Shown here: positions 1 to 24,000 of the stretch, piece by piece
How positions within the stretch are numbered: position 1 is the stretch's first letter
How the letters are laid out: every line of letters begins with the position of its first letter
DNA from: Oceanospirillum sp.
GTDB lineage: Bacteria > Pseudomonadota > Gammaproteobacteria > Pseudomonadales > Halomonadaceae
Length of the DNA: 24,000 nt
Assembly (NCBI GenBank): GCA_047518265.1
Contig: JAKZRG010000091.1
Span: 1-24,000 of the forward strand
Direction: 5' to 3'
Translations under genes and position numbers: made by a program
The notes under the pieces: generated by a model
What the model saw: the letters and a program-made list of their open reading frames with translations, nothing else
The model's database searches: none
What the model was told of the DNA's origin: nothing

Positions 1-1
1 C

Positions 2-466
2 CTCTATCTGAACCGCCATAAAGAGCAATTACAAGAGATCATTCCTGAAGGAGAACCCTACCGTTTGGTCTTCTCTGCCAGTCATTGTCGCGGCGCTATT
101 TTTAAAGATGCCGAAGATCTGATCACACCAGAATTGTCACATCGAATTAATACCATCATGGCTGATCTGCCTGAGTTCTATTACGGTCGGATGGACATCA
201 AGTTTCCTGATATTGAGAGTTTAAAGGCAGGTGAAGGACTAGAGATCGTTGAGATTAATGCCGCAAGCTCGGAATCACTGCATATCTGGGACAGCAATAC
301 TAAGCTGAATGTGGCGGTCTCCTCTCTGCTCTATCAGTACAGAACCCTATTTAAACTAGGCCAGCAAAACCGTAAACGGGGTTATAAGACGCCGGGACTT
401 AAAATGCTTTTAAAGCATTGGCAGAAAGAAAGGAATTTGAAGCAGTTTTATCCAGAAACTGATTAA
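2..466 (+). CDS. ATP-grasp family carboxylate-amine ligase, C-terminal part (5' end lies outside the window)
   Basis: The frame is open from base 2 to the stop at 464-466; the TTG at 65 in the ORF track is not a real start. It contains an ATP-grasp C-terminal Mg/ATP-site pattern, GLEIVEINAASSES (E-x-N), preceded by YGRMDIKF. It sits 60 nt upstream of the next gene on the same strand. Confidence 0.6.
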   Translation, partial: LYLNRHKEQLQEIIPEGEPYRLVFSASHCRGAIFKDAEDLITPELSHRINTIMADLPEFYYGRMDIKFPDIESLKAGEGLEIVEINAASSESLHIWDSNTKLNVAVSSLLYQYRTLFKLGQQNRKRGYKTPGLKMLLKHWQKERNLKQFYPETD

Positions 467-526
467 TGCTACACAGCTAAGCGAAGGTTGTGTCCGTCTT
501 ACTGAATCTCTTTAGGTGGTATTACC

Positions 527-2305
527 GTGCAAGTAGAATTTAATCCATTTCGAGTGCCTTTAAAATCATCCAATCTGTCATCTGTACTGGAAAAAGTACT
601 GGGATTGGGGCCATTAATTCGCGGCTATGATGCTCGCCCCACGCATCAAGGGGAGAATATCAATGGCGCCCCTTTTCTGGAACATACTCTTAATGTTTTA
701 GACGTTGATATCGATGTCGAAAACGAAGAGTACTTAACCGATATTCCTAAAGAAGGTCCCGTTATTTTTGTTGCTAATCACCCTTATGGTGGCCTAGATG
801 GCGTCGCGATGACTCAGTTGTTATTAAAGCATCGCCCCGATTTAAAAGTGATGACCAATAAGATGCTGACTCGCATTCCTGAGCTTAGTGATCTTTTTAT
901 TGGGGTTGATGTGCTATCGGAAAATGCAGCAAAAGAAAATGCCAAGGGGATTCGTTTAATCTGCAAACACCTTAGCCAAGGCGGAGCACTGTTAATTTAT
1001 CCAGCAGGCACAGTTTCAGCTATTAATACTAAGAGTTGGCAGATTGAAGACAGTGAGTGGCATCCCCTCGTAGGTCGTTTGGCCCAGCGCTATAAGGCCA
1101 GTTGTATGCCCTTTTACATTGGTGGTCGTAATAGCAAACTTTTTTATGCCATGGGCTTAATTCACAAACGTTTGCGTACTCTAATGCTGCCAAGAGAGTT
1201 ATCGAATAAATCCGGCCATCGTATTCAGATCCATGCAGGCCCGATAATTACTCCAGATGAATTAAAGCATGCAGAAACGGATGAGGCTGCCACCCACTAC
1301 CTTAAAATGTCCAGCCAACTTATCGGTCGTAATCTGGATCAATCAGATGTACCACAAGCACCAGCAGTGGACAGTCAAACGATTACCAAACAACATAGTC
1401 AAGAAAACCTGTTACAAGACCTTGCGGGACTTGAAGAATATCGCTTATTAAGTAAAAACGGCTTTTCGGTTTACTGCGCGCCTTATGATCGACTCGGCAG
1501 TGTAATGCAGGAAATAGCCCATGCCAGAGAGGTGACCTTTAGAGCCGCTGGTGAAGGTACTGGACTAACATCAGACAGTGACCAGTTTGATCCCCACTAT
1601 CTGCATCTTTTCCTGTGGGATGATAAAGAGCAGCGTCTTGTGGGTGGCTATCGTATCGGGCAGAGCGATAAAATCATTAAAACGCTAGGCATAAAGGCGC
1701 TCTATAGTCGTTCCCTTTATCATTACGATGAATCCTTTATTCAACAGCTAGGCTCTGCGCTAGAGATGGGGCGGTCTTTCGTCACTCCAGAATACCAGCG
1801 TCACCCCCGTGCATTGGATCTGCTATGGCAAGGCATAGGAAACTATGTGGCCCAAAATCCCCAGTACCATACCTTATTTGGTTGCGTAAGTATTTCTCAG
1901 GAACATTCGGAATTGGCTCGTGCTTTTTTATCCGACTCTATGATGGAAGGCTTCCGCGCCAAACAGGAATATCTTAATAAAGTACGTCCTGTGGTGCCTC
2001 TAAAGGTTAAAGGTAAGGTTTGGACAACAGAAGCTCTGGCGTCCTTATCCAATATTGCAGTGATCAATAAGTTATTAGGTCGTTGTGATCCCGGTAAGTC
2101 TATCCCCATTCTTCTGCGACATTATTTGGCGCTGAATGGCCGTTTTGTCTGCTTTACGGTTAATGAGGGTTTTAATAATTCTCTGGATGGTTTGATCCTA
2201 GTCGATCTACGTGAAACGCCTAAAAAATATATCAAACGTTATTTGGGCAAAACGGGAAGCGAACAATTTTTACAACAATGGAACGCACATGAAAGCACTG
2301 ATTGA
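527..2305 (+). CDS. Two-domain acyltransferase: N-terminal PlsC/LPLAT-type domain plus C-terminal OlsB-type GNAT N-acyltransferase domain (OlsF-like amino-lipid synthase)
   Basis: 592 aa with a GTG start preceded by AGGTGG at 513-518. N-terminal motifs are VANHPYGGLDG (aa 82-92, H-x5-D acyltransferase block) and LLIYPAGTVS (FPEGT-like block). The C-terminal half carries LEMGRSFVTPEYQRHPRALDLLWQGI, typical of OlsB/hemolysin-like GNAT N-acyltransferases. Size and domain order match what I recall of OlsF. Confidence 0.75.
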   Translation: MQVEFNPFRVPLKSSNLSSVLEKVLGLGPLIRGYDARPTHQGENINGAPFLEHTLNVLDVDIDVENEEYLTDIPKEGPVIFVANHPYGGLDGVAMTQLLLKHRPDLKVMTNKMLTRIPELSDLFIGVDVLSENAAKENAKGIRLICKHLSQGGALLIYPAGTVSAINTKSWQIEDSEWHPLVGRLAQRYKASCMPFYIGGRNSKLFYAMGLIHKRLRTLMLPRELSNKSGHRIQIHAGPIITPDELKHAETDEAATHYLKMSSQLIGRNLDQSDVPQAPAVDSQTITKQHSQENLLQDLAGLEEYRLLSKNGFSVYCAPYDRLGSVMQEIAHAREVTFRAAGEGTGLTSDSDQFDPHYLHLFLWDDKEQRLVGGYRIGQSDKIIKTLGIKALYSRSLYHYDESFIQQLGSALEMGRSFVTPEYQRHPRALDLLWQGIGNYVAQNPQYHTLFGCVSISQEHSELARAFLSDSMMEGFRAKQEYLNKVRPVVPLKVKGKVWTTEALASLSNIAVINKLLGRCDPGKSIPILLRHYLALNGRFVCFTVNEGFNNSLDGLILVDLRETPKKYIKRYLGKTGSEQFLQQWNAHESTD

Positions 2306-2882
2306 AGCCACTATCGAAACTCTGGAACAAGTAAGATCCTTGATCACTCTATGTGCGGGTGATCAATATGATCAAGCCTCTGTTCACTCAATGTCCGGTG
2401 TGGGTCGTCATGTCCGCCATATTCTGGATCACTTTATTGCAGTCAAAGGTGGGGCTGAAAGTGGCCTCATCGATTACAACGTACGCCAGCGGGATTCAGA
2501 TATTGAATCCAATAGCCAATTGGCACTACAACGCACGGATGAGCTGATTGACTGGTTATCTGTACTTGGACGGGAAGATGTACAGCCTGGATCAAAGATT
2601 CAGGTTGTAACAGAGATTTCTGTTAACCAAACCAAGACTATGGCAATGGAGTCAAACTTAGACCGAGAGCTATGCTATCTCATCAATCACACGGTTCACC
2701 ACTTATCCTATGCTTCCTTGGTCGCTAAACAATTAGGTTTTACCGTGGATGACAGTATTGGACTCGCTCCAGGCACAGCAACCTATTTGCGCCAAACCGC
2801 AGAACAAGAGAGCCATCAGCCAGAGCAAGAAGATCATCGGCTCGCGAGAGAAGGTCATCCGCTTTTAGATCAGGCTGGATAA
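2289..2882 (+). CDS. DinB-fold (DinB/YfiT-like) putative metal-dependent enzyme
   Basis: I place the start at ATG 2289 (MKALIEATIETLEQV...) rather than the track's 2211. This overlaps the upstream stop by 17 nt, which suggests translational coupling. Histidine-rich motifs HVRHILDHF and INHTVHHLSYA fit the DinB-family metal-binding His triad on a four-helix-bundle pattern. Confidence 0.6.
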   Translation: MKALIEATIETLEQVRSLITLCAGDQYDQASVHSMSGVGRHVRHILDHFIAVKGGAESGLIDYNVRQRDSDIESNSQLALQRTDELIDWLSVLGREDVQPGSKIQVVTEISVNQTKTMAMESNLDRELCYLINHTVHHLSYASLVAKQLGFTVDDSIGLAPGTATYLRQTAEQESHQPEQEDHRLAREGHPLLDQAG

Positions 2883-2886
2883 TACC

Positions 2887-3777
2887 ATGTGTACTCTAAC
2901 CGCCTTCCACACAGTAGATGGTTTACTGATCACCATGAATCGAGATGAATCAAGATTAAGATTTGAGGCAGGTCTTAAACGTACTTTTGACTCTATAGAA
3001 CCTACCCAAACAAAGACAGATAACCAAACACTTACAAAACAAGCGGTAGAGTTGGCCTACCCTGTGGATGGTCAAGCTTTCGGCACCTGGATAGGATTAA
3101 ATAATCATGGTGTTGTTATGTGTTTACTCAATCGTTATCAGGATGCACATGTACCTAACGCTCTAACCCGTGGAAGCATTATTCCGACTGCACTAAAACA
3201 TGGTCAGGCCAACGTAATTTTTGAACATTTGGAGCAGCTGGATACCCTTTCATTTAATCCTTTTGATCTGCTTGTTTTTTCGGTTAAAGAATCCCGTCTG
3301 TTTAGCTGGGATGGCACCCATTACAATTTCGAAGCACTTCATCTGGAAACTGGTCGGATGTTTAGCTCTTCCTCTATTGACGCGGAAACAATTCTCCCCC
3401 ATCGACACAAGCTGTTTGATGCTTGGTTGCATCAAAATCAAGTTCGTTCCGATTCAAAATATAGCGATTTAAACAGTCAATCGAAGGTAAATGGAAAGCT
3501 GAATAGCAAACAGACCTGTAGCAATAAGCCCTGTAGCAAGAAGCCTTTATCAGAAACAGTCCTGCAGGGCTTCCATTTACAACAAGAAACGGGGCAAGAA
3601 AGTCGTAGCGTTTTTATGGCTCGGGATAAAAACCACACCAAGAGTATTAGCCAAATTACGCTGAGTAACTTACAGGGATCTCTTGATTATTATTCAGAAG
3701 AAAAGCTCCAGTGTGTTTTAAATGGTCGACAGAAGTTTAGGCCATCCGAGTCCGTGCAACTCTCGTTAATTAACTAA
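2887..3777 (+). CDS. NRDE-family (TANGO2-like) protein with a low-complexity insertion
   Basis: It starts MC (Met-Cys N-terminus conserved in the family) and has the literal NRDE motif at aa 18-21 (TMNRDESR) and GTWIGLNNHGVVMCLLN. The start is 4 nt after the DinB-like stop. A Ser/Lys/Asn-rich insert lies at about aa 185-225. Confidence 0.7.
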   Translation: MCTLTAFHTVDGLLITMNRDESRLRFEAGLKRTFDSIEPTQTKTDNQTLTKQAVELAYPVDGQAFGTWIGLNNHGVVMCLLNRYQDAHVPNALTRGSIIPTALKHGQANVIFEHLEQLDTLSFNPFDLLVFSVKESRLFSWDGTHYNFEALHLETGRMFSSSSIDAETILPHRHKLFDAWLHQNQVRSDSKYSDLNSQSKVNGKLNSKQTCSNKPCSKKPLSETVLQGFHLQQETGQESRSVFMARDKNHTKSISQITLSNLQGSLDYYSEEKLQCVLNGRQKFRPSESVQLSLIN

Positions 3778-3807
3778 TTAAAATATTTTTATATTGAGGT
3801 AATCCCT

Positions 3808-4257
3808 ATGAATCTGCTCAAACGTACATTGCTGATTTTCACTTGTCTGATTTTTTCTAATACGATCTTGGCCTCGGATGCAATCAATACAGGTTGGTTT
3901 AACAACACCGCTATTAAAGGCTATGACACTGTTGCTTATTTTACCGAAAACAAACCGGTAAAAGGCAGTAAAAAATTTCAGCACACATGGCAAGAAGCTA
4001 CCTGGCACTTTAGCAGTGAGGAACATTTGGCTCTGTTTAAAAATAACCCTGAGAAATATGCGCCGCAATATGGTGGTTACTGTGCTTATGCGGTAGCTCA
4101 AGGTGATTTAGCAGGTATAGATCCCTCTCAATTTACGGTTATGAATGAGAAGCTGTATTTAAACTACAATCGTGATATCCAGCAGAAATGGTTGAAAAAA
4201 CCTGTAGCCTATATCAATCAAGCAGATCAGAATTGGCCCAAAGTGCTTAACAATTAA
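3808..4257 (+). CDS. Secreted YHS-domain protein
   Basis: GAGGT SD 7 nt upstream. Signal peptide MNLLKRTLLIFTCLIFSNTILA. Family-typical blocks are AIKGYDTVAYFTENKPVKGS, WHFSSEEHLALFKNNPEKYAPQYGGYCAY and KLYLNYN. Confidence 0.75.
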   Translation: MNLLKRTLLIFTCLIFSNTILASDAINTGWFNNTAIKGYDTVAYFTENKPVKGSKKFQHTWQEATWHFSSEEHLALFKNNPEKYAPQYGGYCAYAVAQGDLAGIDPSQFTVMNEKLYLNYNRDIQQKWLKKPVAYINQADQNWPKVLNN

Positions 4258-4275
4258 GAGTTTGGAAAATAAGCC

Positions 4276-4686
4276 ATGATTGTTCAGCGATTATCTAGCC
4301 TAATGATCCCTCTGCTCGCAGGGATCATTTATGGCTCATGGGCCGCCTACAGTAACAGTGAATATGGCTTTGCTATTGCTTTACGAACGGGTATCGCTCA
4401 AGGCAGTTATGCTTTTTTCTCGACTTGGATTGTGACAGAAGCGGCTAAACGCACTTATTTTAAGTTCAGTGAAGACAGTAATAAAAGGAAAGGGATGATC
4501 GCAGGCTTTATTGCTAGCTTTGGACTTATGCTAAGCATTCCACTGATCATTCATACTCTGATTGAAACACCGGATATGTGGCAATCTATGGCGCCGGGAT
4601 TAATTTGGGGTAGTGTCTATATCCTTCTTTATCTTAGTCGATTGAGTCAGCAGGAAGGTGTTCAGGTTACTGAACTCTCTTCCTAA
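4276..4686 (+). CDS. Small integral membrane protein (about 4 TM), unknown function
   Basis: 136-aa ORF, 18 nt after the YHS gene, with four hydrophobic segments. I recognise no motif and the SD is weak. Confidence 0.5.
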   Translation: MIVQRLSSLMIPLLAGIIYGSWAAYSNSEYGFAIALRTGIAQGSYAFFSTWIVTEAAKRTYFKFSEDSNKRKGMIAGFIASFGLMLSIPLIIHTLIETPDMWQSMAPGLIWGSVYILLYLSRLSQQEGVQVTELSS

Positions 4687-4744
4687 ATCGCCTCCTTCCA
4701 GCCTCTCCTTCCAACTGATATATTATATCTGCTCTTTAACGGTG

Positions 4745-5146
4745 CTAATGGCTTGAGCTCTTAGCCTGCCAAGGCCAACGATAAGGTTTAAACACACTGG
4801 GGATGGCAAAAACAACATAGCTCAAAGCAAAAGCACCAGACCATTCGCTATTAAAGTAACCGTACTGATTTAAAGAAAACTGTGAGACCAAATACATCAG
4901 AACCCCGGCATAAAACACAATCAAGGCAAGATTACCTTTCCAGCTATCGATTCCCATTACAATAGAGGGTAAAGCCAATATCAAGCCGGTCAAAACCCCG
5001 CCTAGGGTGCTGAGCATATAGGGCAAACACTCTTGTAGCCCCCAAGCTAGATCAAACTGATAAACATCATAAACATACTTAATCACGGACATTAACAAGA
5101 GAAAAAGTGTTAACTGGATAATTTTTTGCAGTAAAACCGTGTTCAT
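4745..5146 (-). CDS. Small integral membrane protein (about 4 TM), unknown function
   Basis: 133-aa ORF with a GAAGGG SD upstream and four hydrophobic segments. It lies 21 nt downstream of the GNAT gene on the same strand. Confidence 0.5.
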   Translation of the reverse strand: MNTVLLQKIIQLTLFLLLMSVIKYVYDVYQFDLAWGLQECLPYMLSTLGGVLTGLILALPSIVMGIDSWKGNLALIVFYAGVLMYLVSQFSLNQYGYFNSEWSGAFALSYVVFAIPSVFKPYRWPWQAKSSSH

Positions 5147-5167
5147 AGTTACCCTTCTTGGTCTACC

Positions 5168-5641
5168 TCACCCTATGGATTTGGACAAGCGTAATGAAAA
5201 CTCACCAAAACCTAAGGAGTGATAAAAAGCCAATGCCTCTTTATTAAACGCCATCACATCTAAACGGACATCTATTGCTCCATGTTCCTTAGCAAATCCC
5301 TCAACTGCAGACATGAGTTGTTTTCCAATACCTTTACTTTTCCACGCTTGATTCACGACGATCGTAGCCACAGAACATCTTGGTCGAGAGATAATAAAAG
5401 GAACAGGAACATCAGATGAAACAGAAGCGGAAACGGCACCTACTATATGTCTATCTTGATCTTCTGCCACAAAAACAACAGAAGCTTCCCCTTCAATGAA
5501 CTTCCGCCAATAAGGATCATCCCGTTGGCTATCGTCAGGTTCTAAGAAATCATCAGGAAGATTTTTAAAGTGCTCTTTATTAATCTCATTCGACAATATA
5601 CATATCTCGGCTAAATCCCTTTCTGTCGCTATACGAATCAT
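5168..5641 (-). CDS. GNAT-family N-acetyltransferase
   Basis: ATG with an AAGGA SD 7 nt upstream. GNAT motif A is VVNQAWKSKGIGKQLMSAVEGFAKEHG, and the C-terminal AFNKEALAFYHSLGF is also typical. Confidence 0.75.
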   Translation of the reverse strand: MIRIATERDLAEICILSNEINKEHFKNLPDDFLEPDDSQRDDPYWRKFIEGEASVVFVAEDQDRHIVGAVSASVSSDVPVPFIISRPRCSVATIVVNQAWKSKGIGKQLMSAVEGFAKEHGAIDVRLDVMAFNKEALAFYHSLGFGEFSLRLSKSIG

Positions 5642-5662
5642 CTTTTCATCCTTTGAACATAA

Positions 5663-5685
5663 AGCCTATTTAAAAATAATAGGCT
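5663..5685 (-). terminator. Stem-loop downstream of the beta-barrel gene (weak intrinsic terminator or RNA stabiliser)
   Basis: AGCCTATT (5663-5670) pairs perfectly with AATAGGCT (5678-5685) around a 7-nt loop. On the minus strand it is followed by TTATGTT. Confidence 0.4.
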
Positions 5686-5700
5686 CAAAGATAGCCATAA

Positions 5701-6402
5701 TTAGCGGTATTTACGATCCCGATCTTTCAGTGAAACCAGAGTATCAAAATAATAATTTACTGAAATACTATAACTGTCATCATCATGATCCCAGTTGTAA
5801 CCAAAAGAAAATGCAGTTGAGTTTTTAAAATAATCAGGTTGATGGGAAACACGCAAACTATAACTATCTTTTGCGTCCATCCCTCCTGCAGATACAAGTA
5901 ATTTCGTATTATTTTGCCAATACCAAGCAATATCGGCAAAAGCCAAATGAGATGTTGAGGTGTTTTTTGAGTCAGCAAACAAGCGAGATGCACCAAAAGT
6001 GAAATCATTTAGATAGTATTGACCCGATAAGCTATATAGATAAGCCTCAAAGCTATCATCACCGTCAATCAGATTGTTCATATGTGCTTGATGATAACTC
6101 AGTCCAGCCTCTATTTTTCCTAAATCAAAGTCACGTAAGTAGATACTACTGGCCAGTTGGTAGTTGTCGATCTTAACATCTGCACCATCAACTTCTGTTC
6201 TACTGCCTCTTAAATAAAAAGAACTACCAACATACCGATAAACTGGAAGGTTAATGCCCCCTGAGATACCTAGCGTATCAGTATCTTGATCCCAACCATA
6301 AGATAAACCGACATTATAGTTTTTTTCTAATACACCGCCATTTTCCCCTGCAATGGCCAGTACAGGGGCAAACATTAATATTGCTAAACTCTTTTTTAAC
6401 AC
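5701..6402 (-). CDS. Putative outer-membrane beta-barrel protein
   Basis: GTG start with an AAGGA SD 6 nt upstream. Signal peptide (M)LKKSLAILMFAPVLAIA. Alternating aromatic/polar strands are rich in Y, G, S and D (GLSYGWDQD, SLSGQYYLNDFTFGA, YSISVNYYF). I do not recognise the family. Confidence 0.5.
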   Translation of the reverse strand: MLKKSLAILMFAPVLAIAGENGGVLEKNYNVGLSYGWDQDTDTLGISGGINLPVYRYVGSSFYLRGSRTEVDGADVKIDNYQLASSIYLRDFDLGKIEAGLSYHQAHMNNLIDGDDSFEAYLYSLSGQYYLNDFTFGASRLFADSKNTSTSHLAFADIAWYWQNNTKLLVSAGGMDAKDSYSLRVSHQPDYFKNSTAFSFGYNWDHDDDSYSISVNYYFDTLVSLKDRDRKYR

Positions 6403-6456
6403 AGTAATTCCTTTTAATTTTATAATCTGCCAATTTTCTGATCAATAAGGTAATGT

Positions 6457-6981
6457 TTAGAGCCCGATAGCATACACTGTTAGGTTTCGTATATCCTTGT
6501 TTCCATTGTAATAAATAGGGATAGTTTTAACGTGTTGGGCCCCAAAACGTTTGGCTACCGCTATACTGGGTAGGTTGTCTTCCAGGCACCGAAATTCGAC
6601 ACTACGTACCCCGTAATGATCTCTCAAATAGGGCATAATACTTTCTATGATACCGGAGACTACGCCCCGCCCCTGCACTGAGCTTGAAATCCAGTAGCCT
6701 AGCTCTGCGGTATTGCCCTTTATGGATTTGATGCCAAAAAGCCCGCTGACTTGTCCTTGATACAAAATTTTAAACCACTGGGCTCCAGATAATCCGCTCT
6801 GTAATTTCTTTTGCAAATATTCTTTCGTAGACGATTGATCGTAAACACTATCTACCCAGGATAAATATTCACCAAGAAAGTCTCGGTTCTCTTCAATAAG
6901 TACATAAAAAGCAACATCGTCTGACAATTCCAGTTTAACAATTTCGATTTTCTCTGAGATTTCCAAGCTAGAGATGCTCAC
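6457..6981 (-). CDS. GNAT-family N-acetyltransferase (RimJ/RimL-like)
   Basis: GTG start. ELGYWISSSVQGRGVVSGIIESI (motif A, Q-G-R-G) and LEDNLPSIAVAKRFGAQ are typical of the Acetyltransf_3/RimJ-like group. Confidence 0.7.
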   Translation of the reverse strand: MSISSLEISEKIEIVKLELSDDVAFYVLIEENRDFLGEYLSWVDSVYDQSSTKEYLQKKLQSGLSGAQWFKILYQGQVSGLFGIKSIKGNTAELGYWISSSVQGRGVVSGIIESIMPYLRDHYGVRSVEFRCLEDNLPSIAVAKRFGAQHVKTIPIYYNGNKDIRNLTVYAIGL

Positions 6982-7127
6982 AATAAATTACCACTTCTTA
7001 CTCATTTTTACAGTTTACAATGAATATCAGTCTTAATATAACATATTGATTAATATATAAATTTCCAGACATATGATCCATTAGTTGATACAATTCAACT
7101 TCTTACTTACTCTTAGAAAAAGAATTT

Positions 7128-7685
7128 ATGTCCTGGTTTGAAGCATCACTGATCTGCACTTGTGTATTTGCTCTATTTAGTATTGTCTACTCTACCCTAA
7201 AAACAGGCATGTCGCCGATGCCTAGCTCGGCTAAAGTACGAAAGGAAGTGCTCGATTTACTCTCAAAGCAAAACCCAGCATCTGGGCAAGCCATTATTGA
7301 TGTAGGTTCTGGCTGGGGCAACTTAATAATCCCGATGGCTCGCAGGTTCCCACAAACTCAAGTGATTGGTTATGAGCTTTCATTATTACCATGGTTAGCG
7401 TGTTTGCTAATCAAAAAAATATTACGATTGAATAATTTAAAACTTTATAGACAGGACTTTCTTAAAGCTGATATTCCTCAGGATAGTATTTTGACCTGTT
7501 ACCTTCACCCAAGAGGAATGAAAAAATTAAAGCGTTACTTGCAACAGCGTGAACAAGCAGCCAGTACCGTGATCAGTATCTATTTTTCTTTACCTGGTTG
7601 TGATGAAACCACGTTTAAAGAAACCCGTGTTATACGGATTAAAGATCTGTACCAAACACCGGTATACCTATATCAGCAGTCGTAG
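7128..7685 (+). CDS. Class I SAM-dependent methyltransferase with an N-terminal TM helix
   Basis: Motif I is IIDVGSGWGNLIIPMA, followed by VIGYELS (acidic post-I residue). The N-terminus WFEASLICTCVFALFSIVYS is hydrophobic. Confidence 0.65.
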   Translation: MSWFEASLICTCVFALFSIVYSTLKTGMSPMPSSAKVRKEVLDLLSKQNPASGQAIIDVGSGWGNLIIPMARRFPQTQVIGYELSLLPWLACLLIKKILRLNNLKLYRQDFLKADIPQDSILTCYLHPRGMKKLKRYLQQREQAASTVISIYFSLPGCDETTFKETRVIRIKDLYQTPVYLYQQS

Positions 7686-7707
7686 CCATTTCTAAAACTC
7701 ATCAAAC

Positions 7708-7740
7708 TTCTAATCCTAAGGTTTTGCCTAAGGATTAGAA
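7708..7740. terminator. Bidirectional stem-loop terminator between convergent genes
   Basis: TTCTAATCCTAAGG (7708-7721) pairs with CCTAAGGATTAGAA (7727-7740) at 13 of 14 positions around the loop TTTTG. It lies between stop 7685 (+) and stop 7760 (-). Confidence 0.7.
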
Positions 7741-7759
7741 GCAAATTATCTCATTGAAA

Positions 7760-8947
7760 CTATTTGAACATCTGCTGCATTATCTCCATCGTTTCTTCGA
7801 AATATGGATTCCAGCTTAGCCGAGCATGTACCTTGTTCTCTTCACGATAGCCCCAACCTGAGTACCAAACATCTGCTCCATTACGGCAAATCTTCTCTTG
7901 CGCTTCCTCTTGGCCATTGCCACACATGCGATGACGACCTTCAATACCATAATGGGCATTATTCGGTTTATATAATGCACTCATATGAGAGCCTGTACTG
8001 ATACGATATTCTGGCAGTGCCATGGAATAGGCCGTTAGGCCGGAGACTTGCGGCTTACTTTCTCCAAACCAAACCAGCTTATTTTCAGAATGAATAAAAC
8101 GTTCTTGATAAAGATCTATTGCTGATTGAGTGTTGATTACCGTATCACCCTCACTCATTACCATAAACACTGGGATATTGAGAGATGTACCTGACAACTT
8201 ATCACGGACTAAAGTTGATGTTTCGTAATAAACCGCCGCACCATTCATGGCAAGGGATTCAAATTTTACGATATTGTCTTCTTGATCTTCGTCCGCCCAA
8301 TCCACCAAATATCGAGCATATGGAGCAAAACGCACAACTCCACTTTGAGGCTCAAAGGCAGGAGAAAACAGTAATAGGCCATCTATCTCTGGGTTATCAA
8401 CTGCTTCAATGGTGACAAGATTAGCACCTGTGGAATATCCACCTAACCAGATATCATCATAGTCCTTTGATAACAACGCAGTATGATGACGAACAATCGC
8501 GGTCCAATCTTTAAGTTCGGGCAGCATTAAGTCAGCAGGTTTACTGCCATGACCGGGTAATAGAATCACCCGTACCAGAAACCCTTGATCCACCAACTCT
8601 TGCGCTACATCTGTGAAAGAAAAGGGAGAGTCACTTAAACCGTGTACCAACAAAGCGGCTTTTCCATTGGGCTGATCAGGTTTAAGTTCAAAAGGACTGT
8701 TAAGCTGAACTTCCTGCTCAGGGTTTTGACTCAGATACATACGATTCTTACGCAACCATTTTTGATTATCTTGAATGTATTGCTGAAAGTCATTTTGTAA
8801 ATAATTAGCCATGTTTTCTGATGGCTGTTTTTCTGGTTGCACGGGTTGATTACTGCATGCAGTGGCCAGTACAGCGAAGAGAGAAACCGCCAACGTCAAA
8901 CCTTTTGTTGTGTGCAACTTTCTATTCGAACCTATTTTCAAAGTCAT
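7760..8947 (-). CDS. Alpha/beta-hydrolase, probable lipoprotein
   Basis: The N-terminus ...LAVSLFAVLATAC-SNQ is a signal peptide with a lipobox-like ATAC. LLVHGLSDSPFSF is the oxyanion HG block and WLGGYSTGANL is the G-x-S-x-G nucleophile elbow. The C-terminal extension is Cys-containing. Confidence 0.7.
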   Translation of the reverse strand: MTLKIGSNRKLHTTKGLTLAVSLFAVLATACSNQPVQPEKQPSENMANYLQNDFQQYIQDNQKWLRKNRMYLSQNPEQEVQLNSPFELKPDQPNGKAALLVHGLSDSPFSFTDVAQELVDQGFLVRVILLPGHGSKPADLMLPELKDWTAIVRHHTALLSKDYDDIWLGGYSTGANLVTIEAVDNPEIDGLLLFSPAFEPQSGVVRFAPYARYLVDWADEDQEDNIVKFESLAMNGAAVYYETSTLVRDKLSGTSLNIPVFMVMSEGDTVINTQSAIDLYQERFIHSENKLVWFGESKPQVSGLTAYSMALPEYRISTGSHMSALYKPNNAHYGIEGRHRMCGNGQEEAQEKICRNGADVWYSGWGYREENKVHARLSWNPYFEETMEIMQQMFK

Positions 8948-9180
8948 ATTTTATCCATTAAAGGCATAACGAAGCATCTTCTATTCTCATCTGTAAATTT
9001 TAGCATTGTGTAGGTGATTTTATAATGAGAATAATTATTGATTTTGTTTTCAACCTTACGGCACAAAATTTACCTAGATGCCTATCTTGATATCAAGGGA
9101 CAAATAAAACACTAGTGCTGTCAAAAATATGTCAATGGTAAAGTGCTCTTCACCATCGTAAGGCCTATAAAAATAGAACT

Positions 9181-9939
9181 TTACTGCAGGAGTTCATCAA
9201 GATATTTTTGGATTTTTCCTTTCTCACGTAACTGCTTCATCCCCTTATTAAACTGTTCTGTCAGGTGGGGGCCTTTACCATTTTTCTTGGAAAAGAGAAC
9301 ATAGCTGTACTGCTCTTGTAATGCTTTTGAATGATGGGTAAAAAGAGTAACGTCACCTTTGAAGTGTTTTTTGAGGGTGTAATAGCCAATCTCTTTTATC
9401 TGAGGGAATAGGTCTATTCGACCCGCTTTTAATTTTTTGTAATTTAACTCTCCTGAAACGGCCTTAGCCACGGACATTTTCTCATCTTTTATGGCCCGAT
9501 CCATTTCAGCACCATAGGTAAAACCATTAATAACTCCGATGGTATAGGGTTTTAAATCTGCTAATGTATTCCAGTTGAAAGCATTAGATTTTAAGTGGAA
9601 AAATACTTGCTCTTCTTTAATTACCGCATCACTGAAGTGAAAATGCTGCAGACGTTCATCCGTTTTGAACCAAACAAGAGTGCCTTCATAATTTTTGCCC
9701 TCTTGAGCTTCTAAGTAAGCACGCTTCCAGGGAAAATAACTAATTTCTACTTGATAGCCTACTGCCTCAAAGGCTTCTGTTACGATCCTTGCTGCCACAC
9801 CGCCATGGGGAAGTGTTTCCGAAATATAGGGTGCATATTCACCCGTAGTCAGTCGAACAATTTTCTCCTGAGCAAAAACAACGTGGTGATTACTACTAAA
9901 GATGGTCAGCATATACACCAGAAAAATCCTATATATCAT
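9181..9939 (-). CDS. Periplasmic substrate-binding protein, family 3 (amino-acid/polar type), orphan with no adjacent permease or ATPase
   Basis: I prefer ATG 9939 (GAGG SD 8 nt upstream; MIYRIFLVYMLTIFSS signal) over the track's TTG 9969. LTTGEYAPYISE, YFPWKRAY and GRIDLFPQ are typical of SBP_bac_3 proteins. Confidence 0.75.
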   Translation of the reverse strand: MIYRIFLVYMLTIFSSNHHVVFAQEKIVRLTTGEYAPYISETLPHGGVAARIVTEAFEAVGYQVEISYFPWKRAYLEAQEGKNYEGTLVWFKTDERLQHFHFSDAVIKEEQVFFHLKSNAFNWNTLADLKPYTIGVINGFTYGAEMDRAIKDEKMSVAKAVSGELNYKKLKAGRIDLFPQIKEIGYYTLKKHFKGDVTLFTHHSKALQEQYSYVLFSKKNGKGPHLTEQFNKGMKQLREKGKIQKYLDELLQ

Positions 9940-10094
9940 GATCACAACCTCTGCACTCGATGACGACAACTAACGACACCAAAAATTATAGTGTACGTCA
10001 TAGCTGTTCGCGTTTGAGTTTTAAGATTTTATCCTCCACAACCTCATTTTTAATCTATCTTGCATAGTAGGCTTTTGTTTATTTAAGCGATGGC

Positions 10095-13000
10095 ATGACA
10101 CATATAAATAGAATATTTATCGTTATATTTGCCCTACTCATAACCCTCATATCAAAGGGGATTTCAGCTGATGATGGAGATATTCACATTGCTGTCATTA
10201 GCCCTAAGGAAGTAGAGCCTGTGGGGATAAAGGGCTTTCGGCTTTATATGGAAGAAATTAATTGGCAAACACCTAGGGGGACAAAGATTACACTAGATCA
10301 TTACTTTGATAACAATAACAAAGCTCAAGCCATTTCTGTTGCTAAGCAAATTGCAAAAGATAACCGAGCAGCTCTTGTTATTGGTCACAACTACAGCTCA
10401 ACGTCATCAGTCGCTGGAAAAATTTATGCTAAGCACGGTATTCCAGCGATTAGCTACAGTGCAACAAATCCAAGTGTCACTAAAGATAACCCTTGGTATT
10501 TCCGCACGATCTTCAATGATTCTAGTCAAGGCAGTTTTTTAGCGTACTACGCTATTAAAACGCTGAACTATAACCAACTCACCGTGATATATGAGCCGGA
10601 TAAATACGGTTCCTTTCTTGCCCAAGTATTTCAAGAAAGTGCCTATGAGTATGGGGCTAAACAGGTAGAAAGTTTTGAGCTTGATATGCAAGCAGAGCCA
10701 GAAGATCGCTATAAGGCAATCCTAGATAAAATTGCCAAAAATAAAGCTCAGTCAGGTTTAATTTTTATGGCAACACATGCAGATGAAGGTATCGCTTTGG
10801 TTAAAAAACTCAGAGATGAGGGGATAAAAAATCCGATTATGGGCCCAGATTCATTTTACTCAACAAGCTTTATCACAGGCTTTAATCAATTCCCTCTTGA
10901 ACAACATAGTCCAGGCCACTATAGCAACGGCATCTTTGTCTCTGCTCCTATTGTATTTGATGCCGCCAATGCGGAGGCTCAAAGCTTGAAGCACAACTAC
11001 TTTAAAACCTATGGAGAACATGCAGATTGGGCATCTGCTTATGGTTACGATACTGCCAAGGTAGTGGAATCAATTATTGATATCAGCCGATCTGGAAAAA
11101 AATCAAATACTCTCTCTGCCTCTACGAGCACTCCCGAAGATCAATCAGTTCTACAAGCGACCCTAACAAGACAACGTGTTGCGATACGAGAAGCATTAGC
11201 AAGCATTAATAGCCCGAAAAATGCAATTAAGGGAGCTACTGGACTCAATTATTTTAATGAAGATGGGGATGCTATCAAGCCGATTTTTATCGCTGTTTTA
11301 CATGGTAAGAGTGCTGTTTCGGGTCTAATACAGTATACCGATGTGCCTAATATTGAAGAGGTGTATCAACTTGATGAGCAGATAGATAGTGGACACATAA
11401 TCAAAATGACCGATCGTTTTATGTATAAAAAATCGGTCATTTTCACAGGAGTTAAAATCCATCACATTGGTAAAATAAACCAACAAAAAAATACCAGCGA
11501 GTTGGATTTCACATTATGGTTTCGCTATAGAGGTGACTTTAATCCTAATCAGATCGAGTTCACTAATAGTGTTGACCCTTTAACCTTGGCAGAACCCGAG
11601 ATAAAAACAGAATCAAACAATATTAGCTATCAAGCATTTAGAGTTAAAGGTGTATTCCGTAACAACTTTATGGATGATATAGAACGCAGGGTCCAAGTCA
11701 GTATCGGTTTTGCATTGCGCAACACAGAAGTTGACCGCAACAGCCTGCTTTACATTAGCGACATTATGGGACTTGGACTAACAGGTGATATGGAACTAAT
11801 CGATTATGTAAAAAAGCAGAAATTAGCGGATGAAATTTCAGGTTGGCAAGTGCAAAACGCCAGCATTTTTGAGCGTAGTATTAATATCGATAGCCTAGGT
11901 TTACCACAATATATAAACCTTACCGATGCGACCGTGCCTTACTCCCAATATCACTACCTGATAGATCTAAAACAAACCGGATTTCGTTTAAGTGATCTCA
12001 TTGATCAAGGAAAAACAGGTCTAATCGCAGCACTATGTTTCACTATTTTATCTAGCATTTATCTATCCCGATTTCTATTTCTGAGACGTTTCAAATCTAA
12101 TCTGATTCTCTTACGTTTACGTTGGTTAATCATCACCTTATCTTGGGTGTTATTACTCAGTACCAGTGAAACATGGTTAAGCTACAATCTTTTCTCTGAT
12201 ATTGATGTGCATTTTCAAAAATGGATATTACATGCTTACGATCTCAGCTGGTGGATTATTCCAGCCATGTTATTGGTGCACGCCGCTGATGCTTTTATTT
12301 GGAAAACACTTCAGGCTAAAACAGGTCGCCCTGTACCCGGTGTTATCCAAAGCTTATTAGCCTTTATTATTTATACACTGGCTCTCTTTGCAATTGTGGC
12401 TTTTGTTTATGATCAAAAGCTAACCGGCTTGCTAGCAACATCAGGTCTATTAGCCATGATTATTGGCTTAGCGATACAGATGAATCTATCTAATATATTC
12501 TCGGGGATAGCATTAAACCTAGAGCAGCCATTTAGGGTTGGAGATTGGGTTAAAATTGGTGAACACGAAGGACAAGTTATCGATGTTAATTGGCGTGCCA
12601 CACGATTATTGACCAGAGTTAAGCACGAAATAAGTATCCCCAATACCCCTGCGGCTGATACAGCCATAATTAATTACAGTAATAATCAGGGAGCAACCCG
12701 TCAAAGCTTAATGGTTGGAGTGCACCCAGTACACCCGATTGAAAAGGTAAAACCTCTGTTAATTGCAGCGGCATTCAAGCACCCCAATGTTTTAAGTACA
12801 CCTAGACCTCATTGTACCTTTGCAGGTATTAAAGAAGGTGTCGCTCAGTATCGTCTGATCTTCTCTTACACAGATTACTCGCTTACCTTTCAGGTTGTTG
12901 ATCAAATTTGGGGACAGATGATCCAGAACTTTAAGAAAGCAGGTATCAACTATGTACCGCCAATGCAACGTATAGAGATGAACAAAGCTAAGCCGACACC

Positions 13001-13529
13001 ATTTTTACACCGTGAAAATAGTGATTTTATTAGTCAAGCAGCGATCTTTTCAGGTATGCCAGAAATATTTAAACAAGATCTGAGTAGCAAATTGATTGAA
13101 CGGCACTATGACGTTGGGGAGTTTGTACTTAAAAAATCAACCATGGAGGATTCACTGTTTATTATCCAGTCTGGAGTTGCAACGATTTTAAAGGAAAATG
13201 AAAAGGGTATCTCTTTAGAACAACAGCGCTTAGGCATAGATGATTTGATCAATACGGAAATACTATACCGTGATGGGTCACGAGACTATTCTGTTCGAGC
13301 TGTGACTACCTTGAGGATTTTGGAAATCCAAAAAGAAGTATTAATGGAGCTTTTCCAGAAATACCCAGAGTATCAGCCAATTTTTGACCACAATATTCAA
13401 ATTCTAGTGCAAGAGCTTAAAGACAACGAAGGTAGCCCACCTATTCAGGATTACTCTAAAATGGGGAATCACTTTGCCTGGATGGAGACAAAAAATGTCG
13501 CACCAAGCAGTAAAGCGAAGAAAAATTAA
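10095..13529 (+). CDS. Multidomain MscS-family channel: signal peptide, type-1 periplasmic binding domain, beta-rich periplasmic module, 5 TM, MscS pore/beta domain and a C-terminal cNMP-binding-like domain
   Basis: 1144 aa. The signal is MTHINRIFIVIFALLITLISKGISA. PBP1/LivK-like blocks are at aa ~27-400 (ALVIGHNYSSTSSVAGKIYAKHGIPAISYSATNPSVT, WYFRTIFNDSSQG, LTVIYEPDKYG). Five hydrophobic helices span aa ~642-808. The MscS signature is SGLLAMIIGLAIQMNLSNIFSGIALNLEQPFRVGDWVKIGEHEGQVIDVNWRATRLLT...ISIPN (aa ~782-850). The cNMP-like domain at aa ~983-1100 includes IFSGMPEIF...YDVGEFVLKKSTMEDSLFIIQSGVATI...VRAVT. Confidence 0.8.
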   Translation: MTHINRIFIVIFALLITLISKGISADDGDIHIAVISPKEVEPVGIKGFRLYMEEINWQTPRGTKITLDHYFDNNNKAQAISVAKQIAKDNRAALVIGHNYSSTSSVAGKIYAKHGIPAISYSATNPSVTKDNPWYFRTIFNDSSQGSFLAYYAIKTLNYNQLTVIYEPDKYGSFLAQVFQESAYEYGAKQVESFELDMQAEPEDRYKAILDKIAKNKAQSGLIFMATHADEGIALVKKLRDEGIKNPIMGPDSFYSTSFITGFNQFPLEQHSPGHYSNGIFVSAPIVFDAANAEAQSLKHNYFKTYGEHADWASAYGYDTAKVVESIIDISRSGKKSNTLSASTSTPEDQSVLQATLTRQRVAIREALASINSPKNAIKGATGLNYFNEDGDAIKPIFIAVLHGKSAVSGLIQYTDVPNIEEVYQLDEQIDSGHIIKMTDRFMYKKSVIFTGVKIHHIGKINQQKNTSELDFTLWFRYRGDFNPNQIEFTNSVDPLTLAEPEIKTESNNISYQAFRVKGVFRNNFMDDIERRVQVSIGFALRNTEVDRNSLLYISDIMGLGLTGDMELIDYVKKQKLADEISGWQVQNASIFERSINIDSLGLPQYINLTDATVPYSQYHYLIDLKQTGFRLSDLIDQGKTGLIAALCFTILSSIYLSRFLFLRRFKSNLILLRLRWLIITLSWVLLLSTSETWLSYNLFSDIDVHFQKWILHAYDLSWWIIPAMLLVHAADAFIWKTLQAKTGRPVPGVIQSLLAFIIYTLALFAIVAFVYDQKLTGLLATSGLLAMIIGLAIQMNLSNIFSGIALNLEQPFRVGDWVKIGEHEGQVIDVNWRATRLLTRVKHEISIPNTPAADTAIINYSNNQGATRQSLMVGVHPVHPIEKVKPLLIAAAFKHPNVLSTPRPHCTFAGIKEGVAQYRLIFSYTDYSLTFQVVDQIWGQMIQNFKKAGINYVPPMQRIEMNKAKPTPFLHRENSDFISQAAIFSGMPEIFKQDLSSKLIERHYDVGEFVLKKSTMEDSLFIIQSGVATILKENEKGISLEQQRLGIDDLINTEILYRDGSRDYSVRAVTTLRILEIQKEVLMELFQKYPEYQPIFDHNIQILVQELKDNEGSPPIQDYSKMGNHFAWMETKNVAPSSKAKKN

Positions 13530-13796
13530 TCAATAACAATTTAATCTCCTCCAGTCTCGAAAAAATAAAAACATTTAAATACAATAAGTTAGAAAAAATT
13601 ACATGATAACATGTAAGTAAAATCAAGACTTAGCATGGCCTATGTAATGGCTTGTAATAACTCTGTCTTATTTTGTCTGCTACCTTTTCTATACACCAGT
13701 TACTTTTGCACAACGTTACCTCCTATCAATATCGGGTATGTAAAGTGAAAAGCAGTAACTTCGAACGGTGGCCTGTTAAGAAGAGAGGAACTTGTC

Positions 13797-13979
13797 ATGG
13801 AAAAGTACATTATTCAGAAATTAATGTCGGTAGCTAACCCCCTTACAGTACGAAAGGGCAATCTATTGTGTTATTCCTACAACACAAGTAACTACTACCC
13901 GAACATTGTTCGTCAGGCTTTTTCCTCTCGTGCAACACCGGTTCCCCATGGCGTTATTGAGTTGATGATGGATTGCTAA
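13797..13979 (+). CDS. Hypothetical small protein (60 aa)
   Basis: It is the only ORF in a 600-bp spacer. A GAGAGGAA SD ends 8 nt before the ATG, and a strong stem-loop lies about 40 nt downstream. I recognise no motif, so coding status is uncertain. Confidence 0.3.
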   Translation: MEKYIIQKLMSVANPLTVRKGNLLCYSYNTSNYYPNIVRQAFSSRATPVPHGVIELMMDC

Positions 13980-14017
13980 ATTTCTCATGGGAAATCAGCT
14001 CAAATCCCGGAAAACAA

Positions 14018-14056
14018 AAAGGCTTTGATATTAGCTACAGTAATATCAAGGCCTTT
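14018..14056. terminator. Bidirectional intrinsic terminator (best fit for the minus-strand glutaredoxin-like gene)
   Basis: A 16-bp stem pairs AAAGGCTTTGATATTA (14018-14033) with TAATATCAAGGCCTTT (14041-14056), with one G-U pair and a 7-nt loop. On the minus strand it is followed by TTTTTGTTTT (14011-14020). Confidence 0.75.
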
Positions 14057-14128
14057 CTATCTAGGACATCTATACAAAAGCTATGCCCATCTAAGATAGA
14101 TCCTCACTAATCAACATTGAATTCCTAT

Positions 14129-14425
14129 TTAAGCTGTTTCGTATTTCTCATCATAGTTGCGCAAGAATTGAATAATATCTGAAGATTCATAAAGCCAGCC
14201 GCTTCTGCCATCTTTTAGATCGATCCTTAGACAAGGTACTTGGGATCTTCCACCTTGCTTTACGAGCTCCGCCCGATGCTCAGGCTGCTTTTGGGTATTT
14301 CTAAGTTCAACATTCAAGCTGGTTTGATCCATAGCTCGGCGAGTCATGACACAAAAGGGGCAGCTGTCGTAATGATAAAGTGAAAAAGTTTCGACGGTAT
14401 CAGGGGTTAAATCATTAAGCGTCAT
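14129..14425 (-). CDS. Glutaredoxin-family protein (CPFC active site)
   Basis: GGAG SD 8 nt upstream. LYHYDSCPFCVMTRRAM carries the CxxC, and RSQVPCLRID...WLYESSDIIQFL carries the thioredoxin-fold cis-Pro region. Confidence 0.7.
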   Translation of the reverse strand: MTLNDLTPDTVETFSLYHYDSCPFCVMTRRAMDQTSLNVELRNTQKQPEHRAELVKQGGRSQVPCLRIDLKDGRSGWLYESSDIIQFLRNYDEKYETA

Positions 14426-14637
14426 TTATATATCTCCAACAATGTTTCCTACCTAAACAAAAGCCATCAACCCTCCCCTATCAATGATTAGCGGTAAGGT
14501 TGCTTCAAAAGTGAAACTTTTGCTTAGATGCTTATAGCTCCATTATCCTGATTATGTTTGAACAAAATATGATTAAATGTTGGAATAAATTGTCATTTTG
14601 ACCAATTCTTTAAAAATAGCAGCATTCAGATCACTCT

Positions 14638-15594
14638 ATGGATATCAGTATGGACAAAGGTATTGAGACTGACGCACTGGCAGATGTATTAAAAACCATC
14701 CGTTTAAAGGGGCACAGTTATTTCTGTTCAGATTTTGTTTCGCCCTGGGGGATGGATATAGAACATACGCAACAGGGCTTATTTCATGTAATTGTCCAAG
14801 GACGTTGTTGGATGCAACACGATCAAACAGATCATTTATTACATCTCGAACAAGGTGATATTGTTGCCTTCCCTACCGGTTGTTCTCACTGGATTGGTTC
14901 TCATGCGAAAAGCAGTCGATTACCTGCTGCAGATGTAGTCCAAAAAATTCAAGCAGGTCAAAATCCTTTTAGCCCTCAAGACAAAAGCCAAACAACCCAT
15001 ACGCTATTGTGTGGCGCTTTTGATTATGATTTTTCAATCAAGCATCCATTCCTGAAAGATCTTCCTTGCTTTATTCATATTCAAGCGGCTGAAACACCAG
15101 ATTTAGCTTGGCTTAGATCGATGATGATGGTTTTGGCCAATGAATCTCAAACTCTGAGTCCCGGTTCATCTGTTATGGTGGATCGATTGACAGAAATTCT
15201 CTTTATTCAATTAATGCGCTTTTACATGCAAAGCAGTCATGGGGATATGGGATATATCACCGCATTAGCAGACCCACAAATAGGTACAGCTTTAAATCTA
15301 ATTCATGGTGATAAAGAAGCTTATTGGAGCGTTGAGCGCCTAGGTCATGAAGTTGCACTATCACGTACAGCATTTACCGAGAAATTTTCAGCGATGGTCG
15401 GCATGCCTCCAAAAAGCTATCTTCTAAATTGGCGCATGCAAAAAGCCAAATGCTTATTAGAGACAGAAGAAGCCACAATGTTTGAAATAGCAGAGTCTGC
15501 TGGTTACTCCTCCGAGGCCGCTTTTAGCAAGGCATTCAAGCAACACTTTTTAATGACACCTGGACAGGTTCGTCGAAATTCAAAAGAATATTGA
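14638..15594 (+). CDS. AraC-family transcriptional regulator with an N-terminal cupin-like sensor domain
   Basis: The C-terminal double HTH is ERLGHEVALSRTAFTEKFSAMVGMPPKSYLLNWRMQKAKCLL...IAESAGYSSEAAFSKAFKQHFLMTPGQVR. The N-terminus has a cupin-like GDIVAFPTGCSHW. The start could instead be ATG 14650; neither has a clear SD. Confidence 0.85.
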   Translation: MDISMDKGIETDALADVLKTIRLKGHSYFCSDFVSPWGMDIEHTQQGLFHVIVQGRCWMQHDQTDHLLHLEQGDIVAFPTGCSHWIGSHAKSSRLPAADVVQKIQAGQNPFSPQDKSQTTHTLLCGAFDYDFSIKHPFLKDLPCFIHIQAAETPDLAWLRSMMMVLANESQTLSPGSSVMVDRLTEILFIQLMRFYMQSSHGDMGYITALADPQIGTALNLIHGDKEAYWSVERLGHEVALSRTAFTEKFSAMVGMPPKSYLLNWRMQKAKCLLETEEATMFEIAESAGYSSEAAFSKAFKQHFLMTPGQVRRNSKEY

Positions 15595-15806
15595 TTTTAA
15601 TTTCAAGGTTAAAGCACCATAAATTCAAAAATAACAGATAGATCCTCTTTTTATGATCGCTAATTACTTGAGTTTATCTGTTATATTCTTTTTTTTAACC
15701 TCTTTTCAAAATCCAGTCTGCGTATACCCCCTGGGGGATATATCCCGCCAGCCCTACCGAAACAGAGAATAAAGTCCTCGATTGATAATAAAAATGAGGA
15801 TGAAGC

Positions 15807-16499
15807 ATGAATCTGAAACAAGCCCTTTCCGGTCTTACTCTAGCTCTAGTTGTTGGTAGCGTACAGGCAGCAGAAGTGTCTGGTACTTTTGGCTTCACCA
15901 GCGATTACCGCTCCCGTGGTATTTCTCAAACTGCTGGTGATGCTGCAATTCAAGGTAGCCTAGACGCTGGATTTGATAACGGTATTTATATTGGTGCTTG
16001 GGGTAGTAATGTCGATTTTGGTGATGATGCCAATCTGGAAGTTGATTACTACATTGGTTATGGCTCCGACATTAACGATAACCTGAGCTATGACGTTTCT
16101 TTTAACTATTACACCTATCCAGGCTACGATGCAGCCGATTCAGATTATGCTGAACTGATTGGTGGTTTGTATTTTGGAGACTTAGCGGCCACTTTTGCTT
16201 TTGCCAATGACTATGCAAATTTAGGCGAATCTGCTCAATATGTTGCACTGGATTACAGTATCGCAATAAATGACGACATCAGTATTGATCTACATGCCGG
16301 TCACTCTTTTGGCGATTACTGGGGCAAGGCAGATATCGAAGATTACCAAGATATGTCTGTGACGGTATCCGGTTCAGCTATGGGCTTGGATCTATCTGCA
16401 GCACTACTTGCCAATAACATCGATAGCGCAGATGAAACGGATAGTGGTGCATTCCGTAATGATAGCACTGTGATACTGTCAGTTTCTCGTTCACTGTAA
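15807..16499 (+). CDS. TorF-family (Gcw_chp) putative outer-membrane porin
   Basis: GAGGA SD 6 nt upstream. Signal peptide ...LALVVGSVQA-AE. Family-typical blocks are GTFGFTSDYRSRGISQTAGDAAIQGSLD and GIYIGAWGSNVDF, and the strands are acidic and aromatic-rich. Confidence 0.75.
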   Translation: MNLKQALSGLTLALVVGSVQAAEVSGTFGFTSDYRSRGISQTAGDAAIQGSLDAGFDNGIYIGAWGSNVDFGDDANLEVDYYIGYGSDINDNLSYDVSFNYYTYPGYDAADSDYAELIGGLYFGDLAATFAFANDYANLGESAQYVALDYSIAINDDISIDLHAGHSFGDYWGKADIEDYQDMSVTVSGSAMGLDLSAALLANNIDSADETDSGAFRNDSTVILSVSRSL

Positions 16500-16600
16500 G
16501 AGACCATCAGGTGCTGCTGTCCGGTACCTGATAATTCACGCTGCTCAATCGTGAAATGGGCCAAGGATTTCAGTCGCAAAGAATACCTGTCTGCCCTTTT

Positions 16601-16630
16601 ACCGCCTGAATCAGTTCAGGCGGTTTTTTC
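16601..16630 (+). terminator. Rho-independent terminator of the porin gene
   Basis: ACCGCCTGAA (16601-16610) pairs perfectly with TTCAGGCGGT (16615-16624) around the loop TCAG, followed by TTTTTT (16625-16630). Confidence 0.85.
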
Positions 16631-16701
16631 CGAAATGGATTACCGATAGGGCAAAATTCGATTAGTATCGAATCCACACTATTCAGAATTGAGGCAATCA
16701 A

Positions 16702-17457
16702 TCATAATTTCTCGACGAGCTGCACTTGTACCACCCAGCCACGACTGGATTGTTCTAACGCATTAAAAGTTAGGTATTTCTGTTCTTTCTGAGTTAACAG
16801 ACTGATTAGCAATCCTCGATTGCCCTGTTTAACTTCCAGTAGGTTATTGACCTTACTAAACCTTGAGAAATCCAATACTCCGGCATCTTTACTCAAATTA
16901 TGGCGCTGGGCTTTCATTGCGTACTTGCCAAGCTTATGAGCTATGCCACCAAAAGCGTTATTGTCAGCTTCAGTATCTTGTTGAGCAAACTGAGTAATCG
17001 AGCTCAAACCTCCAGCACCAAGATCAATGCGACGCTTCCAACCATCGTGGGTTTGTTCCAAAACCTCTAATGCTAAGCCACCAAAGTCACCTTTATCAAA
17101 ATTGATTGACCAACGTTTTAACACTATTGCTGTATTTGATTTCGCATCCAATGCCAGAGTATCAATATTAGCTTTTAGATCCGTTAATTTGAAAGGTCCA
17201 TTACTGAACATATCCTCAATTGCCGAGAGACCTACTAAATTTTTACTGGCATCATAAGGATATTGCCCCAATAGTGAGTGTTCATCGTAGTAGCGACTTA
17301 AAAAAGCCGTATTCTGATTATTCATCACTAATTGCCAATCTGTGTTTAGCTGCTGTAATGACTTAGGCGCATCCCCATGACTTACTATTGCATTTGTTGC
17401 CAAAACAGCACTTAAAAAAAGCCCTAGGCTAGTTTTATTCAAAAAGAAGCTTTTCAT
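16702..17457 (-). CDS. Secreted hypothetical protein
   Basis: AAGGGG SD. Signal peptide MKSFFLNKTSLGLFLSAVLATNA. There is no catalytic motif I recognise; the N-terminal half may be NTF2/SnoaL-like, but that is only a guess. Confidence 0.5.
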   Translation of the reverse strand: MKSFFLNKTSLGLFLSAVLATNAIVSHGDAPKSLQQLNTDWQLVMNNQNTAFLSRYYDEHSLLGQYPYDASKNLVGLSAIEDMFSNGPFKLTDLKANIDTLALDAKSNTAIVLKRWSINFDKGDFGGLALEVLEQTHDGWKRRIDLGAGGLSSITQFAQQDTEADNNAFGGIAHKLGKYAMKAQRHNLSKDAGVLDFSRFSKVNNLLEVKQGNRGLLISLLTQKEQKYLTFNALEQSSRGWVVQVQLVEKL

Positions 17458-17607
17458 AATTCCCCTTAATCTAATAACACCGATAAAATTAATGAGAAAT
17501 TAAAAGATATACTGATTGAATAATAGGTACAGAACGACATCTTTTTCCAACGATCTGTGCTTTATTTTATCCAATGTAAACAGTGAGTTACAATGATTAG
17601 ATAAAGG

Positions 17608-18186
17608 TCAAATTTCGAGCATTGTTATCAGACCTATGCGCGCGTTATCCAATAACGCTTTCTGATTTGATATATCCGTTAAACTCCTGGCAATTGATAC
17701 CGTTCCCACGAGAGTGACCACAAGGTACTGGGCTTGTGAATAAGCTGTTTGCGTATTTTTACCAGCCGCTTCTAATGCTTGTGACAGTCTTCTCACCATG
17801 CCATTAAATACTTTTTCGTAGCTAGTTCGTACGAGTCCATTTCTATGAGCGACATCCGTTGATAGAAATGCCAACGGACAAGGTGAACTTTCTTGTCTGA
17901 CATGCCCTAGACTCAGATACTCTGTAATCAGTTTGATCAGCTTTTCTTTATCTAAATCACTCCCCTCTCGTACCAGCATTGAATTTTGTGCCGCAGTTTG
18001 AATGGCCTCAGCATACAAACTAACTTTAGAGTCAAAATGCGCATAAAAAGCACCATGGGTCATTTCTGCATGTTGCATTATTTGCGTAATTGATACTTGG
18101 TCAAAACCTTTGCGACAAAATAAATCAACGGCGACTAATAGAATGCGCTCACGGCTTTGCTTTTTGTGGTCAACTGAGTAAGGCAA
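17608..18186 (-). CDS. TetR/AcrR-family transcriptional regulator
   Basis: The TTG start is supported by an AGGAG SD 6 nt upstream. The N-terminal HTH is SRERILLVAVDLFCRKGFDQVSITQIMQHAEMTHGAFYAHFDSKVSLY. Confidence 0.85.
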   Translation of the reverse strand: MPYSVDHKKQSRERILLVAVDLFCRKGFDQVSITQIMQHAEMTHGAFYAHFDSKVSLYAEAIQTAAQNSMLVREGSDLDKEKLIKLITEYLSLGHVRQESSPCPLAFLSTDVAHRNGLVRTSYEKVFNGMVRRLSQALEAAGKNTQTAYSQAQYLVVTLVGTVSIARSLTDISNQKALLDNARIGLITMLEI

Positions 18187-18322
18187 TGTTATCTCCTGAA
18201 CTATAGGCTGATCATCTTTATATTATCTTGATCATATTTAGGTTTACTTTAGCATCATCATCTTCTGAAATCGAAAAGACATTGCACAATTACCGTACTC
18301 TAGAACAGCTAAAGGAAAAAAC

Positions 18323-19597
18323 ATGTCGCATACAAACCGAATCGTTATCACAGGTATGGGGTTAGTTTCACCACTGGGTTGCGGTGTAACATCAGTGTGG
18401 CAACGCTTAATCAAGGGTGAATCAGGTATCAGTCTAATAAAAGGCCCATTACCTGAAACTTTAGCAACAAAGATAGCCGGTCAAGTTCCTAGAGATAATG
18501 AGCAAGATAACGCCCTTGTGGAATCAAATTTTTTATCCATTAAAGAGCGTCGTCGAGTTGATTTATTCACTCTATTTGCCTTAGCAGCTGCGGATGAAGC
18601 TCTAACTCAAGCGAACTGGGCACCTAAAACTGAAGAAGAACAAACATCCACAGCAACAGTCATCGCTACTGGTATTGGAGGTTTTCCAACCATAACCCAT
18701 GCCAAAGAAGTGTTAGATAAATCTGGTTCTCGTAAGTTATCTCCTTTTACTGTACCTGCGTTTTTAGCAAACCTAGCTGCCGGTAACGTCTCTATAAAAT
18801 ACGGTTTTAAAGGCCCAATAGGCACACCTGTAACCGCATGTGCTGCGGGAATCCAGGCCATTGGAGATGGAATGCGTATGATACGAAGTGGTGAGGCTGA
18901 TGTAGTTCTAGCAGGCGGTGCAGAAGCATGTATCGATCCATTATCACTGGCAGGATTTGGGGCATTAAAAGCATTATCCACCAATAATGCTGAACCTACT
19001 GCTGCATCCAGACCTTTTGATCAGAATCGTGATGGTTTTGTGATGGGAGAAGGTGCTGGGCTATTGGTCATCGAAAGCCTAGAACATGCACTAAACCGTG
19101 GAGCAACACCTCTGGCAGAAATTGTTGGATATGGTACGAGTGCAGACGCCTATCATTTAACGTCTGGGCCAGAAAGCGGTGAGGGTGCAGCAAGAGCGAT
19201 TAAATCAGCTTTAAAAATGTCTCAAATTCAAGCTTCAGATATTGGATATGTGAATGCCCACGCGACATCAACACCTGTGGGTGACAGAGGAGAGATTAAT
19301 GCACTGAGGCATGTCTTTGGTGATGATCTTCATCACCTCCCTATTTCTGCCACAAAATCAGCCACAGGGCACTTACTCGGGGCCGCTGGCGGTGTGGAAT
19401 CCATATTCAGCGTACAAGCGTTACGATCTGGAATTTTGCCTGCCACGTTAAATTTAGACCACATCGATAACAGCATGGCTGATCTAGACCTTATTCCACT
19501 TAACGCTAGAAAAAAACAAGTCGATCATGTTTTATGCAATGGTTTTGGCTTTGGAGGCGTTAATGCTGCTGTTATCTTCAAAAGATACCTGTCATGA
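18323..19597 (+). CDS. fabF: Beta-ketoacyl-ACP synthase II (stand-alone paralog context)
   Basis: AAGGA SD 6 nt upstream. RIVITGMGLVSPLG, active-site Cys in PVTACAAG, His motifs NAHATSTPVGD and TGHLLGAAGG, and the C-terminal NGFGFGGVNAAVIF are all present. Confidence 0.9.
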   Translation: MSHTNRIVITGMGLVSPLGCGVTSVWQRLIKGESGISLIKGPLPETLATKIAGQVPRDNEQDNALVESNFLSIKERRRVDLFTLFALAAADEALTQANWAPKTEEEQTSTATVIATGIGGFPTITHAKEVLDKSGSRKLSPFTVPAFLANLAAGNVSIKYGFKGPIGTPVTACAAGIQAIGDGMRMIRSGEADVVLAGGAEACIDPLSLAGFGALKALSTNNAEPTAASRPFDQNRDGFVMGEGAGLLVIESLEHALNRGATPLAEIVGYGTSADAYHLTSGPESGEGAARAIKSALKMSQIQASDIGYVNAHATSTPVGDRGEINALRHVFGDDLHHLPISATKSATGHLLGAAGGVESIFSVQALRSGILPATLNLDHIDNSMADLDLIPLNARKKQVDHVLCNGFGFGGVNAAVIFKRYLS

Positions 19598-19701
19598 AAT
19601 CGGTCAGTTAAAAATTATCTTGCTGATTGAAAAAAATATCGCTACAGTTGCTTGCATTGAAGCCTAAATTAATAACTTCTATTTTATCTGGGCAAATAAT
19701 G

Positions 19702-19850
19702 TTGACCTTCTGGTCAAGTTTAAATATTGAGAATTAAGTACCTATTATGTTCAACCTGTCATCTAAATCTAAACGCAACTATAAACCGGGGTTTACCTGC
19801 GGCTTGGTGGTGCGTGCATGATGACAAAGTAAATAACAGTTAATCATGAA
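19702..19850 (+). promoter_or_regulatory. Candidate leader region upstream of dapA: possible promoter, 24-codon mini-ORF (19747-19821) and stem-loops preceding a terminator
   Basis: TTGACC (19702-19707), a 17-nt spacer and TATTGA (19725-19730) form a weak sigma70-like pair. The mini-ORF encodes MFNLSSKSKRNYKPGFTCGLVVRA and has no clear SD. A CATGAT/ATCATG stem lies at 19818-19848. ACCGGG (19784-19789) and GGTGCG (19809-19814) are complementary to the two arms of the downstream terminator. Confidence 0.3.
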
Positions 19851-19885
19851 AGCCCGGTCGCTAAAGCGCACCGGGCTTTTTTTTG
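19851..19885 (+). terminator. Strong Rho-independent terminator 54 nt upstream of the dapA start
   Basis: AGCCCGGT (19851-19858) pairs with ACCGGGCT (19870-19877), with an inner CGC/GCG extension, followed by T8 (19878-19885). Confidence 0.85.
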
Positions 19886-19938
19886 TCCTAATTTTTATAA
19901 ATGTTTTGCAGTAGACAATAATGCACTTGGAGTTGACG

Positions 19939-20805
19939 ATGTTTAGTGGATCTTATGTTGCCTTAATTACACCTTTTCAAAATGGCGAATTGGACGAAGC
20001 CGCCCTACAAAAGCTCGTACGCTGGCACTTAGACAAAGGAACCCATGGTTTTGTCCCGGTGGGAACAACCGGCGAGTCCCCTACACTAACGGAAGCTGAA
20101 CACAAACGTGTGATTGAAATTGTTGTGGCAGAGACTGCCGGGAAAATCCCCGTCATTGCAGGTGCAGGTTCAAATAACCCTGTTGAGGCGGTTACCTATG
20201 CTCGTCATGCTCAAGAAGCTGGTGCGGATGCTTTGCTCTGTGTGGCAGGCTATTACAACCGCCCATCTCAGGAGGGGCTATATCAACATTTCAAACAGGT
20301 TCATGACAGTGTTGCTTTACCTATTGTGATTTATAATATTCCGCCAAGGGCTATTGTGGATATTGAGCCTGCAACATTGGCTCGCTTGGCTGAACTGCCA
20401 AGAATTCAAGGTGTAAAGGATGCTACAGGCGACCTGGCTCATATCAGTCAGGAACGCCTGTTGATTGAGAAAGACTTCTCATATCTATCCGGTGAAGATA
20501 TGACCGCTGTTGCTTATAATGCTTCAGGCGGCCGGGGTTGTATTTCAGTCACTGCCAATATCGCCCCCACTCTGTGTGCCAAGATGCAAAGTGCTTGTTT
20601 AGAGGGTAATTATGCCGAAGCTCTACGCGTACATGATCTGTTGGCACCGTTACATAATGCGATGTTTGCTGAGCCAAGCCCTGCAGGTGTGAAATATGCC
20701 GCATCCTTATTGGGATTATGTAGTGATGAGTGCCGAGCACCTATCATGCCACTATCGGATGAAAGCAAAGCAAATATCCGAGCATGTATGGATCTTATGG
20801 GTTAA
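19939..20805 (+). CDS. dapA: 4-hydroxy-tetrahydrodipicolinate synthase (DHDPS/DapA family)
   Basis: I place the start at ATG 19939 (GGAG SD 6 nt upstream; MFSGSYVALITPF) rather than 19921. Motifs present are VGTTGESPTL, AGYYNRPSQEGLYQHF, IVIYNIPPRA (Tyr and Arg of the DHDPS site) and GVKDATGD (Schiff-base Lys). Confidence 0.8.
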   Translation: MFSGSYVALITPFQNGELDEAALQKLVRWHLDKGTHGFVPVGTTGESPTLTEAEHKRVIEIVVAETAGKIPVIAGAGSNNPVEAVTYARHAQEAGADALLCVAGYYNRPSQEGLYQHFKQVHDSVALPIVIYNIPPRAIVDIEPATLARLAELPRIQGVKDATGDLAHISQERLLIEKDFSYLSGEDMTAVAYNASGGRGCISVTANIAPTLCAKMQSACLEGNYAEALRVHDLLAPLHNAMFAEPSPAGVKYAASLLGLCSDECRAPIMPLSDESKANIRACMDLMG

Positions 20806-20846
20806 ATATCAAAAGAATATTTGAGTTTAAAACGACCGGGCGATAT

Positions 20847-21671
20847 TTATTTTAAATATTGACCGGGCGTTTTACCTAAAGACTTACGAAACATTGCCAC
20901 AAAGGCACTGGTACTTCGATAACCCAACTCCAACGCGACATCCGTTACACTTTTACCTAATTCCAAACGATGCACTGCTGTCTGTAACAACAACTGTTTT
21001 CGCCATTGTTGAAAACTAAGGCCTGTTTCTTTAATAAACAAACGGCTTATCGTTCTTACACTCGCCCCGGCATAGTCGGCCCAATAAGCTAAACCCAGCT
21101 CCGCATCAGGTGCTTGTATCATAGCCTGCATAATTTTATCTAAGCGGCGGTCTTTTGCCCCAGGTAAGTAAAGCAGTGATGGCTTTAAAGCCTGTAGCTC
21201 ATCCAAAACAACCGCGCAGATTCGTGCCGCGCGGCTTCCAACAGAATAATCTGTCCCAAAATCGGCCACACGTAAAATCAATTCTTTAAGTAAAGGTGTC
21301 ATATCGAGCACACTGCACTGAGATGGAAAGTAGTCTAGGTAAAAGACATCGACAAACAAATGTCGTATCTCTGCATCAACTTCTGCTGTTACTGAGTGTT
21401 CTAGATCACCAGGAATCCAGACTGCCTGTGAAGGGGGCACTACCCAACAACCATCATGGGTATAGACCTTTATAATACCCGTTGTAGCGTAAGCAAGTTG
21501 ACCTCTAATATGACTATGAGAGTCCATTTCATCACTGGTTAAAATCTTATCCTTTATACCAACAATAGGCCTTTGCTTATCCTCCAAAAAACCAAAGTTT
21601 AAGCGTCGACGTTTTCTCATTCGCTCAAGGCTATTTTCAGACTTTGTCCTATTCTCGATATTTCTTGGCAT
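20847..21671 (-). CDS. AraC-family transcriptional regulator with a cupin-type sensor domain
   Basis: AAGG SD 7 nt upstream of ATG 21671. The cupin-like block is WVVPPSQAVWIPGDLEHSV. The C-terminal HTH pair is YAGASVRTISRLFIKETGLSFQQWRKQLLL...VALELGYRSTSAFVAMFRKSLGKTPGQY. Confidence 0.85.
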   Translation of the reverse strand: MPRNIENRTKSENSLERMRKRRRLNFGFLEDKQRPIVGIKDKILTSDEMDSHSHIRGQLAYATTGIIKVYTHDGCWVVPPSQAVWIPGDLEHSVTAEVDAEIRHLFVDVFYLDYFPSQCSVLDMTPLLKELILRVADFGTDYSVGSRAARICAVVLDELQALKPSLLYLPGAKDRRLDKIMQAMIQAPDAELGLAYWADYAGASVRTISRLFIKETGLSFQQWRKQLLLQTAVHRLELGKSVTDVALELGYRSTSAFVAMFRKSLGKTPGQYLK

Positions 21672-21742
21672 TTTATCGCCTTAATTGCGCAGTCATTAAC
21701 GTCATAATAAATCCTATCCTTTATCCTGCACAGGAGATGACG

Positions 21743-23203
21743 ATGTCGGGCCAAGATAATGTTAAAGAATCAAGCACTGCTATAGAAAAGGCACCACAGG
21801 TATATTTTAAACAGTTAAATTTAAATACCTTCAAGATTAAGTATTTTATCGTATCTTTTTTGCTGTTATCTGTTTGGGCCTTATTTTTATTTAGCCCTGT
21901 GAGCTATGACTTATCACTATCACAAAGTCTATCAGGAGCGATTGTTAGCAGTAGTATTTTGCTATTTGCTACGCGCGTCATCCCTGAAGCAGTAACGGCT
22001 CTATTACTAATGACTTTTGGCATGCTATTTTCGCTAGCGCCGGCAGAGATTATATTTTCTGGCTTTAGTTCCACTGCATGCTGGTTAATATTTTCTGGTT
22101 TAGTAATAGGTATTGCTGTGACAGAAACTGGATTAGCGCAACGCTTCGCTAATGCAATTGCCCATCATCTGCATTCCAGCTATCTACAGTTAATTTCTGG
22201 CATCGTTTTGATCGGTATCTTGTTAGGTTTTGTTATGCCTTCATCTGTAGGCCGTGCCGTGCTTTTTATGCCTATTGCTGTAGCAATTGCTACAAACTGT
22301 GGTTTTGACAAAAACAGTAATGGCCGTATAGGTGTTGTACTGGCGGCAGCATTTGGCTGTCATTTGCCAACATTTGCAATTTTACCCGCCAATATCCCTA
22401 ATATGGTAATGATAGGTACAGCTGAAACAATCTATAACTGGACACCTCTTTATGCTGAATACTTACTTTTACACTTCCCTGTATTGGGCTTTCTCAAAGC
22501 CATTTTATTGGTCGGTCTAATTTTAATGCTCTACCCCGACAAACCCCAAGCGATTCATGGGGCTAAGCAGACAGAACCAATGACCGGAAATGAATATAAA
22601 CTATTGATATTGATGGGGATCACCTTATGTTTATGGGTAACCGATTCATTGCATCACATCTCTTCTGCCTGGATTGGTTTAGCAGCAGCAACATTTTTAC
22701 TGATGCCCAAGGTGGGTTTAGTTAGCCAAGAAAGCTTTGGAAAGAAGGTCAATGTAAATGCGCTCATCGTTGTATCCGGACTATTAGCACTAGGTGCAGT
22801 TGTTAACTATAGCGGTATTGGTATTTTGTTGGGTAACCATTTAATTGATAATTTACCGCTATCCCATGGTAATGATTGGTTAAACTTTATGACCCTATCT
22901 CTAAGTGCTTTGGCCATTGCCATTGGAGGTACGCTCCCCTCTGTCCCAGCGTTATTAACACCTATGGCAGAACAACTCAGTATAAATACAGGATTTAGTT
23001 TACAAGCGGTATTGATGACTCAGGTCTTTGGCTTTTCGACTATCGTTTTTCCTTATCAATCCGTTCCCTTATTAATGGCAATTCCATTAGCGGGTATTTC
23101 TTTAAGCCATGCAGCACGCTTGTGTTTGTACTTGGCAGCACTGACTTTGGTAATTTTATTACCAGTAAGCTATTTTTGGTGGCAATTTATCGGTTGGCTA
23201 TAA
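21743..23203 (+). CDS. Anion permease of the DASS/SLC13-like (ArsB/NhaD) superfamily
   Basis: I place the start at ATG 21743 (AGGAG at 21732-21736, 6-nt spacing), not the track's 21644, which overlaps the divergent AraC gene. It has roughly 12 or more hydrophobic helices, an internal two-fold pattern and the hairpin-like motif GFVMPSSVGRAVLFMPIAVAI. Confidence 0.65.
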   Translation: MSGQDNVKESSTAIEKAPQVYFKQLNLNTFKIKYFIVSFLLLSVWALFLFSPVSYDLSLSQSLSGAIVSSSILLFATRVIPEAVTALLLMTFGMLFSLAPAEIIFSGFSSTACWLIFSGLVIGIAVTETGLAQRFANAIAHHLHSSYLQLISGIVLIGILLGFVMPSSVGRAVLFMPIAVAIATNCGFDKNSNGRIGVVLAAAFGCHLPTFAILPANIPNMVMIGTAETIYNWTPLYAEYLLLHFPVLGFLKAILLVGLILMLYPDKPQAIHGAKQTEPMTGNEYKLLILMGITLCLWVTDSLHHISSAWIGLAAATFLLMPKVGLVSQESFGKKVNVNALIVVSGLLALGAVVNYSGIGILLGNHLIDNLPLSHGNDWLNFMTLSLSALAIAIGGTLPSVPALLTPMAEQLSINTGFSLQAVLMTQVFGFSTIVFPYQSVPLLMAIPLAGISLSHAARLCLYLAALTLVILLPVSYFWWQFIGWL

Positions 23204-23244
23204 TCGCTGTTTATAGCCTAATTTGAAGTGATCCCATGAAACTA

Positions 23245-23280
23245 GGAGCTTTGATTTTCTCATGGGAAATTCAAAGCTCC
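23245..23280. terminator. Bidirectional stem-loop between convergent genes
   Basis: GGAGCTTTGA (23245-23254) pairs perfectly with TCAAAGCTCC (23271-23280). An inner TTTC/GAAA extension surrounds a TCATGG loop. Confidence 0.7.
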
Positions 23281-23304
23281 CTGCTCTGTTCTTGGTAGTT
23301 CTGA

Positions 23305-23658
23305 TCAAATATCTGACCAGACAGCAAATTCATTACCATTCGGATCAGTAAAGTGAAAGCGCCGACCTCCTGGGAATTCAAAGATAGGCTTAACAATTTC
23401 CCCTCCTGCTTTTTCAATATCTTTCTGTGTCTCATTCAGACTCTTACTATAAAGTACAATCAATGCACTCCCCAACTGGGTTTGGCTGCTTTGCTCTGAT
23501 TGGAAAAATCCACCTTCTAAGCCTGAATTATTAAAAGCAGTGTATTCTGGTCCATAGTCCGTAAATATCCAGTTAAAAACTTGACTAAAAAACTGTTTTG
23601 TCAAAGCTAAATCTTTTGCTGGAAATTCCACGTAATTAATTTTGTCATGTGCACTCAT
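23305..23658 (-). CDS. VOC-family (glyoxalase/bleomycin-resistance fold) protein
   Basis: I prefer the start at ATG 23658 (MSAHDKINYVEFPAKDLALTKQFF, the typical family N-terminus, with GAGG 9 nt upstream). ATG 23676 is also possible, and the track's 23775 start is unlikely. The C-terminus is GGRRFHFTDPNGNEFAVWS. Confidence 0.75.
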   Translation of the reverse strand: MSAHDKINYVEFPAKDLALTKQFFSQVFNWIFTDYGPEYTAFNNSGLEGGFFQSEQSSQTQLGSALIVLYSKSLNETQKDIEKAGGEIVKPIFEFPGGRRFHFTDPNGNEFAVWSDI

Positions 23659-23949
23659 ATCAAACGCCCTCGTCATCTGCCTCATTAATATCCTTTTGCA
23701 ATTTATCACAACTGAGTTCTCGATTTCCCGAAGATTGTTATCCCGTTGAATTACTAGACTATACTGAACTCTCATAGAGACTTTTCTCTACAAAAAAATC
23801 ATATTTCAGCCATTGATCGGAAATAACAATTATTTATGCTCAGGTATTTAAAGTATTCATTGGCACTAGCTGAAACTCCAAAGAGGAGTGTAGCTTTTAT
23901 AGAATGTAAAAAGACTATTAATGACATTGGAATTGTTAGGGGTTAATCT

Positions 23950-23983
23950 ATTGCCTTTATGACTCAATAGTCATAATGGCAAT
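23950..23983. repeat. 15-bp-arm inverted repeat (candidate operator or terminator) near the window edge
   Basis: ATTGCC-T-TTATGACT, then CAAT, then AGTCATAA-T-GGCAAT. Of each 15-nt arm, 14 positions pair and there is one central T/T mismatch. Confidence 0.4.
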
Positions 23984-24000
23984 AAGTCTTAAACAAGAAG

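What the first reader, a model, noticed from the sequence alone, without database searches (positions are those of the whole stretch)
2..3777. ATP-grasp ligase, OlsF-like bifunctional acyltransferase, DinB-fold protein and NRDE/TANGO2-like protein form a tightly coupled operon
Seen: four same-strand genes have spacings of 60 nt, -17 nt (overlap 2289-2305) and 4 nt, implying co-transcription and translational coupling. The second gene combines a PlsC-type O-acyltransferase block (NHPYGGLDG, YPAGT) with an OlsB-type GNAT N-acyltransferase block (LEMGRSFV.PEYQ). Established knowledge: this domain order matches OlsF of Serratia proteamaculans, which alone makes ornithine lipid. OlsB-type enzymes in other bacteria make glycine, lysine, glutamine or serine-glycine lipids. 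ATP-grasp enzymes ligate a carboxylate to an amine via an acyl-phosphate. DinB-fold proteins include metal-dependent thiol transferases. NRDE/TANGO2 proteins have an invariant N-terminal Cys, an unresolved biochemical role and reported links to lipid/acyl-CoA and haem handling. Inference: the cluster could build a modified amino-lipid, for example a dipeptide or otherwise extended head group made by the ATP-grasp enzyme. The DinB and NRDE proteins might tailor or turn it over. It would also give a rare bacterial genomic context for NRDE function. The operon is cut by the window edge, so upstream partners are unknown.
Basis: partly seen in the sequence, partly recalled or inferred. Interest (0 to 1): 0.6.

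Follow-up and report, generated by a model that had tools for sequence, protein, structure and literature searches.

The report
Ornithine-lipid synthase operon with unknown helpers
This is a real six-gene operon built around an ornithine-lipid (phosphorus-free membrane lipid) synthase whose Vibrio cholerae counterpart is already characterised. Its conserved partner genes (an ATP-dependent ligase, a DinB metalloprotein, a distant TANGO2 relative and an exported YHS protein) still have no known role.

Summary
Four co-directional genes have spacings of 60, -17 and +4 nt, and two more follow: an exported YHS protein and a small membrane protein. The ATP-grasp gene is complete; its first half ends contig C71, downstream of hrpB.

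The linkage is strongly conserved. Of 80 loci around relatives (42-67% identity), 70 carry the DinB gene, 66 the ATP-grasp gene and 42 the NRDE gene. 29 are colinear with the window.

The decisive result is that Vibrio cholerae VCA0651-VCA0646 is the same gene set in another order. VCA0646 is an experimentally shown ornithine-lipid synthase. vca0646-0649 is a published HapR-activated operon that the 2024 paper described as of unknown function.

In a tree the window enzyme sits in the clade of both validated V. cholerae synthases. It is separate from this genome's second OlsF on contig C64. So plain ornithine lipid is the most likely product; a modified lipid remains unshown.

The NRDE protein is a divergent TANGO2 paralogue. 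A mainstream copy lies elsewhere in the genome.

I class this as a new member of a known kind. The helper genes remain an open, testable question. This scan has noted the same cluster at least 24 times on other DNA.

The parts
2..466 (+). C-terminal 154 codons of an ATP-grasp carboxylate-amine ligase, annotated 'D-alanine--D-alanine ligase' in public records. The N-terminal 226 codons lie at the end of contig C71 (G000:C71:57851-58528).
   Evidence: G035 homologue residues 9-257 map to the C71 end and residues 260-413 to C91:2-463; the joint was read. The AF2 model of the closest full-length homologue has pLDDT 92.3. Foldseek best hits are the cyanophycin synthetase G domain, GshF and Ddl. The profile hits CphA2 8fxh at 1.5e-8. 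R284, D286, E305 and N307 are invariant; their assignment as ATP/Mg2+ ligands is my reading of the ATP-grasp fold.
527..2305 (+). OlsF-type bifunctional acyltransferase: an N-terminal O-acyltransferase domain and a C-terminal OlsB-type GNAT N-acyltransferase domain. Probable ornithine-lipid synthase of the VCA0646/VC0489 clade.
   Evidence: Pfam PF19576, PF01553 and PF13444. NF052615 scores 410 bits, below the 620 cut-off, as in all 151 Vibrio genomes searched. Identity is 40% to VCA0646 and 42% to VC0489. It shares a clade with both, SH-aLRT 100.
2289..2882 (+). DinB/YfiT-fold four-helix-bundle protein with conserved His clusters, probably metal-binding. It overlaps the OlsF stop by 17 nt.
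   Evidence: PF05163 at 23.2 bits. AF2 pLDDT 93.9. All top Foldseek hits are DinB/YfiT-like proteins, TM 0.5-0.59. Invariant residues are H41, R43, H44, Y63, R66, R68, E73, R126, E127, H134, H137 and H138. Present in 70 of 80 related loci.
2887..3777 (+). Divergent TANGO2/NRDE-superfamily protein, a putative Cys-N-terminal-nucleophile enzyme. It carries an insert of about 40 low-complexity residues.
   Evidence: PF05742 at 43 bits. The profile of 38 cluster-type homologues hits human TANGO2 8sv7 at 5.7e-10, over the N-terminal half only. C2 is nearly invariant and R19, D20 and E21 are invariant. Present in 42 of 80 loci.
3808..4257 (+). Exported YHS-domain protein, the homologue of V. cholerae VCA0647.
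   Evidence: NF041384 at 167.7 bits and PF04945. A hydrophobic N-terminus spans residues 8-26. 50% identical to the YHS gene of the V. cholerae locus. Present in 26 of 80 loci.
4276..4686 (+). Small membrane protein with no family match. It is the last gene of the unit; the next gene converges.
   Evidence: No Pfam or NCBIfam hit. A hydrophobic segment spans residues 73-97. Homologues occur in 25 of 80 loci, always within the cluster.

Best explanation
The window starts inside a six-gene operon: ATP-grasp ligase, OlsF-type synthase, DinB, a TANGO2-like NRDE protein, an exported YHS protein and a small membrane protein. It is the counterpart, in another gene order, of Vibrio cholerae VCA0651-VCA0646.

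Shown by homology to tested enzymes: the OlsF-type enzyme most likely makes ornithine lipid. Its C-terminal GNAT domain N-acylates ornithine with a 3-hydroxy fatty acid. Its N-terminal domain then O-acylates that hydroxyl.

Inferred only: the helper genes act on this lipid or on the envelope state that calls for it. My preferred reading has three parts.
- The ATP-grasp enzyme resembles the cyanophycin synthetase G domain, which extends a C-terminal carboxylate. It activates the free carboxylate of the (lyso-)aminolipid head group and joins an amine to it, giving a minor or conditional derivative.
- The NRDE protein, with its N-terminal Cys, cleaves or transfers a fatty-acyl amide bond. This would serve turnover or editing.
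- The DinB protein contributes a metal-dependent step of unknown chemistry.

In this genome the operon is an accessory second ornithine-lipid system. A different-clade OlsF sits on contig C64.

The confidence figure refers to the operon and its ornithine-lipid synthase. The helper-gene mechanism alone I rate at about 0.3.
For: Operon anatomy.

Conservation, from 80 loci in at least 16 named families:
- DinB in 70, ATP-grasp in 66, NRDE in 42, YHS in 26 and the membrane protein in 25.
- 29 loci are colinear in the order A-O-D-N.
- The median O>D distance is -17 nt and the median D>N distance is +1 nt.
- Other gene orders occur: DoxX(-)/D/N/O, and V-A-D-N-Y-O in Vibrio.

Link to V. cholerae:
- Published primers for VCA0646 and VC0489 match loci L103 and L104.
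- L103 reads DedA, ATP-grasp, DinB, NRDE, YHS, OlsF.
- VCA0646 and VC0489 both make ornithine lipid in E. coli (PMC12186959).
- The window enzyme falls in their clade.

Expression of the V. cholerae cluster:
- RNA-Seq shows vca0646-0649 behave as one HapR-activated operon (PMC11573629).
- VCA0650-1, VCA0648-9 and VCA0646-7 all fall together in an iurV mutant (PMC7600106).

Helper roles:
- ATP-grasp fold and relatives.
- A distant ATP-grasp homologue directly follows two stand-alone OlsB-type GNAT genes in L097.
- An ATP-dependent transfer of taurine to the ornithine-lipid carboxylate is known biochemically, with its gene unknown (review PMC12971839).
- TANGO2 is proposed to be a Cys-Ntn hydrolase for fatty-acid derivatives above 500 Da (PMC13044924).
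Against: - No product other than plain ornithine lipid was reported for the V. cholerae locus. [14C]ornithine labelling showed only OL and the origin.
- There, vca0648 (NRDE) and vca0649 (DinB) were dispensable for the only phenotype known, cell death on overexpression.
- DinB/ATP-grasp pairs also occur without an OlsF gene within the roughly 18 kb fetched (L098, L099).
- 11 loci have D-N-O and no ATP-grasp gene nearby. The module is therefore not obligatorily one pathway.
- The N-terminal helix of the ATP-grasp protein does not reach a transmembrane hydropathy threshold, so membrane association is unproven.
Confidence: 0.75

Rival explanations
1. This is a plain ornithine-lipid operon. The helpers do not change the head group. 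They handle the lipid or its precursors instead, through turnover by the NRDE amidase when conditions change, through export or flipping (DedA in Vibrio-type clusters, the small membrane protein here), or through periplasmic sensing by the YHS protein.
For: Only plain OL was seen in V. cholerae. A DedA/VTT gene lies directly upstream of the ATP-grasp gene in G035 and in five of the six cluster-type Vibrio loci examined. Overexpressing OlsF with YHS, and without the other genes, gives the known phenotype.
Against: This leaves a catalytically intact, highly conserved peptide-bond-type ATP-grasp ligase (66 of 80 loci) without a reaction. The ligase also sits beside stand-alone OlsB-type GNATs in a distant lineage.
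Confidence: 0.3
2. The DinB, NRDE, ATP-grasp, YHS and DoxX genes form a separate envelope redox or metal stress module, possibly thiol-related. It is merely co-regulated and co-inherited with ornithine-lipid synthesis and does not act on the lipid.
For: In the V. cholerae iurV mutant the six genes fall together with msrB, thioredoxin 2, glutaredoxin and copper genes. The YHS family is described as a (seleno)protein family. DoxX/MauE-type proteins recur in the clusters. DinB-fold relatives include thiol transferases. DinB/ATP-grasp pairs occur next to TauE or DoxX with no OlsF gene in the fetched region.
Against: Tight translational coupling of OlsF and DinB (overlaps in most loci) is hard to explain by co-regulation alone. 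So is retention of the linkage through several gene-order rearrangements.
Confidence: 0.15
3. The ATP-grasp enzyme acts before acylation. It makes a dipeptide or modified amino acid that this OlsF paralogue then acylates, so the product is a non-ornithine lipid.
For: OlsB/OlsF relatives make glycine, glutamine and lysine lipids. Ser-Gly and Orn-Ser-Gly head groups exist, with unknown enzymes. The genome already has another OlsF, which leaves room for a second specificity.
Against: The window enzyme lies in the clade of two tested ornithine-lipid synthases, and VCA0646 from the same kind of cluster needs no partner to make OL in E. coli. 11 clusters lack the ATP-grasp gene.
Confidence: 0.08
4. 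The adjacency is chance or an assembly artefact, and the ATP-grasp gene belongs to an unrelated upstream unit.
For: The contig breaks inside the ATP-grasp gene.
Against: Both halves align end to end with full-length homologues, with about two residues missing. The linkage recurs in more than 90 genomes. The upstream gene is hrpB, after a gap of about 135 nt.
Confidence: 0.01

Closest known systems
Vibrio cholerae VCA0651-VCA0646 cluster. This is the vca0646-0649 operon of Mashruwala & Bassler 2024 (PMC11573629), with VCA0646 being the low-salinity ornithine-lipid synthase of Vences-Guzman et al. 2025 (PMC12186959).
   Same: It has the same families: ATP-grasp (43-45% identity), DinB (37%), NRDE (25%), YHS (50%) and OlsF (40%), all co-directional and closely spaced. 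The OlsF proteins share one clade.
   Different: The gene order is V-A-D-N-Y-O in Vibrio and A-O-D-N-Y-T here. The window has no DedA/VTT gene and has a small unclassified membrane protein instead. HapR, low-salt and IurV-linked regulation are known only for V. cholerae. The papers I read assign no function to the VCA0647-VCA0651 products and do not discuss VCA0650-VCA0651; the transcriptome table of PMC7600106 lists those two under an annotation label only.
OlsF of the NF052615 type. Serratia proteamaculans OlsF is the founding member; this genome's copy is at G000:C64:23325-24923.
   Same: The same two-domain architecture and, by inference, the same reaction.
   Different: Only about 30% identity and a deep, fully supported split in the tree. 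The copies of this type examined here show none of the helper genes within the DNA fetched. That was about 8 kb on each side in this genome (L012) and only about 1.5 kb on each side in eight relatives (L003-L010).
Cyanophycin synthetase G domain, GshF and D-Ala-D-Ala ligase (ATP-grasp peptide-bond ligases)
   Same: The fold and the conserved residues I read as nucleotide/Mg2+ ligands. These enzymes form an acyl-phosphate on a carboxylate and then let an amine attack.
   Different: Only 11-21% identity. The window protein has an extra conserved N-terminal aromatic-rich helix (FFEFWPxWLMYxPV). Its substrate is unknown. The public name 'D-alanine--D-alanine ligase' is not supported by any family match.
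Human TANGO2 (PDB 8sv7) and bacterial HtpA-type NRDE proteins
   Same: Cys2, the NRDE motif and N-terminal-half homology (E 5.7e-10).
   Different: A divergent subfamily scoring 42-56 bits against PF05742, where mainstream gammaproteobacterial copies score 190-270 bits. This genome also carries a mainstream copy at C2:90581-91318.

Membership tests
OlsF bifunctional ornithine-lipid synthase | N-terminal O-acyltransferase domain (PF19576/PF01553 type) with the HPxGGxE/DG block | tested here: met
   PF19576 at 55 bits and PF01553 at 34 bits. N84, H85, P86, G88, G89 and G92 are invariant in 21 relatives.
OlsF bifunctional ornithine-lipid synthase | C-terminal OlsB-type GNAT domain (PF13444) | tested here: met
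   PF13444 at 74.8 bits, residues 334-435.
OlsF bifunctional ornithine-lipid synthase | Score over the NCBIfam equivalog cut-off (NF052615, 620 bits) | tested here: not met
   410 bits. The cut-off is too strict to decide the matter: none of 151 Vibrio genomes reaches it (the full-length matches score about 370-442 bits), and that set includes the V. cholerae genome whose two enzymes are experimentally validated.
OlsF bifunctional ornithine-lipid synthase | Falls in a clade with experimentally validated ornithine-lipid synthases | tested here: met
   A 93-row clade with VCA0646 and VC0489, SH-aLRT 100.
OlsF bifunctional ornithine-lipid synthase | Produces ornithine lipid | not testable with these tools
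   Needs expression and lipid analysis.
vca0646-0649-type operon (V. cholerae) | OlsF, YHS, NRDE and DinB genes co-directional in one tight unit, with the ATP-grasp gene adjacent | tested here: met
vca0646-0649-type operon (V. cholerae) | DedA/VTT gene upstream of the ATP-grasp gene | tested here: not met
   Upstream is hrpB. No VTT hit appears in any of the 80 window-type loci.
vca0646-0649-type operon (V. cholerae) | Co-transcription, and control by quorum sensing or low salinity | not testable with these tools
TANGO2/NRDE (PF05742) | Pfam match over the gathering score, N-terminal Cys2 and the NRDE motif | tested here: met
   43 bits against 22.6. C2, N18, R19, D20 and E21 are present. The profile hit to 8sv7 covers only the N-terminal half.
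DinB/YfiT fold | Four-helix bundle with conserved His residues | tested here: met
   Foldseek probability 1.0 to YizA, YjoA, YfiT and DR0053. H41, H44, H134, H137 and H138 are invariant and H48 is nearly invariant. Which residues bind metal was not determined.
D-alanine--D-alanine ligase (the public annotation of the ATP-grasp gene) | Match to a Ddl family model | tested here: not met
   No Ddl equivalog match. The best NCBIfam hits are cyanophycin synthetase at 15-32 bits. Ddl structures align at 11-17% identity.

The most novel reading that the evidence does not exclude
The DinB / TANGO2-like / ATP-grasp genes form an undescribed aminolipid head-group remodelling module. The ATP-grasp enzyme would be the kind of ATP-dependent ligase long known biochemically for taurine transfer onto the ornithine-lipid carboxylate, a reaction whose gene is unknown. 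The TANGO2-like Cys-Ntn protein would cleave or transfer fatty-acyl amide bonds of aminolipids. That would give the first natural substrate class for a member of the TANGO2 superfamily.
Probability: 0.2. Interest if true: 0.8.

Novelty: new member of a known kind. Interest (0 to 1): 0.45.

Why it matters
Ornithine lipids let bacteria save phosphate and resist stress and polymyxin.

The V. cholerae version of this operon is quorum-sensing controlled and causes cell death when overexpressed, yet only one of its six genes has a known function. The same gene set is conserved in shuffled order across many marine Gammaproteobacteria. That argues the helper genes act together with the lipid synthase. 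It also gives non-pathogenic hosts in which to find out what they do.

Three practical points follow for annotation and the literature:
- The NCBIfam OlsF cut-off misses a whole clade that includes two validated enzymes.
- The ATP-grasp gene is widely mislabelled as D-Ala-D-Ala ligase.
- Carrying two OlsF genes is not unique to V. cholerae.

A lipid context for a TANGO2-superfamily protein fits the current Cys-Ntn hydrolase hypothesis for the human disease protein. The link is only distant, because the cluster protein is a divergent paralogue.

Tried and rejected
1. I first took the sub-cut-off NF052615 score (410 against 620), together with the second, 850-bit OlsF in the genome, as evidence for a different lipid. 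I dropped this after all 151 Vibrio genomes scored below the cut-off, including the V. cholerae genome with the validated enzymes.
2. Single-sequence searches of the PDB with the NRDE and DinB proteins found nothing. Only the profile search (NRDE) and fold search (DinB) worked. The DinB profile gave just a weak 3di5 hit.
3. The promoter and terminator scan gave no useful internal signals. I saw no clear Pho box by eye upstream of the ATP-grasp gene; this was not a formal test.
4. The hydropathy scan did not confirm a true transmembrane helix in the ATP-grasp protein.
5. Composition gives no sign of recent transfer. The cluster is 43.1% G+C and the genome 44.3%. Even so, the ATP-grasp family was not found in any of 24 same-family genomes searched.
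The first genome search failed.
7. The DedA::ATP-grasp fusions reported by earlier notes of this scan could not be checked. The 120 listed homologues are all unfused proteins of about 370 aa.
8. I could not look for the ATP-grasp family in Gluconobacter cerinus, the cerilipin producer.

Full report
**What is in the window.** The window is the first 24 kb of contig C91 of a 6.64-Mb, 114-contig genome. Six ORFs lie on the + strand with short spacers:
- 2-466, the C-terminal 154 codons of an ATP-grasp protein.
- 527-2305, an OlsF-like protein of 592 aa.
- 2289-2882, a DinB-like protein.
- 2887-3777, an NRDE/TANGO2-like protein starting M-C-T.
- 3808-4257, a YHS-domain protein with a signal-peptide-like N-terminus.
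- 4276-4686, a small membrane protein.

The spacings are 60, -17, +4, +30 and +18 nt. The next gene (4745-5146) converges on the unit. The ATG at 2289, which creates the 17-nt overlap, is supported by 44 homologues that begin at the same alignment column. A consensus scan found no internal sigma-70-like promoter on the + strand and no credible terminator before 4300.

**The cut gene is complete.** I used a full-length homologue from a same-order genome (G035) as a probe. It places the missing N-terminal part at the very end of contig C71. Residues 9-257 map to C71:57836-58528 and residues 260-413 to C91:2-463, so only about two codons are missing at the joint. Upstream on C71 is hrpB (TIGR01970, 730 bits), which ends about 135 nt before the likely ATP-grasp start codon. 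The ATP-grasp gene is therefore the first gene of this unit, not the tail of another operon.

**The linkage is conserved.** A scan of one genome per species with an alignment of relatives of the OlsF-like protein returned 80 loci at 42-67% identity. They come mostly from marine Gammaproteobacteria of at least 16 named families, plus a few other MAGs. Mapping the window's proteins onto them gave these counts:

| Gene | Loci with it (of 80) |
|---|---|
| DinB | 70 |
| ATP-grasp | 66 |
| NRDE | 42 |
| YHS | 26 |
| Small membrane protein | 25 |

29 loci are colinear in the order A-O-D-N. The median OlsF-to-DinB distance is -17 nt and the median DinB-to-NRDE distance is +1 nt, using my approximate start calls. 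Other gene orders occur:
- DoxX(-)/DinB/NRDE/OlsF without an ATP-grasp gene, in 11 loci.
- DedA/ATP-grasp/YHS/DoxX/OlsF, with DinB on the opposite strand, in G035.

Retention of the same families through rearrangements is stronger evidence of a functional link than colinearity alone.

**The OlsF-like gene: a false lead, then the key result.** The protein scores 410 bits against the NCBIfam OlsF equivalog, whose cut-off is 620. The genome has a second OlsF on contig C64 that scores 850 bits. All 11 same-genus genomes searched have only the C64 type. None of 24 same-family genomes has the ATP-grasp family. So the operon is accessory here, although its G+C content is not atypical.

I first read this as a sign of a different product. 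A control search of 151 Vibrio genomes removed that argument. No OlsF homologue there reaches the cut-off, and the full-length matches score about 370-442 bits. Published primers for VC0489 and VCA0646 (PMC12186959) match two loci of one of those genomes. That genome is therefore V. cholerae, whose two enzymes both make ornithine lipid in E. coli.

More importantly, the V. cholerae chromosome-2 locus reads DedA/VTT, ATP-grasp, DinB, NRDE, YHS, OlsF(VCA0646), all on one strand. It is the same cluster in another order. The phosphate-regulated copy VC0489 has no such neighbours.

A maximum-likelihood tree of 102 proteins puts the window enzyme in a 93-row clade (SH-aLRT 100) with VCA0646 and VC0489. 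A long branch separates this clade from the C64-type clade. The stand-alone VC0489 type nests among cluster-associated Vibrio genes. It looks like a duplicate that left the cluster; the tree is rooted only at its midpoint, so the direction is not shown.

**What the literature knows about the V. cholerae cluster.**
- Vences-Guzman et al. 2025 call VCA0649-VCA0646 a putative four-gene operon. They show a low-salt-induced promoter just upstream of VCA0646 and loss of OL and of polymyxin tolerance in its mutant. With [14C]ornithine they see label only in OL and at the origin.
- Mashruwala & Bassler 2024 found by RNA-Seq that vca0646-0649 is one HapR-activated operon 'of unknown function'. Overexpressing vca0646 with vca0647 (OlsF and YHS in my assignment) causes T6SS-independent cell death. 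vca0648 and vca0649 (NRDE and DinB) are dispensable for that effect.
- In an iurV-deletion transcriptome, VCA0650-1, VCA0648-9 and VCA0646-7 are all among the 21 down-regulated genes, alongside msrB, thioredoxin 2, glutaredoxin and copper genes. The ATP-grasp and DedA genes are thus co-regulated with the rest.
- None of the papers I could search assigns a role to the ATP-grasp, DinB, NRDE or YHS genes. Two recent aminolipid reviews do not mention them.
- The 2026 review does record that taurine transfer to the ornithine-lipid carboxylate is ATP-dependent with the gene unknown. It also records that Ser-Gly and Orn-Ser-Gly head groups exist.

**The helper proteins.**
- *ATP-grasp.* An AF2 model of the closest full-length homologue, built with a 47-sequence alignment, has pLDDT 92.3. 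Its best structural and profile matches are the G domain of cyanophycin synthetases, GshF and Ddl. All of these join an amine to an activated carboxylate. R284, D286, E305 and N307 are invariant, and I read them as the nucleotide/Mg2+ ligands. Public records call the protein D-alanine--D-alanine ligase, which no family model supports. A conserved N-terminal aromatic-rich helix is present but does not reach a transmembrane hydropathy threshold.
- *ATP-grasp family distribution.* In an even sample of 400 genomes of the class, the family occurs in 10 including the window's own genome. The two strong hits are A-O-D-N clusters. More distant members lie next to DinB and DoxX, next to DinB and TauE, or directly after two stand-alone OlsB-type GNAT genes.
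- *DinB.* AF2 gives pLDDT 93.9, and every top Foldseek hit is a DinB/YfiT-type metal-binding bundle. Several His and Arg residues are invariant.
- *NRDE.* The profile of 38 cluster-type proteins hits human TANGO2 (8sv7) at 5.7e-10, over the N-terminal half only. Cys2 and the NRDE motif are conserved. This is a divergent subfamily. PF05742 occurs in 103 of 400 gammaproteobacterial genomes, mostly at 190-270 bits. Copies confirmed to lie in a cluster score 42-56 bits, and this genome has a mainstream copy at C2:90581-91318. A 2026 structure paper proposes that TANGO2 is a Cys-Ntn hydrolase for fatty-acid derivatives larger than 500 Da. Ornithine lipid would fit that description, but this is analogy only.

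**Interpretation.**
- Shown: an operon-like, widely conserved gene set.
- Shown by homology to tested enzymes: an ornithine-lipid synthase.
- Inferred: the helpers act on the lipid. My preferred model is carboxylate-amine ligation on the head group by the ATP-grasp enzyme and amide cleavage or transfer by the NRDE protein. I give this model about 0.3.
- The main rivals are handling or turnover of plain OL, and a co-regulated envelope redox or metal module.

**Relation to earlier notes of this scan.** After reaching the V. cholerae link independently, I found that this scan has at least 24 earlier findings of the same cluster in other genomes, with the same closest-known system. They also report DedA::ATP-grasp fusions in other phyla, which I could not test.

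**Verdict.** The core enzyme is a new member of a known kind. The helper genes remain an open question that is directly testable in non-pathogenic marine hosts or by expression in E. coli.

Noticed in passing
G000:C64:23325-24923 (-), = L012:8317-10053: The genome carries a second OlsF of the other deep clade (NF052615, 850 bits). Agarivorans, Psychromonas and Sessilibacter genomes likewise carry one gene of each clade. Two OlsF homologues in one genome is therefore not unique to V. cholerae, as a 2026 review states.
   Followed up: partly
G000:C2:90581-91318 (+): A mainstream TANGO2/NRDE gene (PF05742, 213.9 bits) lies elsewhere in the genome. It is too divergent from the window's NRDE protein to be found by tblastn at E 1e-3.
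   Followed up: no
NF052615 against 151 Vibrio genomes: The NCBIfam OlsF equivalog cut-off of 620 bits excludes every Vibrio OlsF homologue, including the two experimentally validated V. cholerae enzymes. The whole VCA0646/VC0489 clade will be named only 'lysophospholipid acyltransferase family protein' or 'hemolysin'.
   Followed up: yes
window 2-466, and P0123-P0224: The cluster's ATP-grasp protein is named 'D-alanine--D-alanine ligase' in many NCBI and UniRef records. No Ddl family model matches it, so this is probably an over-annotation.
   Followed up: partly
L097:8165-10837 (-): In a 2.3-Mb same-class genome, two tandem stand-alone OlsB-type GNAT genes (PF13444) directly precede a distant ATP-grasp homologue by overlap. 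Phosphomannomutase-like and amino-acid-kinase genes lie downstream.
   Followed up: partly
window 3440-3570 (NRDE residues about 185-228): The window's NRDE protein carries an insert of about 40 Ser/Lys/Asn/Gln-rich residues that is absent from all 37 aligned homologues.
   Followed up: partly
G000:C71 end / C91 start: The assembly breaks inside the ATP-grasp gene with only about two codons missing and no repeat evident at the ends. The reason for the break is unknown.
   Followed up: partly
window 5168-5641 (-): A stand-alone GNAT acetyltransferase (PF00583) lies on the opposite strand, about 480 nt beyond the operon's end, behind the converging 4745-5146 gene. I did not examine whether it is linked to the cluster elsewhere.
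   Followed up: no

What the first reader, a model, noticed from the sequence alone, without database searches (positions are those of the whole stretch)
10095..13529. One polypeptide stacks a periplasmic type-1 binding protein, a second periplasmic beta module, an MscS pore and a cytoplasmic cNMP-like domain
Seen in sequence: an uninterrupted 1144-codon ORF with a cleavable-looking signal peptide. It has a LivK/ANF-receptor-like PBP1 region (aa ~27-400), a beta-rich region (aa ~443-640) and five hydrophobic helices (aa ~642-808). The unmistakable MscS TM3/beta-domain signature follows (GLAIQMNLSNIFSGIALNLEQPFRVGDWVKIG..G.V..V..R.T.L). The C-terminus has a cNMP-binding-like beta-roll (aa ~983-1100). 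An odd TM count places both sensor modules in the periplasm and the cNMP-like domain in the cytoplasm, so the topology is self-consistent. Established knowledge: MscS homologues with a C-terminal cyclic-nucleotide-binding domain (the bCNG subfamily) have been described, and MscS-family members with large periplasmic N-terminal domains exist (e.g. MscK). Inference: this protein combines both ends. It may be gated or biased by a periplasmic small molecule and by a cytoplasmic nucleotide rather than by tension alone. The phosphate-binding-cassette region reads LINTEILY...SRDYSVRAVT and lacks an obvious canonical F-G-E...R-[ST]-A, so the cytoplasmic ligand may not be cAMP/cGMP or the site may be degenerate. 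I know of no characterised channel with this full architecture, but I cannot search to confirm that.
Basis: partly seen in the sequence, partly recalled or inferred. Interest (0 to 1): 0.7.

Follow-up and report, generated by a model that had tools for sequence, protein, structure and literature searches.

The report
Neurotransmitter-receptor-type sensor head on MscS channel
This single bacterial gene joins an amino-acid-binding domain and the outer ligand-binding domain of the acetylcholine/GABA-receptor family to the pore of an unrelated mechanosensitive (MscS-type) channel, a natural mix of two channel families that I found described in no paper.

Summary
Window 10095..13529 (+) is one intact 1144-codon ORF. 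Pfam recovers Peripla_BP_6/ANF_receptor (aa 44-395), the MscS beta-domain (798-862) and cNMP_binding (1003-1090), all above the curated cut-offs.

The main new result concerns the unassigned "second beta module" (aa 430-636). It is the extracellular ligand-binding domain (ECD) of the pentameric ligand-gated ion channel (pLGIC / Cys-loop / AChBP) superfamily. The N-terminal 640 residues are homologous to bacterial PBP1-pLGIC proteins. Residues 644-1091 align collinearly with stand-alone ~500-aa bCNG-type proteins (5 TM helices, MscS core, CNBD).

The protein is therefore the sensor head of one channel superfamily on the complete pore of another. At least 130 distinct relatives carry this fusion, in Beggiatoaceae, Desulfobacterales, Leptospiraceae, Magnetococcales, Rhodospirillales, Oceanospirillum and others. 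In 64 of 65 genome loci it is a single frame. One clade splits it into two adjacent genes.

The pLGIC coupling motifs (Pro-loop, pre-M1 Arg) are invariant in the pLGIC relatives and lost in the MscS-fused branch.

The cyclic-nucleotide site is canonical in most relatives but degenerate here.

Most likely it is a periplasmic-ligand-modulated MscS-type channel. That function is inferred, not shown.

The parts
10095..10169 (+). Signal-peptide-like N-terminus (aa 1-25; MTHINRIFIVIFALLITLISKGISA|DD)
   Evidence: Hydropathy peak at aa 7-25. AF2 helix at aa 2-22, followed by a low-confidence linker. Cleavage was not tested because no signal-peptide predictor was available.
10176..11369 (+). Type-1 periplasmic binding protein domain (LivK/ANF-receptor type Venus flytrap), aa 28-425
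   Evidence: Pfam Peripla_BP_6 5.3e-25 and ANF_receptor 3.2e-18. LivK 1usg matches at 1e-19. In the full-length model this domain's Foldseek top hits are LivK/LivJ, with target TM-score up to 0.89. The LivK ligand-backbone residues S79, T102, Y150 and E226 align to S101, T124, Y171 and D252. Each of these is kept in 72-82 % of the MscS-fused relatives and 75-93 % of the pLGIC relatives.
11382..12002 (+). pLGIC / AChBP-type extracellular ligand-binding domain (Neur_chan_LBD fold), aa 430-636; Pro-loop coupling motif lost
   Evidence: On its own this segment hits the stretch directly before the PF02932 TM domain of PBP1-pLGIC proteins at 6e-15 to 2e-23. Five of 32 family ECD segments hit Pfam PF02931, best 9.3e-5. 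AF2 gives pLDDT 86.2 and pTM 0.80. Foldseek against PDB gives 1101 hits at E<=1e-3; the top 50 are all AChBP, nAChR or GABA-A ECDs, with probability 1.00, TM 0.54-0.60 and best E 5.7e-10.
12006..12200 (+). Two extra N-terminal TM helices (TMa aa 638-661, TMb aa 670-702) linking the ECD to the MscS core
   Evidence: They align with the first two helices of stand-alone 503-aa MscS+CNBD proteins. A natural gene split falls in the TMa|TMb cytoplasmic loop in one clade.
12207..12524 (+). MscS core TM1-TM2-TM3 (aa 705-810), including the pore helix TM3 with predicted hydrophobic gate M788/L792
   Evidence: PDB sequence alignments to MscK, MscS, YnaI and MscM. TM3 plus the beta domain is the most conserved part of the family, at 56.5 % mean pairwise identity. 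M788 and L792 are nearly invariant.
12546..12944 (+). MscS cytoplasmic beta domain and alpha-beta (vestibule) domain, aa 818-950
   Evidence: Pfam MS_channel_2nd 1.3e-18 and MS_channel_3rd 0.15. Alignments to MscS, MscK and MscM run through this region. The AF2 secondary structure fits.
13017..13430 (+). Cyclic-nucleotide-binding-domain fold (aa 975-1112), with a degenerate phosphate-binding cassette at aa ~1051-1066 (window 13245..13292)
   Evidence: Pfam cNMP_binding 1.7e-9, 38 bits against a cut-off of 27.5. PKG CNB domain matches at 1.8e-6. Cassette statistics over 78 relatives: G 71, E 62, R 65, S/T 53, A 51. The query has N, T, R, D, Y.
13431..13529 (+). Low-confidence C-terminal tail (aa 1113-1144) and stop codon
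   Evidence: pLDDT below 50 for aa 1113-1144.

Best explanation
The gene encodes a chimeric inner-membrane channel subunit. Its periplasmic head is a LivK-type amino-acid-binding flytrap (PBP1) followed by a pLGIC/AChBP-type beta-sandwich (ECD). This head was inherited as a unit from bacterial PBP1-pLGIC receptors. The last strand of the ECD runs through a ~10-residue link into the first TM helix of a complete bCNG-type MscS-like channel: 5 TM helices, the TM3 pore, the beta and alpha-beta vestibule, and a C-terminal CNBD.

Proposed mechanism:
1. A periplasmic small molecule, most likely an amino acid or a close analogue, closes the PBP1 flytrap.
2. The movement passes through the ECD to TMa and the outer TM paddle.
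3. This biases the tilt of TM1/TM2 and hence the opening of the TM3 hydrophobic gate (M788/L792). The MscS-type pore thus becomes ligand-gated or ligand-tuned rather than purely tension-gated.
4. In most family members a canonical CNBD adds a cytoplasmic cAMP/cGMP input. In this protein and its Oceanospirillum-type subclade the cassette has decayed, so the CNBD probably acts only as a structural or autoinhibitory module.

Shown here: the domain identities, their order and topology, their evolutionary origin, the conservation patterns, and that the fusion is real and recurrent.
Inferred: the ligand class, the coupling path, the oligomeric state (a heptamer is expected from the MscS core), ion conduction, and the physiological role (chemosensing coupled to ion or solute flux).

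The confidence given (0.6) is for the functional reading. The architecture itself is about 0.95 certain.
For: - Domain calls above the curated cut-offs and matches to solved structures.
- ECD identity: phmmer of aa 430-642 against the ECD position of PBP1-pLGIC proteins gives 6e-15 to 2e-23. AF2 gives pLDDT 86. Foldseek returns 1101 hits at E<=1e-3, and all top 50 are AChBP, nAChR or GABA-A ECDs.
- The C-terminal half (aa 644-1091) is collinear with residues 10-455 of a 503-aa stand-alone MscS+CNBD protein, E 5e-43 (many more).
- The fusion is real and old. In hand are 77 PBP1-ECD-MscS-CNBD and 53 PBP1-ECD-MscS proteins. 64 of 65 genome loci are a single frame. The loci span several phyla.
- In a rough NJ tree of the N-terminal part, nearly all fused proteins form one clade nested among the PBP1-pLGICs; one (P0050) groups with a pLGIC subclade.
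- Every module is under constraint. Mean pairwise identity is 0.40 for PBP1, 0.35 for the ECD, 0.57 for TM3+beta and 0.34 for the CNBD. The pore is the most conserved part, which argues for a conducting channel.
- The amino-acid main-chain-binding residues of LivK are retained: S101, T124, Y171, D252.
- The pLGIC-specific ECD-to-pore coupling motifs were dropped once the pore was exchanged. The Pro-loop Pro is 76/76 in the pLGIC branch and 19/132 in the MscS branch; the Asp is 75/76 against 10/132; the pre-M1 Arg is 75/76 against 19/132. Most fused proteins have a new conserved G-x-H there. This points to a rewired interface, not a decayed one.
- The split-gene clade cuts between TMa and TMb. 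It keeps ECD+TMa on one polypeptide and TMb-to-CNBD on the other, with a conserved AAGG ribosome-binding site. The head with TMa therefore works with the channel by non-covalent packing, as expected if TMa is part of the gating paddle.
Against: - There is no functional datum for any member of the family.
- Published bCNG channels mostly failed to protect E. coli from osmotic downshock, and no bCNG structure exists (review PMC13591265). Even the parent channel's gating is not understood.
- All known pLGIC ECDs and AChBPs are pentameric and MscS-type channels are heptameric (both from established knowledge). How, or whether, seven ECDs form a ring is unknown, and no multimer modelling was available.
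- In this protein the remodelled Pro-loop differs again (FMDDIERRVQV) from the family's G-x-H consensus.
- The CNBD cassette is degenerate, so one of the two proposed inputs is probably absent here.
- No conserved gene neighbour points to a pathway.
- The ligand class rests on four aligned residues only.
Confidence: 0.6

Rival explanations
1. It is essentially an osmotic safety valve gated by membrane tension, like MscS, YnaI or MscK. The periplasmic head only tunes threshold or kinetics, or restricts activity to certain environments, in the way external K+ conditions MscK.
For: The MscS core is complete and is the best-conserved part of the family. The E. coli paralogues MscK and MscM carry large periplasmic domains that modulate rather than replace tension gating (review PMC13591265). 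One bCNG member (Ss-bCNGa) is reported to gate by tension, according to the title of the Malcolm 2012 paper cited.
Against: The head is a pair of dedicated small-molecule receptor folds kept together in every one of about 130 relatives. The apparent PBP1-less forms are truncations. The ligand-contact residues are conserved. Most bCNG channels tested did not rescue downshock. Many host genomes carry 2-3 paralogues, which is more typical of sensors than of safety valves.
Confidence: 0.25
2. It is a non-conducting receptor or tethered solute-binding protein. The MscS-like part would serve only as an oligomeric membrane scaffold. The PBP1 would deliver substrate to a transporter or signal without ion flux, as the database label 'ABC transporter substrate-binding protein' implies.
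For: Database sources name relatives 'ABC transporter substrate-binding protein' or 'branched-chain amino acid transport system substrate-binding protein'. [quoted passage not shown]
Against: Those names are automatic transfers from the PBP1 domain. No ABC transporter genes are conserved nearby: ABC_tran appears in 2 of 150 neighbouring ORFs and none flanks the gene in the window. The pore helix and beta domain are the most conserved segment, with a nearly invariant gate pair M788/L792.
Confidence: 0.07
3. The long ORF is an artefact: an assembly chimera or a frameshift joining separate genes for a binding protein and a channel.
For: One clade (L015 Magnetococcales; P0062 + P0238) really does encode the parts as two adjacent genes.
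Against: 64 of 65 long genome loci from many phyla are a single stop-free frame. More than 130 independent proteins keep the same order. The split in the minority clade lies between TMa and TMb, not at a domain-fusion boundary, so it is a secondary fission. Composition is uniform across the gene.
Confidence: 0.01

Closest known systems
bCNG channels (bacterial cyclic-nucleotide-gated MscS homologues; Caldwell 2010, Malcolm 2012, as cited in PMC13591265)
   Same: MscS pore helix and vestibule followed by a C-terminal CNBD. Residues 644-1091 are collinear with residues 10-455 of a 503-aa stand-alone MscS+CNBD protein. Most relatives of the query keep a canonical FGE...R[ST]A cassette.
   Different: The described bCNG channels are MscS-like channels with a C-terminal CNBD, and no periplasmic receptor head is reported for them. 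The closest stand-alone MscS+CNBD relatives found here are ~500 aa. This protein adds 640 periplasmic residues (PBP1 + pLGIC ECD), and its own cassette has lost 4 of 5 key positions.
Bacterial PBP-I-fused pentameric ligand-gated ion channels (Tasneem et al. 2005, PMC549065)
   Same: The whole N-terminal 640 residues (signal peptide, PBP1, ECD) are homologous at 28-32 % identity over 50-55 % of the query (P0064-P0077). The ECD fold core W475/F476/R477/F521/S617 is invariant or nearly so in both groups.
   Different: The 4-helix M1-M4 pore domain (PF02932) is absent and replaced by an MscS-type channel. The Pro-loop Y-P-F-D-x-Q and the pre-M1 Arg are lost. Tasneem et al. state that bacterial forms preserve the LBD + 4-TM core, and their text never mentions MscS.
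AChBP and pLGIC extracellular domains (GLIC, ELIC, DeCLIC, nAChR, GABA-A)
   Same: The same ten-strand beta-sandwich fold: Foldseek probability 1.00, TM 0.54-0.60 over ~205 columns.
   Different: Sequence identity is only 6-9 %. The query itself has no Pfam PF02931 hit. The domain is attached to a presumably heptameric pore. DeCLIC's N-terminal domain is a pair of jelly-rolls, not a PBP1 (PMC12664993).
MscK / MscM (E. coli MscS paralogues with large periplasmic domains)
   Same: An MscS core with a big periplasmic N-terminal extension. MscK 7uw5 is the best PDB hit to the channel part at 5.5e-16.
   Different: MscK and MscM have 11 TM helices. MscK's periplasmic domain is predicted as two helical bundles, and in both channels the periplasmic domain forms a ring. 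Here there are 5 TM helices and two receptor folds. No homology was found outside the core.
Eukaryotic ionotropic glutamate receptors, mGluR, CaSR and taste receptors
   Same: A LivK-type PBP1 flytrap placed outside a membrane signalling module. Foldseek also lists mGluR and CaSR ectodomains.
   Different: The membrane modules are unrelated, and there is no pLGIC ECD between flytrap and membrane.

Membership tests
MscS superfamily | Pore-lining TM3 helix followed by the beta domain (Pfam MS_channel_2nd) | tested here: met
   PF00924 E 1.3e-18, 67 bits against a cut-off of 20.2. Alignments to MscS, MscK, YnaI and MscM.
MscS superfamily | Cytoplasmic alpha-beta vestibule domain | tested here: met
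   The Pfam MS_channel_3rd match is sub-threshold (E 0.15). However, phmmer alignments to MscS and MscM run through chain residues ~277-287 of MscS, and the AF2 secondary structure fits.
MscS superfamily | Homo-heptameric assembly | not testable with these tools
   No multimer prediction was available.
MscS superfamily | Gating by membrane tension | not testable with these tools
   Requires patch clamp or a downshock assay.
bCNG subfamily | [quoted passage not shown] | tested here: met
   PF00027 at 38 bits against a cut-off of 27.5. Collinear with stand-alone MscS+CNBD proteins, E 5e-43.
bCNG subfamily | Functional phosphate-binding cassette (F-G-E ... R-[ST]-A) able to bind cAMP/cGMP | tested here: not met
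   The query has N1053, T1054, R1063, D1064 and Y1065 where 78 relatives have G 71, E 62, R 65, S/T 53 and A 51. The seven sequences with N at the Gly position include the query and its close relatives P0002-P0007.
Pentameric ligand-gated ion channels (pLGIC / Cys-loop / Pro-loop) | Extracellular beta-sandwich ligand-binding domain | tested here: met
   (Foldseek probability 1.00 to AChBP, nAChR and GABA-A ECDs).
Pentameric ligand-gated ion channels (pLGIC / Cys-loop / Pro-loop) | Four-helix M1-M4 transmembrane pore domain (PF02932) directly after the ECD | tested here: not met
   No PF02932 hit. The sequence after the ECD aligns to bCNG-type MscS channels.
Pentameric ligand-gated ion channels (pLGIC / Cys-loop / Pro-loop) | Conserved Pro-loop (Y/F-P-F-D-x-Q) and pre-M1 arginine that couple the ECD to the pore | tested here: not met
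   The query reads FMDDIERRVQV, with Q at the pre-M1 position. In the MscS-fused branch P is 19/132, D 10/132 and R 19/132. In the pLGIC branch the counts are 76/76, 75/76 and 75/76.
Pentameric ligand-gated ion channels (pLGIC / Cys-loop / Pro-loop) | Pentameric assembly | not testable with these tools
   No multimer prediction was available. A pentamer is not expected, given the MscS core.
Type-1 periplasmic binding proteins (LivJ/LivK cluster) | Two-lobe Venus-flytrap fold | tested here: met
   Pfam 5.3e-25. Foldseek target TM-score up to 0.89 to 4mlc and 0.72-0.83 to LivK/LivJ.
Type-1 periplasmic binding proteins (LivJ/LivK cluster) | Residues that hold the alpha-amino and alpha-carboxylate of an amino-acid ligand (LivK S79, T102, Y150, Y202, E226; residue roles recalled from the LivJ/LivK literature) | tested here: inconclusive
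   The aligned residues are S101, T124, Y171, H228 and D252. Four of these (all but H228) are conserved in 72-93 % of relatives. Binding itself was not tested, and the roles of the LivK residues are from memory.
Type-1 periplasmic binding proteins (LivJ/LivK cluster) | Free periplasmic protein that docks on an ABC importer | tested here: not met
   The domain is covalently tethered to the channel. No ABC transporter genes are conserved nearby.

The most novel reading that the evidence does not exclude
This family is a natural domain swap between two unrelated channel superfamilies. A pLGIC-type ligand-binding domain, so far known only in five-fold rings on its own 4-TM pore or as soluble AChBP, has been re-used to gate a seven-fold MscS-type pore. 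It would do so either by forming a non-pentameric (heptameric) ECD ring or by acting subunit by subunit on the TM paddle. If so, there exists a previously unrecognised class of chemically gated, large-pore bacterial channels. The class is concentrated in large, filamentous, multicellular or magnetotactic bacteria (Beggiatoaceae, Desulfonema, cable bacteria, Ca. Magnetoglobus, Magnetococcales, Leptospiraceae). There it could couple external amino-acid cues and internal cAMP/cGMP to fast ion or solute fluxes.
Probability: 0.35. Interest if true: 0.9.

Novelty: new variant of a known kind. Interest (0 to 1): 0.78.

Why it matters
The ECD of Cys-loop/pLGIC receptors is treated as inseparable from its pentameric 4-TM pore. 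Engineered chimeras between pLGIC members work, but I know of no natural case of this ECD on another pore (from memory).

This family shows that evolution moved the PBP1-ECD sensor head onto a complete MscS/bCNG-type channel and kept it there across several phyla. That makes three questions directly testable:
1. Can a pLGIC ECD assemble in a symmetry other than five?
2. Can MscS-type pores be opened by ligand-driven paddle movement instead of bilayer tension?
3. What do bCNG-type channels, which still lack a structure and a clear physiological role, actually respond to?

The family also offers comparison sets for dissecting coupling: fused against split genes, canonical against degenerate CNBD, and with or without a CNBD. 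It could give a modular scaffold for engineered ligand-gated large-pore channels.

Finally, it corrects current database labels. Relatives are labelled 'ABC transporter substrate-binding protein' or 'potassium-dependent mechanosensitive channel', which hides the architecture.

Tried and rejected
- The first genome-contig scan, with the single protein, confirmed no relative: 20 pattern matches, none passing tblastn. The second scan, with the family alignment, worked.
- The look-up of encoding contigs for the query protein returned 'not on record'. The listing of cluster members gave no name or accession. The source organism therefore stays unidentified. The best named relatives are Oceanospirillum, at 55-59 % identity.
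- A sequence-only profile of the ECD against PDB sequences found nothing meaningful (best E 0.25, unrelated). The query ECD has no Pfam hit of its own. The fold assignment needed the PBP1-pLGIC bridge plus structure prediction.
- The Malcolm & Maurer 2012 review of the 15 MscS subfamilies could not be read. I cannot exclude that it lists a PBP-fused subfamily. A 2015 paper from the same group mentions only 'ligand binding domains' in general terms.
- Conserved gene neighbourhood: tblastn of all window neighbours against 79 loci gave no hit. A Pfam survey of 150 flanking ORFs found no family in more than 3. The operon idea was rejected.
- Apparent PBP1-less ECD-MscS proteins (P0182, P0185) turned out to be N-terminal truncations.
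- P0225, which looked like a second split variant in the query's own subclade, is a truncated tandem paralogue lying directly upstream of a full-length one.
- The promoter and terminator scans were not above the shuffled expectation. No clear Shine-Dalgarno sequence precedes the ATG.
- The antisense 84-aa ORF at 12413..12667 was treated as chance.

Full report
**1. The observation**

Window 10095..13529 (+) is a single 1144-codon ORF with an ATG start. An identical protein is in the public protein collection (P0001). Pfam assigns four domains above their curated cut-offs: Peripla_BP_6 (aa 44-335, E 5.3e-25), ANF_receptor (52-395, 3.2e-18), MS_channel_2nd (798-862, 1.3e-18) and cNMP_binding (1003-1090, 1.7e-9, 38 bits against 27.5). 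MS_channel_3rd is sub-threshold.

NCBIfam and PDB sequence searches agree, returning LivK/LivJ, MscK, MscM, YnaI, MscS and the PKG cyclic-nucleotide-binding domain. Hydropathy and a full-length AlphaFold2 model (pLDDT 79.8) give a signal-like N-terminal helix and five TM helices at 638-661, 670-702, 705-743, 749-771 and 776-810.

**2. The unassigned beta module is a pLGIC extracellular domain**

The homology search gave the lead. Besides proteins with the full architecture, six hits cover only query residues 1 to ~630 and carry PF02932, the transmembrane domain of neurotransmitter-gated (Cys-loop/pLGIC) channels (P0067, P0070, P0072, P0074, P0075, P0077).

- Searched alone, query aa 430-642 hits the stretch directly in front of that TM domain at 6e-15 to 2e-23.
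- In the alignment of 32 such segments (A1), the pLGIC-type proteins show the Y/F-P-F-D-x-Q 'Pro-loop', the pre-M1 arginine and the start of M1 (KNLLP).
- Five of the 32 segments hit Pfam Neur_chan_LBD (best 9.3e-5). The query segment has no hit of its own.
- A sequence profile against PDB sequences finds nothing.
- AlphaFold2 on A1 gives a confident model: pLDDT 86.2, pTM 0.80, ten main strands.
- Foldseek against the PDB returns 1101 matches at E<=1e-3. All of the top 50 are AChBP, nicotinic or GABA-A receptor extracellular domains (probability 1.00, TM 0.54-0.60, best E 5.7e-10).

The 'second periplasmic beta module' is therefore the ligand-binding ECD of the pLGIC superfamily.

**3. The C-terminal half is a complete bCNG-type channel**

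A search with aa 640-1112 finds many ~500-aa proteins with MS_channel + cNMP_binding only. One of them is a 503-aa protein from Rhizobium tumorigenes. It aligns from its residue 10 to 455 with query 644-1091 (E 5e-43, 27 % identity). The alignment starts at TMa and runs through all five TM helices, the MscS core and the CNBD.

The protein thus equals the PBP1-ECD head of a PBP1-pLGIC plus an entire bCNG-type MscS channel. PBP-I-fused bacterial pLGICs were described by Tasneem et al. (PMC549065). That paper states that the LBD + 4-TM core is preserved and never mentions MscS.

**4. The fusion is real, recurrent and old**

- Local profile classification of the 224 proteins retrieved gives 77 PBP1-ECD-MscS-CNBD, 53 PBP1-ECD-MscS and 74 PBP1-ECD-pLGIC.
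- Apparent PBP1-less forms are truncated ORFs.
- The ECD profile finds 1953 representatives (585 at E<=1e-30) among 1.84 billion 50 %-identity clusters.
- In one-genome-per-species contigs, full-length matches occur in Oceanospirillum, Beggiatoaceae (Thiomargarita, Parabeggiatoa, Thioploca, Marithrix), Desulfobacterales, Leptospiraceae, Magnetococcales, Rhodospirillales, Anaerolineae, Cloacimonetes, Opitutae and others. Genomes often carry 2-3 paralogues.
- 64 of 65 long loci are one stop-free frame.
- A rough NJ tree of the PBP1+ECD part places nearly all MscS-fused proteins in one clade nested among the PBP1-pLGICs. P0050 groups with a pLGIC subclade. CNBD-less forms are scattered inside the fused clade. 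This suggests one fusion followed by several CNBD losses (no support values).
- All modules are conserved. Mean pairwise identity is 0.40 for PBP1, 0.35 for the ECD, 0.57 for TM3+beta and 0.34 for the CNBD.

**5. A natural split variant**

In a Magnetococcales MAG (L015) the gene is two ORFs of 716 and 476 aa. A 14.5-kb JGI contig carries a 710-aa gene (P0062) followed after 19 nt, in another frame, by a 477-aa gene (P0238). An AAGG motif lies upstream of the second start. Five diverged clusters of the second gene start at the same point.

The cut lies in the cytoplasmic loop between TMa and TMb. One polypeptide is signal peptide-PBP1-ECD-TMa and the other is TMb-TM1-TM2-TM3-vestibule-CNBD. 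It also shows that the head with its own TM helix works with the channel through non-covalent packing.

**6. What changed when the pore was exchanged**

Across 76 pLGIC-type and 132 MscS-fused ECDs, the fold core (W475, F476, R477, F521, S617) is invariant or nearly so in both groups. The elements that couple a pLGIC ECD to its pore are strict only in the pLGIC group:

| Element | pLGIC branch | MscS-fused branch |
|---|---|---|
| Pro-loop Pro | 76/76 | 19/132 |
| Pro-loop Asp | 75/76 | 10/132 |
| Pre-M1 Arg | 75/76 | 19/132 |

Most fused proteins have a new consensus G-x-H there. The query subclade differs again (FMDDIERRVQV). The ECD-membrane interface was therefore rewired, not simply left to decay.

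**7. Ligand sites**

*PBP1.* The alignment to LivK (1usg) puts LivK S79, T102, Y150, Y202 and E226 opposite S101, T124, Y171, H228 and D252. S101, T124, Y171 and D252 are kept in 72-93 % of both branches. From my memory of the LivJ/LivK structures, these residues hold the alpha-amino and alpha-carboxylate groups of the ligand. An amino acid or close analogue is therefore the likeliest ligand (inference).

*CNBD.* Of 78 relatives, the cassette positions read G 71, E 62, R 65, S/T 53 and A 51, with the consensus FFGEMALLTGEPR[ST]A. The query has N, T, R, D and Y. Among its close relatives even the Arg is not kept. Cyclic-nucleotide control is thus probably ancestral and widespread in the family but lost in this protein.

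*Pore.* The alignment to MscS-type structures places M788 and L792 at the positions of the two gate leucines (L105 and L109 in E. coli MscS, recalled from memory) and M796 at the G113 kink position. M788 and L792 are nearly invariant.

**8. Context**

None of the window's neighbouring genes recurs next to homologues. Those neighbours are an orphan SBP_bac_3 gene transcribed divergently upstream, a glutaredoxin, an AraC/cupin regulator, GNAT acetyltransferases and others. A Pfam survey of 150 flanking ORFs from about 45 loci finds no family more than three times; Guanylate_cyc, cNMP_binding and Cache each occur three times. The gene stands alone.

**9. Mechanism and rivals**

Best supported (confidence ~0.55-0.6 for the functional part): this is a ligand-modulated MscS-type channel. 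PBP1 closure on a periplasmic ligand is relayed by the ECD to TMa and the outer paddle, and so to the TM3 gate. In relatives, though probably not here, the CNBD adds a cytoplasmic cNMP input.

Rivals:
- A basically tension-gated valve whose head only tunes it (0.25).
- A non-conducting receptor or tethered binding protein (0.07). The pore being the most conserved part argues against this.
- An artefactual fusion (0.01; refuted).

The main unknown is symmetry. Known pLGIC ECDs form pentamers and MscS cores form heptamers. No multimer modelling was possible.

**10. Known or new**

The 2026 review of MscS-like channels mentions bCNG channels, notes that they have no structure and an unclear role, and mentions no PBP or pLGIC fusions. 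The pLGIC evolution paper of Jaiteh et al. has no mention of MscS or 'mechanosensitive'. A 2025 DeCLIC paper states that DeCLIC's jelly-roll N-terminal domain is the only accessory pLGIC domain characterised so far. Full-text searches combining MscS with Cys-loop or pLGIC terms found nothing relevant. The Malcolm & Maurer 2012 subfamily review could not be read.

Databases label relatives 'ABC transporter substrate-binding protein' or 'potassium-dependent mechanosensitive channel'.

I rate the finding a new variant of known kinds: a bCNG-type MscS channel carrying a pLGIC receptor head. I found it undescribed in the searchable literature. Its interest is high because it crosses two channel superfamilies with different symmetry.

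Noticed in passing
L015 2469..4619 and 4632..6062; JGI 14.5-kb contig (P0062 + P0238); L080-L082: A clade (Magnetococcales type) encodes the same protein as two adjacent genes cut in the TMa|TMb cytoplasmic loop: PBP1-ECD-TMa (710-716 aa) and TMb-MscS-CNBD (475-483 aa). An AAGG ribosome-binding-like motif precedes the second start.
   Followed up: yes
L083 1..5325 and L084 1..5293 (marine metagenome contigs): A truncated paralogue (TMa to CNBD; called as the 471-aa P0225, 69 % identical to the query's C-terminal half; a stop codon and non-ECD sequence lie upstream of it) sits directly upstream of an intact 1117-aa paralogue. This looks like a tandem partial duplication.
   Followed up: partly
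JGI 14.5-kb contig, genes at 4505..7141 and 7188..8306: Directly downstream of the split channel pair lies an 878-aa gene with Lactamase_B/Apyc1-like and cNMP_binding domains (possibly a cyclic-nucleotide phosphodiesterase), followed by an SBP_bac_3 gene. This hints at a local cNMP-signalling context in that lineage.
   Followed up: no
window 9181..9969 (-): An orphan SBP_bac_3 (type-II periplasmic binding protein) gene is transcribed divergently from the channel gene, with no ABC transporter genes nearby. Tasneem et al. noted PBP-II genes next to bacterial pLGIC genes. Here the pairing is not conserved in other loci.
   Followed up: partly
P0064, P0066, P0071, P0080-P0082 (relatives): PBP1-pLGIC relatives carry further domains: ~1200-aa forms with SBP_bac_8/SBP_bac_1 (PF13416/PF01547), one with a cadherin domain (PF00028), and ~870-aa forms with TPR repeats (PF07719).
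   Followed up: no
window 527..2305 (+) and 2211..2882 (+): A 592-aa ORF combines a PlsC-type acyltransferase with an Acetyltransf_5 GNAT domain. From memory this resembles bifunctional OlsF-type ornithine-lipid synthases. It overlaps the next ORF (DinB family) by 95 nt, so one of the start codons is probably mis-assigned.
   Followed up: no
L001-L079 record titles; P0240, P0246, P0254, P0309: The taxa carrying the family are conspicuously rich in large, filamentous, multicellular or magnetotactic bacteria: Thiomargarita, Parabeggiatoa, Thioploca, Desulfonema, Ca. Electrothrix, Ca. Magnetoglobus multicellularis, Magnetococcales and Leptospiraceae. Several genomes hold 2-3 paralogues.
   Followed up: no
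window 12413..12667 (-): An 84-aa antisense ORF lies inside the channel gene. It has no supporting evidence and was treated as a chance ORF.
   Followed up: no

Follow-up and report, generated by a model that had tools for sequence, protein, structure and literature searches.

Few channel superfamilies have been studied as thoroughly as pLGICs and MscS, which have so far been viewed as distinct, the one as five-fold and ligand-gated, the other as seven-fold and tension-gated. The locus described here raises the question of whether the sensor of one superfamily has been joined in nature to the pore of the other. It lies in the window, the whole 24,000-nucleotide stretch of Oceanospirillum sp. 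DNA that was analysed, in which 10095..13529 (+) forms a single uninterrupted ORF of 1144 aa. An initial annotation, made from the sequence alone, had proposed that positions 11421-12014 encode a beta-sandwich resembling the extracellular domain (ECD) of pLGICs, attached to an MscS pore. These positions correspond to aa 443-640 of the ORF, and all peptides quoted in that annotation are present. Based on the analysis below, we conclude with a probability of about 0.85 that the protein consists of a PBP-I and pLGIC-type ECD cassette on a bCNG-type MscS pore, with coupling elements that decayed after a swap of the pore.

Domain organization of the 1144-aa protein

The domain map was derived from Pfam and NCBIfam matches, structural models and alignments, with the following features:

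10095..13529, + strand: whole gene, comprising signal peptide, PBP-I, pLGIC-type ECD, five TM helices, MscS cage and cNMP-binding domain (Pfam Peripla_BP_6, MS_channel_2nd and cNMP_binding; full-length AF2 model)
10095..10166, + strand: signal peptide, aa 1-24, MTHINRIFIVIFALLITLISKGIS (hydrophobic segment centred on aa 10-18; read from the sequence, with a putative cleavage site)
10167..11354, + strand: PBP-I domain, LivJ/LivK-like, aa 25-420 (PF13458, E 5e-25; PF01094, E 3e-18; closed LivJ/LivK matches of the full-length model)
11370..12014, + strand: pLGIC/AChBP-type extracellular beta-sandwich, aa 426-640, from an N-terminal helix through the strands to the last, beta10-equivalent one (AF2, Foldseek, hhalign, BLASTP)
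11664..11699, + strand: degenerate Pro-loop (Cys-loop equivalent), aa 524-535, NFMDDIERRVQV (aligns with F.F.dYPFD.Q of pLGIC-linked relatives)
11973..11975, + strand: pre-M1 arginine position of pLGICs, here Gln627 (column statistics of the alignment)
12006..12407, + strand: four outer TM helices, TM-a to TM-d, aa 638-771, unrelated to pLGIC M1-M4 (model helices, hydropathy, hhalign)
12420..12524, + strand: MscS TM3-type pore-lining helix, aa 776-810, containing GLLAMIIGLAIQMNLSNIFSGIAL (NCBIfam MscK, MscM and MscS models; helix H776-810 in the AF2 model)
12525..12950, + strand: MscS cytoplasmic cage, beta-domain and alpha-beta domain, aa 811-952 (PF00924; PF21082, weak)
13101..13364, + strand: C-terminal cyclic-nucleotide-binding-type domain, aa 1003-1090, as in bCNG channels (PF00027; beta-roll in the AF2 model)

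The full-length AF2 model has a pLDDT of 74.8 and places the outer TM helices at H638-661, H670-702, H705-743 and H749-771. Its best PDB matches in Foldseek are Leu/Ile/Val-binding proteins of the LivJ/LivK type in closed forms (TMt 0.78-0.88); only PBP-I matches are among those listed, so this search carries no information on the ECD or the MscS part.

The middle module is modelled as an AChBP-type beta-sandwich

AF2 modelling of aa 425-665 gave a model of moderate confidence (pLDDT 73.9, pTM 0.66), in which residues 548-561 and 606-609 fall below pLDDT 50. When this model was compared with the PDB by Foldseek, 1060 matches were obtained at E<1e-3, and all 50 matches listed were AChBP chains (E 2.8e-8 to 1.2e-7, probability 1.00, TMt 0.52-0.58). 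The AlphaFold and Foldseek check that had been proposed in the initial annotation thus came out in its favour, and aa 426-640 are predicted to adopt the AChBP-type beta-sandwich of the pLGIC superfamily. The module extends slightly further upstream than the aa ~443 given there: an N-terminal helix (H426-432) opens it near aa 426.

The strands that the initial annotation had assigned coincide with strands in the AF2 models. VIFTGVKIHHIGKI forms beta1 and TSELDFTLWFRY forms beta2, IEF is a short strand, and ISYQAFRVKGVF is one long strand (E510-522) that is followed by the strand VQVSIGFALR. A second long strand, E584-599, begins with ISGWQVQNAS, and YSQYHYLIDLK forms the last strand (E613-627), from which a short linker leads to the first TM helix, H638-661.

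Intermediates link the module to recognised pLGICs

Direct sequence searches behaved differently from the structural comparison. The PF02931 check suggested at the outset gave no match for the window module or for 14 MscS-linked relatives tested singly, even at E<=10, and Pfam and NCBIfam searched up to E 10 contained nothing relevant over aa ~426-640. Against the PDB, phmmer with the single module sequence gave no relevant match, and the suggested profile search of PDB sequences, run with a 14-sequence family profile, found no pLGIC. Given these missing direct Pfam and PDB matches, the link to the pLGIC superfamily rests on intermediates together with the fold.

The intermediates are proteins in which the same module precedes a genuine pLGIC transmembrane domain. 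BLASTP of the window module against one of them, P0066, gave 30% identity (E 4e-36), and hhalign of the MscS-linked profile against the pLGIC-linked ECD profile gave a probability of 100% (E 6e-77, 205 columns). P0146, P0157, P0109 and P0159 each exceed the gathering cut-off of PF02932. In turn, P0159 (E 1.7e-9) and P0066 (E 1.2e-5) match solved pLGICs, namely ELIC, GLIC, GABA-A receptor chains including chimeras, and DeCLIC. Through these intermediates, the sequences indicate homology of the window ECD to recognised pLGIC ECDs.

A chained alignment, from the window to P0159 by MAFFT and from P0159 to the ELIC extracellular domain by HMMER, places window IEFTNS over ELIC LEFINV, window YQAFRVKGVFRNNF over ELIC YNARFLGSFSNDMDF, and window MDDIERRVQ over the ELIC Pro-loop RLFPFDRQQ. 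The computed chain bears out three of the strand and loop correspondences drawn in the initial annotation. It also shows that the initial annotation was right to regard the FPFD core as not conserved in the window (FMDDIERR), a point that proved informative.

MscS core and cNMP-binding domain

The C-terminal half was assigned by direct profile matches. PF00924 matches aa 798-862 (E 1.3e-18, 67.3 bits against a cut-off of 20.2), beginning in the end of the pore helix, and the NCBIfam MscK, MscM and MscS models align over aa ~750-963, starting at aa ~750-774, with MscK and MscM as the best core matches. PF21082 is weak in the window (E 0.15, aa 880-952), where the AF2 model contains the expected strands and helix; among relatives, P0142 matches it at E 6.4e-5 and precomputed matches on P0004 and P0008 pass. 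The pore helix and beta-domain contain the invariant positions Q795, N797, F802-G804, N808, E810, P812, F813, G816 and D817. These sequence matches identify a TM3 pore helix and beta-domain of the MscS family.

PF00027 matches aa 1003-1090 (E 1.7e-9, 38.0 bits against a cut-off of 27.5), which gives the protein the layout of a bCNG channel, i.e., an MscS core followed by a C-terminal cNMP-binding domain. The phosphate-binding cassette of this predicted domain is only partly canonical by eye (…GIDDLIN…SRDYSVRA…).

A widespread family with a proposed single origin

The distribution of the module was examined by an exhaustive HMMER search (phmmer, module query) against 1.84 billion representatives, in which 638 cluster representatives matched at E<1e-3. 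Layouts were examined for the best 150 of the 638 matches, and at least 126 clusters at 50% identity among them are MscS-linked. PBP-I, the module and MscS, with or without cNMP, occur together in 126 of the 166 proteins classified; another 21 of the 166 combine PBP-I and the module with Neur_chan_memb and are PBP-fused bacterial pLGICs. The proposed linkage check therefore found the module on both kinds of pore. The pLGIC-linked matches are 27-34% identical to the window module, and among 401 genomes sampled from the phylum, 44 have a module of this kind on one or the other pore type. A PBP-I with a pLGIC-type ECD on an MscS pore is thus a widespread natural chimera, and the grafting put forward in the initial annotation is supported by Foldseek, by hhalign (100%) and by the pLGIC-linked homologues.

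PBP-I is present in every full-length family member, and the window ECD belongs to a sub-family with an N-terminal PBP-I of the LivJ/K type; the cNMP domain is absent in about half of the family. A second, paralogous copy of the gene is present in the same genome as the window. Candidate ECD-MscS proteins lacking the PBP turned out to be N-terminally cut fragments that still contain the PBP tail. Between the window clade and distant members, identity is 30% for the ECD, 25% for the PBP, 27% for the outer TM helices and 35% for the MscS core.

In trees built with a quick search, with the best 150 of the 638 matches examined, the MscS-linked modules occupy one side of a branch (SH-aLRT 100) and the pLGIC-linked modules the other; six more distant PBP-pLGIC ECDs, when added, fall on the pLGIC side with SH-aLRT still at 100. 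As judged from these trees, the MscS-linked ECDs form one clade nested among the PBP-pLGIC ECDs, so that a single pore replacement followed by wide radiation would be enough to explain the distribution.

The junction and the loss of coupling elements

The junction between the two parts falls exactly at the boundary of the ECD and the membrane. Pfam found no PF02932 match in the window protein, and hhalign of TM-a to TM-d against pLGIC M1-M4 gave a probability of 1.8%; on the same result, the idea that the first TM helix retains part of pLGIC M1 was rejected. The window protein lacks two features of the pLGIC superfamily, the proline of the Pro-loop and the M1-M4 pore domain.

Alignment columns revealed what distinguishes the two forms of the ECD. 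In the Pro-loop, Pro, Tyr and Asp are present in 100%, 90% and 95% of pLGIC-linked relatives, and in 17%, 12% and 8% of MscS-linked ones; the pre-M1 Arg is found in 100% and 13%, respectively. Taken over the Pro-loop Y/P/D/Q and the pre-M1 R, the range is 81-100% in pLGIC-linked and at most 17% in MscS-linked relatives. The window has DDIERRVQ where pLGIC-linked relatives have dYPFDxQ, and its residues in the Y-P-F-D columns are E-R-R-V. The Pro-loop YPFD and the pre-M1 Arg, which couple a pLGIC ECD to its own pore, decayed after the swap. The remaining ECD stayed under strong selection, including the binding-site positions loop-D Trp475, loop-A IxFxN and loop-C G602/P604/Y606 (GxPxY). Because the canonical coupling residues are gone, transmission from ECD to pore in the classical pLGIC manner cannot be assumed.

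Possible function and alternative explanations

We put at roughly even odds that the protein is a ligand- and cNMP-modulated MscS-type channel, with tension gating biased from both sides of the membrane. On the periplasmic side, the bias would come from a small molecule, probably resembling an amino acid, which the PBP, the ECD interfaces or both would bind; on the cytoplasmic side, a cyclic nucleotide would provide it. Above the TM domain, the ECDs would be arranged in a periplasmic ring, with seven subunits provided that the MscS part is a heptamer, as in all solved relatives. This ring would act through the covalent link from beta10 to TM-a, and also as a clamp whose tightening or loosening would alter the ease of TM-paddle expansion. 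Such action would be analogous to that of the MscK and MscM periplasmic rings, which dilate or disassemble on gating according to the review PMC13591265. According to the same review, E. coli gained no protection against osmotic downshock from bCNG channels, so MscS-type tension gating may not be the main function.

A further proposal, which we advance tentatively and with rather less confidence, treats the PBP-I and pLGIC-ECD cassette as a portable sensor used on two pores of different symmetry, in which a seven-membered ECD ring gates by ligand-controlled tightening and loosening rather than by the Pro-loop/M2-M3 pathway. To our knowledge, the ECD rings of all solved pLGICs and of AChBP are pentamers, and a seven-membered ring is without precedent; every solved MscS-family channel that we know of is a heptamer, in which the cytoplasmic cage and the TM3 bundle determine the number of subunits. 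If the proposal is correct, it would establish for the first time that a Cys-loop-receptor ligand-binding domain can naturally assemble into something other than a pentamer. The isolated GLIC ECD has reportedly crystallised as a hexamer, which we do not use as evidence.

Several other explanations were weighed. The module could be a generic Ig-like or jelly-roll beta-sandwich that came to resemble pLGIC ECDs by convergence or by chance, as the absence of a direct PF02931 match and of matches in PDB sequences (single sequence and small profile) might suggest. This explanation is effectively refuted by the same module, at 27-34% identity, preceding PF02932 transmembrane domains and there carrying the hallmark YPFD Pro-loop, by the profile-profile probability of 100%, and by the 50 Foldseek matches listed, which are all AChBP with no other fold among them. 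It is unlikely, though worth serious consideration, that the ECD is a true pLGIC-ECD homologue that binds no ligand and serves as a rigid spacer or oligomerisation ring holding the PBP-I as the sole sensor. Such a role would agree with the lost YPFD and pre-M1 Arg, with the presence of PBP-I in all full-length members and with the complete LivJ/K fold of the window PBP; however, the ECD is better conserved than the PBP (30% versus 25%), and it has kept the classical binding-site loops (Trp475, IxFxN, G602/P604/Y606), which a spacer would not need.

The remaining alternatives concern the pore. Assembly might be set by the ECD, yielding a pentameric MscS-family member of non-heptameric stoichiometry. 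The uniformly pentameric rings of solved pLGICs and AChBP, established knowledge, speak for this, together with the ECD interface loops conserved between pLGIC-linked and MscS-linked forms; we nevertheless judge it very improbable, since solved MscS-family channels are heptameric as far as we know and the MscS core is the most conserved part of the protein. The protein might also conduct no ions and work as a receptor that signals across the membrane, with the MscS scaffold passing on the state of periplasmic ligand binding to the cytoplasmic cNMP-type domain or to partners. In favour of this, the cNMP domain is missing from about half of the family, and the gene neighbours are not conserved between the two loci compared and offer no obvious transport context; the lack of osmotic-downshock rescue by bCNG-type MscS proteins (PMC13591265) points the same way. 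The pore helix and beta-domain, however, are the best conserved regions, as expected of a working pore, and we consider a non-channel role improbable.

Relation to known systems

Among the known systems closest to the ECD-MscS chimera are the PBP-I-fused prokaryotic pLGICs (ART-LGIC/Pro-loop receptors; Tasneem, Iyer, Jakobsson & Aravind 2005, PMC549065), which have the same cassette, with a LivJ/K-type PBP-I directly before a homologous ECD. ECD identity is about 27-30%, or 27-34% across the pLGIC-linked matches, hhalign gives 100%, and the binding-loop motifs are common to both; the window protein, in contrast, lacks M1-M4, YPFD and the pre-M1 Arg, and an MscS/bCNG channel replaces the channel domain. 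A text search of Tasneem 2005 (PMC549065) found no mention of MscS.

Like bCNG channels (Caldwell et al. 2010, as cited in PMC13591265), the window protein has a cNMP-binding domain on the C-terminal side of an MscS pore and cage; as described there, bCNG channels have no large periplasmic sensor, whereas the window protein carries about 615 periplasmic residues, made up of PBP-I and the pLGIC ECD, and extra TM helices before the MscS core. E. coli MscK and MscM resemble it in having a large N-terminal periplasmic domain on an MscS-type core. As described in PMC13591265, the periplasmic domain of MscK consists of two predicted helical bundles and both proteins have 11 TM helices, in contrast to the PBP-I, beta-sandwich and five TM helices found here.

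AChBP, GLIC, ELIC and DeCLIC have the same fold as the window ECD, whose last strand continues into the first TM helix in the manner of pre-M1 and M1; DeCLIC also has an extra N-terminal periplasmic domain. Direct sequence similarity to these proteins is below HMMER detection. Compared with solved pLGICs, the window protein lacks the Pro-loop proline and the pLGIC pore, and its loop from the seventh and eighth strands to the long strand beginning at W584 is long and partly helical (H568-579).

No description of a pLGIC-ECD/MscS fusion was found in the literature searched, the scope of which excludes subscription-only papers such as Malcolm & Maurer 2012. Text searches of Tasneem 2005, Jaiteh 2016, a 2026 MscS review, Malcolm 2015 and a 2021 review of solute-binding-protein signalling returned no such fusion. 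The chimera represents a large natural family in which a pLGIC ligand-binding domain moved onto an MscS pore and was then kept under selection. It may serve as a natural experiment on the modularity of ECD-to-pore coupling, on whether an ECD ring can change stoichiometry, and on how ECD features divide between ligand binding or assembly on the one hand and coupling on the other, given the decay of the Pro-loop and pre-M1 Arg once the native pore was gone. It is also a candidate ligand-gated MscS channel and a potential engineering scaffold.

Divergent to the 1144-aa gene lies an SBP_bac_3 neighbour at 9181-9969. A conserved operon was considered and rejected, as this neighbour is missing at the Oceanospirillum sanctuarii locus and the two loci compared support no conserved partner. 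Relatives with the layout of the window protein are labelled 'ABC transporter substrate-binding protein' in the sources, a systematic mis-annotation that can now be corrected.

Domain organization of the channel protein

The segment 11421-12014, read in the initial annotation as a module resembling the pLGIC (pentameric ligand-gated ion channel) extracellular domain (ECD) attached to an MscS pore, does correspond to codons 443-640 of a single unbroken 1144-codon ORF at 10095..13529 (+).

Predicted domains of the protein, its neighbor and its paralogue
aa 44-335: type-I periplasmic binding protein (PBP-I), PF13458, E 5e-25 (Pfam)
reaching aa 395: PBP-I, PF01094, E 3e-18 (Pfam)
aa 798-862: MscS beta-domain, PF00924, E 1.3e-18 (Pfam)
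13101-13364 (+), aa 1003-1090: cyclic nucleotide (cNMP)-binding domain, PF00027, 38 bits vs. a cut-off of 27.5 (Pfam)
9181-9969 (-): SBP_bac_3 family-3 solute-binding protein (PBP-II type) with signal peptide, divergent from and upstream of the channel gene
G000:C77:16349-20047, ORF 76..3423 (-): 1115-aa paralogue (locus L003)

The NCBIfam MscK, MscM and MscS models aligned with aa ~750-963. The full-length model (pLDDT 74.8) contained five TM helices (638-661, 670-702, 705-743, 749-771, and 776-810), and its best PDB matches were to the N-terminal domain, involving LivJ/LivK-type Leu/Ile/Val-binding proteins (TMt 0.78-0.88 for closed forms). From the signal peptide and the five TM helices it follows that the PBP-I and ECD would be periplasmic and the MscS cage and cNMP domain cytoplasmic. 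The family's invariant residues sit in the pore helix and beta-domain, and a conducting MscS-type pore is therefore likely. The phosphate-binding cassette of the cNMP domain was, by eye, only partly canonical (…GIDDLIN…SRDYSVRA…), which makes cyclic-nucleotide binding by this predicted domain uncertain; the domain is wholly absent from about half of the family.

The channel gene stands alone. Its SBP_bac_3 neighbor is absent from the locus of the homologue in Oceanospirillum sanctuarii; PBP-II genes adjoining bacterial pLGICs were noted by Tasneem et al. (PMC549065). The paralogue, encoded on another contig of the same genome, has the same PBP-I, pLGIC-ECD, MscS and cNMP arrangement and by eye strongly resembles the relative P0003, which is 64% identical overall to the window protein. 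Given two paralogues in one genome, heteromeric channels are a possibility.

Fold and homology of the periplasmic module

No Pfam or NCBIfam family matched aa ~420-650 at E up to 10, and no relevant PDB sequence was found with either the single module sequence or a 14-sequence profile. The direct comparison with PF02931, proposed in the initial annotation, was negative for the window protein and for 14 family members. For aa 425-665, AlphaFold2 supplied with 14 aligned homologous modules returned a short N-terminal helix and then a beta-sandwich, with a short linker connecting the last strand to a long TM helix (pLDDT 73.9, pTM 0.66). When this model was compared with the PDB using Foldseek, all 50 matches listed, from 1060 at E<1e-3, were acetylcholine-binding protein chains (E 2.8e-8 to 1.2e-7, probability 1.00, target TM-score 0.52-0.58), with no other fold among these 50. 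The beta-sandwich was recovered in the full-length model with higher local confidence (10-residue block means 72-92, aa 431-560).

When 1.84 billion cluster representatives were searched exhaustively with phmmer, the module matched 638 proteins at E<1e-3 (425 at E<1e-10), of which the best 150 were examined; 166 proteins were classified with purpose-built HMMs. As to whether the module is always MscS-linked, it occurs on both pores: 126 of the 166 combine PBP, module and MscS, and a cNMP domain is present in about half of these; 21 carry a pLGIC transmembrane domain instead, and the remainder are fragments. Proteins with the module and no PBP were rejected as a class, since the apparent cases are fragments cut at the N-terminus, and PBP-I and ECD thus behave as one cassette. 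Four relatives (P0146, P0157, P0109, and P0159) exceeded the gathering score of PF02932 (Neur_chan_memb; Pfam), two of them with faint PF02931 matches within the module.

The MscS-linked and pLGIC-linked module profiles aligned with an hhalign probability of 100% (E 6e-77, 205 columns), and the modules of P0066 and the window protein share 30% identity (BLASTP E 4e-36). P0159 (E 1.7e-9) and P0066 (E 1.2e-5) matched solved pLGICs, namely ELIC, GLIC, GABA-A receptor chains (including chimeras), and DeCLIC, with the ELIC chimera alignment passing through the ECD. Based on these matches, the module is the extracellular domain of the PBP-I-fused bacterial pLGIC sub-family that Tasneem et al. reported in 2005 (PMC549065). 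The fold match and the homology through intermediates thus support the original reading.

The pLGIC-ECD/MscS fusion is not described in Tasneem 2005 (PMC549065), Jaiteh 2016, Malcolm 2015, a 2021 review covering signalling roles of solute-binding proteins, or a 2026 MscS-like channel review (PMC13591265), nor was it found by full-text searches of openly accessible literature. Public sources name these proteins 'ABC transporter substrate-binding protein'. The fusion is a new domain architecture made of known families.

Evolution and distribution

An ML tree of 147 ECDs has a single branch (SH-aLRT 100) dividing pLGIC-linked from MscS-linked domains, and one architecture change would suffice for this topology. 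Six more distant PBP-pLGIC ECDs from genomes, all retaining YPFD or FPFD, were added in a second tree; the 126 MscS-linked ECDs again formed a single clade (branch length 0.33, support 100), with the added ECDs grouping among the pLGIC-linked ones. Rooting on these distant sequences nested the MscS-linked clade inside a grade of PBP-pLGIC ECDs, both trees being quick searches drawn from the best 150 of 638 matches with an assumed root. The simplest reading is that an MscS channel took the place of the pLGIC pore once and that the resulting family then radiated. The module was matched in 44 of 401 sampled genomes of the phylum (27 of 329 among high-quality genomes); since none of the sampled genomes from the window's own family or order gave a match, the distribution is patchy.

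Changes at the ECD-pore junction

Homology of the two architectures stops at the last ECD strand, and nothing in the window-type TM region resembled pLGIC M1-M4 (hhalign probability 1.8%). Column-by-column comparison revealed that the majority of conserved ECD positions are common to both pore classes, including 'YKT.VVYTG', loop-D 'LWFRY.G', loop-A 'I.F.N', 'Y..YR.KG.F', 'YV.D..GM', Trp584, loop-C 'G.P.Y/F', and 'YS.F'. Positions 81-100% conserved in pLGIC-linked vs. at most 17% in MscS-linked ECDs cluster in two places: the Pro-loop, where they are Y530, P531, D533, and Q535 (motif Y-P-F-D-x-Q), and the stretch immediately preceding the membrane, where they are the pre-M1 Arg at position 627 and F632. 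The Pro-loop and pre-M1 Arg belong to the core of the ECD-to-pore coupling interface in pLGIC gating. The window protein has D-D-I-E-R-R-V-Q at the Pro-loop, where FPFD had correctly been noted as missing, and Gln627 at the Arg position. The missing FPFD is thus a signature of the pore swap and no argument against homology. The ECD as a whole is not in decay: when the window's clade is set against distant members of the family, the ECD (30% identity) exceeds the PBP (25%) and outer TM helices (27%) and nears the MscS core (35%).

The loop-F region (aa 556-583, about 11760-11843), which joins the strand that ends near aa 555 to the Trp584 strand, is a long and partly helical loop with poor prediction quality, and several relatives (P0013, P0015-P0018) have an added insertion of about 20-40 residues there. 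In pLGICs this region lies on the side facing the membrane, and here it may provide the new point of contact with the TM domain of MscS.

Proposed mechanism

We propose a tension-gated channel whose threshold two signals would set: a periplasmic ligand, recognized by the PBP and/or at ECD interfaces, and a cyclic nucleotide in the cytoplasm. The ECDs would assemble into a ring acting on the first TM helix after them and also clamping the TM domain. We give this mechanism as a whole about an even chance (roughly 0.5). Such a ring would parallel the periplasmic rings described in PMC13591265 for MscK, where the ring dilates, and for MscM, where it disassembles. Seven subunits would be expected from the MscS side and five from the ECD side.

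Additional receptor architectures

Two proteins of about 380-400 aa from two other genomes (L005 445..1644 (+) and L006 506..1645 (-)) matched only the first half of the MscS-linked ECD profile (E 3e-8 and 1e-7). Both carry a TM anchor at the N-terminus and four TM helices at the C-terminus, together with 'WSANFY(V/L)WF' as beta2 motif and 'FDTMR(A/V)P(L/I)E' resembling a Pro-loop, with no significant Pfam match (chance level, E >= 0.03). They look like stand-alone Pro-loop receptors so divergent that PF02931 and PF02932 fail to detect them. Four further relatives (P0071, P0123, P0141, and P0149; about 1180-1220 aa) with PBP-I, ECD and pLGIC transmembrane domain continue for about 430-440 residues beyond the last TM helix, a longer pLGIC architecture with a C-terminal extension.
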